50,039 nt of DNA from a virus (Duplodnaviria; Caudoviricetes). Where the stretch lies: positions 1-50,039 of IMG/VR virus record IMGVR_UViG_3300025723_001115. One strand, 5' to 3'. Position 1 is the first letter of the stretch, and each line of letters begins with the position of its first letter. Of the stretch, positions 1-50,039 are shown one piece after another. Made by a program: the position numbers and the translations under genes. Under the pieces are notes generated by a model. The model did not search any database. It worked only from the letters and a program-made list of their open reading frames with translations, and was not told where the DNA came from.

Positions 1-565
1 CTTTACTAACACGACTAACACACAATAGATATTTGGCAAGCACATCTTCTCTTAGATTAGGGGTGAATATTGTACGATCAACACCTCGTGTCCAAGGAAT
101 AACTTCACCACTAAATCCGTGTGCCTGTAATTCCTTAACCATTGAGTCTGTTGTTGTTAAAACTTTGCCACTATGCTTATGAAACCAGCGTACAAAACGC
201 CAAGTAAGTGACTCAGGTATTCCAAATAACTTTTTGAGCCCTTCAGGAAACTTAGTGTGATAAGCGGTATTGTGAGGAATATTAGCCAATGAAAGATATG
301 CTCTAGCCCACATACCAAGAGGACCCTCTGTGGCGATATGGATATAATCCGGATTGACCTCCTTAATCTTCTTGCCCATGTTCCGCGGATAGGCAATCTT
401 GACTTCGTTGTAGCCAGGACAATCAATGTAGCTGAACCACCCGGGATGAAGAAAAACAACGTTATAACCGTCCAAAAGCGCACACGCCTCAATATTTTTG
501 TACGTAGTGACAACGCCATTTATTTGATCCGGTAAATTATCTGTGATGATTAAAATCGTTTTCAT
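1..565 (-). CDS. Glycosyltransferase family 4 (GT-B), runs off the window start
   Basis: Not in the ORF track. Read by hand from ATG 565: MKTILIITDNLPDQINGVVTTY...PDYIHIATEGPLG...YHTKFPE...WTRGVD. The frame is open to base 1 and carries GT4 N-terminal motifs. Confidence 0.9.
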   Translation of the reverse strand, partial: MKTILIITDNLPDQINGVVTTYKNIEACALLDGYNVVFLHPGWFSYIDCPGYNEVKIAYPRNMGKKIKEVNPDYIHIATEGPLGMWARAYLSLANIPHNTAYHTKFPEGLKKLFGIPESLTWRFVRWFHKHSGKVLTTTDSMVKELQAHGFSGEVIPWTRGVDRTIFTPNLREDVLAKYLLCVSRVSK

Positions 566-566
566 A

Positions 567-1391
567 CTATTTTTTTAACAGTTGTTCTCGATATAAATCC
601 CACGCATATCCGCTTTTAAATTCTTCCTTGTTAAATTGTCTAAAACTAATATCATTTAGCCAACGTATTTTGGCATCCTCAGTAGAATCATTTTGATATT
701 TGTATATCATACTAACTGAGCTATCGGCTGTAGCAGGAACACCATGAAGCCAAGCATCCACAGCTGATGTACTACTGTAAGTTATTATAATTTTAGCTTC
801 GTTAACCGCATCTAGCATAGTTCCTTGATATATAGGAAGATCAAATCCTTCTAGGTATTTAGGATCTTCTTTAGGATGTGGTTTAAATTGTATGTTAGAG
901 TGACCTTGTAATTGTAATTCATTAAATTTACTTCTAGCCCAAGCATAAATGTTAGTACCTTTAAGGCTCATATCTCCAGTCACTTGACCCATAATTAATG
1001 TTAAGTCAGTTACACTAGATTCATTTCTAGGAAGAACAGACCAGTTGTGTTTTACACATCTTGAATTATCATTATTAGGAACTATTAGTTGACTTTCTCC
1101 GTTAAGTCCCCAATAGTTTATTGAAGAAAATAACATACGGTCTTGAGTAAATCCATGTTCAATACAAATGGGAATTTCACCAGTTTGTCGACAATGTTCA
1201 AGAATACCAGATGCTTGCTTTAGACCCCAAAATAAATGAATATCGGTGCCATGATTAGACAAATGGCTAACTGTTGGATTATTTTCACGTTCTTTTATCT
1301 TGTATCCATGACATTTTAATCCTTTGGCAAATGCCTTGAGCCAAGGACTTATAAAATTATTTTTTGATTTATAAACTGCTACATTTATCAT
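567..1391 (-). CDS. Putative capsular-polysaccharide/GT-B-like protein
   Basis: Motifs GQVxGD, FKPHP and TYSSTSAVDAWLHGVP resemble capsule-biosynthesis GT-B proteins. Ends in a rare TAG. Confidence 0.55.
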   Translation of the reverse strand: MINVAVYKSKNNFISPWLKAFAKGLKCHGYKIKERENNPTVSHLSNHGTDIHLFWGLKQASGILEHCRQTGEIPICIEHGFTQDRMLFSSINYWGLNGESQLIVPNNDNSRCVKHNWSVLPRNESSVTDLTLIMGQVTGDMSLKGTNIYAWARSKFNELQLQGHSNIQFKPHPKEDPKYLEGFDLPIYQGTMLDAVNEAKIIITYSSTSAVDAWLHGVPATADSSVSMIYKYQNDSTEDAKIRWLNDISFRQFNKEEFKSGYAWDLYREQLLKK

Positions 1392-2161
1392 TGATTACCT
1401 TTATCGTTGTCATTTTCCTGTGTCCATGTAACTATTTCCCAAGTGCCATCGTGATGTTCAACTAGTGCTGTACAACTTTCTACCCAGTCACCGTCATTCA
1501 TATATGTAACTCCATCTATCTCTTTAATTTCAGCATGATGTATATGTCCGCATATTACACCATCGAAACCACGTTTTTTACAGTAACGTGCTATGTTGGT
1601 TTCAAATTGGAACATAAAGTCACTAGCTTTCTTAACTTTATGCTTAAGGTATTTACTAAGACTCCAGTATCCAAAGCCTAGTTTATGGCGAATCCAATTA
1701 AACTTGCTGTTCCATTCTAACACTAGATCGTACAACTTGTCGCCTAAGAATGCTAGCCATGGGGCAAGACGGGTAATGCCATCAAACAAGTCACCGTGTG
1801 TGACAAGATAGTGCTTGCCGTCGGCACCTATATGTTCTGTTTGATTGTGTATTTCAACAAGTCCAAAACTGAATCCATATGGTATCATCGGGCGCAGGAA
1901 TTCGTCATGATTTCCAGCCACGTATACAACGCGAGTGCCACGTTTAGCGTGACCAAGAACCCTGCGGACAACATTGGTGTGGCTTTGTTTCCATCGCCAT
2001 TTGTTTTGTTGAATTTTCCACGCATCAATGATATCCCCTACAAGATATAATGTTTCACAGGTATTGTGTTTGAGGAAGTTGTTTAATTTGGCAGCTTGTG
2101 AGTCACGGGTGCCTAAGTGTACATCGGAAATAAAAATACTGCGATAAGTTTTCGGTGTCAT
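1388..2161 (-). CDS. Calcineurin-like metallophosphoesterase, UDP-2,3-diacylglucosamine hydrolase (LpxH-like) family
   Basis: SDVHLG, GDIID, GNHD, HGD, CGHIH and NDGDWVE motifs. Confidence 0.88.
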   Translation of the reverse strand: MTPKTYRSIFISDVHLGTRDSQAAKLNNFLKHNTCETLYLVGDIIDAWKIQQNKWRWKQSHTNVVRRVLGHAKRGTRVVYVAGNHDEFLRPMIPYGFSFGLVEIHNQTEHIGADGKHYLVTHGDLFDGITRLAPWLAFLGDKLYDLVLEWNSKFNWIRHKLGFGYWSLSKYLKHKVKKASDFMFQFETNIARYCKKRGFDGVICGHIHHAEIKEIDGVTYMNDGDWVESCTALVEHHDGTWEIVTWTQENDNDKGNQ

Positions 2162-2194
2162 ACCAATATTTATCGCAGTATCGTGTGTGTGATG

Positions 2195-2353
2195 TTACAG
2201 TTGTATTACAGTCCACTTGGTTGTAAATGGTTTGCCTTCGGCCTTGTGTTTCAAGATTTTGGCGAATTCCTTCTTACGAAGTTCAAACTGTTTCTCGGCA
2301 TCGTGGTCGAAGCAAGCCTTATAAACCTTCTTAACAAGTTTAGATTGTTTCAT
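2195..2353 (-). CDS. Small basic hypothetical protein (52 aa)
   Basis: An AAGGAG SD precedes ATG at 2353 (MKQSKLVKK...). Confidence 0.65.
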   Translation of the reverse strand: MKQSKLVKKVYKACFDHDAEKQFELRKKEFAKILKHKAEGKPFTTKWTVIQL

Positions 2354-2373
2354 GGTTGCTTCTCCTTTTAGGT

Positions 2374-2395
2374 AAAAAATGGAACTTACGTTCCA
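2374..2395 (-). terminator. Intrinsic terminator-like hairpin in the leader of the 52-aa gene
   Basis: Minus strand TGGAAC-GTAA-GTTCCA followed by TTTTTT. Confidence 0.6.
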
Positions 2396-2441
2396 CTGTG
2401 GATTACGGGTTCCCACGGCACCCTATTTTGTGCCCGTATTG

Positions 2442-2449
2442 TATTTATA
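2442..2449 (-). promoter_or_regulatory. T4-like late promoter TATAAATA
   Basis: Exact TATAAATA on the minus strand. Also present at 8551-8558, 10371-10378 and 31123-31130, and the core TAAATA precedes many other genes. Confidence 0.6.
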
Positions 2450-2453
2450 ATTT

Positions 2454-4505
2454 TTATCTATTTCTTATAGCTGTAACTGAGCAACCGCTCGGACTAGTAC
2501 AAGTTTGTTGTAAACTATAAGCATCGCCGTTACCAGTTTGAACTATTGTAGCAGTATTTGGGCCGCCGGCATTGGTTAAACTTACAACTACTCCGTGATT
2601 GTTGCCAGTTTGGCTAACACTAGCATTGTTGCCATCACCGTATAAATTAACTGAGGCAAGATTCAAATTACCAGTCTGTATAATTGTCGATGTATTATTG
2701 TTGCCGTTTAATAAATTGTAGGCCTGATTGTTATTACCGTTTTGATTTACAGTAGCCGTATTATTATTTCCTGAAATGTTTATAATAGCACTATTAGTTG
2801 AGCCTATCTGTGATGTAGTAGTTGTGTTATTATTACCAGCAACTGATAGTCCAAGTAAATTATAGTTACTAGTAGTAAAAGATTCGCTTGCCGTACCAAT
2901 TGAGTTATATGTATAGCCTTGTCCCGCATTGATAGTGTTGTTGTTTCCGCTTAAACTAATACTAGTGTAATTGCCATGTCCGCTTTGATCAGCTTGTAAC
3001 TTATCATTGCTTCCAGCACTTACTTGTGTAATGTACACGCTATTTCTATTAGTACCTGCGTTTGGATTTACAGGAGCATGAGCAGGACCTGTTACTGTAT
3101 AATTCCAAGTTGTAGACGTTGTTGTTGTGCTAGTACCGTTTGTAGTAGTTGTACTGCCATCGCTATAATTTGTAGTTGTTACAGGTGTTGTAGTTACTAC
3201 AGTTGTGGTTGGTGTTGCTGTTCCTGTTGTTGTATATGTTTGGCCGCCAAACAAATAACTGTTATTTGTAGTTGTTGTAGAACCTACACTTGAACTTGAA
3301 CTTACGCTGTCTGTTGTACTAGTACTAGTCACAGTAGGAGCAGGACTTCCTCCACCAGCTGTTGCTCCAGCGGCTAGCGGTGTTGTAGAACCTGTGCTGG
3401 CAAACGCATTGGTCTGTGCTACTGTAGGATTATTAGTTCCATTAATAGTAACACCGTTTGAATTATTCATACCCCAGTCTGTACTAAACAATGTTCCGTT
3501 ATAGTTAGCATTACTAAAAAAGAAATAGCTGTGACCGTCTGATCCTGTACCTTCACTTAATATGTGTCCTACGCCTAGATCTCTTGCTACACTTCCATCA
3601 CTGTTATATAACCACATGTGCCATGGATTTGTATTATCACCTGTGGCGGTAAAAGCAATATATTGTGTACTTGTTGGATATACCGGACTACCAGTATTCC
3701 ATGTTGGTCCAGGACTTTTGCTATAAATTTGACAATTAGTACCGCCAGCGTTAGTACATGATCCTACATTCCATTGTGTGTCAGCAATTTGATTGCCACT
3801 AAATTTCAAATCTGTAAATTGTACACTAGGAGGTGTTTGAACAGGAACTACAGGAGCAGGTGCGCCACCTACTGATTGTGTTGCTTGAGGCGCCGCAATG
3901 GCCGCCATACTAGCACTTGAATTTGGAACGCAAGTAAAAATGCTTGTACCAGCCGCACAGGTTCCCATGTAAGTTCCTACTTCGATACTAGGATTACTAC
4001 TAGATTGTGTTCCTGATAAATCAAAACTAATATGATATGTAACACCCGCGGTTACGTTAATGCCTTGATAGATACCATCATACGATCCTACAGCACCATC
4101 ATACCATTGTCCTGGACTCCAAGATCCTGCCGCACTAGGGTATGTTCCATTTTGATACCATACTCCCCAATCGCTAGGTGCTTGTATATATTGTGTGCCA
4201 TAGTTTGTAGTGTTTACTGACAACCCACCGCCGTATTGTAAGTTACCATTGATTAGTAAATTAGTAGAACTGTTGCCTGCTGTTACACTTGGAGCAGTGA
4301 AAGTCCAAAATCCTGGATCTTGTCTAAAAGCAAATCCAACATAATCTACTCCTGTTGTGGTAGGCGTAAATGAGTAGTTGTAAACTTGTGTACCGTAAGA
4401 ATAATTTAATACGCTACCTAAATAGCCGGCTGGAAGATCTCCTGCTTGAGCAAAACTACTCAAGCAAGCAAACAACGACAATAATCCAGTTATAATCTTT
4501 TTCAT
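2454..4505 (-). CDS. Secreted protein with N-terminal beta-rich domains, Thr-rich linker and C-terminal curlin-like repeats
   Basis: Signal peptide (MKKIITGLLSLFACLSSFAQA). C-terminal N-x-A-x-x-x-Q-x-G-x-x-N repeats. Lies in the csgG operon. Confidence 0.75.
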   Translation of the reverse strand: MKKIITGLLSLFACLSSFAQAGDLPAGYLGSVLNYSYGTQVYNYSFTPTTTGVDYVGFAFRQDPGFWTFTAPSVTAGNSSTNLLINGNLQYGGGLSVNTTNYGTQYIQAPSDWGVWYQNGTYPSAAGSWSPGQWYDGAVGSYDGIYQGINVTAGVTYHISFDLSGTQSSSNPSIEVGTYMGTCAAGTSIFTCVPNSSASMAAIAAPQATQSVGGAPAPVVPVQTPPSVQFTDLKFSGNQIADTQWNVGSCTNAGGTNCQIYSKSPGPTWNTGSPVYPTSTQYIAFTATGDNTNPWHMWLYNSDGSVARDLGVGHILSEGTGSDGHSYFFFSNANYNGTLFSTDWGMNNSNGVTINGTNNPTVAQTNAFASTGSTTPLAAGATAGGGSPAPTVTSTSTTDSVSSSSSVGSTTTTNNSYLFGGQTYTTTGTATPTTTVVTTTPVTTTNYSDGSTTTTNGTSTTTTSTTWNYTVTGPAHAPVNPNAGTNRNSVYITQVSAGSNDKLQADQSGHGNYTSISLSGNNNTINAGQGYTYNSIGTASESFTTSNYNLLGLSVAGNNNTTTTSQIGSTNSAIINISGNNNTATVNQNGNNNQAYNLLNGNNNTSTIIQTGNLNLASVNLYGDGNNASVSQTGNNHGVVVSLTNAGGPNTATIVQTGNGDAYSLQQTCTSPSGCSVTAIRNR

Positions 4506-4678
4506 TCTTTAGGCCATTGAAACCAATAAGTTTTCTTTAATGCTTGTTCTAAATCTTCTCTGTTTTGATGTGTATGTCGCATAGCAAGATCGATAAATTC
4601 TAGCCAACGGTTAGTAATTTGACTTTGTCCATCACTCCATTGCTGGTACATCATTTGTAAAAATCTTGTATCTATCAT
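4502..4678 (-). CDS. Small hypothetical protein (58 aa) within the curli operon
   Basis: MIDTRFLQMMYQQWSDG...WFQWPKE*. ATGA overlaps with both neighbours. Confidence 0.75.
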   Translation of the reverse strand: MIDTRFLQMMYQQWSDGQSQITNRWLEFIDLAMRHTHQNREDLEQALKKTYWFQWPKE

Positions 4679-5826
4679 TTGTATGTTTGGTTAATAGTTA
4701 TGCTACCTTGTGGCTTGGCTGTTGCGCCTCCAAAGTTATAAGCATCTGTTACACGATCCTGTGTAACTGTTAATAATATCTTGCTATCGTTGGCTACAGT
4801 AATGCCAGCATAGTTTAATCCACTAGCACTAAGACCAAACCATCCCCATCCTGTTTGATTCAAATTAGGATTATCATTTTTAAAAATAGGAAATATGTTT
4901 GGATCTTCGTCTGGGTTTAGTTTTACAACTACGCCTTTCTTTTGTAAATCCAACAACTTTTGTGTTGCGGCGGCAACTGCGGCATCCGATTCGGCTTGAG
5001 CTTTTTCTTTGTCTGTTTGTTGGCTCTTTTCTTGTTGTTGTGTAGTATTAGCTTCAGCTAGTGTTGGACCGTTTGGATCTGCTTTAGCTGTGTCTTCTTT
5101 TTTAGCATCGCCTGTCTTTTGTGCGGCACTTTTTGCGGCTTGCTGAACAGCCATTCCTGCCATAGTAGTTGGTGGACGTATAATCAAATTATTGCCAATT
5201 GGGGAATTAGATAAATTTACAATAATTGGTGTAGTAGGAGCATCGCCTTCTATTCCAACTATAGTTGCTTGATATGGTTTGTCTAAGTGTACAATATGTC
5301 CGTTGGCTTCAACGTCAATTTTACCACTACCACAAACGAGACCTTTTAGGTTAACGACTTGTACATTTTCTTCACAAGTTGGCATTAACATAACAAGACT
5401 CTTTCCTGTTTCATCTACAGCCATAACAAAATCAGTCCCACGAACCGCAATGGCGGCCGTGGGGGTCTTAATGTTCACAGCGTTTGGATTGTTGTGAGCA
5501 ATATTACCAGACACATATCGTACTGTGCCTTCTGCGGCCTTAAGGCCAAGTTTACCACCTTTTGTTTTAGGGTCGTAAACGAAGTCGTCTATGACTAGTG
5601 CGCTACTTGCCGTTACTCGCACGGTTGTATCGTCTTTAAATGTAATCTTTACTTCGCCTGCTTTTGCCTCTACACGATCATTCATTTCAATGGCCGTGCC
5701 TTTAACAAGTGTTACACTGGTACTGCCACGTTTTACTATAGCAATACCAGTGACATCTGTTACAGAACCGATATCTGCCATCGCTGAGGTTGCGACTAAC
5801 AACGATAGAATGGCTAGATATCTCAC
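4675..5826 (-). CDS. Exported FecR-domain protein
   Basis: Signal peptide, then ITFKDDTTVRV...LVIDDFVYDP and IKTPTAAIAVRGTDF, typical of the FecR domain. Confidence 0.85.
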   Translation of the reverse strand: MRYLAILSLLVATSAMADIGSVTDVTGIAIVKRGSTSVTLVKGTAIEMNDRVEAKAGEVKITFKDDTTVRVTASSALVIDDFVYDPKTKGGKLGLKAAEGTVRYVSGNIAHNNPNAVNIKTPTAAIAVRGTDFVMAVDETGKSLVMLMPTCEENVQVVNLKGLVCGSGKIDVEANGHIVHLDKPYQATIVGIEGDAPTTPIIVNLSNSPIGNNLIIRPPTTMAGMAVQQAAKSAAQKTGDAKKEDTAKADPNGPTLAEANTTQQQEKSQQTDKEKAQAESDAAVAAATQKLLDLQKKGVVVKLNPDEDPNIFPIFKNDNPNLNQTGWGWFGLSASGLNYAGITVANDSKILLTVTQDRVTDAYNFGGATAKPQGSITINQTYK

Positions 5827-5835
5827 AACTACTCC

Positions 5836-6639
5836 TTAGTGGCTATGTTGAATAATGTTAAAGCTACCGCCAGCGGCAGTAGCACTAATATTAGCTACGT
5901 TAGAGTAGGTTCCTGTTTGTGATATGTTAAATGTTGTACTTCCTGTTCCGTTTTGTGTTAACACTAAACTACTTGCTGTGGCACTTGATTGTAATACGTT
6001 AACGGTATTGTTATCAGTGTTAGACAAGTTAATTAACTGTTGATGATTGTCGCCAATCTGTTGACTGTTGATTGTGTTACCACCACCAGTTACATAGATA
6101 GCACTAATCAAATTAGAACCTTGACCTGTATAGTTCAATGTATTACCAACTTGTTTACCAGTGCTGTCCAATCTCCAATCTAGGCTAGCATTAGCACATC
6201 CGGTTCCAGCTGAACTATCACCGCAGGTAGCGTTGATGGTGTTCAATGGACCATTTTGTAAAATATTAACGTTAGCATTATCTCCACCAAGGTGTAATGA
6301 ATTGATAATGTTACCAACTCCAACTTGATCGATAGTTACTACTTGGCTGTTGCCTTTGATAACCATACTGCTAACTGTACCACTAGCGTCACTACCGGCA
6401 CGGTTACTATTACCATCTTGCGTAATACTAACTGTAGGTGTTGTTCCGCTTTGTTCCAAATAGATAATATTAGTTGTAGCATTGTGTAACGCTGAAGTTA
6501 CGCCCGCACTAAAACTAGTACTATTTTGGGTTGTGATTGCCGGAGCAGTTCCTGCTGTAGGAGCTGTCGGCACTGTTTGTGACCATGCAGTTTGTGCAAA
6601 CGCTGAAGCGATTGCTACTGCTATTATTATTTTTTTCAT
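5836..6639 (-). CDS. Curlin-repeat (CsgA/CsgB-like) secreted protein
   Basis: Signal peptide and repeated QxGxxN motifs (EQSG, TQDGNSN, DQVGVGN, LQNGPLN, QQIGDNH, SQTGTYSN). Confidence 0.7.
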   Translation of the reverse strand: MKKIIIAVAIASAFAQTAWSQTVPTAPTAGTAPAITTQNSTSFSAGVTSALHNATTNIIYLEQSGTTPTVSITQDGNSNRAGSDASGTVSSMVIKGNSQVVTIDQVGVGNIINSLHLGGDNANVNILQNGPLNTINATCGDSSAGTGCANASLDWRLDSTGKQVGNTLNYTGQGSNLISAIYVTGGGNTINSQQIGDNHQQLINLSNTDNNTVNVLQSSATASSLVLTQNGTGSTTFNISQTGTYSNVANISATAAGGSFNIIQHSH

Positions 6640-6738
6640 TTTATTCCTCTCCGTTGGGCTATTAACCCTAAAAAACTTTTACGAACCTTCCTTCCTTAAA
6701 ATATTTAAGTTTAATTTTGTTTTAATTATACTCTGCTG

Positions 6739-7590
6739 TTATTTTTTCAACACTTCAGGTGTTAGATTTTCAACAGGTGTTAAATTTTCAACACTTGCTT
6801 TGAATCTCCATAAACCTTGGCGTTCACCCTTCTTTACTAACTCAACAATACCTTGTTCGATAGCACTACGCAATGCATAGTTGCCTGGCTCATTAAAACT
6901 TTGGCTACTATCAAATTCAAAGGTTTGTGTATTTTGATTGAAAAACTTCATCGCAGTTGCGCCGTCCATTGTGCTCAACAAATTCTTTTCAATAGTTACA
7001 CTAGTTAATACTTCACCAGTTTGTACGCTTACTAGTCGTAAGCTGATTACAACTTGATCCTGTGTGTATTGTGTATATGGACCGATACCAAATATTGCTA
7101 CGCCGGTACCACCTGTCAATACGTTGCTGTTGTAATCAATAATACCGCCTTCTAAAATAACACCAGCCAATGTTAATGGAGGTAATATTTTAGCGTTTGC
7201 GCCTTCGTAGATCTCACGAGTCTGTTTGATCATTTGACGTTCTTTTAACAAGTTATCTAAGTTAGCACGTTCGACAACTGTGAACCACTGACGATTGCCT
7301 GCTTCGCTTAGACTCTTAATTAAATACGCTTCGGCACCTTGTGTAACCGCTGTACTAAACAAACTTAGTGTTTGACTGTTTTTACGTTGTCCAGTTAAAT
7401 CTTTGAAACTGTATACAGCTACACTTACTTTAGGACCGTCTGGTGCTGGTAGTGTATCAATTGCCTTAATTACAGTTAGTGATTCTTTTGGTTGGTCTTT
7501 AATTCCAACATCTCCATATGGACGTACAGTACTACATCCAGCCAATGCTATTACGGCTAGAGCCAATGCTGTTCTTTTTATTATTTTCAT
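6739..7590 (-). CDS. csgG: Curli secretion channel lipoprotein CsgG
   Basis: Lipobox LAGC; VAVYSFKDLTGQRK, STAVTQGA, WFTVVER..LDNLLKERQMI and LEGGIIDY motifs. Confidence 0.93.
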   Translation of the reverse strand: MKIIKRTALALAVIALAGCSTVRPYGDVGIKDQPKESLTVIKAIDTLPAPDGPKVSVAVYSFKDLTGQRKNSQTLSLFSTAVTQGAEAYLIKSLSEAGNRQWFTVVERANLDNLLKERQMIKQTREIYEGANAKILPPLTLAGVILEGGIIDYNSNVLTGGTGVAIFGIGPYTQYTQDQVVISLRLVSVQTGEVLTSVTIEKNLLSTMDGATAMKFFNQNTQTFEFDSSQSFNEPGNYALRSAIEQGIVELVKKGERQGLWRFKASVENLTPVENLTPEVLKK

Positions 7591-7600
7591 CTAGCTCTCC

Positions 7601-8098
7601 TTAAAACGCGAAACTTGAAATTGGTACTGTGATAGTTTGTGTGGCGGCAGAATTGGCAACAAAGTTACCATTCGCATCCTTCTTACCATCGTATACACTT
7701 AACACTACTTGTCCACCTGCTTTTACCCATTGTATTTGCTGTGTATCAGTAACCATAAAGTTACCATTTGTACAAGCATTACTAGGACTAGGTGTACAAC
7801 TGTTAAACAAGTTATTAGTTAATTGAGTAGCTAATTGACTGTACACTTGGCCTGTAAATAAACTCATAAATTTTGCCAATGGTGTATTTGCGGCGTCAGC
7901 TTTAGCCTGTGCGGCATCGGCAGCTGCCTTAGCATCACGTTGTTGAACAGCACTTTGTCGCATCTGTTCCAAAGTTAATACTTGTGTACTCCAACCATTC
8001 CCGCTGAATGTTGGATCTTTAAAGTTCTGTACTAATTCGGCATGTGCAAAATTTACTGATGCTATGCAAAAAGTACTGAAAATTATTAATTTTCTCAT
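7601..8098 (-). CDS. csgF: Curli assembly component CsgF-like
   Basis: Signal peptide, then mature ELVQNFKDPTFSGNG (CsgF-type F-x-x-P-x-F-x-G N-terminus), and YSQLATQL. Directly upstream of csgG. Confidence 0.8.
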   Translation of the reverse strand: MRKLIIFSTFCIASVNFAHAELVQNFKDPTFSGNGWSTQVLTLEQMRQSAVQQRDAKAAADAAQAKADAANTPLAKFMSLFTGQVYSQLATQLTNNLFNSCTPSPSNACTNGNFMVTDTQQIQWVKAGGQVVLSVYDGKKDANGNFVANSAATQTITVPISSFAF

Positions 8099-8172
8099 GA
8101 GTTTCGCTCCTCTATACTTTATTTACAGAGAAACTTGTCGTATTAAACTAGTAGTTTAATCGAAAATTAATA

Positions 8173-8544
8173 TTATAATTTTAATAAGAACATGACCATT
8201 ACCAAATATGTTACTTGGTGTGCTAATTGGTCATAGCCAAACTGTGCCCAGAAGATAGGTTTGGTATTGTCTTTACTACCATAATGTACTTTAATATAGT
8301 CTATGTGGTAATGTATTATGCCTTCTGCGAGACATAATCCTATGATAGTAAAAGGATTTGTAGCATAGAAAAAACTAAAGACAAGTAATGCTACTAAACT
8401 TGTCCACACATGGTCAACACTATGACTAATGCCAATAGGATCACGATAGATGCCTTTATGGACAGTCTGTTTATAGGTTTGTATTACAAAGTCGGCATAA
8501 CAATGTTTTATTTGTAATAGTAATATGAGTATTAATATTTCCAT
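8173..8544 (-). CDS. DUF3307-like membrane protein
   Basis: KHCYADFVIQ, HS..H, HYHIDYIK and GYDQLAH motifs. Confidence 0.75.
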   Translation of the reverse strand: MEILILILLLQIKHCYADFVIQTYKQTVHKGIYRDPIGISHSVDHVWTSLVALLVFSFFYATNPFTIIGLCLAEGIIHYHIDYIKVHYGSKDNTKPIFWAQFGYDQLAHQVTYLVMVMFLLKL

Positions 8545-8578
8545 GTGTACTATTTATAATACTACATGTTAAAGGATA

Positions 8579-10363
8579 TTACAAACGATTTGGTGGTTTT
8601 TTCTTACTTTCAGCAAATTCAGCATCTTGATCGGCAAAACTAGTGCGTTTTGACGTTTTTGATTTGAATTCGTTATTATTGAACGTAGTAGTATCCGCCG
8701 CCCCAACTGGTGCTAACTTTTGACGACCAGTCCATCCAAATTGTTTCTTAGGAATTTTATCGTATGTAACCGGAGGAATTTCCAAATTCTTAGCATCAGT
8801 ATCTGGTGCTATAAAGTTTGATTTCGGTCCTGGTAATGTAGCAGGTGTTGCTATGTTTGCGCCAGCTGATGTAGTAGCTGGTGGTTCTACTTCAGTAGGT
8901 GTAGGTTCTGCTACATCGTCTGTATTTTTTGGAATTTGTTTCTGATAGTTAAGTGTTGTTAACTCTTGTAACAAGTCCATCATTTGAACTGTGTTCCATA
9001 CCTTTGGAGGTTTAGCTTGTGTAGAACTGTATCTTATGTATAACGCAGGTTGTCCGCTATTTTTATCTATAATTCTAAGTTCAGGTCTTGGCTCTGTGCC
9101 ATCTTTAGATCTGCCTTCTCTATAAGTACATTCTAAATTTATATGTTGGTTAACTAATTTAGTTTCAAGATTTTTAAAACTATGTATAGTACTAATACCC
9201 TTAACACCTAACGCAATTAATTTAACATTAGGATCACTGTTAGTCCCGTGTTTAGTAACATAGTTGGCAATTCTAGTAACAACACCTGCTTCTTTTTTAG
9301 CATCTGCTCCTGCTAGTTGTTGTTGTATTTGTTCAACGGCAGTTTGATAAGCATCTTTCCAAAATTCAACTCTGCTAGTTATAGGAGCCGTTGGCCTAGG
9401 AATTTGAACACCGAAAGGTCCAAACAAATCATTAGCACACACCCAGATGCCCTTGTTGCCGGTCATCTTTTGTTTTTTCTCATTCCACGTTTGTTCTTTG
9501 AATGGATTGTTAATATCGCCGCCGCCTTCTTGTCCAATGTTAGCACTACCGGCTTTAAGGCTAATGTTTAAGTTGCGTAATGCTCTTCCATTAACTTTAG
9601 CTTCTACGTCTGTCTTACGATCTTTGTTTTCACTAATACCATCACTCTTAACATTAATCTCGTCTGCTTTACCATTTTTGTAAAAATGATTAGCATAATG
9701 GTCTAGTTGTCCACTATTGGCATAGTGTACTACACTAGCCATGTATGGTTGATATTTTTCCCAGAAATCAGGACTGCGTATAAATTCTTCTGTAGGGCCT
9801 TTTACACGCAAAGTAAATGTAATCAAATCAGCTACTACACTATTTTTATCGTCGACACGATATTCTAATTTAGGATTTTTCAGTACAGCATTTAATACAT
9901 TTTTAACATCGTCTTCTGTAACTGGTTCGATATTATTAGTACCGCGTTTAATTAATTTAGCTACTACTGCGGCACTTAGCACTGGTTCACTAGCATCGCC
10001 TTTATTTTCAGCTTTACTATTTTTCTGACCTTTAGCGTGAGTAAGCTGTTGTTGGATAGTCTTGTCTGGTCCAAGTACAGCAAATATTTCTCCCTGAGTA
10101 CCATTGGCTTTAGGAGGACGTTGGAAATAACGAGCATTAGATGTATCTCGACCCAATGTTATAATTGCTTTTGGTTTCTTCTTAGGAGGATTAACCCAAG
10201 TAAGATCCTCAGCTTTGTCGTAATCAGGAAAAAATTGGGCCAGCTGATCGGCTAGTTTTCCTGGTTTAAGTCCAGCAGAGCTGGGACGTACTTTATGCCC
10301 AACAGAGTAATCGCTACTGGTAAAAATACTGGCTTCTGATAATAAAATGTCAATTACACGCAT
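8579..10363 (-). CDS. Large hypothetical protein, possible PD-(D/E)xK-type nuclease and head-packaged protein
   Basis: N-terminus MRVIDILLSEA; KTDV...NISLK motif; preceded by TATAAATA. Confidence 0.45.
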   Translation of the reverse strand: MRVIDILLSEASIFTSSDYSVGHKVRPSSAGLKPGKLADQLAQFFPDYDKAEDLTWVNPPKKKPKAIITLGRDTSNARYFQRPPKANGTQGEIFAVLGPDKTIQQQLTHAKGQKNSKAENKGDASEPVLSAAVVAKLIKRGTNNIEPVTEDDVKNVLNAVLKNPKLEYRVDDKNSVVADLITFTLRVKGPTEEFIRSPDFWEKYQPYMASVVHYANSGQLDHYANHFYKNGKADEINVKSDGISENKDRKTDVEAKVNGRALRNLNISLKAGSANIGQEGGGDINNPFKEQTWNEKKQKMTGNKGIWVCANDLFGPFGVQIPRPTAPITSRVEFWKDAYQTAVEQIQQQLAGADAKKEAGVVTRIANYVTKHGTNSDPNVKLIALGVKGISTIHSFKNLETKLVNQHINLECTYREGRSKDGTEPRPELRIIDKNSGQPALYIRYSSTQAKPPKVWNTVQMMDLLQELTTLNYQKQIPKNTDDVAEPTPTEVEPPATTSAGANIATPATLPGPKSNFIAPDTDAKNLEIPPVTYDKIPKKQFGWTGRQKLAPVGAADTTTFNNNEFKSKTSKRTSFADQDAEFAESKKKPPNRL

Positions 10364-10373
10364 AGTGTAATAT

Positions 10374-11054
10374 TTATACTATTTCAGGGAACAGGCATTC
10401 CTGTATGAAAACCTTAACATCGTCTTCATCTAGCCCTAAACTAGCCATAACACGCGGTGTATGTGGGTTTTGTTTTTGATTATCACAGTAGTAATTTTGG
10501 AAACTAGTAGTGTCTAATACCGTGTTATTAGTTTCTCCCACTGCGGACAGATAATGTGCCAAGGTAGTCTTAGCCATTTCTGTAATTTGATCTAGCTCTT
10601 TTTCATCGCTAACATTACCTGCGGCAACCATGTGTTCTGTAAAGATACGCTGAGCCCAGTCGGGTAAGGCACGTGGTTTGCGCCATTCTAGTTTAGCTAC
10701 TTCACTACCAAACCATTCTATCATAGGATGAAAATGATCCCCAGCTGGACTAAAATCGTGAAAACAACCAGTCATCTTATTTTTACCGGCTACTACATCA
10801 AAACCGTAAATTGGAGCAGGGTTATGTGTATGTGGAAAGATACAGCAGTGCATCATCCAGAGTCCTTTTGTATCTCTCGCATCAACCACATCAACGTGAG
10901 CACGGCGATAAGCATCAGAAGTCCATACACGATTAATCCAACCAGGTTGGTTGAATCGATCCATTCCAGGTTCAAAGATTTCAGTGCCAGTCCTGCCAAA
11001 CTCAGTCTCCAATAAATGTTGAATATTTATTAGAGTATCCCAGACTTTACTCAT
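10374..11054 (-). CDS. pcyX: Ferredoxin-dependent bilin reductase, phage PcyX/PcyA-like
   Basis: RRAHVDVVD, GLWMMHCCIFP, PIYGFDVVAG, FHDFSP and QKQNPHTPRVM motifs. Coupled to a heme oxygenase. Confidence 0.85.
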   Translation of the reverse strand: MSKVWDTLINIQHLLETEFGRTGTEIFEPGMDRFNQPGWINRVWTSDAYRRAHVDVVDARDTKGLWMMHCCIFPHTHNPAPIYGFDVVAGKNKMTGCFHDFSPAGDHFHPMIEWFGSEVAKLEWRKPRALPDWAQRIFTEHMVAAGNVSDEKELDQITEMAKTTLAHYLSAVGETNNTVLDTTSFQNYYCDNQKQNPHTPRVMASLGLDEDDVKVFIQECLFPEIV

Positions 11055-11601
11055 CTTTGTACTCTACTAGTTCCATCATCTCTTTGAATAGTTGTGTAGC
11101 AAATTCAAAACAAATTTTAGCTTCGTCAGCCATATCATCGCTGATACGTTCGCGAATTGCGGCTTTGAGTGCTTCTGGATCTTTAAATTGATACATACGG
11201 CCACTACCTGGGACTTTCTTACTAATCATTTGTCCGCCAGCCAAATCTCCCATATGGCGTACATAAATGTGTGCCATTAATTTTTTAGGATCATCTTTAA
11301 TACTTAAAATATGTTTTAGATACTTGTCTACTACAGGAAGCATTTGCGGTTCGCCGTCTGCTTCATCGTTCCATAATTCTTGAAAATCTGCTAGAATAGC
11401 AGGAGCACGTCGTATATCAGGAAGTCCATGTAATACTTGTAACGGCATAGCACATACTTCTAATAGCTCATAACATGGATGCTGATTTTTTAGAAATGTA
11501 GCATATAGTTTAGGATTGATTGTTCCTGAAAATAATATTTTTACGAATTCCTGACGCTCGGCATTAGTGTGTGCGTCTTTGGTTAAATCACGTAGACTCA
11601 T
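11047..11601 (-). CDS. hemO: Heme oxygenase
   Basis: LRDLTKDAHTNAE (proximal His), AHIYVRHMGDLAGGQMI and EAKICFEFA motifs. Confidence 0.9.
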   Translation of the reverse strand: MSLRDLTKDAHTNAERQEFVKILFSGTINPKLYATFLKNQHPCYELLEVCAMPLQVLHGLPDIRRAPAILADFQELWNDEADGEPQMLPVVDKYLKHILSIKDDPKKLMAHIYVRHMGDLAGGQMISKKVPGSGRMYQFKDPEALKAAIRERISDDMADEAKICFEFATQLFKEMMELVEYKDE

Positions 11602-11900
11602 TCTTCTTCCAATTTAATTTGTAATGGGTGGCCTGCTATTCGACTTTGATTAGTTGCTTCAACAGCTTTCGCTTCGGCAATTTCAAAACTGTATATACCA
11701 GCAACACCGCTACCTGTCTCGTGGACTTGTAACATGATATCCTTAGCTGCCGATTCGGTATGTTTAAAGACTTCTACAAGTAGGCCTATAACAAATTCCA
11801 TTGGAGTAGTGTCATCGTTTAAAAGAATTACTTTCCAACGTCGAGGTTCTGTTATAACTACTTTTACTTTTTCATCAATTGTTACTTCTGTACTTGACAT
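11598..11900 (-). CDS. clpS: ATP-dependent Clp protease adaptor ClpS
   Basis: KVILLNDDTTPMEFV, MLQVHETG and HPLQIKLE motifs. Confidence 0.93.
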   Translation of the reverse strand: MSSTEVTIDEKVKVVITEPRRWKVILLNDDTTPMEFVIGLLVEVFKHTESAAKDIMLQVHETGSGVAGIYSFEIAEAKAVEATNQSRIAGHPLQIKLEEE

Positions 11901-11920
11901 GTGAGCTCTTTTTATTAAGT

Positions 11921-11938
11921 GGGGGAGTTGCCTCCCCC
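11921..11938 (-). terminator. GC hairpin after hsp20 (terminator or stability element)
   Basis: GGGGGAG-GCAA-CTCCCCC on the minus strand; the U-tract is weak. Confidence 0.5.
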
Positions 11939-11944
11939 GGTTGA

Positions 11945-12376
11945 TTATTTAACTTTAATAGTACGTGGTTTCAAAGATTCTGGAACAATACGTTCGATGC
12001 TAATGATCAACATACCATCCTTAACTTCAGCATCTTTAACTTCCATGTATTCTGCCAAGGTCCATGTTTGTTCAAAATCACGGCTAGCTAGTCCACGATG
12101 TAAATATTCTTTACTTTCGTTTACTACTTCACCTTGTGTGCCACGAACAACCAATTGATCTTGGTCTACTTCAACAGTAATTTCATCTTTACTGAAACCT
12201 GCCACTGCTACTTCGATAGCATACTCTTTATCACTATACTTCACAATGTTATGTGGAGGATAGTTTCCGTTTGCTTGTTGTAAGCGTTGATTAAAAATTT
12301 GATCAAAGCCTACTAGTGCTCTGCTGATTTGAGCTAGATCAGCTGGGTTTATTGCTCTCAATTGCATTGTTGCCAT
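11945..12376 (-). CDS. ibpA: Small heat shock protein Hsp20 (IbpA-like)
   Basis: NYPPHNI, IEVAVAGF, YLHRGLASRDF and DGMLII motifs. Confidence 0.92.
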   Translation of the reverse strand: MATMQLRAINPADLAQISRALVGFDQIFNQRLQQANGNYPPHNIVKYSDKEYAIEVAVAGFSKDEITVEVDQDQLVVRGTQGEVVNESKEYLHRGLASRDFEQTWTLAEYMEVKDAEVKDGMLIISIERIVPESLKPRTIKVK

Positions 12377-12434
12377 TTTGTTTATCTCCTTATATTAAGC
12401 AAGAATGTGTAGGGCCCGACTATCGGCACCCTAC
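12377..12434 (-). promoter_or_regulatory. ROSE-like RNA thermometer in the hsp20 leader
   Basis: A 5' hairpin GTAGGG...CCCTAC, then TCTTGCTT-AATAT-AAGGAG, i.e. UUGCU paired to the SD with a bulged G. Confidence 0.7.
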
Positions 12435-12446
12435 GTTACTATTGTA

Positions 12447-14351
12447 TTACTCTTTCGAGTCTTTGTCAACTTCTGTGAAGCTCGCATCTACAGTTTGTTC
12501 AGCTGGTTGAGCTGGTGTTTCGGCTGTAGTAGATTCAGCGGCTTGTTTCTTAGCCATTACTGGACCTGCGGATTCAAAGAATGATTCGACTGATTTCTGA
12601 ATAGCATCTTTGTCTTCGCCAGCACAGGCTGTTTCAACTGCCTTAACTGCGTCGTCAAACTTAGTGCGTTCATCTTCAGTCAATTGATCTTTGTACGTTT
12701 CATAGTCTTTCTTGATACTGTGTACAGTACCTTCAGCTTGATTGCGTGCATTGATCAGTTCGGCTGCCTTCTTATCTGCTTCAGCATTTTCTTCTGCTTC
12801 GCGAACCATACGTTGGATCTCAGCATCTGTTAAGCCTGAATCAGACTTGATAGTAATCTTGTTTTCTTTGCCAGTATTTTTATCTTTGGCACTTACATTC
12901 AAGATACCGTTAGCATCGATGTCTAGTGTAACTTCAATTTGTGGTACACCGCGTGGTGCTGGGTTGATACCTTCCAAATTAAACTCACCTAGTAATTTGT
13001 TATACTTAAACAATTCACGTTCACCTTGTGCTACTTTAATAGTAACAGCTGGTTGATTGTCATCTGCTGTTGAGAAAACTTGTGAATGTTTAGTTGGGAT
13101 TGTTGTGTTCTTAGAAATCAACTTGGTCATAACACCGCCCATTGTTTCAATACCCAATGTTAATGGAGTAACGTCTAACAATAGAACGTCTGTCTTGTCG
13201 CCAGCTAGAACAGCACCTTGTACTGCGGCACCTGCGGCAACTGCTTCGTCTGGGTTAACGTCCTTACGTGGAGCCTTACCAAATAGTTTCTCAACTGCTT
13301 CTTGTACTTTAGGCATACGTGTTTGTCCACCAACTAGGATAACTTCGTCGATGTCTGCGGCAGTAACCTTAGCATCTTGCATAGCAATCTTACATGGCTC
13401 GATTGAACGCTCAATTAATTTCTCAACCATTTGTTCAAACTTAGCACGGCTAATTGTTACGTTCATGTGCTTAGGACCGCTTGCGTCTGCTGTAACATAT
13501 GGCAAGTTAACACTAGTAGATTGGCTTGAAGATAATTCAATCTTAGCCTTTTCTGCGGCTTCTTTCAAACGCTGTAATGCTAATACGTCTGACTTAAGAT
13601 CAATACCGTTATCTTTCTTAAACTCGTCTACCAAATAGTCCATTAGAACTTGGTCAAAGTCTTCACCGCCTAGGAATGTATCGCCGTTTGTCGATAGGAC
13701 TTCAATTTGCTTGTCGCCATCGATGTTGGCAATTTCAATAATTGAAATATCAAATGTACCACCACCTAAGTCGTATACAGCAATCTTACGATCCTTCTTG
13801 TCTGCTTTGTCAACACCATATGCTAGTGCGGCCGCTGTCGGCTCGTTGATAATACGTAGAACTTCTAAGCCGGCAATTTTACCTGCGTCCTTAGTTGCTT
13901 GACGTTGGCTATCGTTAAAGTAAGCTGGAACCGTGATAACTGCTTGAGTTACTGTTTCACCTAGATAGTCTTCAGCAGTCTTTTTCATTTTGCGAAGTAC
14001 TTCAGCTGAAACTTGTTGAGGTGCTAGTTTTTCGCCATTAGCTTCGATCCATGCGTCTCCATTGTCTGCTTTGACAATAGTGTATGGCATCAAATCGATG
14101 TCTTTTTGTACTTCTTTTTCTTCAAACTTACGTCCAATAAGACGCTTGCTTGCGTAAATTGTATTCTTTGGGTTTGTGACTGCTTGTCGTTTTGCTGTTG
14201 CGCCAACTAGGATCTCGTCCTTTGTATACGCAATAATTGATGGTGTTGTACGTGCGCCTTCGCTATTTTCAATAACTTTTGCTACTCCATTTTCTAGGAT
14301 AGCTACGCAACTGTTTGTTGTACCTAAGTCGATACCGATGATTTTGCTCAT
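12447..14351 (-). CDS. dnaK: Chaperone DnaK (Hsp70)
   Basis: [17 protein letters not shown] and LVGGQTRMP motifs; full length. Confidence 0.98.
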
Positions 14352-14414
14352 AATATAATCTCCTTTTAATTAAGCAAGAAATTTGTGTAGGCCCTAACGG
14401 CGCTCTACAAATTT
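14352..14414 (-). promoter_or_regulatory. ROSE-like RNA thermometer in the dnaK leader
   Basis: A hairpin AAATTTGTAG...CTACACAAATTT, then TCTTGCTT-AATTAA-AAGGAG. Confidence 0.65.
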
Positions 14415-14430
14415 ATTTATCTCTGACAAA

Positions 14431-15165
14431 TTATTCTTTTACATTTTCGAATATAAATTCTGCTTCCGGAATACGTGTTTTTGTATTTTTACTACCCAGC
14501 ACAATTACTATTCTTTTGCCTATTTCTGTATCCAACATCATTACTATACATCCGCCGCTGGCATTAATATAGCCTGTTTTGCTTACTATAAATTTATGCC
14601 TTTTGCCTATGATAGGGTTGGTATTGTGAAACACTAGCCATTTTTTACGTATTTTTATTTTAACTTCGCTAGTTTCTGCCGCATGGTTTATTTCCGGGTA
14701 GCTACTTGCGGCCTGTACTAATTTTATTAAATCTGTAGCAGTACTAACATTCATTATACTTAATCCCGTAGGTTCTACAAAATTAGTATTGGGCATATTA
14801 AGCATTCTTGCTTTAATATTCATGGCTCTAATACATTCGGATTTGCCGCCGGTGTAAGCTTCGCATAACATTTCTGCGGCACGATTATCCGATCGCACAA
14901 GAGCCAAGTCTATTAACTGTTGGCGAGTGAATCCTTTATAGGTTTCATTTAGGCTTGTTTGTTGATCAAGGACCACCATTACAGTCATTAGTTTGCTAAC
15001 ACTAGCAATACTACGCTGTTGCTCTATATTATATCCCTGAATTACTTTGCCAGACTCATCGGCTACTAGCCAGCTTTTAGCTGTAACTTTTGGCCAATCA
15101 AATGCGTAACTATGAAAACTGACAAATAATCCTAAGAGGATTACAAGTTTTCGATAGTTGACCAT
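14431..15165 (-). CDS. D-alanyl-D-alanine carboxy/endopeptidase (peptidase S11, PBP7-like)
   Basis: SxxK (SVSK), SDN and KTG motifs; signal peptide. Confidence 0.9.
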   Translation of the reverse strand: MVNYRKLVILLGLFVSFHSYAFDWPKVTAKSWLVADESGKVIQGYNIEQQRSIASVSKLMTVMVVLDQQTSLNETYKGFTRQQLIDLALVRSDNRAAEMLCEAYTGGKSECIRAMNIKARMLNMPNTNFVEPTGLSIMNVSTATDLIKLVQAASSYPEINHAAETSEVKIKIRKKWLVFHNTNPIIGKRHKFIVSKTGYINASGGCIVMMLDTEIGKRIVIVLGSKNTKTRIPEAEFIFENVKE

Positions 15166-15416
15166 TTTTTAAGTTTTTCTCTTTTGTTTAAAGCCGCTTG
15201 CTCGATATTTGTCCAACTAATAACATCCATCTCTTGAAGAATTTCGATCATAGCGTATAAGTCGCCTAGCTCTTCTTCTAAATGTTCACGATTGGTTTTT
15301 GGCTTGCCTGGTTTTAAATTATCAATTCCAAAACGATGGCATTTACTAATTGCTTGAATTACTTCAGCACATTCTTCAGAAAGAATGTTCATTACTTCGC
15401 GTTCTTGACTATTCAT
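15141..15416 (-). CDS. MazG-like nucleotide pyrophosphohydrolase
   Basis: EECAEVIQA and LEEELGDL motifs. Confidence 0.85.
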   Translation of the reverse strand: MNSQEREVMNILSEECAEVIQAISKCHRFGIDNLKPGKPKTNREHLEEELGDLYAMIEILQEMDVISWTNIEQAALNKREKLKKWSTIENL

Positions 15417-15592
15417 AAGTATTTTAAAAACTCCGCTTCTGATAAAAGTTGTCTTAGTTGAGGAATAATTTTAGCATCTACTTGATACCACAAATCTTTA
15501 GCAGTTCCGTTAGTACAGCAAAAACATAGTAGACCATCTCGTAGTTCTACCTTCATATATACTTCACCATTGGGTTTAATTATTTCTCTCAT
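15413..15592 (-). CDS. Small hypothetical protein (59 aa)
   Basis: MREIIKPNGEVYMKVELRDGLLCFCC...KYL*. ATGA overlaps at both ends. Confidence 0.7.
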   Translation of the reverse strand: MREIIKPNGEVYMKVELRDGLLCFCCTNGTAKDLWYQVDAKIIPQLRQLLSEAEFLKYL

Positions 15593-16170
15593 CTCTGATT
15601 AGCGAAAGGCGCAATATATTTGCCTTCTGATGTTGTACTAGTTCTCAATGTATTATAAACATTTTGAATACCAACTGCTTGATTCCAAGCATCCTCTAAA
15701 GCATGGTGAGCGGTTACTGGTGGGCGTTGTGGATTAATTCCTAAATCGAACGCTGTTCGAACATCACGTACTTCCCAAAACTTCCACGGAATTGCTTTGT
15801 TAATTTTACGGAACACATGTTCACAAATGATAATATCAAAACAACTACCATTTGACCAAACACGTTTAGCACCCCAGCAGAATTTATACAGTTGATTAAA
15901 TGCGTCAACAATATCAATTCTTCCTTCGGGATCAAAAGCCGCATCCTGGGCTTCTTTACTTTGACTAGCCCACCAAGCGATTGTATCATCGTTAGTAGTT
16001 AGTCCTATCCTATCGCAACTGTCCAAATCTACTTTAACATAGAAACTGTCCATTTTAGGTTCGGATACTTCTCTGCCAAATGGGTCAAACTTAACTGCCC
16101 CAATTGTTAAAATACTAGCATCTGGTGTAGTATTAAGTGTTTCTAAGTCAATCATAATATCTGTATTCAT
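15589..16170 (-). CDS. DEDDh 3'-5' exonuclease/exoribonuclease
   Basis: MIDLETL, WSNGSCFD, RDVRT and HHALEDA motifs. Confidence 0.85.
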   Translation of the reverse strand: MNTDIMIDLETLNTTPDASILTIGAVKFDPFGREVSEPKMDSFYVKVDLDSCDRIGLTTNDDTIAWWASQSKEAQDAAFDPEGRIDIVDAFNQLYKFCWGAKRVWSNGSCFDIIICEHVFRKINKAIPWKFWEVRDVRTAFDLGINPQRPPVTAHHALEDAWNQAVGIQNVYNTLRTSTTSEGKYIAPFANQR

Positions 16171-16176
16171 ACACAT

Positions 16177-16205
16177 ATTATAGCATCAACTTATTATAAT
16201 GTCAA
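16177..16205 (-). promoter_or_regulatory. Consensus sigma70 promoter
   Basis: TTGACA-17 bp-TATAAT with an extended TGn. Confidence 0.85.
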
Positions 16206-16435
16206 TACAATTTTGGTGGTAATTGCTGGTCTCTGAGCTTTTTATTCCAACGTGCCTTAGCCGCACCTTTCTTACGCTTACGTTCAGTAGTAGGCTTTTC
16301 GTAGAATTCTTTGGCTCTTAATGTGTCCAAAGTTCCAGCCTCTTCTATTTTACGTTTAAATCTACGTAAGGCTTGGTTGATGTTTTCACCGTCTTTAACG
16401 GTAACACCTGTGCCCTTACTCTTCTGATACGCCAT
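16202..16435 (-). CDS. rpsU: Ribosomal protein bS21
   Basis: [18 protein letters not shown]...[15 protein letters not shown]. Confidence 0.93.
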
Positions 16436-16829
16436 TATCATCGTCCTCTTCGTTTATAATTTTTTCTACAATCCAATCCAAATTGTATATACGATTTTTA
16501 CTTATCAAGTTATATGGAGTAACATCGTCTTTAGTTATATAGTAAGCATTGGGTTGTGATATGATAAAAGTGACAAATTTTTGTGTCATAGTATCACAGT
16601 TATCCACATCAATAATGACGCAATCAACTTGGTGTGCTATACTTAATAGCCAGCTCATATCTGTATCATCATTATCAAATACAAATACGTTCAGATCATC
16701 TATACTTTGACTTAGTATAGTTTGAAATTGTTCCTTTACTGTGTTACTTGGCTTAATTAAAAGATAAGCCAAATTCATATTGAACAATTTATCTGGTGGA
16801 GTTATCAGGGTTATTTTTCCTAAGTTCAT
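16416..16829 (-). CDS. Hypothetical protein
   Basis: Long ORF overlapping both neighbours. Confidence 0.7.
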
Positions 16830-18333
16830 GTATACGCTCTTCAAAATATGCTATTTTTTCTTCTGGGTAATCACTAAATTTTGGACCATGTAATTTAGTT
16901 TCTTGTACAAAATTATATAACTCAGGTTCTGTAGTTTCGTCTACAACAAAGTCATCAAATTCGTGATCACCGTATTCTTTATATAACTGGTCTATTGGTC
17001 TTATACCAACTAATCTAGACCATAGTCTACCTGTGCTTTGTTCCGAATTTTGTACGTAGGTTATTGGTCCCTCGTCTTTGTTTGTATCTGACCCGTAGGG
17101 TCTTTGATCATATAAGTCTTTTTTTTTTGATTCGTCTATAGGAAAATCTGGTTCAGGTAAAGTTGCTTCAGTTGGAGTTTCTTTACCTTCGCTATCGATA
17201 TAAGACTGTCCAGTAGCTAATCTTTCTTCAACTGTAGTTTCTTGTTTAGCTACTTCCTTTTCCGCTTCTTCTATCATGCGGTTCCATTTATCTAATTCAG
17301 AAATAGTTTCACCAGAATCAGCTGTTAATTCTTCGGGTTTATGTACTTCAAATTCTGGACCAGTTTGTATCCACTCGCCGCCCGGAGATCGTACACCTTC
17401 GAAATCTTTTACAGTAGGAATTACAATGTCTTCGACTGATGTAATAATACTAGGAACTTTAGCTGGTTCAACTGGAGGTGCTTCTGGATCTGTTGCTTGC
17501 TCTAACTCTTCTGGTGTAGGTTTCTCGCCAACAAATGTATCCAACTCAGCAATAGTAGGTTGGTCGTCTTCTTTTTGTTCTCTTGCCCAACCAAATGTCA
17601 TTTGACTAGCAAGTAACATAATAACTGCTAATGGGTCAAAGACAATAACAATAAGAATAATGATCCATGTAACTGCTTGTTCAAGTAATGACGCATCTGG
17701 ATTAGTGCCATAAATGAACGCCGCAATATACTTAATAGGTCCAACTTCGGCTTCAACCTTTCTGTTTTCAGCACGGATTGGCGCCGATTCGTCGTTGAGT
17801 TGACTAATCACTTTCTGATTAGTTTCGATATCTTTAGCAAGTGATACCCTATCTTTTTGTTGTGATTTACGAACAGCGTTGGCTTTATCGGCACCTTTTT
17901 CATCAGCTGAACGAGACATGATTTGGTCTACTGCTTCGTCCATTTGTTTGAGTTGCTTACGATCAGCTTCGATATTTTCTTTGGCTGTCTTTATCTTTTC
18001 ATCGTAAATTGCTAGTTTGCTTTGTACATCGCCCGACACTAGATTTTGATCGTTGTGTGCTTTTGACAGGAATCCAAAGATACCCATAGAGGTAATCAAC
18101 ATGAGAACTACAACCGCTATGCTCATGTAAATTTTCATAAAGCGTGGAACACGTTCCCAATTGGCTTTTAGCCAAGAGGCGCAGACAAGTTTGCCAACTT
18201 CTAGAGCTGACCCCATTATAATAATTGGAATCACCGCCGCAGAAAATATAGCGGTCAAACCTACTACAGAGTAGTAAATTGCGACCGCCGATATTGTTAA
18301 ACCTGTTAGTAGTAATAGATACGCTAGTATCAT
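16789..18333 (-). CDS. Membrane protein with coiled coil and acidic tail; contains an A10 run
   Basis: Three N-terminal TM helices, a coiled coil, another TM helix and an acidic C-terminus. Confidence 0.75.
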   Translation of the reverse strand: MILAYLLLLTGLTISAVAIYYSVVGLTAIFSAAVIPIIIMGSALEVGKLVCASWLKANWERVPRFMKIYMSIAVVVLMLITSMGIFGFLSKAHNDQNLVSGDVQSKLAIYDEKIKTAKENIEADRKQLKQMDEAVDQIMSRSADEKGADKANAVRKSQQKDRVSLAKDIETNQKVISQLNDESAPIRAENRKVEAEVGPIKYIAAFIYGTNPDASLLEQAVTWIIILIVIVFDPLAVIMLLASQMTFGWAREQKEDDQPTIAELDTFVGEKPTPEELEQATDPEAPPVEPAKVPSIITSVEDIVIPTVKDFEGVRSPGGEWIQTGPEFEVHKPEELTADSGETISELDKWNRMIEEAEKEVAKQETTVEERLATGQSYIDSEGKETPTEATLPEPDFPIDESKKKDLYDQRPYGSDTNKDEGPITYVQNSEQSTGRLWSRLVGIRPIDQLYKEYGDHEFDDFVVDETTEPELYNFVQETKLHGPKFSDYPEEKIAYFEERIHELRKNNPDNSTR

Positions 18334-18346
18334 TGGTGCCTTTCGT

Positions 18347-18961
18347 TTATACTAAAGTTGTTCCGGAAATTTGTGTAACTGACACTAAGCCAACCAATGC
18401 TGAATTTGTTGTTGCGGCATTAGCTGTAACTTTTTGTTGTGTACCTGATCCGCTTACTGGATCATATACACGCATTGATTCTGTAGTACCATTGTATAAG
18501 CCTGCGGCTACTGCGTTACGAATAACCTTAGCAGGTGTATCCATTGGGTTACCTGCGGCATCGTTTCCTACTGCTACAGTACCTTGTAGTGTACCTGTCA
18601 GTGGAAGGAAAGCGTCACGGTCATATTTTACAGTGAATAGTAAACTTGTTGCTTGTGCGTCAGCATTGGCTTCAGTAATAGCAATATCCATAATTTGGCA
18701 ATCAGCCAAACTGGTAAGTTGGTTAACCACTTGTTTAAAACGTAGGTTACCACGAGCACGGCTTAATGCTGTTGCCGCTGTACTCGGCAAGCTACCTGCT
18801 GGGAAATAATCCCACGTGTTTGGTGTACAGCCGCCGTCTTGATGGTTACCTTGGTCAGTTGTTGGAAACGCACCTGAGTTTCCATTATCAGTCATAGTGA
18901 TAGTGACACGGTAAAACCCTGGTTGTAATTGATCTAAATCTTGTTGAAATCCTGAGGACAT
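18347..18961 (-). CDS. Hypothetical, probably virion structural protein
   Basis: G/T/A/N-rich, with a late-type TAAATA upstream. Confidence 0.55.
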   Translation of the reverse strand: MSSGFQQDLDQLQPGFYRVTITMTDNGNSGAFPTTDQGNHQDGGCTPNTWDYFPAGSLPSTAATALSRARGNLRFKQVVNQLTSLADCQIMDIAITEANADAQATSLLFTVKYDRDAFLPLTGTLQGTVAVGNDAAGNPMDTPAKVIRNAVAAGLYNGTTESMRVYDPVSGSGTQQKVTANAATTNSALVGLVSVTQISGTTLV

Positions 18962-18988
18962 AATTGCCTGCTCCTTGTTATTATGTAT

Positions 18989-19336
18989 TTATTTAAAGAC
19001 TATCAAAGCCAGTAGTGCAGCCTGGCAGAAAAATCCAAAACCAATAGTCACAATATTAAGGAAATCCTTCTGGATAGCGGCTTTTAGGAAGAAACAGAAC
19101 AATCCTGCCCAACTAAACAGCACTAGATCCACAGGAGGCATCTTTTCAGTTAATCCTGTTAATACTGCTAGTAGTGTAGGAATGGTAGCTAAGTGTAGCA
19201 GAATAACTGCTACCCAGCCCATTGTTTCTGCGCTAACATGGGGTGCGTGTTCTTTGATGTTTTTAACCCATAGATCTAAATCAAATAAATCATGTACCTT
19301 TGTTTTGAATGTATTAATAACGGTTTGTGCGTTCAT
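18989..19336 (-). CDS. Small membrane protein (3 TM), possible lysis accessory
   Basis: Hydrophobic segments; directly downstream of the cell-wall hydrolase. Confidence 0.55.
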   Translation of the reverse strand: MNAQTVINTFKTKVHDLFDLDLWVKNIKEHAPHVSAETMGWVAVILLHLATIPTLLAVLTGLTEKMPPVDLVLFSWAGLFCFFLKAAIQKDFLNIVTIGFGFFCQAALLALIVFK

Positions 19337-19344
19337 GTTAGTCC

Positions 19345-19875
19345 TTAATTGTAAAATACGTGATGGCCAATTTTAGCTATGGGCTTTTTATTCCACCCTG
19401 GTTGTACATAATCCCCATGAAAATATAGGGCATTCTTTAAATCCGGTAAACGGAATCCTTCTAATAATACTTTTTTAGCTACTTCCATGCTTTCTGTGTA
19501 CATTGGGCCGTTCATTGGCTTAAGAGCACTTGGGCCTTCACAGTACCAGCTAAACTGGCACATTACTTTTTCGTATACTACGTTCTTTTGATATACAACC
19601 TTACAGATGTCGCTGGGAAATTGTCCGCTTTCTGTACGATTGATTGTGACCTGTGCGACAGCTACTTTGCCTTCAAACGGCTCACTGCCTGCTTCGTGGT
19701 ATATGTTACGAGCTAGACAATCTAATTGTTGTTGTCTCATTTGAGCTGTAACTGGACTCGCCGCTTCGCGAGCTTGTTTAAGATGTTCAAATTTCTTTGA
19801 AACTGCTTGTTGTGCTACAAATACTATTGACATAGCCACTAGTATATTGATTATAATTTTGATAGTGCGTATCAT
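19345..19875 (-). CDS. Cell wall hydrolase, SleB/Hydrolase_2 family
   Basis: CLARNIYHEA, AVAQVTINR, CQFSW and IGHHVFY motifs. SD AAGGAG before ATG 19875. N-terminal TM segment. Confidence 0.9.
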   Translation of the reverse strand: MIRTIKIIINILVAMSIVFVAQQAVSKKFEHLKQAREAASPVTAQMRQQQLDCLARNIYHEAGSEPFEGKVAVAQVTINRTESGQFPSDICKVVYQKNVVYEKVMCQFSWYCEGPSALKPMNGPMYTESMEVAKKVLLEGFRLPDLKNALYFHGDYVQPGWNKKPIAKIGHHVFYN

Positions 19876-20046
19876 TTTTGTCTCCTTTACGCTGGATGAG
19901 GTGTCGCTACCACCGTCATTGGTTAATGTTTGGCTGTATCCGTTTCTCCTTAACAAAAAGCCGTTTGCCCCAAAACCCTTCGGGGACAATATATAGTTAT
20001 CCTCAGATTTCTCTGGAAATACACTACTATTATACTTAGTCACAGT

Positions 20047-20445
20047 TTAACGCCTCATTCGAGAAATGTCAACTGCTTGTTCGTCACTAAAAACCGGCAC
20101 AGCGTTGCTTTTATGCATGGTCGCTATGCCTTTTACCTTATCACCTGTGTAAACCTTAGCTGGAGCCAAAGTAGCATTACCCGTATAATCGCCTCTGCTT
20201 TGTATATGAGCAGTAGTATTACGTCCTTCGGGTATTTTCAAACTGTAAGAACTGCTCAAACTATCAGCTGATAAAGCACGTTTGCGCTTTTTTTCCTCTA
20301 GTTCAAGGCCCTGACGTTTGAGTAATTCTTTCCAACTTTCTTCCAATTCTCTAGCCTTTCGTGCGTGTTCTGCCGAAGCGAATTTCTTTTTACCCTTCTT
20401 TTTGCCCGTAGTTGAATACATAGGCGGCAACAAGTGCATACTCAA
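20047..20445 (-). CDS. Hypothetical phage protein (start uncertain)
   Basis: C-terminal VYTGDKVKGIATMHKSNAVPVF; follows a consensus promoter. Confidence 0.65.
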   Translation of the reverse strand: MSMHLLPPMYSTTGKKKGKKKFASAEHARKARELEESWKELLKRQGLELEEKKRKRALSADSLSSSYSLKIPEGRNTTAHIQSRGDYTGNATLAPAKVYTGDKVKGIATMHKSNAVPVFSDEQAVDISRMRR

Positions 20446-20476
20446 AATATTCTCCAAAAGTTATAACAATACTAGT

Positions 20477-20505
20477 ATTATACTAGTTTATTCAAACTAT
20501 GTCAA
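20477..20505 (-). promoter_or_regulatory. Consensus sigma70 promoter
   Basis: TTGACA-17 bp-TATAAT. Confidence 0.85.
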
Positions 20506-20511
20506 ATGGGT

Positions 20512-20838
20512 TTATACTCGAAAACTTTCCCCGCAACCGCAACGGTCACGTTCATTTGGATTGATAAAATCGAACCCTTCATTGAGTCCATTGCGAACCC
20601 AATCCATTGTAAGCCCATTTAAGTACGGATCATCCTTCATACTTACTAATACGCAAAAGTCATTTTGAGCGTAGTTTATAACACCTTCTTCGCCATCGTA
20701 CTTGTCTACATATTCTAGCACATAGGCCAATCCGCTACAGCCTGTAGTTCTTACACCTATACGAATGCCGACTCCTTTGCCTCTTTTGGCAAGATTTTGT
20801 TTAATCTTATCCTTGGCTGTGTCGGTTACGATAATCAT
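20512..20838 (-). CDS. iscA: Fe-S cluster assembly A-type carrier IscA
   Basis: GCSGLAY and NPNERDRCGCGESF motifs. Confidence 0.93.
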   Translation of the reverse strand: MIIVTDTAKDKIKQNLAKRGKGVGIRIGVRTTGCSGLAYVLEYVDKYDGEEGVINYAQNDFCVLVSMKDDPYLNGLTMDWVRNGLNEGFDFINPNERDRCGCGESFRV

Positions 20839-21193
20839 CTATGGCCGCCTTGATAGCATCTTCGGCGAGTATGCTACAATGTATTTTGACGGGCGGGAGC
20901 GCCAGCTCTTCAGCAATTTCCGAATTCTTAATGCTTCCTGCTTCGTCCAGCGTTTTCCCTTTGACCCATTCAGTGACAAGACTCGAACTAGCGATCGCCG
21001 AGCCACAGCCGTAAGTTTTAAATCGGGCGTCTGTAATAATTCCAGCATCGTTTACCTTTATACTTAATTGTAAAACATCACCGCAGGATGGTGCTCCCAC
21101 TAATCCTACCCCAACTCCTGGGTCACCTTTTTTATATGAACCTACATTGCGTGGATTCTCATAGTGGTCGATAACTTTATCGCTGTATGCCAT
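20807..21193 (-). CDS. iscU: Fe-S scaffold IscU
   Basis: YSDKVIDHYENPRNVG, CGD, GCGSAIASSS and LPPVKIHC motifs. Confidence 0.96.
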   Translation of the reverse strand: MAYSDKVIDHYENPRNVGSYKKGDPGVGVGLVGAPSCGDVLQLSIKVNDAGIITDARFKTYGCGSAIASSSLVTEWVKGKTLDEAGSIKNSEIAEELALPPVKIHCSILAEDAIKAAIDDYRNRHSQG

Positions 21194-21194
21194 A

Positions 21195-21548
21195 TCAGTT
21201 TGGAACAGCTACAATTTTATGTACACCGGTTTGTGGATCAATCATTTCTTGCCAGTGCATACCTTGTGGCGGTGCTTGTACTGTTGGTTGTGTAACAATA
21301 ACACTAGGTTGTGTATAAACAACTGGAGGTTGTTCAACAATTACTGTACGAGGCTGGGCAATTTCGTATCCGATAACTCCGCCTATTACAGCAGGTGCTA
21401 CCCAGCCCATACCATAACCACCTCTATAGCAACAACCGCCACGATAATGAAACCCTTCGTGTGCTTGAGCTTGTGGGCTATAAGCAAACAATGCACTCAT
21501 TGCCAAAATACTAGCAAATACTGAACCGATTATAAGTTTACTTTTCAT
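21195..21548 (-). CDS. Secreted Pro/Val-rich hypothetical protein
   Basis: Signal peptide, glycine-zipper-like segment and QPPVV/QPSV/QPTV repeats. Confidence 0.6.
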   Translation of the reverse strand: MKSKLIIGSVFASILAMSALFAYSPQAQAHEGFHYRGGCCYRGGYGMGWVAPAVIGGVIGYEIAQPRTVIVEQPPVVYTQPSVIVTQPTVQAPPQGMHWQEMIDPQTGVHKIVAVPN

Positions 21549-21604
21549 AATACTGCTCCTTAAGCGTATACTAATATAACGCCTTAGACTAATATTTAGT
21601 TGAC

Positions 21605-21799
21605 TTATTTGGCTTCTTTACGTGCATTCTTAACTGCTGTAACATCGTTGCGAGTTTCTTTACACAATTTGGCAAGCTCTTGTAAATGCTTGCGGACACG
21701 AGTACCTGCGGCACCTACTTCTTTATCGTAGAACTTTTCGAAGTCGCCTTCCATTGCTTCTACTAACGCTGTGAATTCTGAAAATTTATTTGTAGCCAT
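21605..21799 (-). CDS. Histone H1-like (Hc1 family) small protein
   Basis: DFEKFYDK...AAGTRVRK.LQELAKLCKE.R motif. Confidence 0.65.
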   Translation of the reverse strand: MATNKFSEFTALVEAMEGDFEKFYDKEVGAAGTRVRKHLQELAKLCKETRNDVTAVKNARKEAK

Positions 21800-21837
21800 T
21801 TATTTCTCCTTTAGGCAAGTACAGAGTACTTATACCT

Positions 21838-21866
21838 AGTATACACTAGTAGAAAATAAATGTCTA
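21838..21866 (-). promoter_or_regulatory. Sigma70-like promoter
   Basis: TAGACA-17 bp-TATACT. Confidence 0.55.
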
Positions 21867-21867
21867 G

Positions 21868-22233
21868 TTAATTGGCAAATACGTTTGGACTACCGCTACT
21901 GATAGTATGATCTTTGTGTCCGTCGGAATCATATTTGTCGCCAACACGGCCTAATGCTTTTCCATTGACAAACACGTTTGGACTATATGTGCTCAATGCC
22001 GGAGCATGGTTAACAGGACTACTTACACAAGGCACACCATCTGGGTGTGTCTTCATAACATCGCCTTGTCTAACTGCTCCGACGCCGTTGATAAAAACAT
22101 TACTACTTCCAGCATCTGTAGCCTGAGTGGTAGGAGTATCCCAATGATGTACATTTCTTCCACAAGAGGAGCCAACTGCTCCATCGGTACAAGATACTGT
22201 ATCTGTTCCACTCATTCTGGCTACGGCTGGCAT
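21868..22233 (-). CDS. PAAR-like tail spike tip protein
   Basis: PAVAR, GSSNVFING..AVRQGD, SPNVFVNGKALGRVGD and GSPNVFAN motifs. Confidence 0.88.
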   Translation of the reverse strand: MPAVARMSGTDTVSCTDGAVGSSCGRNVHHWDTPTTQATDAGSSNVFINGVGAVRQGDVMKTHPDGVPCVSSPVNHAPALSTYSPNVFVNGKALGRVGDKYDSDGHKDHTISSGSPNVFAN

Positions 22234-22523
22234 TATACTAGTTTAATCCCTGATGTTTGTTCTGTATAACGATCTGCGGCATCTTTGATAGTTGCGGCTA
22301 GCACCATAATACTATTCTTATTTATAGTAACTTCTGCGTCTGGATCAGTTGTAAACAAAAATGGAACTAATCCAATTCCTTCTTTCGTAGCTGTTAAACA
22401 CAATGGCTTGCTAACCTTAACACCCAATGGGCCGTCTTCAATTAACTTGGCAACAATCTCTTCGCCAGCTGTTGTTTTGATTGTAACTACTTCGCCTTGT
22501 GCGATACCTTTTGAAATTAACAT
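22233..22523 (-). CDS. Hypothetical phage protein, Sm-like beta fold
   Basis: VVTIKTTAGEEIVAKL motif. Confidence 0.55.
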   Translation of the reverse strand: MLISKGIAQGEVVTIKTTAGEEIVAKLIEDGPLGVKVSKPLCLTATKEGIGLVPFLFTTDPDAEVTINKNSIMVLAATIKDAADRYTEQTSGIKLV

Positions 22524-22524
22524 A

Positions 22525-22752
22525 TTATACCTTTTCGAAATGTTTCTTGAGTTCTGTAAACCCGCCTATATAATTATCGTCTAAAAATATTTGTGGTAAA
22601 GTTCTGGCTGTGGGTACGGCTTCTAATAGCTGTTCCTTAGTCCAATCGGTTTGAACATTACGTTCTTCGTACTCAATCCCTTTCATTTCTAATAATGCTT
22701 TAGCCTGTACACAAAATGGACAAGCATTTTTACTCCATACTATTGCTTTCAT
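22525..22752 (-). CDS. Glutaredoxin
   Basis: CPFC, TLPQIF and IGGF motifs. Confidence 0.93.
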   Translation of the reverse strand: MKAIVWSKNACPFCVQAKALLEMKGIEYEERNVQTDWTKEQLLEAVPTARTLPQIFLDDNYIGGFTELKKHFEKV

Positions 22753-22770
22753 CTTAATTCCTTTTTACTA

Positions 22771-23874
22771 TTATAGCGCAGGTAATGCGTCGTAGTCAAT
22801 GCCTTCACTCATAACGCCAATAACATAATTAGTCGATTCGCTTTCCTGTAGAGCAGTTTGTTTGCTACTTGTGTTTACGTGTTTGTTAAACCATGGAATA
22901 GGAGTCGACTTAGGAGCAACTTGTTGATACTTAATACCAATGTCCTTTAATGCTCCTACTGCTGTGTAGTCTACAAAATCTTTGAGAATGTTTGCGTTCA
23001 GTCCAATTACTGGACCTTTCTTGAACAAGTAGTCTGCCCATTGTTTTTCTTCACGGATAACGTCTGCGTACATGGCATAGACTTCTTGCTCGCAATCAAT
23101 CTTAGCCTGAGCAAATCGAGGATCTTCTTTAACTACTTGATTGATCAAGTAGGCTGTCCAGCCTTTGTGTAGCAATTCGTCTTGTAGAATCAAACTGATA
23201 ATGTTACCGTTACCAATAAAGATCTTGTTCTCAACCATTGCCAAACTTGTAGCAAAGCTAACCATAAAGCGAAATGCTTCTAGTGCGTATGATGCATTAA
23301 GAGCCAACCAGATTGCCTTGATGTGATCTTTTTCTTCGACTGCTACAAAGTTATATTCCTTCTGACAATTAATTTGATGTAGTGAATCATAGTATTTGCC
23401 AACACTTGATGCCATGCTGATAATTTCTTCAGTATCGTGGATAGTGTTGAACACATCCTTGGGCACATTATAGATATTACGAATTATGTGACTGTAGCTC
23501 TTACTGTGGATGTTGGTTTCAAAGAAGCCCCAGTTGTACATGAGAGCTTCAAGTTCGGGCAATGAACACACAGGAGTAAACACTTGCGTTGGTCCACGAC
23601 CTTGAAGACTATCAAGTGCTGTCTGACGTAATAAATTGCTGGTGAAAATATGTTTAATCGCATCGCTCGCATCCTTAAAGTCATTTGCGTCTTTGGTAAG
23701 ACTAATCTCTTCGGGTTGCCAGAAGAAGCCTCGGGCTGTCGCTTCAAAATCTGCAATCTTCTTGTATTTAACCTCTTCAAATCGTTGGATGGTCACAGGC
23801 CCTTGCGGATCTAGAAACATTTTACGATTAAGGTAATCTGTTTTTGTTTTTAAATTGTACTGTTCTTTACTCAT
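22771..23874 (-). CDS. nrdB: Ribonucleotide reductase class Ia beta subunit
   Basis: FWQPEEI, ETNIHSKSY and DELLH motifs. Confidence 0.95.
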   Translation of the reverse strand: MSKEQYNLKTKTDYLNRKMFLDPQGPVTIQRFEEVKYKKIADFEATARGFFWQPEEISLTKDANDFKDASDAIKHIFTSNLLRQTALDSLQGRGPTQVFTPVCSLPELEALMYNWGFFETNIHSKSYSHIIRNIYNVPKDVFNTIHDTEEIISMASSVGKYYDSLHQINCQKEYNFVAVEEKDHIKAIWLALNASYALEAFRFMVSFATSLAMVENKIFIGNGNIISLILQDELLHKGWTAYLINQVVKEDPRFAQAKIDCEQEVYAMYADVIREEKQWADYLFKKGPVIGLNANILKDFVDYTAVGALKDIGIKYQQVAPKSTPIPWFNKHVNTSSKQTALQESESTNYVIGVMSEGIDYDALPAL

Positions 23875-24494
23875 TAATATTTTCCCGATGCTAATACTAT
23901 TTTACAAATATGTTCTAATCTTTCAATATGTTCGTAGGCACGCCAGGGGCTTGTGTCAATAGCAACTACTCCGTGCCCTTTGATGCCTACAATATCGTAT
24001 TTTATGTTGCCTTGATTATCCAATCCTAATTTTTCAAAACACTGATCAGCTAGTTCTTGACTGATAGGAGCAACATCTGGAACATTAGGTGCTACCTTAG
24101 TGTAACGATTCAATTCTGGAAACGCATCACTAATAGTACTTAGATCAATACCAGCATGCATGGCGGCAATACAATATGTAGGATGAACGTGTACAACTAC
24201 ACGAACTTCTCCGCTGTGTTGCCCCATTGCTCTTTGTAGGCCAAAGTGTAAAGGTATTTCTCCACTGGGCTTTAAGTTGGCACTAATATCAGTATAATAC
24301 TCTTCCTGCCACAATAGTCCGTGAATACTAATCTTCTTAAATTGATCTGGTTGTAATGTTTGTTTACGTACACCACTAGGTGTAATGTAAAAATGGTCAC
24401 GGTCGTGATGACGTATACTTACGTTGCCATCTCGGCTAGTAATCCAGTTACGCTTATATGCGTCAACTAATATATCGCAAATAGTTTCTAACAT
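23874..24494 (-). CDS. Class II aldolase/adducin family protein
   Basis: GNVSIR, ITPSG, PSGE..LH, HVHPTY and GHGVV motifs. Confidence 0.88.
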   Translation of the reverse strand: MLETICDILVDAYKRNWITSRDGNVSIRHHDRDHFYITPSGVRKQTLQPDQFKKISIHGLLWQEEYYTDISANLKPSGEIPLHFGLQRAMGQHSGEVRVVVHVHPTYCIAAMHAGIDLSTISDAFPELNRYTKVAPNVPDVAPISQELADQCFEKLGLDNQGNIKYDIVGIKGHGVVAIDTSPWRAYEHIERLEHICKIVLASGKY

Positions 24495-26815
24495 TATAAC
24501 TTACAAGCCTCGCAATCTTCTTCATTATCAAAATCGATAACTTCTAGCATAACAGGAGCGTCTTCGGCAATCTGTTTGCTACCTGCTTTGTTAATCAAAC
24601 TGTAGTAGAATGTTTTCAATCCCCACATTTGAGCTTGCATTAAATTCTTAGCAATCAATGTAGTTGGAACTTTACGATCCACAAAGTGTGCTGGATTGTA
24701 AAAAGTGTTAGTACTTATACTTTGGTCAACATAGGCAGCCAAAACTGCGGCTGTTTTCAAATAACCATCACAGTCTGTTTGTTCCCACATGAGTTGATAT
24801 TTGTTCTTAAGTTTGTGATATTCAGGAACAACTTGCGTGAATGATCCTGCTTTACTTTCCTTAGTACTGATCAAGCTCATAGGCAACTCAATACCATTAG
24901 TACTGTTTATAACAACACTACTGCTTTCGACTGGAGCAATCGCCATTAGTGTGGCATTGCGAACTCCATACTGTTTCATATTAGTACGTAGAGTTTCCCA
25001 GTCAAGTTCTGGAGAAAAGTCAGCAAGTTCATTTGCACCTTCGGCACGTAGTTCCCAAGGGAATATACCTTGCCCATAACGTGTCTTATCACTATGTGTA
25101 CACGGTCCGCGTTCTTTTGCCAACTCTACTGTAGCTTCTGTTAAGTAGAAGGCTTGATGTTCCATCCAGGATTTAACATCTTGTAAGGCATCTTTCTCGC
25201 CATACTTGAGTCCACGTTTGGCGTGCCAATAGGCTAGGTTAGTAACACCAATACCCAATGGTTGTATTTCGTCATTTGATAGTTTACTTTGGATACTTAA
25301 AAAATCTTGGTAATCAAGAATGTTACACAAACTACGTTGTAAAATACGGCAAGCCCTACGCATATCTTCTGGATTACGGAAAGCTCCCCAGTTGATCGAA
25401 CCAAGTGTACATAAAGCAATACGGCCATCTGCGTCATCGAGACGTTTAAAAGGTTTTGTGGGTAATAGTATTTCACAGCACAAGTTACTTTGATAAATTG
25501 TATGGAACTCAGGATCAAATGGTCCTTGATTCTGTACGTTGTCGATAAACACTAGATAGATACGTCCAGTGTCTGTACGTTCTTTTAATATTCCGCCTTT
25601 GAATACTTCTTCAGCAGTCATAGACTTTTTACGTAAGTCTGTACGCTTTTCATATTTTACATACAGTTCTTCAAATTCTGCTGTGTTACGATAAAAGGCT
25701 TCATATAGGTCGGGTACTTCATTCGGATCAAAGAAGGTGATGTTTTCTTTGTTCTTGAAACGGCGCCAAAAGAACTTGCTAAGGACAACTCCGTAGTCCA
25801 TGTGTCTGACTCGAGTTTCCTCTGTGCCTTGGTTGTTTTTAAGAACAATAAGGTCATCAAACTGATGATGCCAAATGGGATAAAATACTGTAGCACTAGC
25901 ATTACGAATACCTCCTTGACTACAACTACGCAAATCTCCGAACCACTTCTTTAAAAATGGTATCATACCAGTATGCATGATTTCGCCACCGCGAATTGGG
26001 GAGCCCAATGGGCGAAGTCGACCGATCTCCAGTCCAATCCCCGCACGTTTACTAGCATACTTGGCCATCATTTCGCCTGAAGCGAAAATACTATCAAGGT
26101 CATCATCACTACGGATGAGTACACAGGAACTGAACTGTTTGGTGGGAGTGCCAAGACCAGCAAGAACTGGAGTAGCGAGAGTAAACAAACCATCACTGGC
26201 GGCGTTATAATATTCTTTAATATAACGCATCCTAGCTGTGTTAGGTTCTTCTTTATGGAAGACAGTAGCCGCGGCCACAATATATCTAATTTGTGGAGTT
26301 TCATAAATTTCCTTTGTCGCACGATTGCGTACCAAATACTTCTCTATTAACTGCTCAATACTAGCATATCCATATTGTTCATCTTTTTCATGATCCAACA
26401 TGTCATTCATTTTATTCCAGTCGTCTTCTGTATACCATTCAAGCAGTTCAGGAGTGTACAAGCCTACTTCAATATTTTTCTTTATGATAGTATAAAGATG
26501 GGGCACATCATAGCTACCGTATACATCCTTACGTAACATTGACAAACGTTGTTTGCCCGCTACATACTGATAATTAGTATGACCAATGTCTGGATTTTGT
26601 TCTACGTCGATTAAATCTACTATCGCTCGTAAAGTAATGTTGTCAATTTCTTGTGTAGTAATGCCATCATAAAAGTGCGGCTGACTTTTAATTTCAATCA
26701 TCGACTGACTGACATCGGCAATACCTTTACAAACTTTAGCTATCTGAGCTTGCCATTTTTCGACTGCTAGTGGTTCGCGATTTCCACTTCTTTTAATAAC
26801 TGTAATCTTGCTCAT
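24494..26815 (-). CDS. nrdA: Ribonucleotide reductase class Ia alpha subunit
   Basis: ATP cone (VIKRSG), QFSSC, SNLCCEI and C-terminal CEACKL. Confidence 0.96.
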   Translation of the reverse strand: MSKITVIKRSGNREPLAVEKWQAQIAKVCKGIADVSQSMIEIKSQPHFYDGITTQEIDNITLRAIVDLIDVEQNPDIGHTNYQYVAGKQRLSMLRKDVYGSYDVPHLYTIIKKNIEVGLYTPELLEWYTEDDWNKMNDMLDHEKDEQYGYASIEQLIEKYLVRNRATKEIYETPQIRYIVAAATVFHKEEPNTARMRYIKEYYNAASDGLFTLATPVLAGLGTPTKQFSSCVLIRSDDDLDSIFASGEMMAKYASKRAGIGLEIGRLRPLGSPIRGGEIMHTGMIPFLKKWFGDLRSCSQGGIRNASATVFYPIWHHQFDDLIVLKNNQGTEETRVRHMDYGVVLSKFFWRRFKNKENITFFDPNEVPDLYEAFYRNTAEFEELYVKYEKRTDLRKKSMTAEEVFKGGILKERTDTGRIYLVFIDNVQNQGPFDPEFHTIYQSNLCCEILLPTKPFKRLDDADGRIALCTLGSINWGAFRNPEDMRRACRILQRSLCNILDYQDFLSIQSKLSNDEIQPLGIGVTNLAYWHAKRGLKYGEKDALQDVKSWMEHQAFYLTEATVELAKERGPCTHSDKTRYGQGIFPWELRAEGANELADFSPELDWETLRTNMKQYGVRNATLMAIAPVESSSVVINSTNGIELPMSLISTKESKAGSFTQVVPEYHKLKNKYQLMWEQTDCDGYLKTAAVLAAYVDQSISTNTFYNPAHFVDRKVPTTLIAKNLMQAQMWGLKTFYYSLINKAGSKQIAEDAPVMLEVIDFDNEEDCEACKL

Positions 26816-26981
26816 TGTGTGTTCTTCAAAATATATAAATCTTTATTGTTGTTGGTGTGTTTAGGTAGTATTTAGTGGTGGCGAAACCGATCGACAACTA
26901 TTCCTTAGTCGTTGATTTTAGCGAGGTTTGAGCGGGATTTTTTCCCCTTCTGGGATATATTTTATCATACTGACAAAACAA

Positions 26982-27010
26982 ATTATATACGCATTTATCC
27001 GTATTGTCTA
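26982..27010 (-). promoter_or_regulatory. Sigma70-like promoter for the nrd operon
   Basis: TAGACA-17 bp-TATAAT. Confidence 0.65.
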
Positions 27011-27020
27011 TCGGATTGAA

Positions 27021-28976
27021 TTATAAAATTGATTTGTATGAATAAGTGAAAGTACCAAAATCATTTGTATAGTTGTTTACATAAGCAACTTCTATACTGC
27101 TTGGCACTTGTCCGCCAGCGCCGGTGTATGTTGCTCCAGTTTGTGATAAAAATAATGCTTTAAAATCCAATAATAATGATGTTACGTTAGTTGGATCATT
27201 TCCAGCAAAATTAAATTCATCCGATAGTTGGACATTGCCTGTTTGCGTATTAGCCACGATTGTAATGGTACCTGTTCTGCTAAATGAACCATAACTACTT
27301 GTATAGGTGTAGTCCACTAGATGAGTTATAGTTCCGGTTGGAGCGCCGTAGTTGTCTGTTCCTACTGGAAGTCTAAATGCTGGAGTATATTGTGTTGTGT
27401 TTGTAATTGCTACCAACTGTGTGCCATAGCTTTCATACACACTTGGTCCTGACAATTCAGGTACATAGGCAATGGATGCGTTTGCTGGACTTGCGGCAAG
27501 GCTTAATGATGCTGAACGGTCTGAGTATAATCTAGAAGCTTTGTTACCAATAGACGCAAAATATACTTGCGGAAATACAGCACTTGGGAAACTGCCATTA
27601 TTGCCTACGTTAACAAATCTACAGTTGTCTACGCTATTACCATAACCGGCGCCAATAAATACACCTTGCTGATTAATCAATTCAAATTTACAATTAGTGA
27701 ATACTGTTTCACGAGCACCATATAACTGTCCAATAGTGCCAGTATGACTAATAGTTCCATTGGCATAATATAATTGTATGTCGGCTCCTACACTAAGACT
27801 CACACCAACATTTAAATTGTAAAAATGACAAGTATCAAATACGTTATTTCTAACGTCTTGAATACTGTATAATCCATAATAGAAATTAGACACGTATACA
27901 TTTCTAAATGTGTTATTACTTGTGCTAACACCATCAGTTGTTTGATATCCTTGTGCTACATTCATTTGGATGCCAATTGATTTGGCACTAGTTGTACTAG
28001 ATCCAACCAGTTTGATATTTTCAAAAGTACTATCACGAACTGCGTCTAACTGTAATGCCGAAGAATATTGTGTTGATACATTAACAGTTAATCCTTCCAT
28101 AATAATATACTTAGGCTGTGTGCCGCCTAGTGTATTATTAATAAAACTAGGAGCACCCGGTGTACTTGAATCATTTACAAACTGTATAGCAGGTACTGAT
28201 AGTATTACAGTCATTGTTTCAGCAGAACTAGAAGTTCCAGTTGCCGCTTGACTAATTGTAAGACTTACCCCAGGAGTTGCTCCAAGTACTGTAGTGCCTA
28301 CAGGAATGTTTGCTCCAGTAATACTAGCTCCAACCATTAATGCTGTAGCACCTGTTGTTGTAACAGTTGTACTATTATTAACAGTATTGCCAGATACTGT
28401 TGTTGTTGGATTGTATTGAATAATTGTTTTGTCTACACCAGCACCAACAATCGTTGCGTAACTAGGTACATACAAGGGACTAGTAATTGAATATATACCA
28501 GCTGGAATTTCTAATTTAAGTCTATTTGGAACACCAGCTGGATTATTACTAGCTTTGTTATTTGTGTTTAAAAATAATTCATTAATAGCACGTTGTAACG
28601 CGGCAGTATAATCTCCACCACTAATATCCGTTGTCGTTAAGAAATCATTTAAACTTACACGATCGTCCAATCGAGCTTGTAAACTACGACTAACTGAATG
28701 GTTAACGTCCGGACCTGTGATAATTGTAGTATCGTTTGTTTTATAAACGTACTGTAATAATCCTAACAAATTACCTGCGGCTGACAAGTCATTTTGTGTT
28801 AGAATTTTAGTGTTACCAACAGCAGGTGCGCCTTCGCTAACAGCGCCATTGCCAATGTATAATTCCTGGGTATCAATGGCCCATGCCATCTCAGCAGATG
28901 CTAATTGGGGTAACCCAGTACCTTGATTTGCTTGCCCACGGCGAATTTGTATTCTTGAGATCTGTACGACAGCCAT
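27021..28976 (-). CDS. Tail fibre/spike-like protein with pectin-lyase-like beta-helix
   Basis: N-terminal RIQIRRG...E.AWA.DT..LYIG anchor; DYTAALQRAI, IPAGIY and TIVGAG motifs. Confidence 0.7.
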   Translation of the reverse strand: MAVVQISRIQIRRGQANQGTGLPQLASAEMAWAIDTQELYIGNGAVSEGAPAVGNTKILTQNDLSAAGNLLGLLQYVYKTNDTTIITGPDVNHSVSRSLQARLDDRVSLNDFLTTTDISGGDYTAALQRAINELFLNTNNKASNNPAGVPNRLKLEIPAGIYSITSPLYVPSYATIVGAGVDKTIIQYNPTTTVSGNTVNNSTTVTTTGATALMVGASITGANIPVGTTVLGATPGVSLTISQAATGTSSSAETMTVILSVPAIQFVNDSSTPGAPSFINNTLGGTQPKYIIMEGLTVNVSTQYSSALQLDAVRDSTFENIKLVGSSTTSAKSIGIQMNVAQGYQTTDGVSTSNNTFRNVYVSNFYYGLYSIQDVRNNVFDTCHFYNLNVGVSLSVGADIQLYYANGTISHTGTIGQLYGARETVFTNCKFELINQQGVFIGAGYGNSVDNCRFVNVGNNGSFPSAVFPQVYFASIGNKASRLYSDRSASLSLAASPANASIAYVPELSGPSVYESYGTQLVAITNTTQYTPAFRLPVGTDNYGAPTGTITHLVDYTYTSSYGSFSRTGTITIVANTQTGNVQLSDEFNFAGNDPTNVTSLLLDFKALFLSQTGATYTGAGGQVPSSIEVAYVNNYTNDFGTFTYSYKSIL

Positions 28977-29003
28977 TGAAATATCCTCTATATAGGATAT
29001 TTA

Positions 29004-29723
29004 TCAGTTATACTTGTAGTATTCCTCTACTCTATCCCACCACTTTTTCTCCCAGTAGCTAAAATCGCCTGGTTTTAGGATAAATTCCTGATAAACAGGT
29101 ACATCTATCATTTCCAGCTTTTCATTCAGCTTGGGTTGTACACACATTAAAACTACACCCTTGTTTATATTAGTTCCGTGTACTTCGTTGTGTGCTAAGG
29201 CGTAAGCAGTTAATTGTAGATAGTAATCTTCAATCCACTCTTCTTTTTTAGGTTTGTTTGTTTGCTTATAGTCTATAATAGCTTGTTCGTTTAAATGTAG
29301 ACCCAAGCCGTCTGTAGTTCCTGCGTACAATCCCGGAAAATACAATGGTACTTCTACTCCCCATATTTCGTTTACATTACATAAACCTTGTTGAATAACA
29401 ACTTGTGCCATAGCATGGCTTTGTTTACTGTAAGGATTAGTTCCTGGGGGCTGGATAGCACCAGTCTTAACATAGTCCTCTAAGTACTTGTGCATACGAG
29501 TACCGCGATTGGCAGCCTCTGTAGTAATTTCCTGAGCTTTCTTTTCACCGACAGCTTTTCGCCAATTGGCTAAAGCTATTCGTTTTTCTTCTGGCTTAGT
29601 TTTGTCTAAGATGGTAGTTACACTAGGAACTTTTGATCCATCCGGTGTCGCATATAAGCGTTTGCCTTCTACACTTTCTCTATTGATAGGTGTGTAAGAA
29701 TACCTTTCTGTTAGTAATGTCAT
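29004..29723 (-). CDS. PD-(D/E)xK exonuclease (Cas4/MGME1-like)
   Basis: PSVTTIL, RGTRMH, YAGTTD, IIDYKQ and YYLQLTAY motifs. Confidence 0.85.
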   Translation of the reverse strand: MTLLTERYSYTPINRESVEGKRLYATPDGSKVPSVTTILDKTKPEEKRIALANWRKAVGEKKAQEITTEAANRGTRMHKYLEDYVKTGAIQPPGTNPYSKQSHAMAQVVIQQGLCNVNEIWGVEVPLYFPGLYAGTTDGLGLHLNEQAIIDYKQTNKPKKEEWIEDYYLQLTAYALAHNEVHGTNINKGVVLMCVQPKLNEKLEMIDVPVYQEFILKPGDFSYWEKKWWDRVEEYYKYN

Positions 29724-29741
29724 ACAACATTATAACACAAA

Positions 29742-30101
29742 TTAATCAGCTTTCATAGCCTTTTTGGTTGCCGACATTGCCATACTGTCTACAGCATTAC
29801 TAGCTTTCTTTTGTTCTGGATTGCCTTGTTCTGGTTGATCAGCGGTTTTAGCTGTTTTAAGAACAACTCCGTGACCATCAAAACGATCAACTAGTTGTTT
29901 TAAAATTGGATCACTATCCCAACGAGCGGCAAAGCGATCGTAGTCGATATCTGGAGATCCGTATTCTTGTCCTAATTGATTAAGTGCGTCCCATGTTAGT
30001 TGGGATTCAGAGCCGTTATTGTCTGCTGCACTTTGTAGAGCCCTTAGTGTAAGAACTAAGGGGTCTACTGATTCTCTAATTGCTTGAATTACTTTTTTTT
30101 T
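29742..30101 (-). CDS. Start-less ORF, candidate -1 frameshift extension of the upstream gene
   Basis: KKK-VIQAIRESVDPLVLTLRALQ...KKAMKAD*. No ATG/GTG/TTG until the last ~13 codons, and an in-frame TAA immediately precedes CTC-A9. Confidence 0.75.
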   Translation of the reverse strand, partial: KKKVIQAIRESVDPLVLTLRALQSAADNNGSESQLTWDALNQLGQEYGSPDIDYDRFAARWDSDPILKQLVDRFDGHGVVLKTAKTADQPEQGNPEQKKASNAVDSMAMSATKKAMKAD

Positions 30102-31093
30102 GAGTTAAGTAACATGCCTAGTCTACGGCTATAATCAACGCTTTCACGTTTCTCACGGCCAACTGCGCCCATAGCCGCAGGAGTTTCTTCTGCGCCCATT
30201 CCGCCTTCCTCTTCGCCTGGCATTGGTTCTTCGCCTGGAGCGCCTGCTGGAGCACTCATATCTCCACCCATACCGCCTGGAGCTGGTGTGCCCATTGTTG
30301 GAGCTTCTCCGCCTGATACAATAGCTAATGCGCCTTGTAAGCCTTGACGACTTGTTTCAATTGCTGTGTAAATTGCTTCTAATGCTGGCTTAACAGCATC
30401 GTTATATTGTTGGGAAACATCACTGCCCATTGTTTCTCTTATAGAGTCTAATAATTCTAAAAGCTGTTCAGCTTTCATTTGAGCTGTATCTTCTAACCAA
30501 CCAGTAATACGATCTACCATATCTTTAGTAGCCATAATTACCTTGGCCTTGTCTTCTTCGCCTTCTGCTAGATATACAATGTGATTAGCAACTGACTCAC
30601 TTAGATCGTAACGTGTAGTTAGTTCTGCGGCCAATTCTTCTTCATCACTTTCTTCTAGTTCGATTCTTTGGATAGCACTATTGATCCAGCTTTGTGGAAC
30701 ACGATATTGACTAGCTTTTTCTTTAATTGATTCTGCCTGAACTTTTTTACGTAGCTCTTTCTTTTCTTCTGCTTTTTCTGTGTCAACACTTTCTTCCACG
30801 CAATCACAAGGATTGTGGTGGCAAGTGTCACATTTGCCTTCATCACGTTCTAAGATCTCTTGATTGATACAATCAAGGAACAAGCGTGTCTTTTGATATT
30901 CTTGACTATCATGCAATGCGTCGTAGCCTTCGTTAACTTCAAACTGACTAATTTTAGTACGTAATTTGTTACGTGCGTCTTCTAACTGAACATCGCTGAA
31001 TTGTTCAAGGTTAATTTTGTAACCAAATTTCTTAGCAAGGCTTTCGTTAAGCTGTTTGCTAGTTACGGGTTTTGATAATTCTCTAATTTGCAT
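30089..31093 (-). CDS. Acidic coiled-coil protein (prohead core/scaffold-like) ending at a slippery site
   Basis: Starts MQIREL after TATAAATA and ends TCA AAA AAA AAG TAA. Confidence 0.65.
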   Translation of the reverse strand: MQIRELSKPVTSKQLNESLAKKFGYKINLEQFSDVQLEDARNKLRTKISQFEVNEGYDALHDSQEYQKTRLFLDCINQEILERDEGKCDTCHHNPCDCVEESVDTEKAEEKKELRKKVQAESIKEKASQYRVPQSWINSAIQRIELEESDEEELAAELTTRYDLSESVANHIVYLAEGEEDKAKVIMATKDMVDRITGWLEDTAQMKAEQLLELLDSIRETMGSDVSQQYNDAVKPALEAIYTAIETSRQGLQGALAIVSGGEAPTMGTPAPGGMGGDMSAPAGAPGEEPMPGEEEGGMGAEETPAAMGAVGREKRESVDYSRRLGMLLNSKKK

Positions 31094-31125
31094 GATGGTT
31101 TCCCTAAAGCGTTTCTTATTACTAT

Positions 31126-31584
31126 TTATACAAAACTCCACTTAAACATTGTGGAAATCTTTTCCTTCAAACGTTCAGCGCGAGCTTGGCTATCTTCTAA
31201 TTTGTTTAATAATACAATATATCTGCCGAAATCTTTGGCTTTTTTGATATTTTGCTGGTACACTTGGTTATCACTATAGCTAGCCCAGTACTGATTGTCT
31301 AAATTCTTAATTTCAAAGAACTTGTTTAAATCATTACGGTCGTAAGCCTTAGCTGATAACAAGGCACAAGTTTTTAAATGATACTCGTCTACTATATAAT
31401 TGCTGTGTTTAAAATAAACGGCCCAGTTTTCGCCTTTTGTTTTCTTTATAACAAAGTTTTTATAGGTTAAATTGCCATTGGGCAACACACCAATTGGCAT
31501 AGAGTTGTTTAGTTCTGCTTCAAACTGACTGGCTAACTCTTTGAGTACTTTAGGTTTTGTTTTATTTTGTTTTTTCATTGGCAA
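31126..31584 (-). CDS. Hypothetical protein
   Basis: Long ORF in the operon. Confidence 0.7.
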   Translation of the reverse strand: MPMKKQNKTKPKVLKELASQFEAELNNSMPIGVLPNGNLTYKNFVIKKTKGENWAVYFKHSNYIVDEYHLKTCALLSAKAYDRNDLNKFFEIKNLDNQYWASYSDNQVYQQNIKKAKDFGRYIVLLNKLEDSQARAERLKEKISTMFKWSFV

Positions 31585-31813
31585 CTACAGTAGGATCTTC
31601 GTGTCCTATCTTACTTACCAGACTTTTGCGAATCATGGCTTGAACTTGAAATTGCTCGTGTTCAGTTAGTTGTCTTAGTTTAATAGGTTTTTGTAACTTT
31701 TTAAGTAGTTCACGTTCTTCGTTAGTCGTGAAGATTTCAAAGCCATTGATGATACTATATTTCTCACCCTTGGCTTTAAGTTCCAATCCGTTGACTAGTT
31801 CGTGTATTTTCAT
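31562..31813 (-). CDS. Hypothetical protein
   Basis: MKIHEL N-terminus; overlaps neighbours. Confidence 0.65.
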   Translation of the reverse strand: MKIHELVNGLELKAKGEKYSIINGFEIFTTNEERELLKKLQKPIKLRQLTEHEQFQVQAMIRKSLVSKIGHEDPTVVANEKTK

Positions 31814-32445
31814 CTTAGGCCAGCAATCACACGCATTTTTTCTAATAGCGCATCGTCTTCACTAATAGGACTTAAAATCCCTGCGGATCTTTCATCGCGT
31901 CCAGAACGTTCGCCGCCTTGGCCCTGTGCTCGTTCAAAGTCCTTATCGCGAACTTGATCAATAAAGTTATCTGTAGCATCACCGCCTACATCCTGATTAC
32001 CTTGGCTAATTAAGTCTTGGTTCTCTTCCATATGGTGTTTAACAATGTACTTTAATTCAGCCATTGCTTCTTCGGCATTATCGAAACCAACTGTGTCGTG
32101 GCCCGACGCATAATGTTTAACATACCAATTGCCACCGCCTGGACTTGCTTCAGGGTCTATACCAATTTCGCCTACAGGTTTTCCGTGATGCTTGAAAACT
32201 TTTTTAGTTTCGTCGCCAATTTCTTCACTAGTAGTTACAGTAGATCCTGGTTGTACTGCGCCCTGACCGCTTGTTGGAGGAGGTTTCATTTGAAACTCAC
32301 CAGGCTTATCTGGGTTAGCAATTAAATCGCTAACCTTAGCTTTGATATCTGTGCCGCCTTGATCAATGTCAACTTCGTCGCCGCTGATACTTTTAACTTT
32401 CATTGGCGTAGCATCATCTTCGCCTAGTATGTCTTTAATTTTCAT
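31810..32445 (-). CDS. Acidic hypothetical protein (head-associated type)
   Basis: MKIKDILGED N-terminus and MRVIAGL C-terminus. Confidence 0.65.
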   Translation of the reverse strand: MKIKDILGEDDATPMKVKSISGDEVDIDQGGTDIKAKVSDLIANPDKPGEFQMKPPPTSGQGAVQPGSTVTTSEEIGDETKKVFKHHGKPVGEIGIDPEASPGGGNWYVKHYASGHDTVGFDNAEEAMAELKYIVKHHMEENQDLISQGNQDVGGDATDNFIDQVRDKDFERAQGQGGERSGRDERSAGILSPISEDDALLEKMRVIAGLR

Positions 32446-33127
32446 TGTGTTCTCCGAGGCTTAATTCAGCACTCTCTAGTTTAGTTATGTATTTACGCAA
32501 TTTTTCAATTTGCCCACGGGCTCTGAGTAACTTAAAAGCTAGGTTTTCCACACTTTGTTCACCACCCGATTCTAACCCAGCTTTGCGTAAGCGTTTTAAT
32601 TCATCCATTGCTTCTCTACACTTACTTACGTCTTGACTACGCATAGCTAGATTAATTTTAGCTGAATAATTACGTGCTTTGTTTTTAATATCTTTTGGAT
32701 CTATAGTAGGTTCTTCGTGTACAGGCTCGGTGATCCAATGATCGTCTAATACGCTATAGATGCCTGCTGAATGATGTGGCTGATCTGCTGGTTGTACATA
32801 CAATTCTACAGGTATGTTCTGTATGTGTAAATCGTGTTGGCTATTGTACAAGTTCTTCTTAGCTGTAAACAGTTCTTCGTTTTCTAACTTGTTTACTACT
32901 AAGTGTAAATCGATATCACTATAATCGCTATAGTTATACCCAGCACTTGAACCACTGAGGGTTACATCTTTTAAATGTAGTACAGGAACGTTTAGATAAA
33001 GGGCAAAATGACGAGCTATTTTTAATAGCTGTAAGCGTACATCTTTGCGTAGCTTGTTGTTGTCCCAAAGTACAGGGTTAAGCTCGTGATGATGAGGATT
33101 TGGATCGATTAATTCTTCGAAGTTCAT
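32435..33127 (-). CDS. Pol-beta-superfamily nucleotidyltransferase
   Basis: LSGS...YSDIDLH (GS-x10-DxD) and PVELY motifs. Confidence 0.8.
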   Translation of the reverse strand: MNFEELIDPNPHHHELNPVLWDNNKLRKDVRLQLLKIARHFALYLNVPVLHLKDVTLSGSSAGYNYSDYSDIDLHLVVNKLENEELFTAKKNLYNSQHDLHIQNIPVELYVQPADQPHHSAGIYSVLDDHWITEPVHEEPTIDPKDIKNKARNYSAKINLAMRSQDVSKCREAMDELKRLRKAGLESGGEQSVENLAFKLLRARGQIEKLRKYITKLESAELSLGEHNEN

Positions 33128-33143
33128 TCAGTATTTAACTGAA

Positions 33144-33578
33144 TTATAGGCCGATTAGTTTAATTACGTCTTTGATATTACCAGCGTGTATCCAACCTGC
33201 GCCAGCTAAGAATGCTAGGCCAACCATGCCCCAACGCATCCATTTGTCTTTGACTGTTTCTAATTCTTTGATTTTCTTATGTAGCTCGTCTTTAGTTGAT
33301 TCTAATTTACCAGCTAGTTCTTTGTGTTGATCAGATTGCTGATCATTTAATTTATCTGTGTGTTCGTAATAACGTTGGGCATTAGTACGATACTCTTCTG
33401 TCATCTTATCTAATTGCTCTAAAACACGGTCGCGGGTATTGTCCAAGCAGTCATGCATTTCTTTGATGTCGTCTTTAACTTCACCAAGTTTTTCGTTGAT
33501 GTTTTCAACTTTAGTTTCTAGTATGCCTACACGCTCTGGTAGTTCTGCTAGTTGTGCTTGTGCTAATTTAGTGGCCAT
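33144..33578 (-). CDS. Coiled-coil protein with C-terminal TM helix
   Basis: Heptad pattern followed by WGMVGLAFLAGAGWI. Confidence 0.65.
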   Translation of the reverse strand: MATKLAQAQLAELPERVGILETKVENINEKLGEVKDDIKEMHDCLDNTRDRVLEQLDKMTEEYRTNAQRYYEHTDKLNDQQSDQHKELAGKLESTKDELHKKIKELETVKDKWMRWGMVGLAFLAGAGWIHAGNIKDVIKLIGL

Positions 33579-33716
33579 CCCCAGGCTCTCCAATGTTATA
33601 AGTCTTGTGCTCGCTCCGAGCTGGGCCTATTGTATGATTGGTAATAATGTGCCTAGATAATGATATTTTGCCTACAACTATATTTATTACATTTGAGTAA
33701 TAGATAAGCAGGTGTT

Positions 33717-34118
33717 TTATTTTTTAAAGAAACTAATGTTCTTTCCAGGATCAGCTGTATTGAAAACTGCGTATTGTTGTACCATGTCTTCATTGAGCCC
33801 ACCTATGTAGGGAACTAGATGGAAGTCTTGTTTTAAGAATTCTACTGGATCTTCTTCTGTGCCGTACAAGTTTTCACGTTCTGTACTAAAGTCAAAACGC
33901 CATAAGCGTAGTATTTCATCAGTGTCAAACCCAGCGTTACGCCCAGTAGTTTCAAGTTGAGTTGGAAATGTTGAATAGTTTATGTTGGCTCGTATACCCA
34001 GTGTTTGTAATACTGTTTGAAAATTCTGTTCTTCTAAACGTGCTAGTTCTTTACCAGACTCGTTTCTATTCTGCCCAGTATGTGTAATATCAACAAGTGT
34101 GTATAGTTTGTAATCCAT
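33717..34118 (-). CDS. Hypothetical phage protein
   Basis: YTLVDITHTG...QNFQTVLQTLGIR; TAAATA upstream. Confidence 0.7.
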   Translation of the reverse strand: MDYKLYTLVDITHTGQNRNESGKELARLEEQNFQTVLQTLGIRANINYSTFPTQLETTGRNAGFDTDEILRLWRFDFSTERENLYGTEEDPVEFLKQDFHLVPYIGGLNEDMVQQYAVFNTADPGKNISFFKK

Positions 34119-34135
34119 CACATATTTAAGCCAAC

Positions 34136-34158
34136 AAAAAAGGACTCCGAAGAGTCCT
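34136..34158 (-). terminator. Intrinsic terminator with C(UUCG)G tetraloop
   Basis: AGGACTC-TTCG-GAGTCCT-TTTTT on the minus strand. Confidence 0.85.
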
Positions 34159-34196
34159 GATTTGCTTCCCATCCCGAACAGGAATAAACTAATAAA

Positions 34197-34766
34197 TTAG
34201 TATGTGTGACCTGGAATAGTAATTGTGTTACCGTTTAAGTAACCAGGTTGAACTGTGATACCAGCAATACCAGTTGCAGCAATAACTGCAGCTTGGATTG
34301 TTTGAGCGGCTGTGTTACCACTTGATTGCTCACCAGCGGCACCCATTGCACCGTTAGCACTTGCGGCTGTGTCGATATAAACACCAACTGTTAACAAACC
34401 AGTTTGGTTTGAACCAGGAGTACCACCAGTTGTTAAAGCACCAACCATGAAAATTTCAGCTGCAATAGCAACACCGTTTAGAGCGGCGTAGATTGCGCTG
34501 TTTGAGCTATAGATCTTTGCTGGTGGAATAACGATGTTACCACTTGCGTCATAGATTGCGTAGTCTTCACCTGTACCACCTACGTTTGTAGTGTCACTTG
34601 TTGAAACGCTAGCTTCAGTTGTGTTTGTGTTGATTGAGTTGCTTGGAAAGCTGATTACCATAAAAGCTAATTGACGTGTGCCAAAGTTGCTGAATGGAGC
34701 AATCGCACGACGATAGTTTGCCGCTACGATACCTGTTGATAAAAGATTACCTGAATATTGTGCCAT
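34197..34766 (-). CDS. Probable abundant virion structural (decoration-type) protein
   Basis: Strong GAGGAG SD, late motif upstream, its own terminator, and A/G/T/S-rich composition. Confidence 0.55.
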   Translation of the reverse strand: MAQYSGNLLSTGIVAANYRRAIAPFSNFGTRQLAFMVISFPSNSINTNTTEASVSTSDTTNVGGTGEDYAIYDASGNIVIPPAKIYSSNSAIYAALNGVAIAAEIFMVGALTTGGTPGSNQTGLLTVGVYIDTAASANGAMGAAGEQSSGNTAAQTIQAAVIAATGIAGITVQPGYLNGNTITIPGHTY

Positions 34767-34893
34767 TTTAATTTCTCCTCGAATAGCATAACTGTTCACA
34801 CTCTGTGAACGACCTTCCTAAAAGGCCTTTGTATAATTATTTAGTTCAGTTTGGAAAAATACCAGGAATATGCCAGGATTTTGGTATTTGAAT

Positions 34894-35145
34894 TTACTCT
34901 TTAGACTCATGAATACGCTTGATTCCACGCTTGAATTTGGTGGGATCTGCGCCTTTAATACTGTTAATAAAGCGGCGCTCTAGCTCGGCGGCGGTTTCCA
35001 CATCATAATTCTCACGAATCATGTCTAGTAAATTAATAGCACTTTGGATTATGTTGCTACCACGACTTTCTATAACTAAGTCTGGGTCACGGGCTACGCC
35101 AATGTCACTAATTTCTTGTAGAATACTACGGGTGCTTTTACGCAT
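34894..35145 (-). CDS. Hypothetical phage protein
   Basis: MRKSTRSILQE...ELERRFINSIK; TAAATA upstream. Confidence 0.7.
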   Translation of the reverse strand: MRKSTRSILQEISDIGVARDPDLVIESRGSNIIQSAINLLDMIRENYDVETAAELERRFINSIKGADPTKFKRGIKRIHESKE

Positions 35146-35304
35146 AATGTTTCTCTTTAGTATATTTATTTGATTATACACATGATTGTAAAGAATATCA
35201 AATGAGTTGAATAATCTTGCTGTAACATATATACTGCTAAATACTCAGTAGAAACACTGATAACGTTTTTACTGATATTACACATACACTTAAAGGAACA
35301 CAAA

Positions 35305-35490
35305 ATGTTAAAAACCATATCAAACTGGGTCAAAAGCCTAGAAAATTCATTCAGTAAACCACAAACTTACGGTAGTGGGCTAGAGTACTACATTGTCAAA
35401 AACAATCCACAAAATGCCGCAGACGTTGATCGTCTAACCAAAGAATACGAAACTAATAGAAGTACATTCTATTGGGCAAGGGGGCTTTAA
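35305..35490 (+). CDS. Small protein, DUF3563-like
   Basis: LEYYI...PQNAADVDRL motif; SD AAGGA. Confidence 0.55.
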   Translation: MLKTISNWVKSLENSFSKPQTYGSGLEYYIVKNNPQNAADVDRLTKEYETNRSTFYWARGL

Positions 35491-35491
35491 A

Positions 35492-35584
35492 ATGAAACAA
35501 TTTTTTAAAGACTTTTACGAAATCGTTAAAGCAGTACAGCAAGCTCGTGCAGAAGCTATACTCAAAGGCCAACACTGGATTTAA
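35492..35584 (+). CDS. Small hypothetical protein (30 aa)
   Basis: MKQFFKDFYEIVKAVQQARAEAILKGQHWI*; fills the gap exactly. Confidence 0.55.
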   Translation: MKQFFKDFYEIVKAVQQARAEAILKGQHWI

Positions 35585-35587
35585 CCA

Positions 35588-36136
35588 ATGCTTACTACAG
35601 TTCGTCGTGTACTTCCACACGAGTATGCCAAATATCGTACGCACCTTAAATCTCTTGACGCAGAATCTAAGGTATTACGGTTTGGCTATACAGTTAGCGA
35701 CTACATCATTGACACACTTTGTGACAAGTTTGAAGCCAACCCTGATAAACATATTCTATTTGCTATAGAAAATGAACAGTTAGAATTCGTTGCTATGGGC
35801 CATATTAGCCTAGAAGGCGAGATGGAGTTGGCTTTTAGTGTGCTCAAAGACTACCAAGGACAGGGCATGGGCAACAGGCTAATAAAACGTTGTATCCAGT
35901 ATTGCCGTACGCATAACGTTCTTAAAGGATGTATGGTATGCCTAAGTACTAATAACCGTATCAAACACCTATGTTCTAAGTACGGTATTACAATGGAAAA
36001 TGAGATGGGCGAGACACTTGCTACTATAGAATTACCACAGGCAGACGTGTATACCTATGTAGAAGAAGCTACTAGTGCTAATATGGCTGTGGTAGACTAT
36101 TTTAGCAAGCGTATTACCAGACCACTTTACATTTAG
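35588..36136 (+). CDS. GNAT acetyltransferase
   Basis: ELAFSV..YQGQGMG motif A and CLSTNN. Ends in TAG. Confidence 0.85.
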   Translation: MLTTVRRVLPHEYAKYRTHLKSLDAESKVLRFGYTVSDYIIDTLCDKFEANPDKHILFAIENEQLEFVAMGHISLEGEMELAFSVLKDYQGQGMGNRLIKRCIQYCRTHNVLKGCMVCLSTNNRIKHLCSKYGITMENEMGETLATIELPQADVYTYVEEATSANMAVVDYFSKRITRPLYI

Positions 36137-36211
36137 TATTTTATAAGTTATAATAAATACATGGACAGCAATAATGCTGTTACACACTTAAACACACACA
36201 AGGAGAAAAAT

Positions 36212-36418
36212 ATGTTTAATCAAGCAATTGACGCCGTACAAAGCGGCAAAAAAGTAGTCGTTAACACATTTGTTAAAGATGAACTAGTTCAAAAAGAACT
36301 AATCAAATTAATCGAAGCACAAACTAAGTTTTATCAAGGATGGGTTGATACAACTCTAACACTTGCTCAAACTCTAGTTTCTAGCTACAAAGATTCAGTT
36401 TACAAAGGAGCAAAATAA
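36212..36418 (+). CDS. Small helical protein, phasin-like
   Basis: SD AAGGAG; IDAVQSGKK..VNTFV...LIEAQTKF. Confidence 0.5.
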   Translation: MFNQAIDAVQSGKKVVVNTFVKDELVQKELIKLIEAQTKFYQGWVDTTLTLAQTLVSSYKDSVYKGAK

Positions 36419-36684
36419 TGTCCTTTGAAACTCCAAAAGCACCAGAAGTTAAATTCAACAAGAATGGTTATGAGATCCGTGCTGACGTCTTAGCATTGGC
36501 TAAAGATGCTGTTATGGATGAATACAAGTTTAAGCTACATGGCTGGGAAGTATCAGCTAAGAAAGATGAAAAGACAGGACAACTTGTTAGCTCAGTAGCA
36601 ATGCCAGAATTTCCAGGTCTAGAAAAGATTATGGAAGCGGCAGAAAAGATGTACAGCTTTGTTAACTCAGGTACAAAGAAGTAA
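36418..36684 (+). CDS. Hypothetical phage protein
   Basis: KNGYEIR..VL.LAK...AEKMYSFV; TAATG coupling. Confidence 0.7.
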   Translation: MSFETPKAPEVKFNKNGYEIRADVLALAKDAVMDEYKFKLHGWEVSAKKDEKTGQLVSSVAMPEFPGLEKIMEAAEKMYSFVNSGTKK

Positions 36685-36722
36685 TCTAGCATAGCTATTT
36701 CGCAGAAGTGCGTGACACTACT

Positions 36723-36751
36723 CAAAGGGCCTTGACGGGCCCTTTGTTTTT
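36723..36751 (+). terminator. Intrinsic terminator
   Basis: CAAAGGGCC-TTGACG-GGCCCTTTG followed by TTTTT. Confidence 0.8.
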
Positions 36752-36760
36752 ATGTACAAT
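36732..36760 (+). promoter_or_regulatory. Sigma70 promoter of the tRNA unit
   Basis: TTGACG-17 bp-TACAAT, ending 8 nt before the tRNA. Confidence 0.75.
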
Positions 36761-36768
36761 AAGGTCAT

Positions 36769-36843
36769 GCGCTAGAGGCTAACTGGTATAGCAAGGATCT
36801 CTAAAGTCCGAGACAGCAGGTTCGATTCCTGTCTAGCGCACCA
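36769..36843 (+). tRNA. Amber suppressor tRNA (anticodon CUA)
   Basis: Acceptor GCGCTAG/CTAGCGC, D arm GCTA-ACTGGTA-TAGC, anticodon loop CT-CTA-AA (36801-36803), T arm GCAGG-TTCGATT-CCTGT and encoded A-CCA. Confidence 0.9.
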
Positions 36844-36854
36844 AAGGAATTAAT

Positions 36855-37103
36855 ATGGGCAGTCTAACAGATTATTTCGAACGTACAGGATACAAGAGTA
36901 AATATACAATCGGAGACAGGGTATTTGGTATTTGGAATAAAACTCCATTTATCGGTACTGTGGGCAACGATCGTTGTATCGATGGTGTAAATCCTGAAGT
37001 GGTAGTTCATTTAGACTTACCCATTAAGATTGATAAAGAAATAAAAAACTTTATAATAGTAAAACACAAAGACATCAAACAAAAACTAAAGGAGATAGTA
37101 TAA
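36855..37103 (+). CDS. Hypothetical protein
   Basis: SD AAGGA immediately after the tRNA CCA. Confidence 0.7.
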   Translation: MGSLTDYFERTGYKSKYTIGDRVFGIWNKTPFIGTVGNDRCIDGVNPEVVVHLDLPIKIDKEIKNFIIVKHKDIKQKLKEIV

Positions 37104-37678
37104 TGTCAAAACAATAGATTGAATATGCTTGTAAGAATGTAGTTTTCCATTTTAACAAAAAGCATTTAGAAGACGAGACCATTCCTATGTGGGTCTTAAA
37201 ATTTCATGGGGAAACATTGTATGTCAATCATGTGGATTGTCAGCTACCTTGGAGCACTAAGGAAACGCCTGATAATAGTCACACAAAAGGTAGCATCAAA
37301 GTCAAAGAGTGTTTGCTAACAATCAATGACGCAAACGAAGCTACAATATCAAATCTCACACTAACTGCTAAGTTTCGCTTACGCAATCAAAAACTAGGCA
37401 TTGTACGTATTATGGCACCATATGGTAGTGCTATGCACAAAGCTCTGTTGGCTAACGAATATAAACACGCACCTATCAAAACTATTCGCGGTGCTTGTTC
37501 AAGTTCGTTTATTGTCTGTGATTTGTTAAGCAAGAACGAAGTATTGCTGGCTAAAATCAAATACGATGATTGGCGGGAACTTAAACCAAACGAAGGTTAC
37601 TATCAGGATTATGATAACTTTAAGAATGACATTCCTGTAGATTATGGACATCCTAGTACACCATATGAGTATAGTTAA
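37103..37678 (+). CDS. Hypothetical phage protein with in-frame TAG at codon 5 (amber readthrough candidate, 191 aa)
   Basis: SD AAGGAG at 37089-37094 and TAATG overlap. Reads ATG TCA AAA CAA TAG ATT GAA TAT GCT TGT..., continuous with ORF 37187..37678. Confidence 0.75.
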
Positions 37679-37754
37679 TGTCAACTAAACTGCTTCTTTA
37701 GGCGTTGTATATGCATACGCCTAAGGAGGCTTATTATGCTAATGAGGACTAGAA

Positions 37755-38111
37755 ATGAAACGGATAACTGTTTTAGCCGTAATTACAGCTTTGATGATAA
37801 ACCTGGAAAATACGAGCGCGACTACACTTACACCTGCCGTTGTCCAGATCAAGCGTGTGACCAAAAACGTTCGGCCGCATGGCGAAAAACCAAAACTCAG
37901 GATGAAGTCTACTCTAGCAATATTACCGCTAAGTCCTGAAGAACTCGTAGTAGATGATGATTTAGTGTTAGCTCGTAATCGTAATAAGATTGAGCTAGTT
38001 GATGAAGAGGAAGAAGAATTAAGTGATTATGTAAAAATACGTCTAATGATAGCACGTATGAAAGCTATGAAGGCTTATTCAATGGCTTCTTTTTCAAAGA
38101 ACTCAGGGTGA
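37755..38111 (+). CDS. Hypothetical protein with hydrophobic N-terminus
   Basis: SD GAGGA and a signal-like start. Confidence 0.55.
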   Translation: MKRITVLAVITALMINLENTSATTLTPAVVQIKRVTKNVRPHGEKPKLRMKSTLAILPLSPEELVVDDDLVLARNRNKIELVDEEEEELSDYVKIRLMIARMKAMKAYSMASFSKNSG

Positions 38112-38485
38112 AGTTTACCCCAATTACGCATGATAACTGCGGCACGAGCGTTAGCTTCGTTTTCCTGTGGACTGCCAGTAGATCCAGCTTGATCGTCTTC
38201 TAGTTCTTTCTTTAAGTCTTGACTATAGTGAACTAGTTCGTGTGCTAGTGTACGGCACACATCCATAATGTGTCTGTTAACTACAGTGATAGTAATATGT
38301 TCTGCTCCAGGAGCATAACCGCCAAAGCTCTTATGTTTTACACTACGTTTGTTGTCAAATTTAAAATCAAACTTAGGCAATGATTTAAGTTCTAAATCCT
38401 TAGCGGCAAATCGAACAAACTCGTGAAGGATATCATAAGTGTCCTTTTTGTTCAACCCTTCCATTAATATTTCTGTTACTTTCAT
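38075..38485 (-). CDS. HExxH zinc-metallopeptidase-like protein
   Basis: TLAHELVH...ENEANA; start MKVTEILMEG. Confidence 0.7.
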   Translation of the reverse strand: MKVTEILMEGLNKKDTYDILHEFVRFAAKDLELKSLPKFDFKFDNKRSVKHKSFGGYAPGAEHITITVVNRHIMDVCRTLAHELVHYSQDLKKELEDDQAGSTGSPQENEANARAAVIMRNWGKLHPEFFEKEAIE

Positions 38486-39006
38486 TAGCCTATCCAAATT
38501 TGTGGTGAGTCGCCGGCCGCATCATTTGTTGATACGTAATAATCTATACTAGTTCCATTGAGTCTAAGTTTAACAGGCTTCTGTTCAAACGACTGTAGAT
38601 TATATGTATACCATGCCATTTTACTTTGAGCAGATGTTAACAAGTTAAATGATTGAGCGTCGGACTGTATACTTGTTGTTGTATATGTAGCACTGATCTT
38701 AAGACTTGGACTGCTAATCTGAGTATACACGAATCCAAGACTTGAAACACCTGTGACTTTTAAGTTAGCAGTTGTAGGCTCTGTATATACATAACCCCAA
38801 TCGCCAGCAAATCCACCGGTAATTTTCAAGCTAGCTCTAGTGTCTTCTTCAAAAGATGTTAATTCGTTATAAAGATTGTTTACATACTCTTCAACACGAA
38901 TTACTAATGAACCTGTACTTGATTGAGTATAGCTTTGTGGACCGTAGACAATATCATTGTCTGCTCCAATGTTTAATAAGCCTATTGCATCTGTACCTAG
39001 GATCAT
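38485..39006 (-). CDS. Virion/tail-associated hypothetical protein
   Basis: S/T/G-rich; lies in the tail cluster. Confidence 0.55.
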   Translation of the reverse strand: MILGTDAIGLLNIGADNDIVYGPQSYTQSSTGSLVIRVEEYVNNLYNELTSFEEDTRASLKITGGFAGDWGYVYTEPTTANLKVTGVSSLGFVYTQISSPSLKISATYTTTSIQSDAQSFNLLTSAQSKMAWYTYNLQSFEQKPVKLRLNGTSIDYYVSTNDAAGDSPQIWIG

Positions 39007-39009
39007 TGG

Positions 39010-39372
39010 TTACCCCAGGATAAAAACATTAGTAAATGTTTGTTCTATATCGCTTATGCTATTTGAATTTAATGAAACAAATATAGTAATAGACTGGTTA
39101 GTCCAGCTAACTGCTTGATCAGCATTTGAACTGCTAGTTACTTTAGTTACTGTTACAGTATTTGTGCCAGCATTATAAATGCCTTCTCCATTTTCCCAAC
39201 TAGCTCCGGAAGTTTGTGTTACACCGTAGTCAATTAAACTACCATCAGGAACATGTCCGTAGAATGTTCTATAGCCAAGGCTAGCGCCGGTAAGAGTATA
39301 TGTGCCGATTGAACTAACCGTACAACCTTCCCTTACTCTGTCAACTCTAACCTTGTTGGATACATCTGACAT
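39010..39372 (-). CDS. Tail-associated protein
   Basis: DRVRE...GTYTLTGA..GY.TF...WENGEG.Y fibre-type module. Confidence 0.6.
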   Translation of the reverse strand: MSDVSNKVRVDRVREGCTVSSIGTYTLTGASLGYRTFYGHVPDGSLIDYGVTQTSGASWENGEGIYNAGTNTVTVTKVTSSSNADQAVSWTNQSITIFVSLNSNSISDIEQTFTNVFILG

Positions 39373-39378
39373 AATTTA

Positions 39379-39783
39379 TTAAGCGTTAGCTAATTGGATA
39401 GTTAATGTTACGCGAATTTGGTCACCGTTGTTGGCAATTTGAATAGGCGCATTGGTAAATCTATTGGCAAACACTAGTGCGTTAGAACTTGTTTGTACTA
39501 CATAATAACCATAAATGTATCCAGCCGCGCCAGTAAATGTATAAGTAATCTGCGGGTATGTTGCTGTTGTAGGATCACCTTCTGAGAATGTAAAATTGCC
39601 TGGAGTTAGTGTAACACTAGTATAACCGTAACCACTAACTTCAGTGTAATTACTAGCAGTATCTAACTCAGTTGGAGTTTGGTTGTTCGAGTATAATTTT
39701 AATACAAGAGTCTGTGGTGCTACTGCGTTTACCAAATTTTGTAACGCGATTTGCTCTCCTGCTTGTGTGAATAAGACTGCCAT
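39379..39783 (-). CDS. Tail-associated structural protein
   Basis: LKLYSNN.TP, YTEVSGYGY and IYGYYV motifs. Confidence 0.6.
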   Translation of the reverse strand: MAVLFTQAGEQIALQNLVNAVAPQTLVLKLYSNNQTPTELDTASNYTEVSGYGYTSVTLTPGNFTFSEGDPTTATYPQITYTFTGAAGYIYGYYVVQTSSNALVFANRFTNAPIQIANNGDQIRVTLTIQLANA

Positions 39784-39827
39784 GTTTTTTCCTTAAAATT
39801 GAATCAAAATATTTATTATGTACATAT

Positions 39828-41318
39828 TTATGCTAGTGTATAGTTGAACTGTATACTTAATCCTACGCCAGGTTGGGATTCAGAACCCGTATGAACCACA
39901 TCGACAGTTAGATAATCGTCAATTCCCATGGTAAAACCGTTGGTATCGGTAGTTTTTACATCCGGACTGGTAATATCTATCGTATTTGTTACACTTCCGT
40001 TCATTTTGATATTAATTCTTATATAGCTATCGCTAGTTGTAGCTACCCTGGCTACGATACTAGAAATAGTTAGTGCCGCAGGAGCATACCATCTTATGGT
40101 TCCTGTTTTTAACTTTAGATTTCCGTCCTGGTATAAAAATACGGCTTTGTTAATACTATCTGTAACGGCGCTTGGAATATTGGTTAATTTGCTATAATCT
40201 AAACTAGTAATAAAACTAGGATTAGCATAACTTCCTGTAGTTACTACGCCATTTGTAGCTACAACTGTTCCTGTTAATTTGCCGCCATCTAGTGTGCTGA
40301 TCCAACTAGGATTACTATAGCTTCCTGTAGTATAAACACCGTTAGTAACTGTTCCAGCGTTTCCGCTAATACTTACTCCGTTGAGTGTTTGTGCTCCGCT
40401 GGATCTATTAAGTGATACACTTGAAGTACCAAGATAGATACTAGCATTTTTTAATAAGTAAGAATTTAATGTTGTAGATAAACTAGAGTTAGTTACATAA
40501 TTGGCTAACGTGCTAGTTAATACATACGTGCTTAACGCATCTGATAAGTTAGTGCTAGTTATATAATTAGCTAGTGTACTAGATAACCCTGTAGTAGTTA
40601 CATAATTACTTAGAGCTGTGTTTAAACTACTAGTAGTAGCATATCCACTTAAATCAGCAGGAGTAAAAGTAAAGACGCCATTGCTGAAACTTAATGCTTG
40701 TGATCCAGGACTGTTAGTATGAATACTAATCGCTGAGCTAGTAAGATATCCTAATCCGGTTACGTAGCTGTGTGTAGCAACTACACTAGTATCAATAGCA
40801 ATAGTAGTATTAGATGATCCGTTGAAACTTACACCTGTTAAACCAGTTCCAATAGTTAAAGGATTGGTTGTATAAGTTGCGCTAGGAGTAACATAATCTG
40901 TGCCGGCAACTGCCGCTCTAATTCCTACTCCGTCACCCTTTAATAATCCTGTAATAGTTGTGTTAAGACTAATAACAGCATTAGTATGAGAATTTGATAC
41001 AGTACCAGAAAAACCATTGTTAGTAGCAACACTGACATTGGTTACAGATCCGCTACCGCCTGCTCCGGAAACGGTAGTCCAGCTTAGATTTCCAGCACCA
41101 TCTGTTACTAAAACTTGTCCATATTCTCCGCCAGTAGGAAAAGGCTGAAGTGTAGCTATACTATAGCTTGATCCACCATTTTGAGTAGTCTTAAAGAATA
41201 GCTTACTATCGTAAGTATTAAGGGCAAGTTCGCCGTCTTGAAGAGCGGAAGCGGCTGGAACATTTCCAGTACTATTACTTCTTTTTAACTTGAATATATT
41301 GGCGGCTACGGTTGTCAT
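39828..41318 (-). CDS. Tail fibre-like protein
   Basis: KLKRS...DGELALNTYD.KLF anchor, GQVLVTDGAGNLSW, and L.NY.T repeats. Confidence 0.7.
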   Translation of the reverse strand: MTTVAANIFKLKRSNSTGNVPAASALQDGELALNTYDSKLFFKTTQNGGSSYSIATLQPFPTGGEYGQVLVTDGAGNLSWTTVSGAGGSGSVTNVSVATNNGFSGTVSNSHTNAVISLNTTITGLLKGDGVGIRAAVAGTDYVTPSATYTTNPLTIGTGLTGVSFNGSSNTTIAIDTSVVATHSYVTGLGYLTSSAISIHTNSPGSQALSFSNGVFTFTPADLSGYATTSSLNTALSNYVTTTGLSSTLANYITSTNLSDALSTYVLTSTLANYVTNSSLSTTLNSYLLKNASIYLGTSSVSLNRSSGAQTLNGVSISGNAGTVTNGVYTTGSYSNPSWISTLDGGKLTGTVVATNGVVTTGSYANPSFITSLDYSKLTNIPSAVTDSINKAVFLYQDGNLKLKTGTIRWYAPAALTISSIVARVATTSDSYIRINIKMNGSVTNTIDITSPDVKTTDTNGFTMGIDDYLTVDVVHTGSESQPGVGLSIQFNYTLA

Positions 41319-41378
41319 TGTTTACCCTATAAAACCGCCAAAAACGCGGCTGACTACGTATTTATTGTTTTTAAGGGA

Positions 41379-41477
41379 TTACTTTTGACTGGGAGGTTTT
41401 AAAGGATTAGCAAACCCTTTATAGTCTTTGTCTTTCCACTTTTGTGGTGCTGGAACTGGGGGTGGTAATGTTGCCAT
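41379..41477 (-). CDS. Small Pro/Lys-rich peptide (32 aa)
   Basis: MATLPPPVPAPQKWKDKDYKGFANPLKPPSQK*. Confidence 0.45.
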   Translation of the reverse strand: MATLPPPVPAPQKWKDKDYKGFANPLKPPSQK

Positions 41478-41487
41478 AATATTTTTT

Positions 41488-41955
41488 TTATCCTGGAGTA
41501 GGACTAGTATCTAGGGTACTAGTTGCTGTAAATGTCACTGGAAAATTAAATGTTCCAGCTAGTCCTGTAGCATAAGTACTGTCTGAAGGATCTAGCACAT
41601 AAAATCCTATTGTGTAAGGGCCTTCAGCACCGACATCCATAACCACTGGGGTAGTTAACGTTGTACTGCCTGTTGCCCAGTTAGCTGTCCATATATAACC
41701 CATGCTATAACCTGTGCTACTAATGGCGGTCCATAATGCTGTAGAGCTAGCAAATGCTAGCAATACAGCACTATGAGTTGGATCATTTATAGTAAAACCT
41801 GTTGGAACTTCACCACCATTAAAGGATCCCGATTCTATAGCACCATTGGTTAGCATATCGCCAGTAATAGTTAAACTGGTAGGAATATATCCGTTAAGAG
41901 TAACTCCAGCATTAATTGTTACTCCGGGTTTAATTGTAAGTCTTGGCTCTGACAT
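41488..41955 (-). CDS. Tail-associated protein with IKPGVTI tag
   Basis: Shared N-terminal motif; C-terminal GTFNFPVTF. Confidence 0.6.
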   Translation of the reverse strand: MSEPRLTIKPGVTINAGVTLNGYIPTSLTITGDMLTNGAIESGSFNGGEVPTGFTINDPTHSAVLLAFASSTALWTAISSTGYSMGYIWTANWATGSTTLTTPVVMDVGAEGPYTIGFYVLDPSDSTYATGLAGTFNFPVTFTATSTLDTSPTPG

Positions 41956-41976
41956 TGTTCTGTACCTTTTAGATAT

Positions 41977-42651
41977 TTATCGCAAATCAAACACAATAAT
42001 TTCAGTGTTTAGGGGATTTGAAATATCAATAACAGACTCCTGTTCAAACGCGAGCCCGTCACCTTCTGTTAATTCTAAGTTATTTATGGTCGCTGTTCCT
42101 GTAACAACATACAAGTAATAGTGTCTATCGGCATCTATACTATAACTGTAATCTTCTGTAAAAATACCAGCTAATAGCCTAGCATCTTGCTTAATAGGTA
42201 ACTTGGCAGTTATATCGCAGAACCGGTTGAGTTTATCTTCACGGGTAAACTGATGCCAAGCATGGCTGGGTTCTGTATCTAGCTCGTTAGGGCAGATCCA
42301 TAGCTGTAAGTAACGGTTAGGAGTATTGCTAGTATTGCCTTCTGTGTGGCTGATACCCTTGCCACAGGTCATGCGCTGAACAGCACCAGCAGGCACTTCT
42401 ACATCATTGCCTAAGCTGTCCACATGATGAGAGGATCCTTCTACAACATAGCCAAAGATTTCCATGTTCTTATGTTCATGCCAAGGTACTTGCCAAGCAT
42501 ACTGTACACGGTCATCGTTAATAGTTTGTAAATCGCTATAGTTCATATAACGAGCGTCATAATAAGCTGGAAAACTAAATGTGCGGTAACTGTTGATAAA
42601 CGGTGCTCTAGGATTACCGCGTGTGTTCGCAGGTCTTAGAGTAATCATCAA
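41977..42651 (-). CDS. Pirin family protein (YhhW-like)
   Basis: SYRTFSF..YYD, INDDRV, HEHKNMEI, HVDSLGN, MTCGKGISHTE and LQLWI motifs. Confidence 0.92.
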   Translation of the reverse strand: MMITLRPANTRGNPRAPFINSYRTFSFPAYYDARYMNYSDLQTINDDRVQYAWQVPWHEHKNMEIFGYVVEGSSHHVDSLGNDVEVPAGAVQRMTCGKGISHTEGNTSNTPNRYLQLWICPNELDTEPSHAWHQFTREDKLNRFCDITAKLPIKQDARLLAGIFTEDYSYSIDADRHYYLYVVTGTATINNLELTEGDGLAFEQESVIDISNPLNTEIIVFDLR

Positions 42652-43367
42652 CTCAAACCAAATCTTGCCTTGTTGGCATTCCAGCTGTTGGCCACACCAG
42701 TGGATCCGATGTCGCCATCATAGATCTTAACTATAGCCAACTTGCCGCCCCAGTAGTCTGTGTTGTCCCAGCGACGCATTAATCTAATACCGTAACCACT
42801 TTGCCAAGCTCTGCCACCACCGCCTGTGCTGTAGCCTACTAGTGTATTGTTTACATATAGTTTAACTGTTGATCCATCATAAGTTCCCACTATCTGATAC
42901 CATTGGCCAGCTGTTAATGGATAGGCCGCGCCAGATGCGATCCAGCCACCGCCATTAAACCATGCGGCATTTATACCGTCATCATTACCGTCAATACAGC
43001 CTAGAGTAAAGTTTATGGCACTGCTATTATAAATTTCTGTTACTATACAAGGGTCTTGACCTGTTGTAAACCCGCTGAAGTAGTGCCAAACTTCAACTGT
43101 CCATTTGGGCAGAACTGCTAGGCTAGTAGCTTCGGCGTACTGAGCGGCTGCCTGATCAAATACTAGACTACCACCGTTGGCATTGTCACGGGTAACTCCA
43201 TTGTAAAGTGTAAACACTTTGGAACTGATAGTGTCAGTCCATGTAGTATCACCTGTGGTAAATGTGCTAGCATCTAAGTGTAGGGCCAGTACAGGGCTGG
43301 GCTTTAGAACCACATTGGGTTTGATTGCTACACCTGGTTTAATTGCTATTCCTGAAACTTGTGTCAT
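42648..43367 (-). CDS. LamG/concanavalin-like domain protein
   Basis: WTVEVW and WYQIVGTYDGSTVKLYVN motifs. Confidence 0.8.
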   Translation of the reverse strand: MTQVSGIAIKPGVAIKPNVVLKPSPVLALHLDASTFTTGDTTWTDTISSKVFTLYNGVTRDNANGGSLVFDQAAAQYAEATSLAVLPKWTVEVWHYFSGFTTGQDPCIVTEIYNSSAINFTLGCIDGNDDGINAAWFNGGGWIASGAAYPLTAGQWYQIVGTYDGSTVKLYVNNTLVGYSTGGGGRAWQSGYGIRLMRRWDNTDYWGGKLAIVKIYDGDIGSTGVANSWNANKARFGLS

Positions 43368-43379
43368 TTGTTATTCCTT

Positions 43380-46103
43380 TTAGCACCAACTGTTGCCTAA
43401 ATCAGTAGTAGGCGTGTAAGGTGTAAGTGTTACTGGAAACAGGAATTTTCCTGTTAGAGCTGTTCCACTATTTGGGTTACCACCTTGCCATCCTGTGTTT
43501 GCGGGATCAATCGCAATCATTAAAAATGTTGATGGATTCCATTCAGCTCGTACTAGACATTGATAATTTGAGACGGTTGTTGTAGACAATGCTGGGCTCG
43601 CTGGATCCCAAATTACATAATTATTAGGATTAGTTACAGTAAAGTTGTTGGCGCTCGAGTCTGTTAGTAAAGTACCACTAGAGTTAGCATTTAACAACAA
43701 CTGAACTTGTCCACTAGTGATAGCTGAAATGTTAGTATCGCTTGACTGTGTAGTCGATAGTTCATTGGCAGGTGGAGTAAAGTTGCCAGTGTAGACCGGA
43801 GTGCTTGATTTGGTCACACGCAAGTTTGTAACTAGTGCGCCATCAAGTTGATAGCTACCGCCACCTTCTTGTGCTCCAATCGCAGTTACATCCTGAGAGT
43901 TGGTATAATTACCAGCTGTAGTTTGATTGCCTTGATTTACACCGTTGACATACAAAGTTATGCTGTTAGCATTAGTATCTATACACATGGCCACATGATA
44001 CCACTGACCGGTAGGTTGGTTAGTTGTGCCATTAACCGCATCTGAATAACTGTTTTGACTTATGTTAAAACTACCGTTAGCGTTCCAGTATATGCCAAAG
44101 AATCCAGGAGTATTTTGATTGTAGATCCACGCCTCTTGATTAGGAACAGTTGGGTACACCCAACATTCTACTGTGACTGCGCCTGTGTTCTGGTCAAACG
44201 CTGAATTGTTAGGCAGTGTAAGATAACCAATATTGCCGAAATTCATACTGCCAGAAGTTGGTGTATAGCTGGCAAATGTAGCTCTCCAGGCATAGGCCTG
44301 TCCTAGTGTGTATCCTAAGTTGGTATAAGTCGTTGTCAGTGCCGCTGCCATTGCGGAAGTAGGATTCTGTAAATCTATATATGGATTTACCAAGTTGTCA
44401 GTTATAGTTAGTTCGTAGCCTGCTGTGCCATTTGTACCAAACACCCGACCATGTCCCTGCATGGACCCATAGTTATATCCTACACCAAAGCTACTTTCAA
44501 GTATTGTTAAGCCAACTTTGTTGCCTCTTAAGATAGCACCTGGACGAACAGTAACACCCGGACGCATGGTTAACCCCATACTACCAAATTGACCCAGTGT
44601 TATACTTGAGCTAGAGTAGTTGTTGATCGTTGTGGCATTGGTTTCTGCCATCATTGCGCTAGCATTATGATTTATCTGTGAGCTTAAATCGATCACAGTA
44701 AATTCGGTAGGTAGTGGTGAGAATTGAGTAACTGTAGTTAGATATACAGAGGTAAGATTAATATATGTACCTGGAGGTCCACCTTGATATACCGGAGCTA
44801 GACTTCCATCAGCAGGTACTTGAAGAACAAGTACACGAGGAGCATAAGTTTGAGTAGGGTCAGCAAGATCATCAACAGTCATACAACTGTAGGCAAACCT
44901 ATCTTGATATACAGCACCGCAACGATGTCCTACCAATGGATCAGCAGATCCGTCCCACTGAGTTTCGCCGCCTGACTCGGTTCCTAAAACTACTATATTA
45001 ACAAATGTCAAATTACCAGTGGTCTTGTCAAATTTAGCTATAGCTGGGTATCCTTGAGCATCACCGTTATTGACCTGACCAGGACTGCTTTGTGCGATAC
45101 CACTGACTATAGGATTACCTGCTGAATCAAAATTAACATCATAGCCATATATAGTTCCAGGACCGGGCACTGGCGCGGCTGCTAGAGTAGAGCGCCAAAT
45201 GTTAGTGATGCTAGTAGGTCCTGCCCCCCATTTATCAAGATATGTTACGCCATTGTATCTGTCATTAACTACAGTATAAAAAGCATCTTCCGTCGTGCTC
45301 AGTGCTATGCTTTCTCCATAGCATCCAAAATTTGTACCAGTTGCGGAAATAGTATCTATTACATACTGCCATATAACTGCGCCACTAGGGTCCAGACCAA
45401 CTAGTAATGCGTGTTGAACTCCGTCTATAGTTATATTACCAATAGCATAACCATATCCGCCGTCGTCGATTACTACAGCGTTGAACACTCCATGAGCTAA
45501 GGTTGAGTCTGTGTTTAGCCCTGCGATACCTGTTGAAAATCCAGGAACACCTGACGTAAGAATATTGGGAATAGATACTATTGCTGGTATATAGTTAGAA
45601 TCGGCTGGCGGATTAGGATTAGTGTAATACCAACTAGTACTGATAAGTGCCGCACCATTATTATTAACAGTAATATCTGAAGGGCTAGTCTGGCCAATAC
45701 CTGCGTTGGCATTGTCTACGCCGCCTTGGGCTATATTCCCATTGGTGTCCATGACACCGTAGAAGCAGCCGCCATTGCCCCAGCTGTTGGCCAACCAAAG
45801 AATATGATCCGTACCACCTACATGTACAATGTCTATGGCCACATTGGTAGCACCACAGTTTTGATTACTGCTATCCCACCAAGTCTTGTGGAATAGTAAG
45901 TTACCATCTGGGCTATACTTGAGCATTAGGCTATCATCAGTATTACTACCACTTGGTGCTCCGCCACTGTTGTTTCCATAGGTAGCAGATCCTACAACAT
46001 ATAAGTTGCCCTGGCTGTCATAAAAACAGCTGGTGCCAAAAGCCGCTACACTATCTGTGTTTGCTCCGAGTCCGCCGTATTCTGCTATAAATGCTCTTGT
46101 CAT
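43380..46103 (-). CDS. Beta-propeller plus LamG domain virion protein
   Basis: DSQGNLYVVG/DSAGNPIVSG propeller repeats; TVECWVY and WYHVAM...LYVNG. Confidence 0.75.
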   Translation of the reverse strand: MTRAFIAEYGGLGANTDSVAAFGTSCFYDSQGNLYVVGSATYGNNSGGAPSGSNTDDSLMLKYSPDGNLLFHKTWWDSSNQNCGATNVAIDIVHVGGTDHILWLANSWGNGGCFYGVMDTNGNIAQGGVDNANAGIGQTSPSDITVNNNGAALISTSWYYTNPNPPADSNYIPAIVSIPNILTSGVPGFSTGIAGLNTDSTLAHGVFNAVVIDDGGYGYAIGNITIDGVQHALLVGLDPSGAVIWQYVIDTISATGTNFGCYGESIALSTTEDAFYTVVNDRYNGVTYLDKWGAGPTSITNIWRSTLAAAPVPGPGTIYGYDVNFDSAGNPIVSGIAQSSPGQVNNGDAQGYPAIAKFDKTTGNLTFVNIVVLGTESGGETQWDGSADPLVGHRCGAVYQDRFAYSCMTVDDLADPTQTYAPRVLVLQVPADGSLAPVYQGGPPGTYINLTSVYLTTVTQFSPLPTEFTVIDLSSQINHNASAMMAETNATTINNYSSSSITLGQFGSMGLTMRPGVTVRPGAILRGNKVGLTILESSFGVGYNYGSMQGHGRVFGTNGTAGYELTITDNLVNPYIDLQNPTSAMAAALTTTYTNLGYTLGQAYAWRATFASYTPTSGSMNFGNIGYLTLPNNSAFDQNTGAVTVECWVYPTVPNQEAWIYNQNTPGFFGIYWNANGSFNISQNSYSDAVNGTTNQPTGQWYHVAMCIDTNANSITLYVNGVNQGNQTTAGNYTNSQDVTAIGAQEGGGSYQLDGALVTNLRVTKSSTPVYTGNFTPPANELSTTQSSDTNISAITSGQVQLLLNANSSGTLLTDSSANNFTVTNPNNYVIWDPASPALSTTTVSNYQCLVRAEWNPSTFLMIAIDPANTGWQGGNPNSGTALTGKFLFPVTLTPYTPTTDLGNSWC

Positions 46104-46104
46104 G

Positions 46105-47370
46105 TTATACTGTCCATATGAATGTTAAATTAGTGCCGCCGGGGAAGTTAGAAGTAGTTGGTGTGACTGAGTACCACCAGTTACCACTGTTGTTACCAAC
46201 GTCACCGGGAGCAGCCACAACAATGACTGTATATGTGCCATATCCGTCAACTAGGATACTAGCTCCTACTGGAACTGAGGATGCCCATGAATAACTAGTG
46301 TCAATATGTATAGAATTTGATCCACTATTGATAGACGCCTGTACTGCGTCGTATGAATACTGTAATGGGAATTGTGTGCGCCCTGCTGTGTATCTGGCCG
46401 CTATGTTTGTACTGCTGATAGCGTGTGGCACTATTTCTAAATGTCCTATAGCGCCTTCTAAGTAAGCATCACCACTACCAGTATAGTTGCTCTTGCCAAT
46501 ATAGCAATGAGCTCTTGAAGTCTGTGCCGGAGGTGTCATGGCCAAGGCACCAATGCTAGTACCATTTAGATACATGGTAGCAATCGCACCATCATAGGTC
46601 ACTGCTAGATATGCCCAAAGTCCTAGTGGCACAGTGGTGTTACCAGTTAATATCGCTGGTTCGATAGCAAACACTGGGTTTCCTGAAGTACCACTAGTAA
46701 CTGCTAATATAACATTATCGCTACCGGCATCGCTACCAAAGTCAAACACTCGACTCCAGCTGGCATAACTGTTTATTTTTACCCAAGCTTCTACTGTAAA
46801 GTTTGTGCCAAAATATACGCCCGGTGTCACTTCGGCATATTGATTGGTAGTAAAGTTTAGAACATTATAACTGTCTGTTGGACTGTTGTACAAGTCGGCA
46901 TAGTTGGCTGTGGTAAATGTAATAGTACCAACATTGGCATCATTGGTGCCAGTCACAGTCCAGTTATTGGCCGACAAGGTGAAACCAGTCATACCGCTGG
47001 CATTTGAATTGGGTCCTGAATAAGCAGTGGCATAGCCGGTAATGGCAGCCGGTTGGGCGCCTCCACCGATATCGACACTGACAGCATCACCGATGTGTAA
47101 GTGCTCTAGCATGAACACTACACCTGTGTCACTTCCACCCATTTCTAATAGTACACCGCCACTACCGTCGCCTACAAGTTTTACACTACCATAACTAAAA
47201 TCTGTGCCAAAAGTAAATGTTCTAGTGATTTTACGCCCACTAGTATCGTACCAAACTGCGCCCGAAACATAATTGATAGCATCCAACAATAGTGTTGGGC
47301 CCACAAAGCCCTTGACTATGACGTTAGGACGGATCGTTACATTTGGTCTTATTACTGTATTAGCTGTCAT
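46105..47370 (-). CDS. LamG domain protein
   Basis: FTVEAWVK, WSRVFDFG and YLAVTYDG..MYLNG motifs. Confidence 0.8.
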   Translation of the reverse strand: MTANTVIRPNVTIRPNVIVKGFVGPTLLLDAINYVSGAVWYDTSGRKITRTFTFGTDFSYGSVKLVGDGSGGVLLEMGGSDTGVVFMLEHLHIGDAVSVDIGGGAQPAAITGYATAYSGPNSNASGMTGFTLSANNWTVTGTNDANVGTITFTTANYADLYNSPTDSYNVLNFTTNQYAEVTPGVYFGTNFTVEAWVKINSYASWSRVFDFGSDAGSDNVILAVTSGTSGNPVFAIEPAILTGNTTVPLGLWAYLAVTYDGAIATMYLNGTSIGALAMTPPAQTSRAHCYIGKSNYTGSGDAYLEGAIGHLEIVPHAISSTNIAARYTAGRTQFPLQYSYDAVQASINSGSNSIHIDTSYSWASSVPVGASILVDGYGTYTVIVVAAPGDVGNNSGNWWYSVTPTTSNFPGGTNLTFIWTV

Positions 47371-47395
47371 GGATTAACCTTTTTTGGACAGCGCA

Positions 47396-50039
47396 TTAAT
47401 ATGTGCCGCCGTCTAAGTCAGCCCATACAGGAACTCCACCTTGTAGTTGTAGTGTTTGTCCATTAGTACCGGCTGTTAGTTTACTTAGTGTATTTGTATC
47501 ACTGGCGTATAAAATATCACCCTTGGCATAGGTAGTTTGATTAGTACCACCATAACCTTCAGCAATGGCTGTGCCGTGCCATGTACCAGTTGTGATAGTA
47601 CCAACTGTGGTAATACCAGTCGATCCAGCCCAAGTAGATTTGATTTCTAACTGATTGCTACCATTTAGATCGATACTGGTGCTGTCATATTGTACATTTA
47701 GTACACCGGTACTATATCCTAATCCGTCTCCAGCGATACCAGAATCTACGCTTAGTGATCCACCACTTAGAGTTAAGGCACTATGAGTAGCAAGTTTAAC
47801 AGCAATACTGTTACCAGTAATGTTAATACCGTCGCCGGCTACATAACTGTTGGCAGCACTGAACTGTACAAATGTAATGTTAGAACCACTTGCTCCTATT
47901 GAGCTAATCGCCTGATCTGTTTGTACCCAACCTGTTGATCCGTTTAGAGTACCATCTTCAACAAACATGAAGTCTGCGCCAGTGATAACATCTGGGTGAT
48001 CGAAGTCATCTGCTCTAGTCCAAACAGTTGAACTTGTGTAGACATAGACGCCGTTTTGTTTAGCGTTAACTTGATCTTTAACCAAGATACGCTCGTGTGC
48101 TGTGAAAGTATAGTTGTCTAATACTGTAATTGGGTTGGTAAATGTCAATGTAGCACCAACGCTGGCAGGACTGCCTCCGCCATCTGCGTAGCTGACTGTA
48201 CCACCAATTGAACTCAAGTCACTTATGGTAGCAACTACAACTGGTTGATGGATCTTAAGACCCTGGGCCGCCGCATCAACATAGTGCTTGGTAGCCGCAT
48301 CTTGTGGCGCTGTTGGCTCTGACAAGTTGGTAATCTTACCAGCTACATTTAACGAACCATCTTCTTCGAATGTCCATGTGTAGTTGTTAGTACCATCATT
48401 TGATTCAATAGTAACAGTACCAGTACCGCCTGTTGTGTTGGCAATCTGATTAGTGCTGATAGCCAAGTCGCCAACATCAATTTCAGTTAAGCCTGCGATA
48501 GTTGGTACGTCACCACTTGAATTGCCTGTGGTAATTTCTGTAGTACCAATATAGAAACTGCTAGAAACTGTAGTCCAAGATAGTGTGCTTCCTGAATTAG
48601 GATACATCAATACCTGGCCAGGTGATCCACCGGCAGCTGGTAATGTATATCCTGAAAAACTTAGACTAGAATCATTGTTCAGTGTAATGTAAGCATTGTT
48701 GGCATACAAGCGCATTGTATCGCCTAGAGTTTCAATACCAGTTACACCATTTTCTAATATGTTAATAGCACCACCGCTGGTAGTGTTCAACACAAATGAC
48801 TGACCGTCTGCTACTTGTAGTGTAGTTCCACTGTTGCCACCGAATGTAGTACCGTTAGGCAGTACAAGTTGTCCGCTGGCATTGAATGTAAATGTTATGT
48901 CACCTGAGCCTGAATTGGCGATTAATTGAACATTACCTGTAGTGTTGTTACCATTCTCGATGGTATTGCCACTTAGGACCAAGTCACCGATGTCAACTTC
49001 AGTTAGGCCTTGTATGACCGTAGTACTACCACTTGAATTACCTGTAGTAATTGATGTAGTACCAATGTAAAGTGTTTGTGATAATGTGGTCCAAGTTAGG
49101 GTTGAACCTGAACCTGGATATGTTAATACCTGTCCACTTGAGCCTGCGCCAGCTGGTAATGTATAGTTTGGTAAACTTGTACTACCATCTGCGTTAAGAT
49201 TCCAGTTATGGGTAGTACCACTGCGAGTATTAGCAAAGTTTATAACATAGCCGTCTAAATTAAGCCCTGCGTATAAAGTATTGCCTGCGCCGTCAGTATT
49301 CTTTAATTCAAACGCACCGCCTTGAATATCAGCGTTGTAATTAATTGTAGCTTGTGTACCAGACGTTGTGCTTGGGAATACGATCTCTCCGCCAATACCA
49401 TTTGAAGTTGTGGCTGGTAATGTTAATACGCCGCTACCATCAAATGTCCAGGTAAAGTCACCGTTGCCTGTATTGGCAATAAGTGTAACGCTACCTGTGT
49501 CACCTGTTGTGCTAACTGTGCTTTCTTTTAAAACTAAACTGCCAACATCAATTTCAGTTAGGCCTTGGATATGTACTACATCACCACTAGCATTGCCTGT
49601 TGTAATTTCTGTAGAGCCAATGTAGAATGTCTGTGATAGAGTTGTCCAACTTAATACACCGGTTGAACCGTTAGCTGTTAGTACTTGACCGGTTGCGCCA
49701 TTGGCACTTGGGAATGTATAGTTAGGGAAATATGTAGTACCATCGGCACCAAATTCCCAGGTGTTACTATTGGCTGTTAAAGTTAGTGCGTTAGTGCCAG
49801 CAGTTATCTGAGCGGCGCCACTACCAGTAGCAGGAAGAGCTAAAGTAGCATCTGTGCCAAATATCCAACGATGTCCAAGACCTGAAGTTTCTGGATTAGT
49901 ATCTCCAGTACCGATAACCATAGCACCATCGGTGCGTGTTCTTACATACTGAGCATCATTACCTAAGAATAAACTGGTAACAGTTAGATCACCAGTAGTT
50001 AAGTGTAAGTGATTACCTTCACTGACGGTACCTGGGTAA
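47396..50039 (-). CDS. Long repetitive tail fibre protein, 5' end beyond the window
   Basis: The frame stays open upstream of 49921 to the window end. Three repeats of Y.LP...G..GQVL...L.WTT.S..FYIG.T.ITTGN.SG....GLTEIDVG, plus DAATKHYVD and RILVKDQ..QNGVY. Confidence 0.8.
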   Translation of the reverse strand, partial: YPGTVSEGNHLHLTTGDLTVTSLFLGNDAQYVRTRTDGAMVIGTGDTNPETSGLGHRWIFGTDATLALPATGSGAAQITAGTNALTLTANSNTWEFGADGTTYFPNYTFPSANGATGQVLTANGSTGVLSWTTLSQTFYIGSTEITTGNASGDVVHIQGLTEIDVGSLVLKESTVSTTGDTGSVTLIANTGNGDFTWTFDGSGVLTLPATTSNGIGGEIVFPSTTSGTQATINYNADIQGGAFELKNTDGAGNTLYAGLNLDGYVINFANTRSGTTHNWNLNADGSTSLPNYTLPAGAGSSGQVLTYPGSGSTLTWTTLSQTLYIGTTSITTGNSSGSTTVIQGLTEVDIGDLVLSGNTIENGNNTTGNVQLIANSGSGDITFTFNASGQLVLPNGTTFGGNSGTTLQVADGQSFVLNTTSGGAINILENGVTGIETLGDTMRLYANNAYITLNNDSSLSFSGYTLPAAGGSPGQVLMYPNSGSTLSWTTVSSSFYIGTTEITTGNSSGDVPTIAGLTEIDVGDLAISTNQIANTTGGTGTVTIESNDGTNNYTWTFEEDGSLNVAGKITNLSEPTAPQDAATKHYVDAAAQGLKIHQPVVVATISDLSSIGGTVSYADGGGSPASVGATLTFTNPITVLDNYTFTAHERILVKDQVNAKQNGVYVYTSSTVWTRADDFDHPDVITGADFMFVEDGTLNGSTGWVQTDQAISSIGASGSNITFVQFSAANSYVAGDGINITGNSIAVKLATHSALTLSGGSLSVDSGIAGDGLGYSTGVLNVQYDSTSIDLNGSNQLEIKSTWAGSTGITTVGTITTGTWHGTAIAEGYGGTNQTTYAKGDILYASDTNTLSKLTAGTNGQTLQLQGGVPVWADLDGGTY

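Follow-up and report, generated by a model that had tools for sequence, protein, structure and literature searches.

An early in-frame amber codon and a phage CUA-anticodon tRNA as a likely one-codon switch over a predicted translation clean-up module

Introduction

Why does a phage that uses the standard genetic code carry a tRNA with a CUA anticodon close to a gene whose fifth codon is TAG? This question is raised by IMG/VR record IMGVR_UViG_3300025723_001115 (Duplodnaviria; Caudoviricetes), a linear virus record of 50,039 nucleotides, rated 14% complete, which was analysed over its full length and is referred to as the window. It contains ribonucleotide reductase and virion genes, and DNA nearly identical to it was found in freshwater metagenomes. 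An initial annotation of the window had proposed that tRNA and gene form a single transcription unit and that one gene is gated by amber read-through, either as a tRNA-dependent switch or as an early stage of code reassignment.

Phage suppressor tRNAs combined with in-frame stop codons are known from recoded phages (codes 15 and 4), for which a role as expression switch has been proposed (Borges et al., bioRxiv 10.1101/2021.08.26.457843). XacN1 (PMC5852040), Atu_ph07 (PMC6102473), and RsoM2USA (PMC8504454) resemble the present case in being standard-code jumbo phages with a CUA or UCA tRNA and a Pth2 gene. The consulted parts of the three papers name no targets for these suppressors; the XacN1 authors searched for CUA targets beyond annotated gene ends and found none (PMC5852040). 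Iyer et al. (2021, PMC7824862) assigned jumbo-phage PTH2 to ribosome rescue and RNA repair.

Results

Layout of the locus

Features of the locus are listed in Table 1. Most elements described in the initial annotation were recovered. ARAGORN identified a single tRNA in the window, at 36769-36843, which scored 55.1 bits against Rfam RF00005 with all 71 model positions aligned. The 82-aa open reading frame, the Shine-Dalgarno (SD) sequence, the TAATG coupling at 37103, in which the last A of the upstream TAA (37101-37103) is the first base of the ATG, and the TAG at codon 5 (37115-37117) were all present in the letters. The long open frame after the TAG was also found, although the 187 codons originally counted include the stop and leave 186 sense codons.

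The annotated sigma70 promoter fared less well. The match TTGACG-17-TACAAT is present at 36732-36760, but such matches occurred in the window at chance level (11 found versus 11.4 expected), its -35 box lies within a terminator-like hairpin, and a better match (11/12) lies nearer the gene, so that a single transcript covering tRNA and gene was unsupported. The tRNA lay more than 500 nt from the gene in 35 of 76 loci, which also gives no support to the proposed common transcription unit. By eye, many homologous tRNAs were preceded by a similar -10 hexamer.

Table 1. Features of the amber-gated locus in the window.
Feature	Position	Strand	Remarks
Terminator-like hairpin, end of upstream genes	36723..36746	+	10-pair stem with 6 G-C pairs, T run; includes the TTGACG read as -35 box
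Sigma70-like promoter match TTGACG-17-TACAAT	36732..36760	+	10/12, chance level alone; ends 8 nt 5' of the tRNA
CUA-anticodon tRNA	36769..36843	+	Short variable loop, G1-C72, A73, A at position 8, encoded CCA
82-aa ORF, passenger	36855..37103	+	No family match; in 14/94 representative loci
Second sigma70-like match, possibly the gated gene's own promoter	37030..37057	+	11/12; 46 nt before the gene
Shine-Dalgarno AGGAG of gated gene	37090..37094	+	SD-like 4-mer at first ATG in 87/87 gated homologues
Gated gene	37103..37678	+	191 codons given TAG read-through; ATG 37103, TAA 37676-37678
In-frame TAG, codon 5 (gate)	37115..37117	+	3 sense codons between ATG and TAG; 186 sense codons after
Conserved beta domain, no named family	37118..37357	+	FHFNK, PMW, STKETP, TKG motifs; first strand and FHFNK lie 5' of the internal Met
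C-terminal domain, generic ferredoxin-like (ACT/RRM-type) fold	37397..37627	+	Missing from many homologues; best Z 5.3, rmsd 3.2, 73 aligned

The letters of tRNA and TAG, the latter suggested for confirmation in reads, were unchanged in four of four public DNA runs covering both, a result that holds for assembled contigs rather than raw reads and for runs that possibly stem from one campaign or from the source sample itself. Contigs of two runs shared the hairpin/promoter stretch (36723-36761) and then diverged at 36761 in place of the tRNA; these may point to a repeated element or to a related site that lacks the tRNA.

Conservation of the early TAG

Homologous loci were collected from a first viral scan (41), the best 80 of 428 profile-scan loci, six MAG contigs, three cultured phages, and the window. 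These 131 loci encoded 94 distinct proteins, to which all homologue counts refer. Each of the 41 closest loci (49-100% identity) showed an ATG, one to nine codons, and a TAG just 5' of the conserved segment, which argues that the TAG did not arise by chance. The same arrangement of SD, ATG, one to nine codons, and TAG was found in 87 of the 94 distinct homologues, with the TAG mostly at codon 3 (66 cases), less often at codons 4 (10), 5 (7), and 2 (2), and once each at codons 6 and 10. Reading frame 0 was retained past the TAG in the window and in all 87 gated homologues. True gene ends among the homologues were TAA (58), TGA (30), and TAG (3).

Alignment of the homologues, as suggested in the initial annotation, identified the segment 5' of the internal Met as a conserved N-terminus with synonymous variation: the FHFNK motif was kept, and both synonymous codons were used at each of its positions. 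The internal ATG at 37187 had been described as lacking an obvious SD sequence, and in line with this an SD-like 4-mer preceded the internal Met in 2/94 homologues.

All 59 database proteins that carry the motif and reach the gate site have Gln there. No DNA locus of the subfamily contained a sense codon at this site, and database entries from the longest contigs were truncated. The Gln is therefore likely to be the code 15 output of a gene caller, and reading the inserted residue from database homologues was rejected.

The TAG/CUA form also occurs in cultured phages, namely Rhizobium phage RHph_I1_18, which has a stand-alone, unannotated gene with TAG at codon 6 and a CUA tRNA directly 3' of it, and Sinorhizobium phage Phosso.

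Four loci (L039:3311, L063:4329, L098:3119, and L070:4220) contain genes that, by motif, we take to be GIY-YIG/HNH homing endonuclease-like. These genes adjoin the family gene on its 5' side, and their first codons duplicate its gated start, including the TAG; they would consequently be suppressor-dependent too.

Co-occurrence and features of the putative suppressor tRNA

For 76 of the 94 homologues, the retrieved flanking sequence contained a CUA tRNA, in every case on the same strand and at a median distance of 418 nt (41 within 500 nt, 35 beyond). For the remaining 18, ARAGORN detected a CUA tRNA elsewhere on the contig in eight, a CUA tRNA-like sequence was seen in three, and a UCA tRNA in one. 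The co-occurrence of TAG and tRNA proposed for checking was thus borne out, with a CUA tRNA on the contig in 87/94. It was not found for six homologues, all on incomplete contigs, one of which spans 150 kb and is rated 75% complete.

The window tRNA folds into a cloverleaf with CUA in a 7-nt loop and a CCA end, as expected of a suppressor tRNA. Arms varied widely among 71 distinct CCA-ending tRNAs, of which 69 had G1-C72 and 62 had C2-G71; position 73 was A in 59 and G in 12, and A occupied position 8 in 20, including that of the window. In Escherichia coli, short-armed CUA suppressors with A73 are often charged with Lys and those with G73 with Gln. A tRNA-Pyl has no GG in the D loop, no TTC in the T loop, and a 3-nt variable loop; this identity was ruled out for the window tRNA by its GG, its TTCGA, and a 5-nt variable region in the alignment. 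The 'Pyl' label assigned by ARAGORN derives from the anticodon.

Some loci deviated from the common form. In L040/L041, L074, and L125, the CUA tRNA next to the TAG-gated gene has an anticodon loop that is enlarged or otherwise unusual (CC-CTA-AC or -AA), and the anticodon of the L040/L041 tRNA was not assignable by ARAGORN. In L245, a UCA and a CUA tRNA (3767-3840, 4767-4842) lie 5' of a gated gene that starts with GTG. Two CUA tRNA genes per phage were present in G001 (58841, 108760), W01 (171983, 446731), and L172.

Relocation of the early stop to a Pth2-type gene

In five of the seven ungated family members, the early stop was located in an upstream gene for a Pth2-type peptidyl-tRNA hydrolase. 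L097, L120, L130, and Phosso have an uninterrupted family gene; one or two genes upstream of it, TAG is codon 3 or 4 of a gene for Pth2 or a Pth2-like protein. Agrobacterium phage Atu_ph07 shares the layout of Phosso, except that codon 7 of its Pth2 gene is TGA and its tRNA, of 75 nt, is a UCA tRNA. As for the other two, L129 has no gate, and L061 has just an in-frame TAG some 47 codons 5' of the motif. Searches with a Pth2 fusion and a helical fusion yielded nine further loci, six with a TAG early in the upstream Pth2-type gene, one with a TAG in both genes, one with a TAG in the family gene, and one fragment; a CUA tRNA was in view at eight of the nine.

The UCA tRNA of Atu_ph07 is its one suppressor among 33 tRNAs, with no target named in the consulted part of its description (PMC6102473); the module provides a candidate target. 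On a well-supported branch of the family tree, four neighbours of Atu_ph07 use TAG and CUA. The TGA/UCA exchange is a single case. The tree was built by a quick method from 73 columns, with 60 of 97 branches open, and is unfit for counting relocations; a single origin of the gate may be compatible with it.

Linkage to Pth2 took at least three gene layouts and two fusions, the latter being proteins that join PF01981 to the beta domain (32 and 24.1 bits; cut-off 23). The PF01981 scores of Pth2-type proteins exceeded the cut-off of 23 bits in Phosso (72.9), Atu_ph07 (73.9), and L243 (36), and fell below it in L097 (15.3), L120 (15.9), L244 (22.6), L246 (19), and L247 (21.9). The Lys of the Pth2 GK motif is catalytic. 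The motif was kept in three of ten aligned gated Pth2-like proteins and its Lys was lost in the other seven, which suggests that gated Pth2-like proteins may bind rather than hydrolyse. Genes for an RNA ligase and a phosphatase lie close by in Phosso and Atu_ph07.

Early stops were absent from the Pth2 genes of cultured phages without a family hit (0/7) and, by eye, from the 15 unlinked loci among 18 Pth2 loci. No Pth2 gene was found in the window fragment or in two of seven near-complete relatives; those in the other near-complete relatives were mostly unlinked and ungated. Pth2 is not obligatory for the module.

A helical protein of approximately 90-130 aa is encoded between Pth2 and the family gene in L097 (4616-5005), L120, L248-L250, and L042 (3698). 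In the Phosso type, it forms one polypeptide with the beta domain. It is possibly a third protein of the module.

The gated protein and its predicted role

The gated protein showed no significant match in Pfam, PHROGs, NCBIfam, or the PDB. Searching 1.84 billion representatives with a profile yielded 155 hits, which formed a closed family with four architectures, the two PF01981 fusions among them. The N-terminal 80 residues were modelled as a small beta domain (pLDDT 94.7). Residues straight after the TAG form its first strand, so that initiation at 37187 would truncate the domain. Comparison of the beta domain with the PDB by Foldseek and VIA returned no match (best VIA Z 3.7, which demonstrates neither a match nor a new fold); the weak hits included OB folds and ADP-ribosyltransferase cores, with Z of 2.5-3.7. 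Matches among viral structures were to unnamed or DUF2061-containing proteins, and the ESM Atlas gave no usable match. The modelled ferredoxin-like fold of the C-terminal domain fits RNA or ligand binding and demonstrates neither.

As no solved fold matches, guilt by association is the basis for predicting what the beta domain does. Its context, comprising tRNA clusters, linkage and fusion to Pth2, and nearby RNA ligase and phosphatase genes, points to a likely role in translation clean-up. A different reading accepts the tRNA-dependent gate on the same evidence and regards it as a timer or self-test for a product outside translation quality control, such as a host-takeover, anti-defence, or toxic protein that is wanted late or where the phage tRNA is active, with Pth2 riding along. 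The beta-domain gene is indeed the constant element and Pth2 the optional one, the weak OB-fold and ADP-ribosyltransferase hits would suit such a product, and the nuclease genes inserted in front share the gated start. However, those hits lie under any meaningful Z, and the repeated linkage of Pth2, in at least three layouts and two fusions, argues against a passive passenger. This reading is considered unlikely, though worth keeping in mind.

Read-through by the tRNA versus bypass of the stop

The TAG might also be passed independently of the tRNA, by re-initiation at AUU after a minigene or by leaky near-cognate read-through, the tRNA having another job. The codon directly 3' of the TAG is ATT, ATC, or ATA in 74 of the 87 gated genes, which re-initiation could explain, and XacN1 and RsoM2USA have CUA tRNAs and no family hit. 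In the other 13, however, the codon is GTT, ACT, AAC, GTA, AAA, or AAG, and gated Pth2 genes continue with ACA, GTT, GAA, or AGA. Moreover, the gate of the family gene is TAG, never TAA, in 87/87 cases, and it is TGA where the tRNA is UCA. Bypass of the stop was accordingly judged quite improbable.

Genetic code of the window and its relatives

TAG was the rarest stop codon in the window and four relatives: it ended 3 of 53 long open reading frames in the window, 26/326 and 32/308 in two complete relatives of 355-361 kb, and 15/194 and 15/183 in two others. Rarity of TAG fits an early or relic genome-wide reassignment, to or from code 15, in which the gated gene would be the first or last to be recoded, as in the route outlined in bioRxiv 10.1101/2021.08.26.457843. 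Against this, the stop remained fixed at one position over deep divergence (down to approximately 45% identity), followed the start of the operon when relocated to its first gene, and had not spread in four related genomes. No internal TAG spanned by homologues was detected in the window or three related contigs (two candidate rows were both rejected on reading). Coding density of the window was 0.885 with code 11 versus 0.883 with code 15, and the small gains with code 15 in relatives were matched by code 4. Despite its CUA tRNA, the window was therefore rejected as a TAG-recoded (code 15) phage, having neither widespread internal TAG nor a density gain. In the window and four related genomes no other gene was found recoded, in agreement with the earlier assignment of the standard code; the suggested early stage of reassignment was largely refuted and is highly improbable. 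Still less credible is a sequencing error, a pseudogene, or a true start at the internal Met (37187): this Met of the PMW motif is found in 94/94 homologues and long-contig database entries begin at or near it, but the TAG recurred in contigs of 4/4 runs and in 87/94 homologues, invariant residues lie 5' of the Met, and in distant members its position is occupied by Pro, Ala, Gln, or Cys.

In the window, RHph_I1_18, G023, and G025, scans for SD-ATG-short-TAG-long arrangements yielded nothing convincing apart from the family gene. The window and G023 gave one TAG hit each, RHph_I1_18 three (two overlapped by other reading frames), and G025 four, of which three were judged spurious by eye. G001 gave none, its known gate having been discarded by the filter; the scan thus has false negatives. 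Two RF-1 family (PF00472) hits in 20 genomes were both free of an early stop.

Two further candidates were noted. The GNAT gene at 35588-36136 ends with TAG in frame with the next reading frame; a read-through fusion was rejected and the TAG attributed to chance, since TAA ends four of five homologues, the fifth being identical to the window. In G023, at 258766 (+), an SD and ATG are followed by eight codons, a TGA, and 204 open codons with a phosphoesterase-like motif, possibly a start-site artefact.

Discussion

The same early stop recurs in distant phages on the family gene or on the linked Pth2 gene, and for this reason it is likely to be a natural one-codon switch with predicted control over a translation clean-up module. 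The initial proposal that one gene is gated by amber read-through agrees with the standard code, the conserved N-terminus 5' of the internal Met, and the co-occurring CUA tRNA, and is upheld as a prediction from sequence; that annotation contained neither the Pth2 link nor the TGA/UCA version.

The predicted mechanism can be set out in five steps. A ribosome encounters a good SD and ATG, followed by a stop. With the standard code, host RF1 would by default terminate after four residues. The phage tRNA, presumably charged by a host synthetase, would compete with RF1 and allow full-length protein to be made, as the co-occurrence and the TGA/UCA exchange suggest; the residue inserted at the TAG is probably of little importance. 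Judged from gene order and fusions, the gate would sit on the opening gene of the module, either the beta-domain or the upstream Pth2-type gene, and overlapping stop and start codons would carry its control to downstream genes. These four steps, which constitute the gate, are proposed with high confidence on the basis of layout, conservation, co-occurrence, relocation of the stop, and one matched codon/anticodon change. In a fifth, least certain step, output would depend on how much charged suppressor there is relative to active release factor, much as prfB follows RF2, and the products would dispose of peptidyl-tRNA and rescue ribosomes that stall, suppression at ordinary UAG stops being one source of both. 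The explanation as a whole, a gate opened by the CUA tRNA that ties the amount of protein to suppression, together with a predicted role in peptidyl-tRNA recycling or ribosome rescue, is favoured with moderate confidence.

Parallels with several known systems exist. In prfB, an early in-frame stop ties synthesis of RF2 to termination speed through a +1 frameshift, with no dedicated tRNA. Its resemblance to the present locus is one of logic, an early in-frame stop that would link output of a predicted translation factor to termination; here, in contrast, frame 0 is kept and the gene is accompanied by a matching tRNA. In Streptomyces, the single bldA tRNA licenses genes that hold its rare TTA codon, again a likeness in logic, but that system involves a rare sense codon, a cell, and many targets, whereas the phage system involves a stop codon and would depend on the tRNA competing with a release factor. 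Pyrrolysine and selenocysteine systems similarly match a dedicated tRNA to an in-frame UAG or UGA. They differ from the present case in that the phage tRNA is an ordinary cloverleaf, the site lies in a variable leader rather than an active site, and no recurrent PylRS or Sel genes are nearby.

Recoded phages share a phage suppressor tRNA, an in-frame stop, a standard-code host, and a proposed expression switch; they have many late and lysis genes recoded (Borges et al., bioRxiv 10.1101/2021.08.26.457843), whereas the phages studied here use the standard code with one early stop in one small translation-linked operon. The jumbo-phage PTH2 of Iyer et al. (2021, PMC7824862) is likewise a phage rescue factor, but the consulted portion of that paper describes no gate or partner domain, and the word 'suppressor' is absent from its text. 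No published description of an amber-gated module was found among the openly accessible abstracts and main texts searched. What appears to be new is the link to Pth2, with its two fusions, along with the TGA/UCA case and the examples in cultured phages.

Because the stop precedes the conserved part of the gene, gene callers miss the gated target: RHph_I1_18 has no annotation at its gated gene, and in Phosso and Atu_ph07 the annotated start is an ATG further along the gene. The module provides a concrete candidate target for jumbo-phage suppressor tRNAs previously without targets. It leaves the tRNAs of XacN1 and RsoM2USA unexplained, as neither genome gave a family hit. A conserved phage protein family without a known fold is flagged as a likely translation factor, and since three cultured phages carry the module, phage regulation by stop-codon suppression can be tested at one codon.

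A bolder reading can be offered tentatively: suppressor tRNA, matching stop, a tRNA-handling protein of new fold, and a Pth2 partner might together form a mobile, self-regulating module that senses host termination and feeds back on the suppressor by recycling, charging, or restraining it, with an exchangeable codon/anticodon pair (UAG/CUA or UGA/UCA). If true, this would represent a natural stop-codon logic gate, explain the retention of suppressor tRNAs by standard-code jumbo phages, and provide a stepping stone to full recoding.
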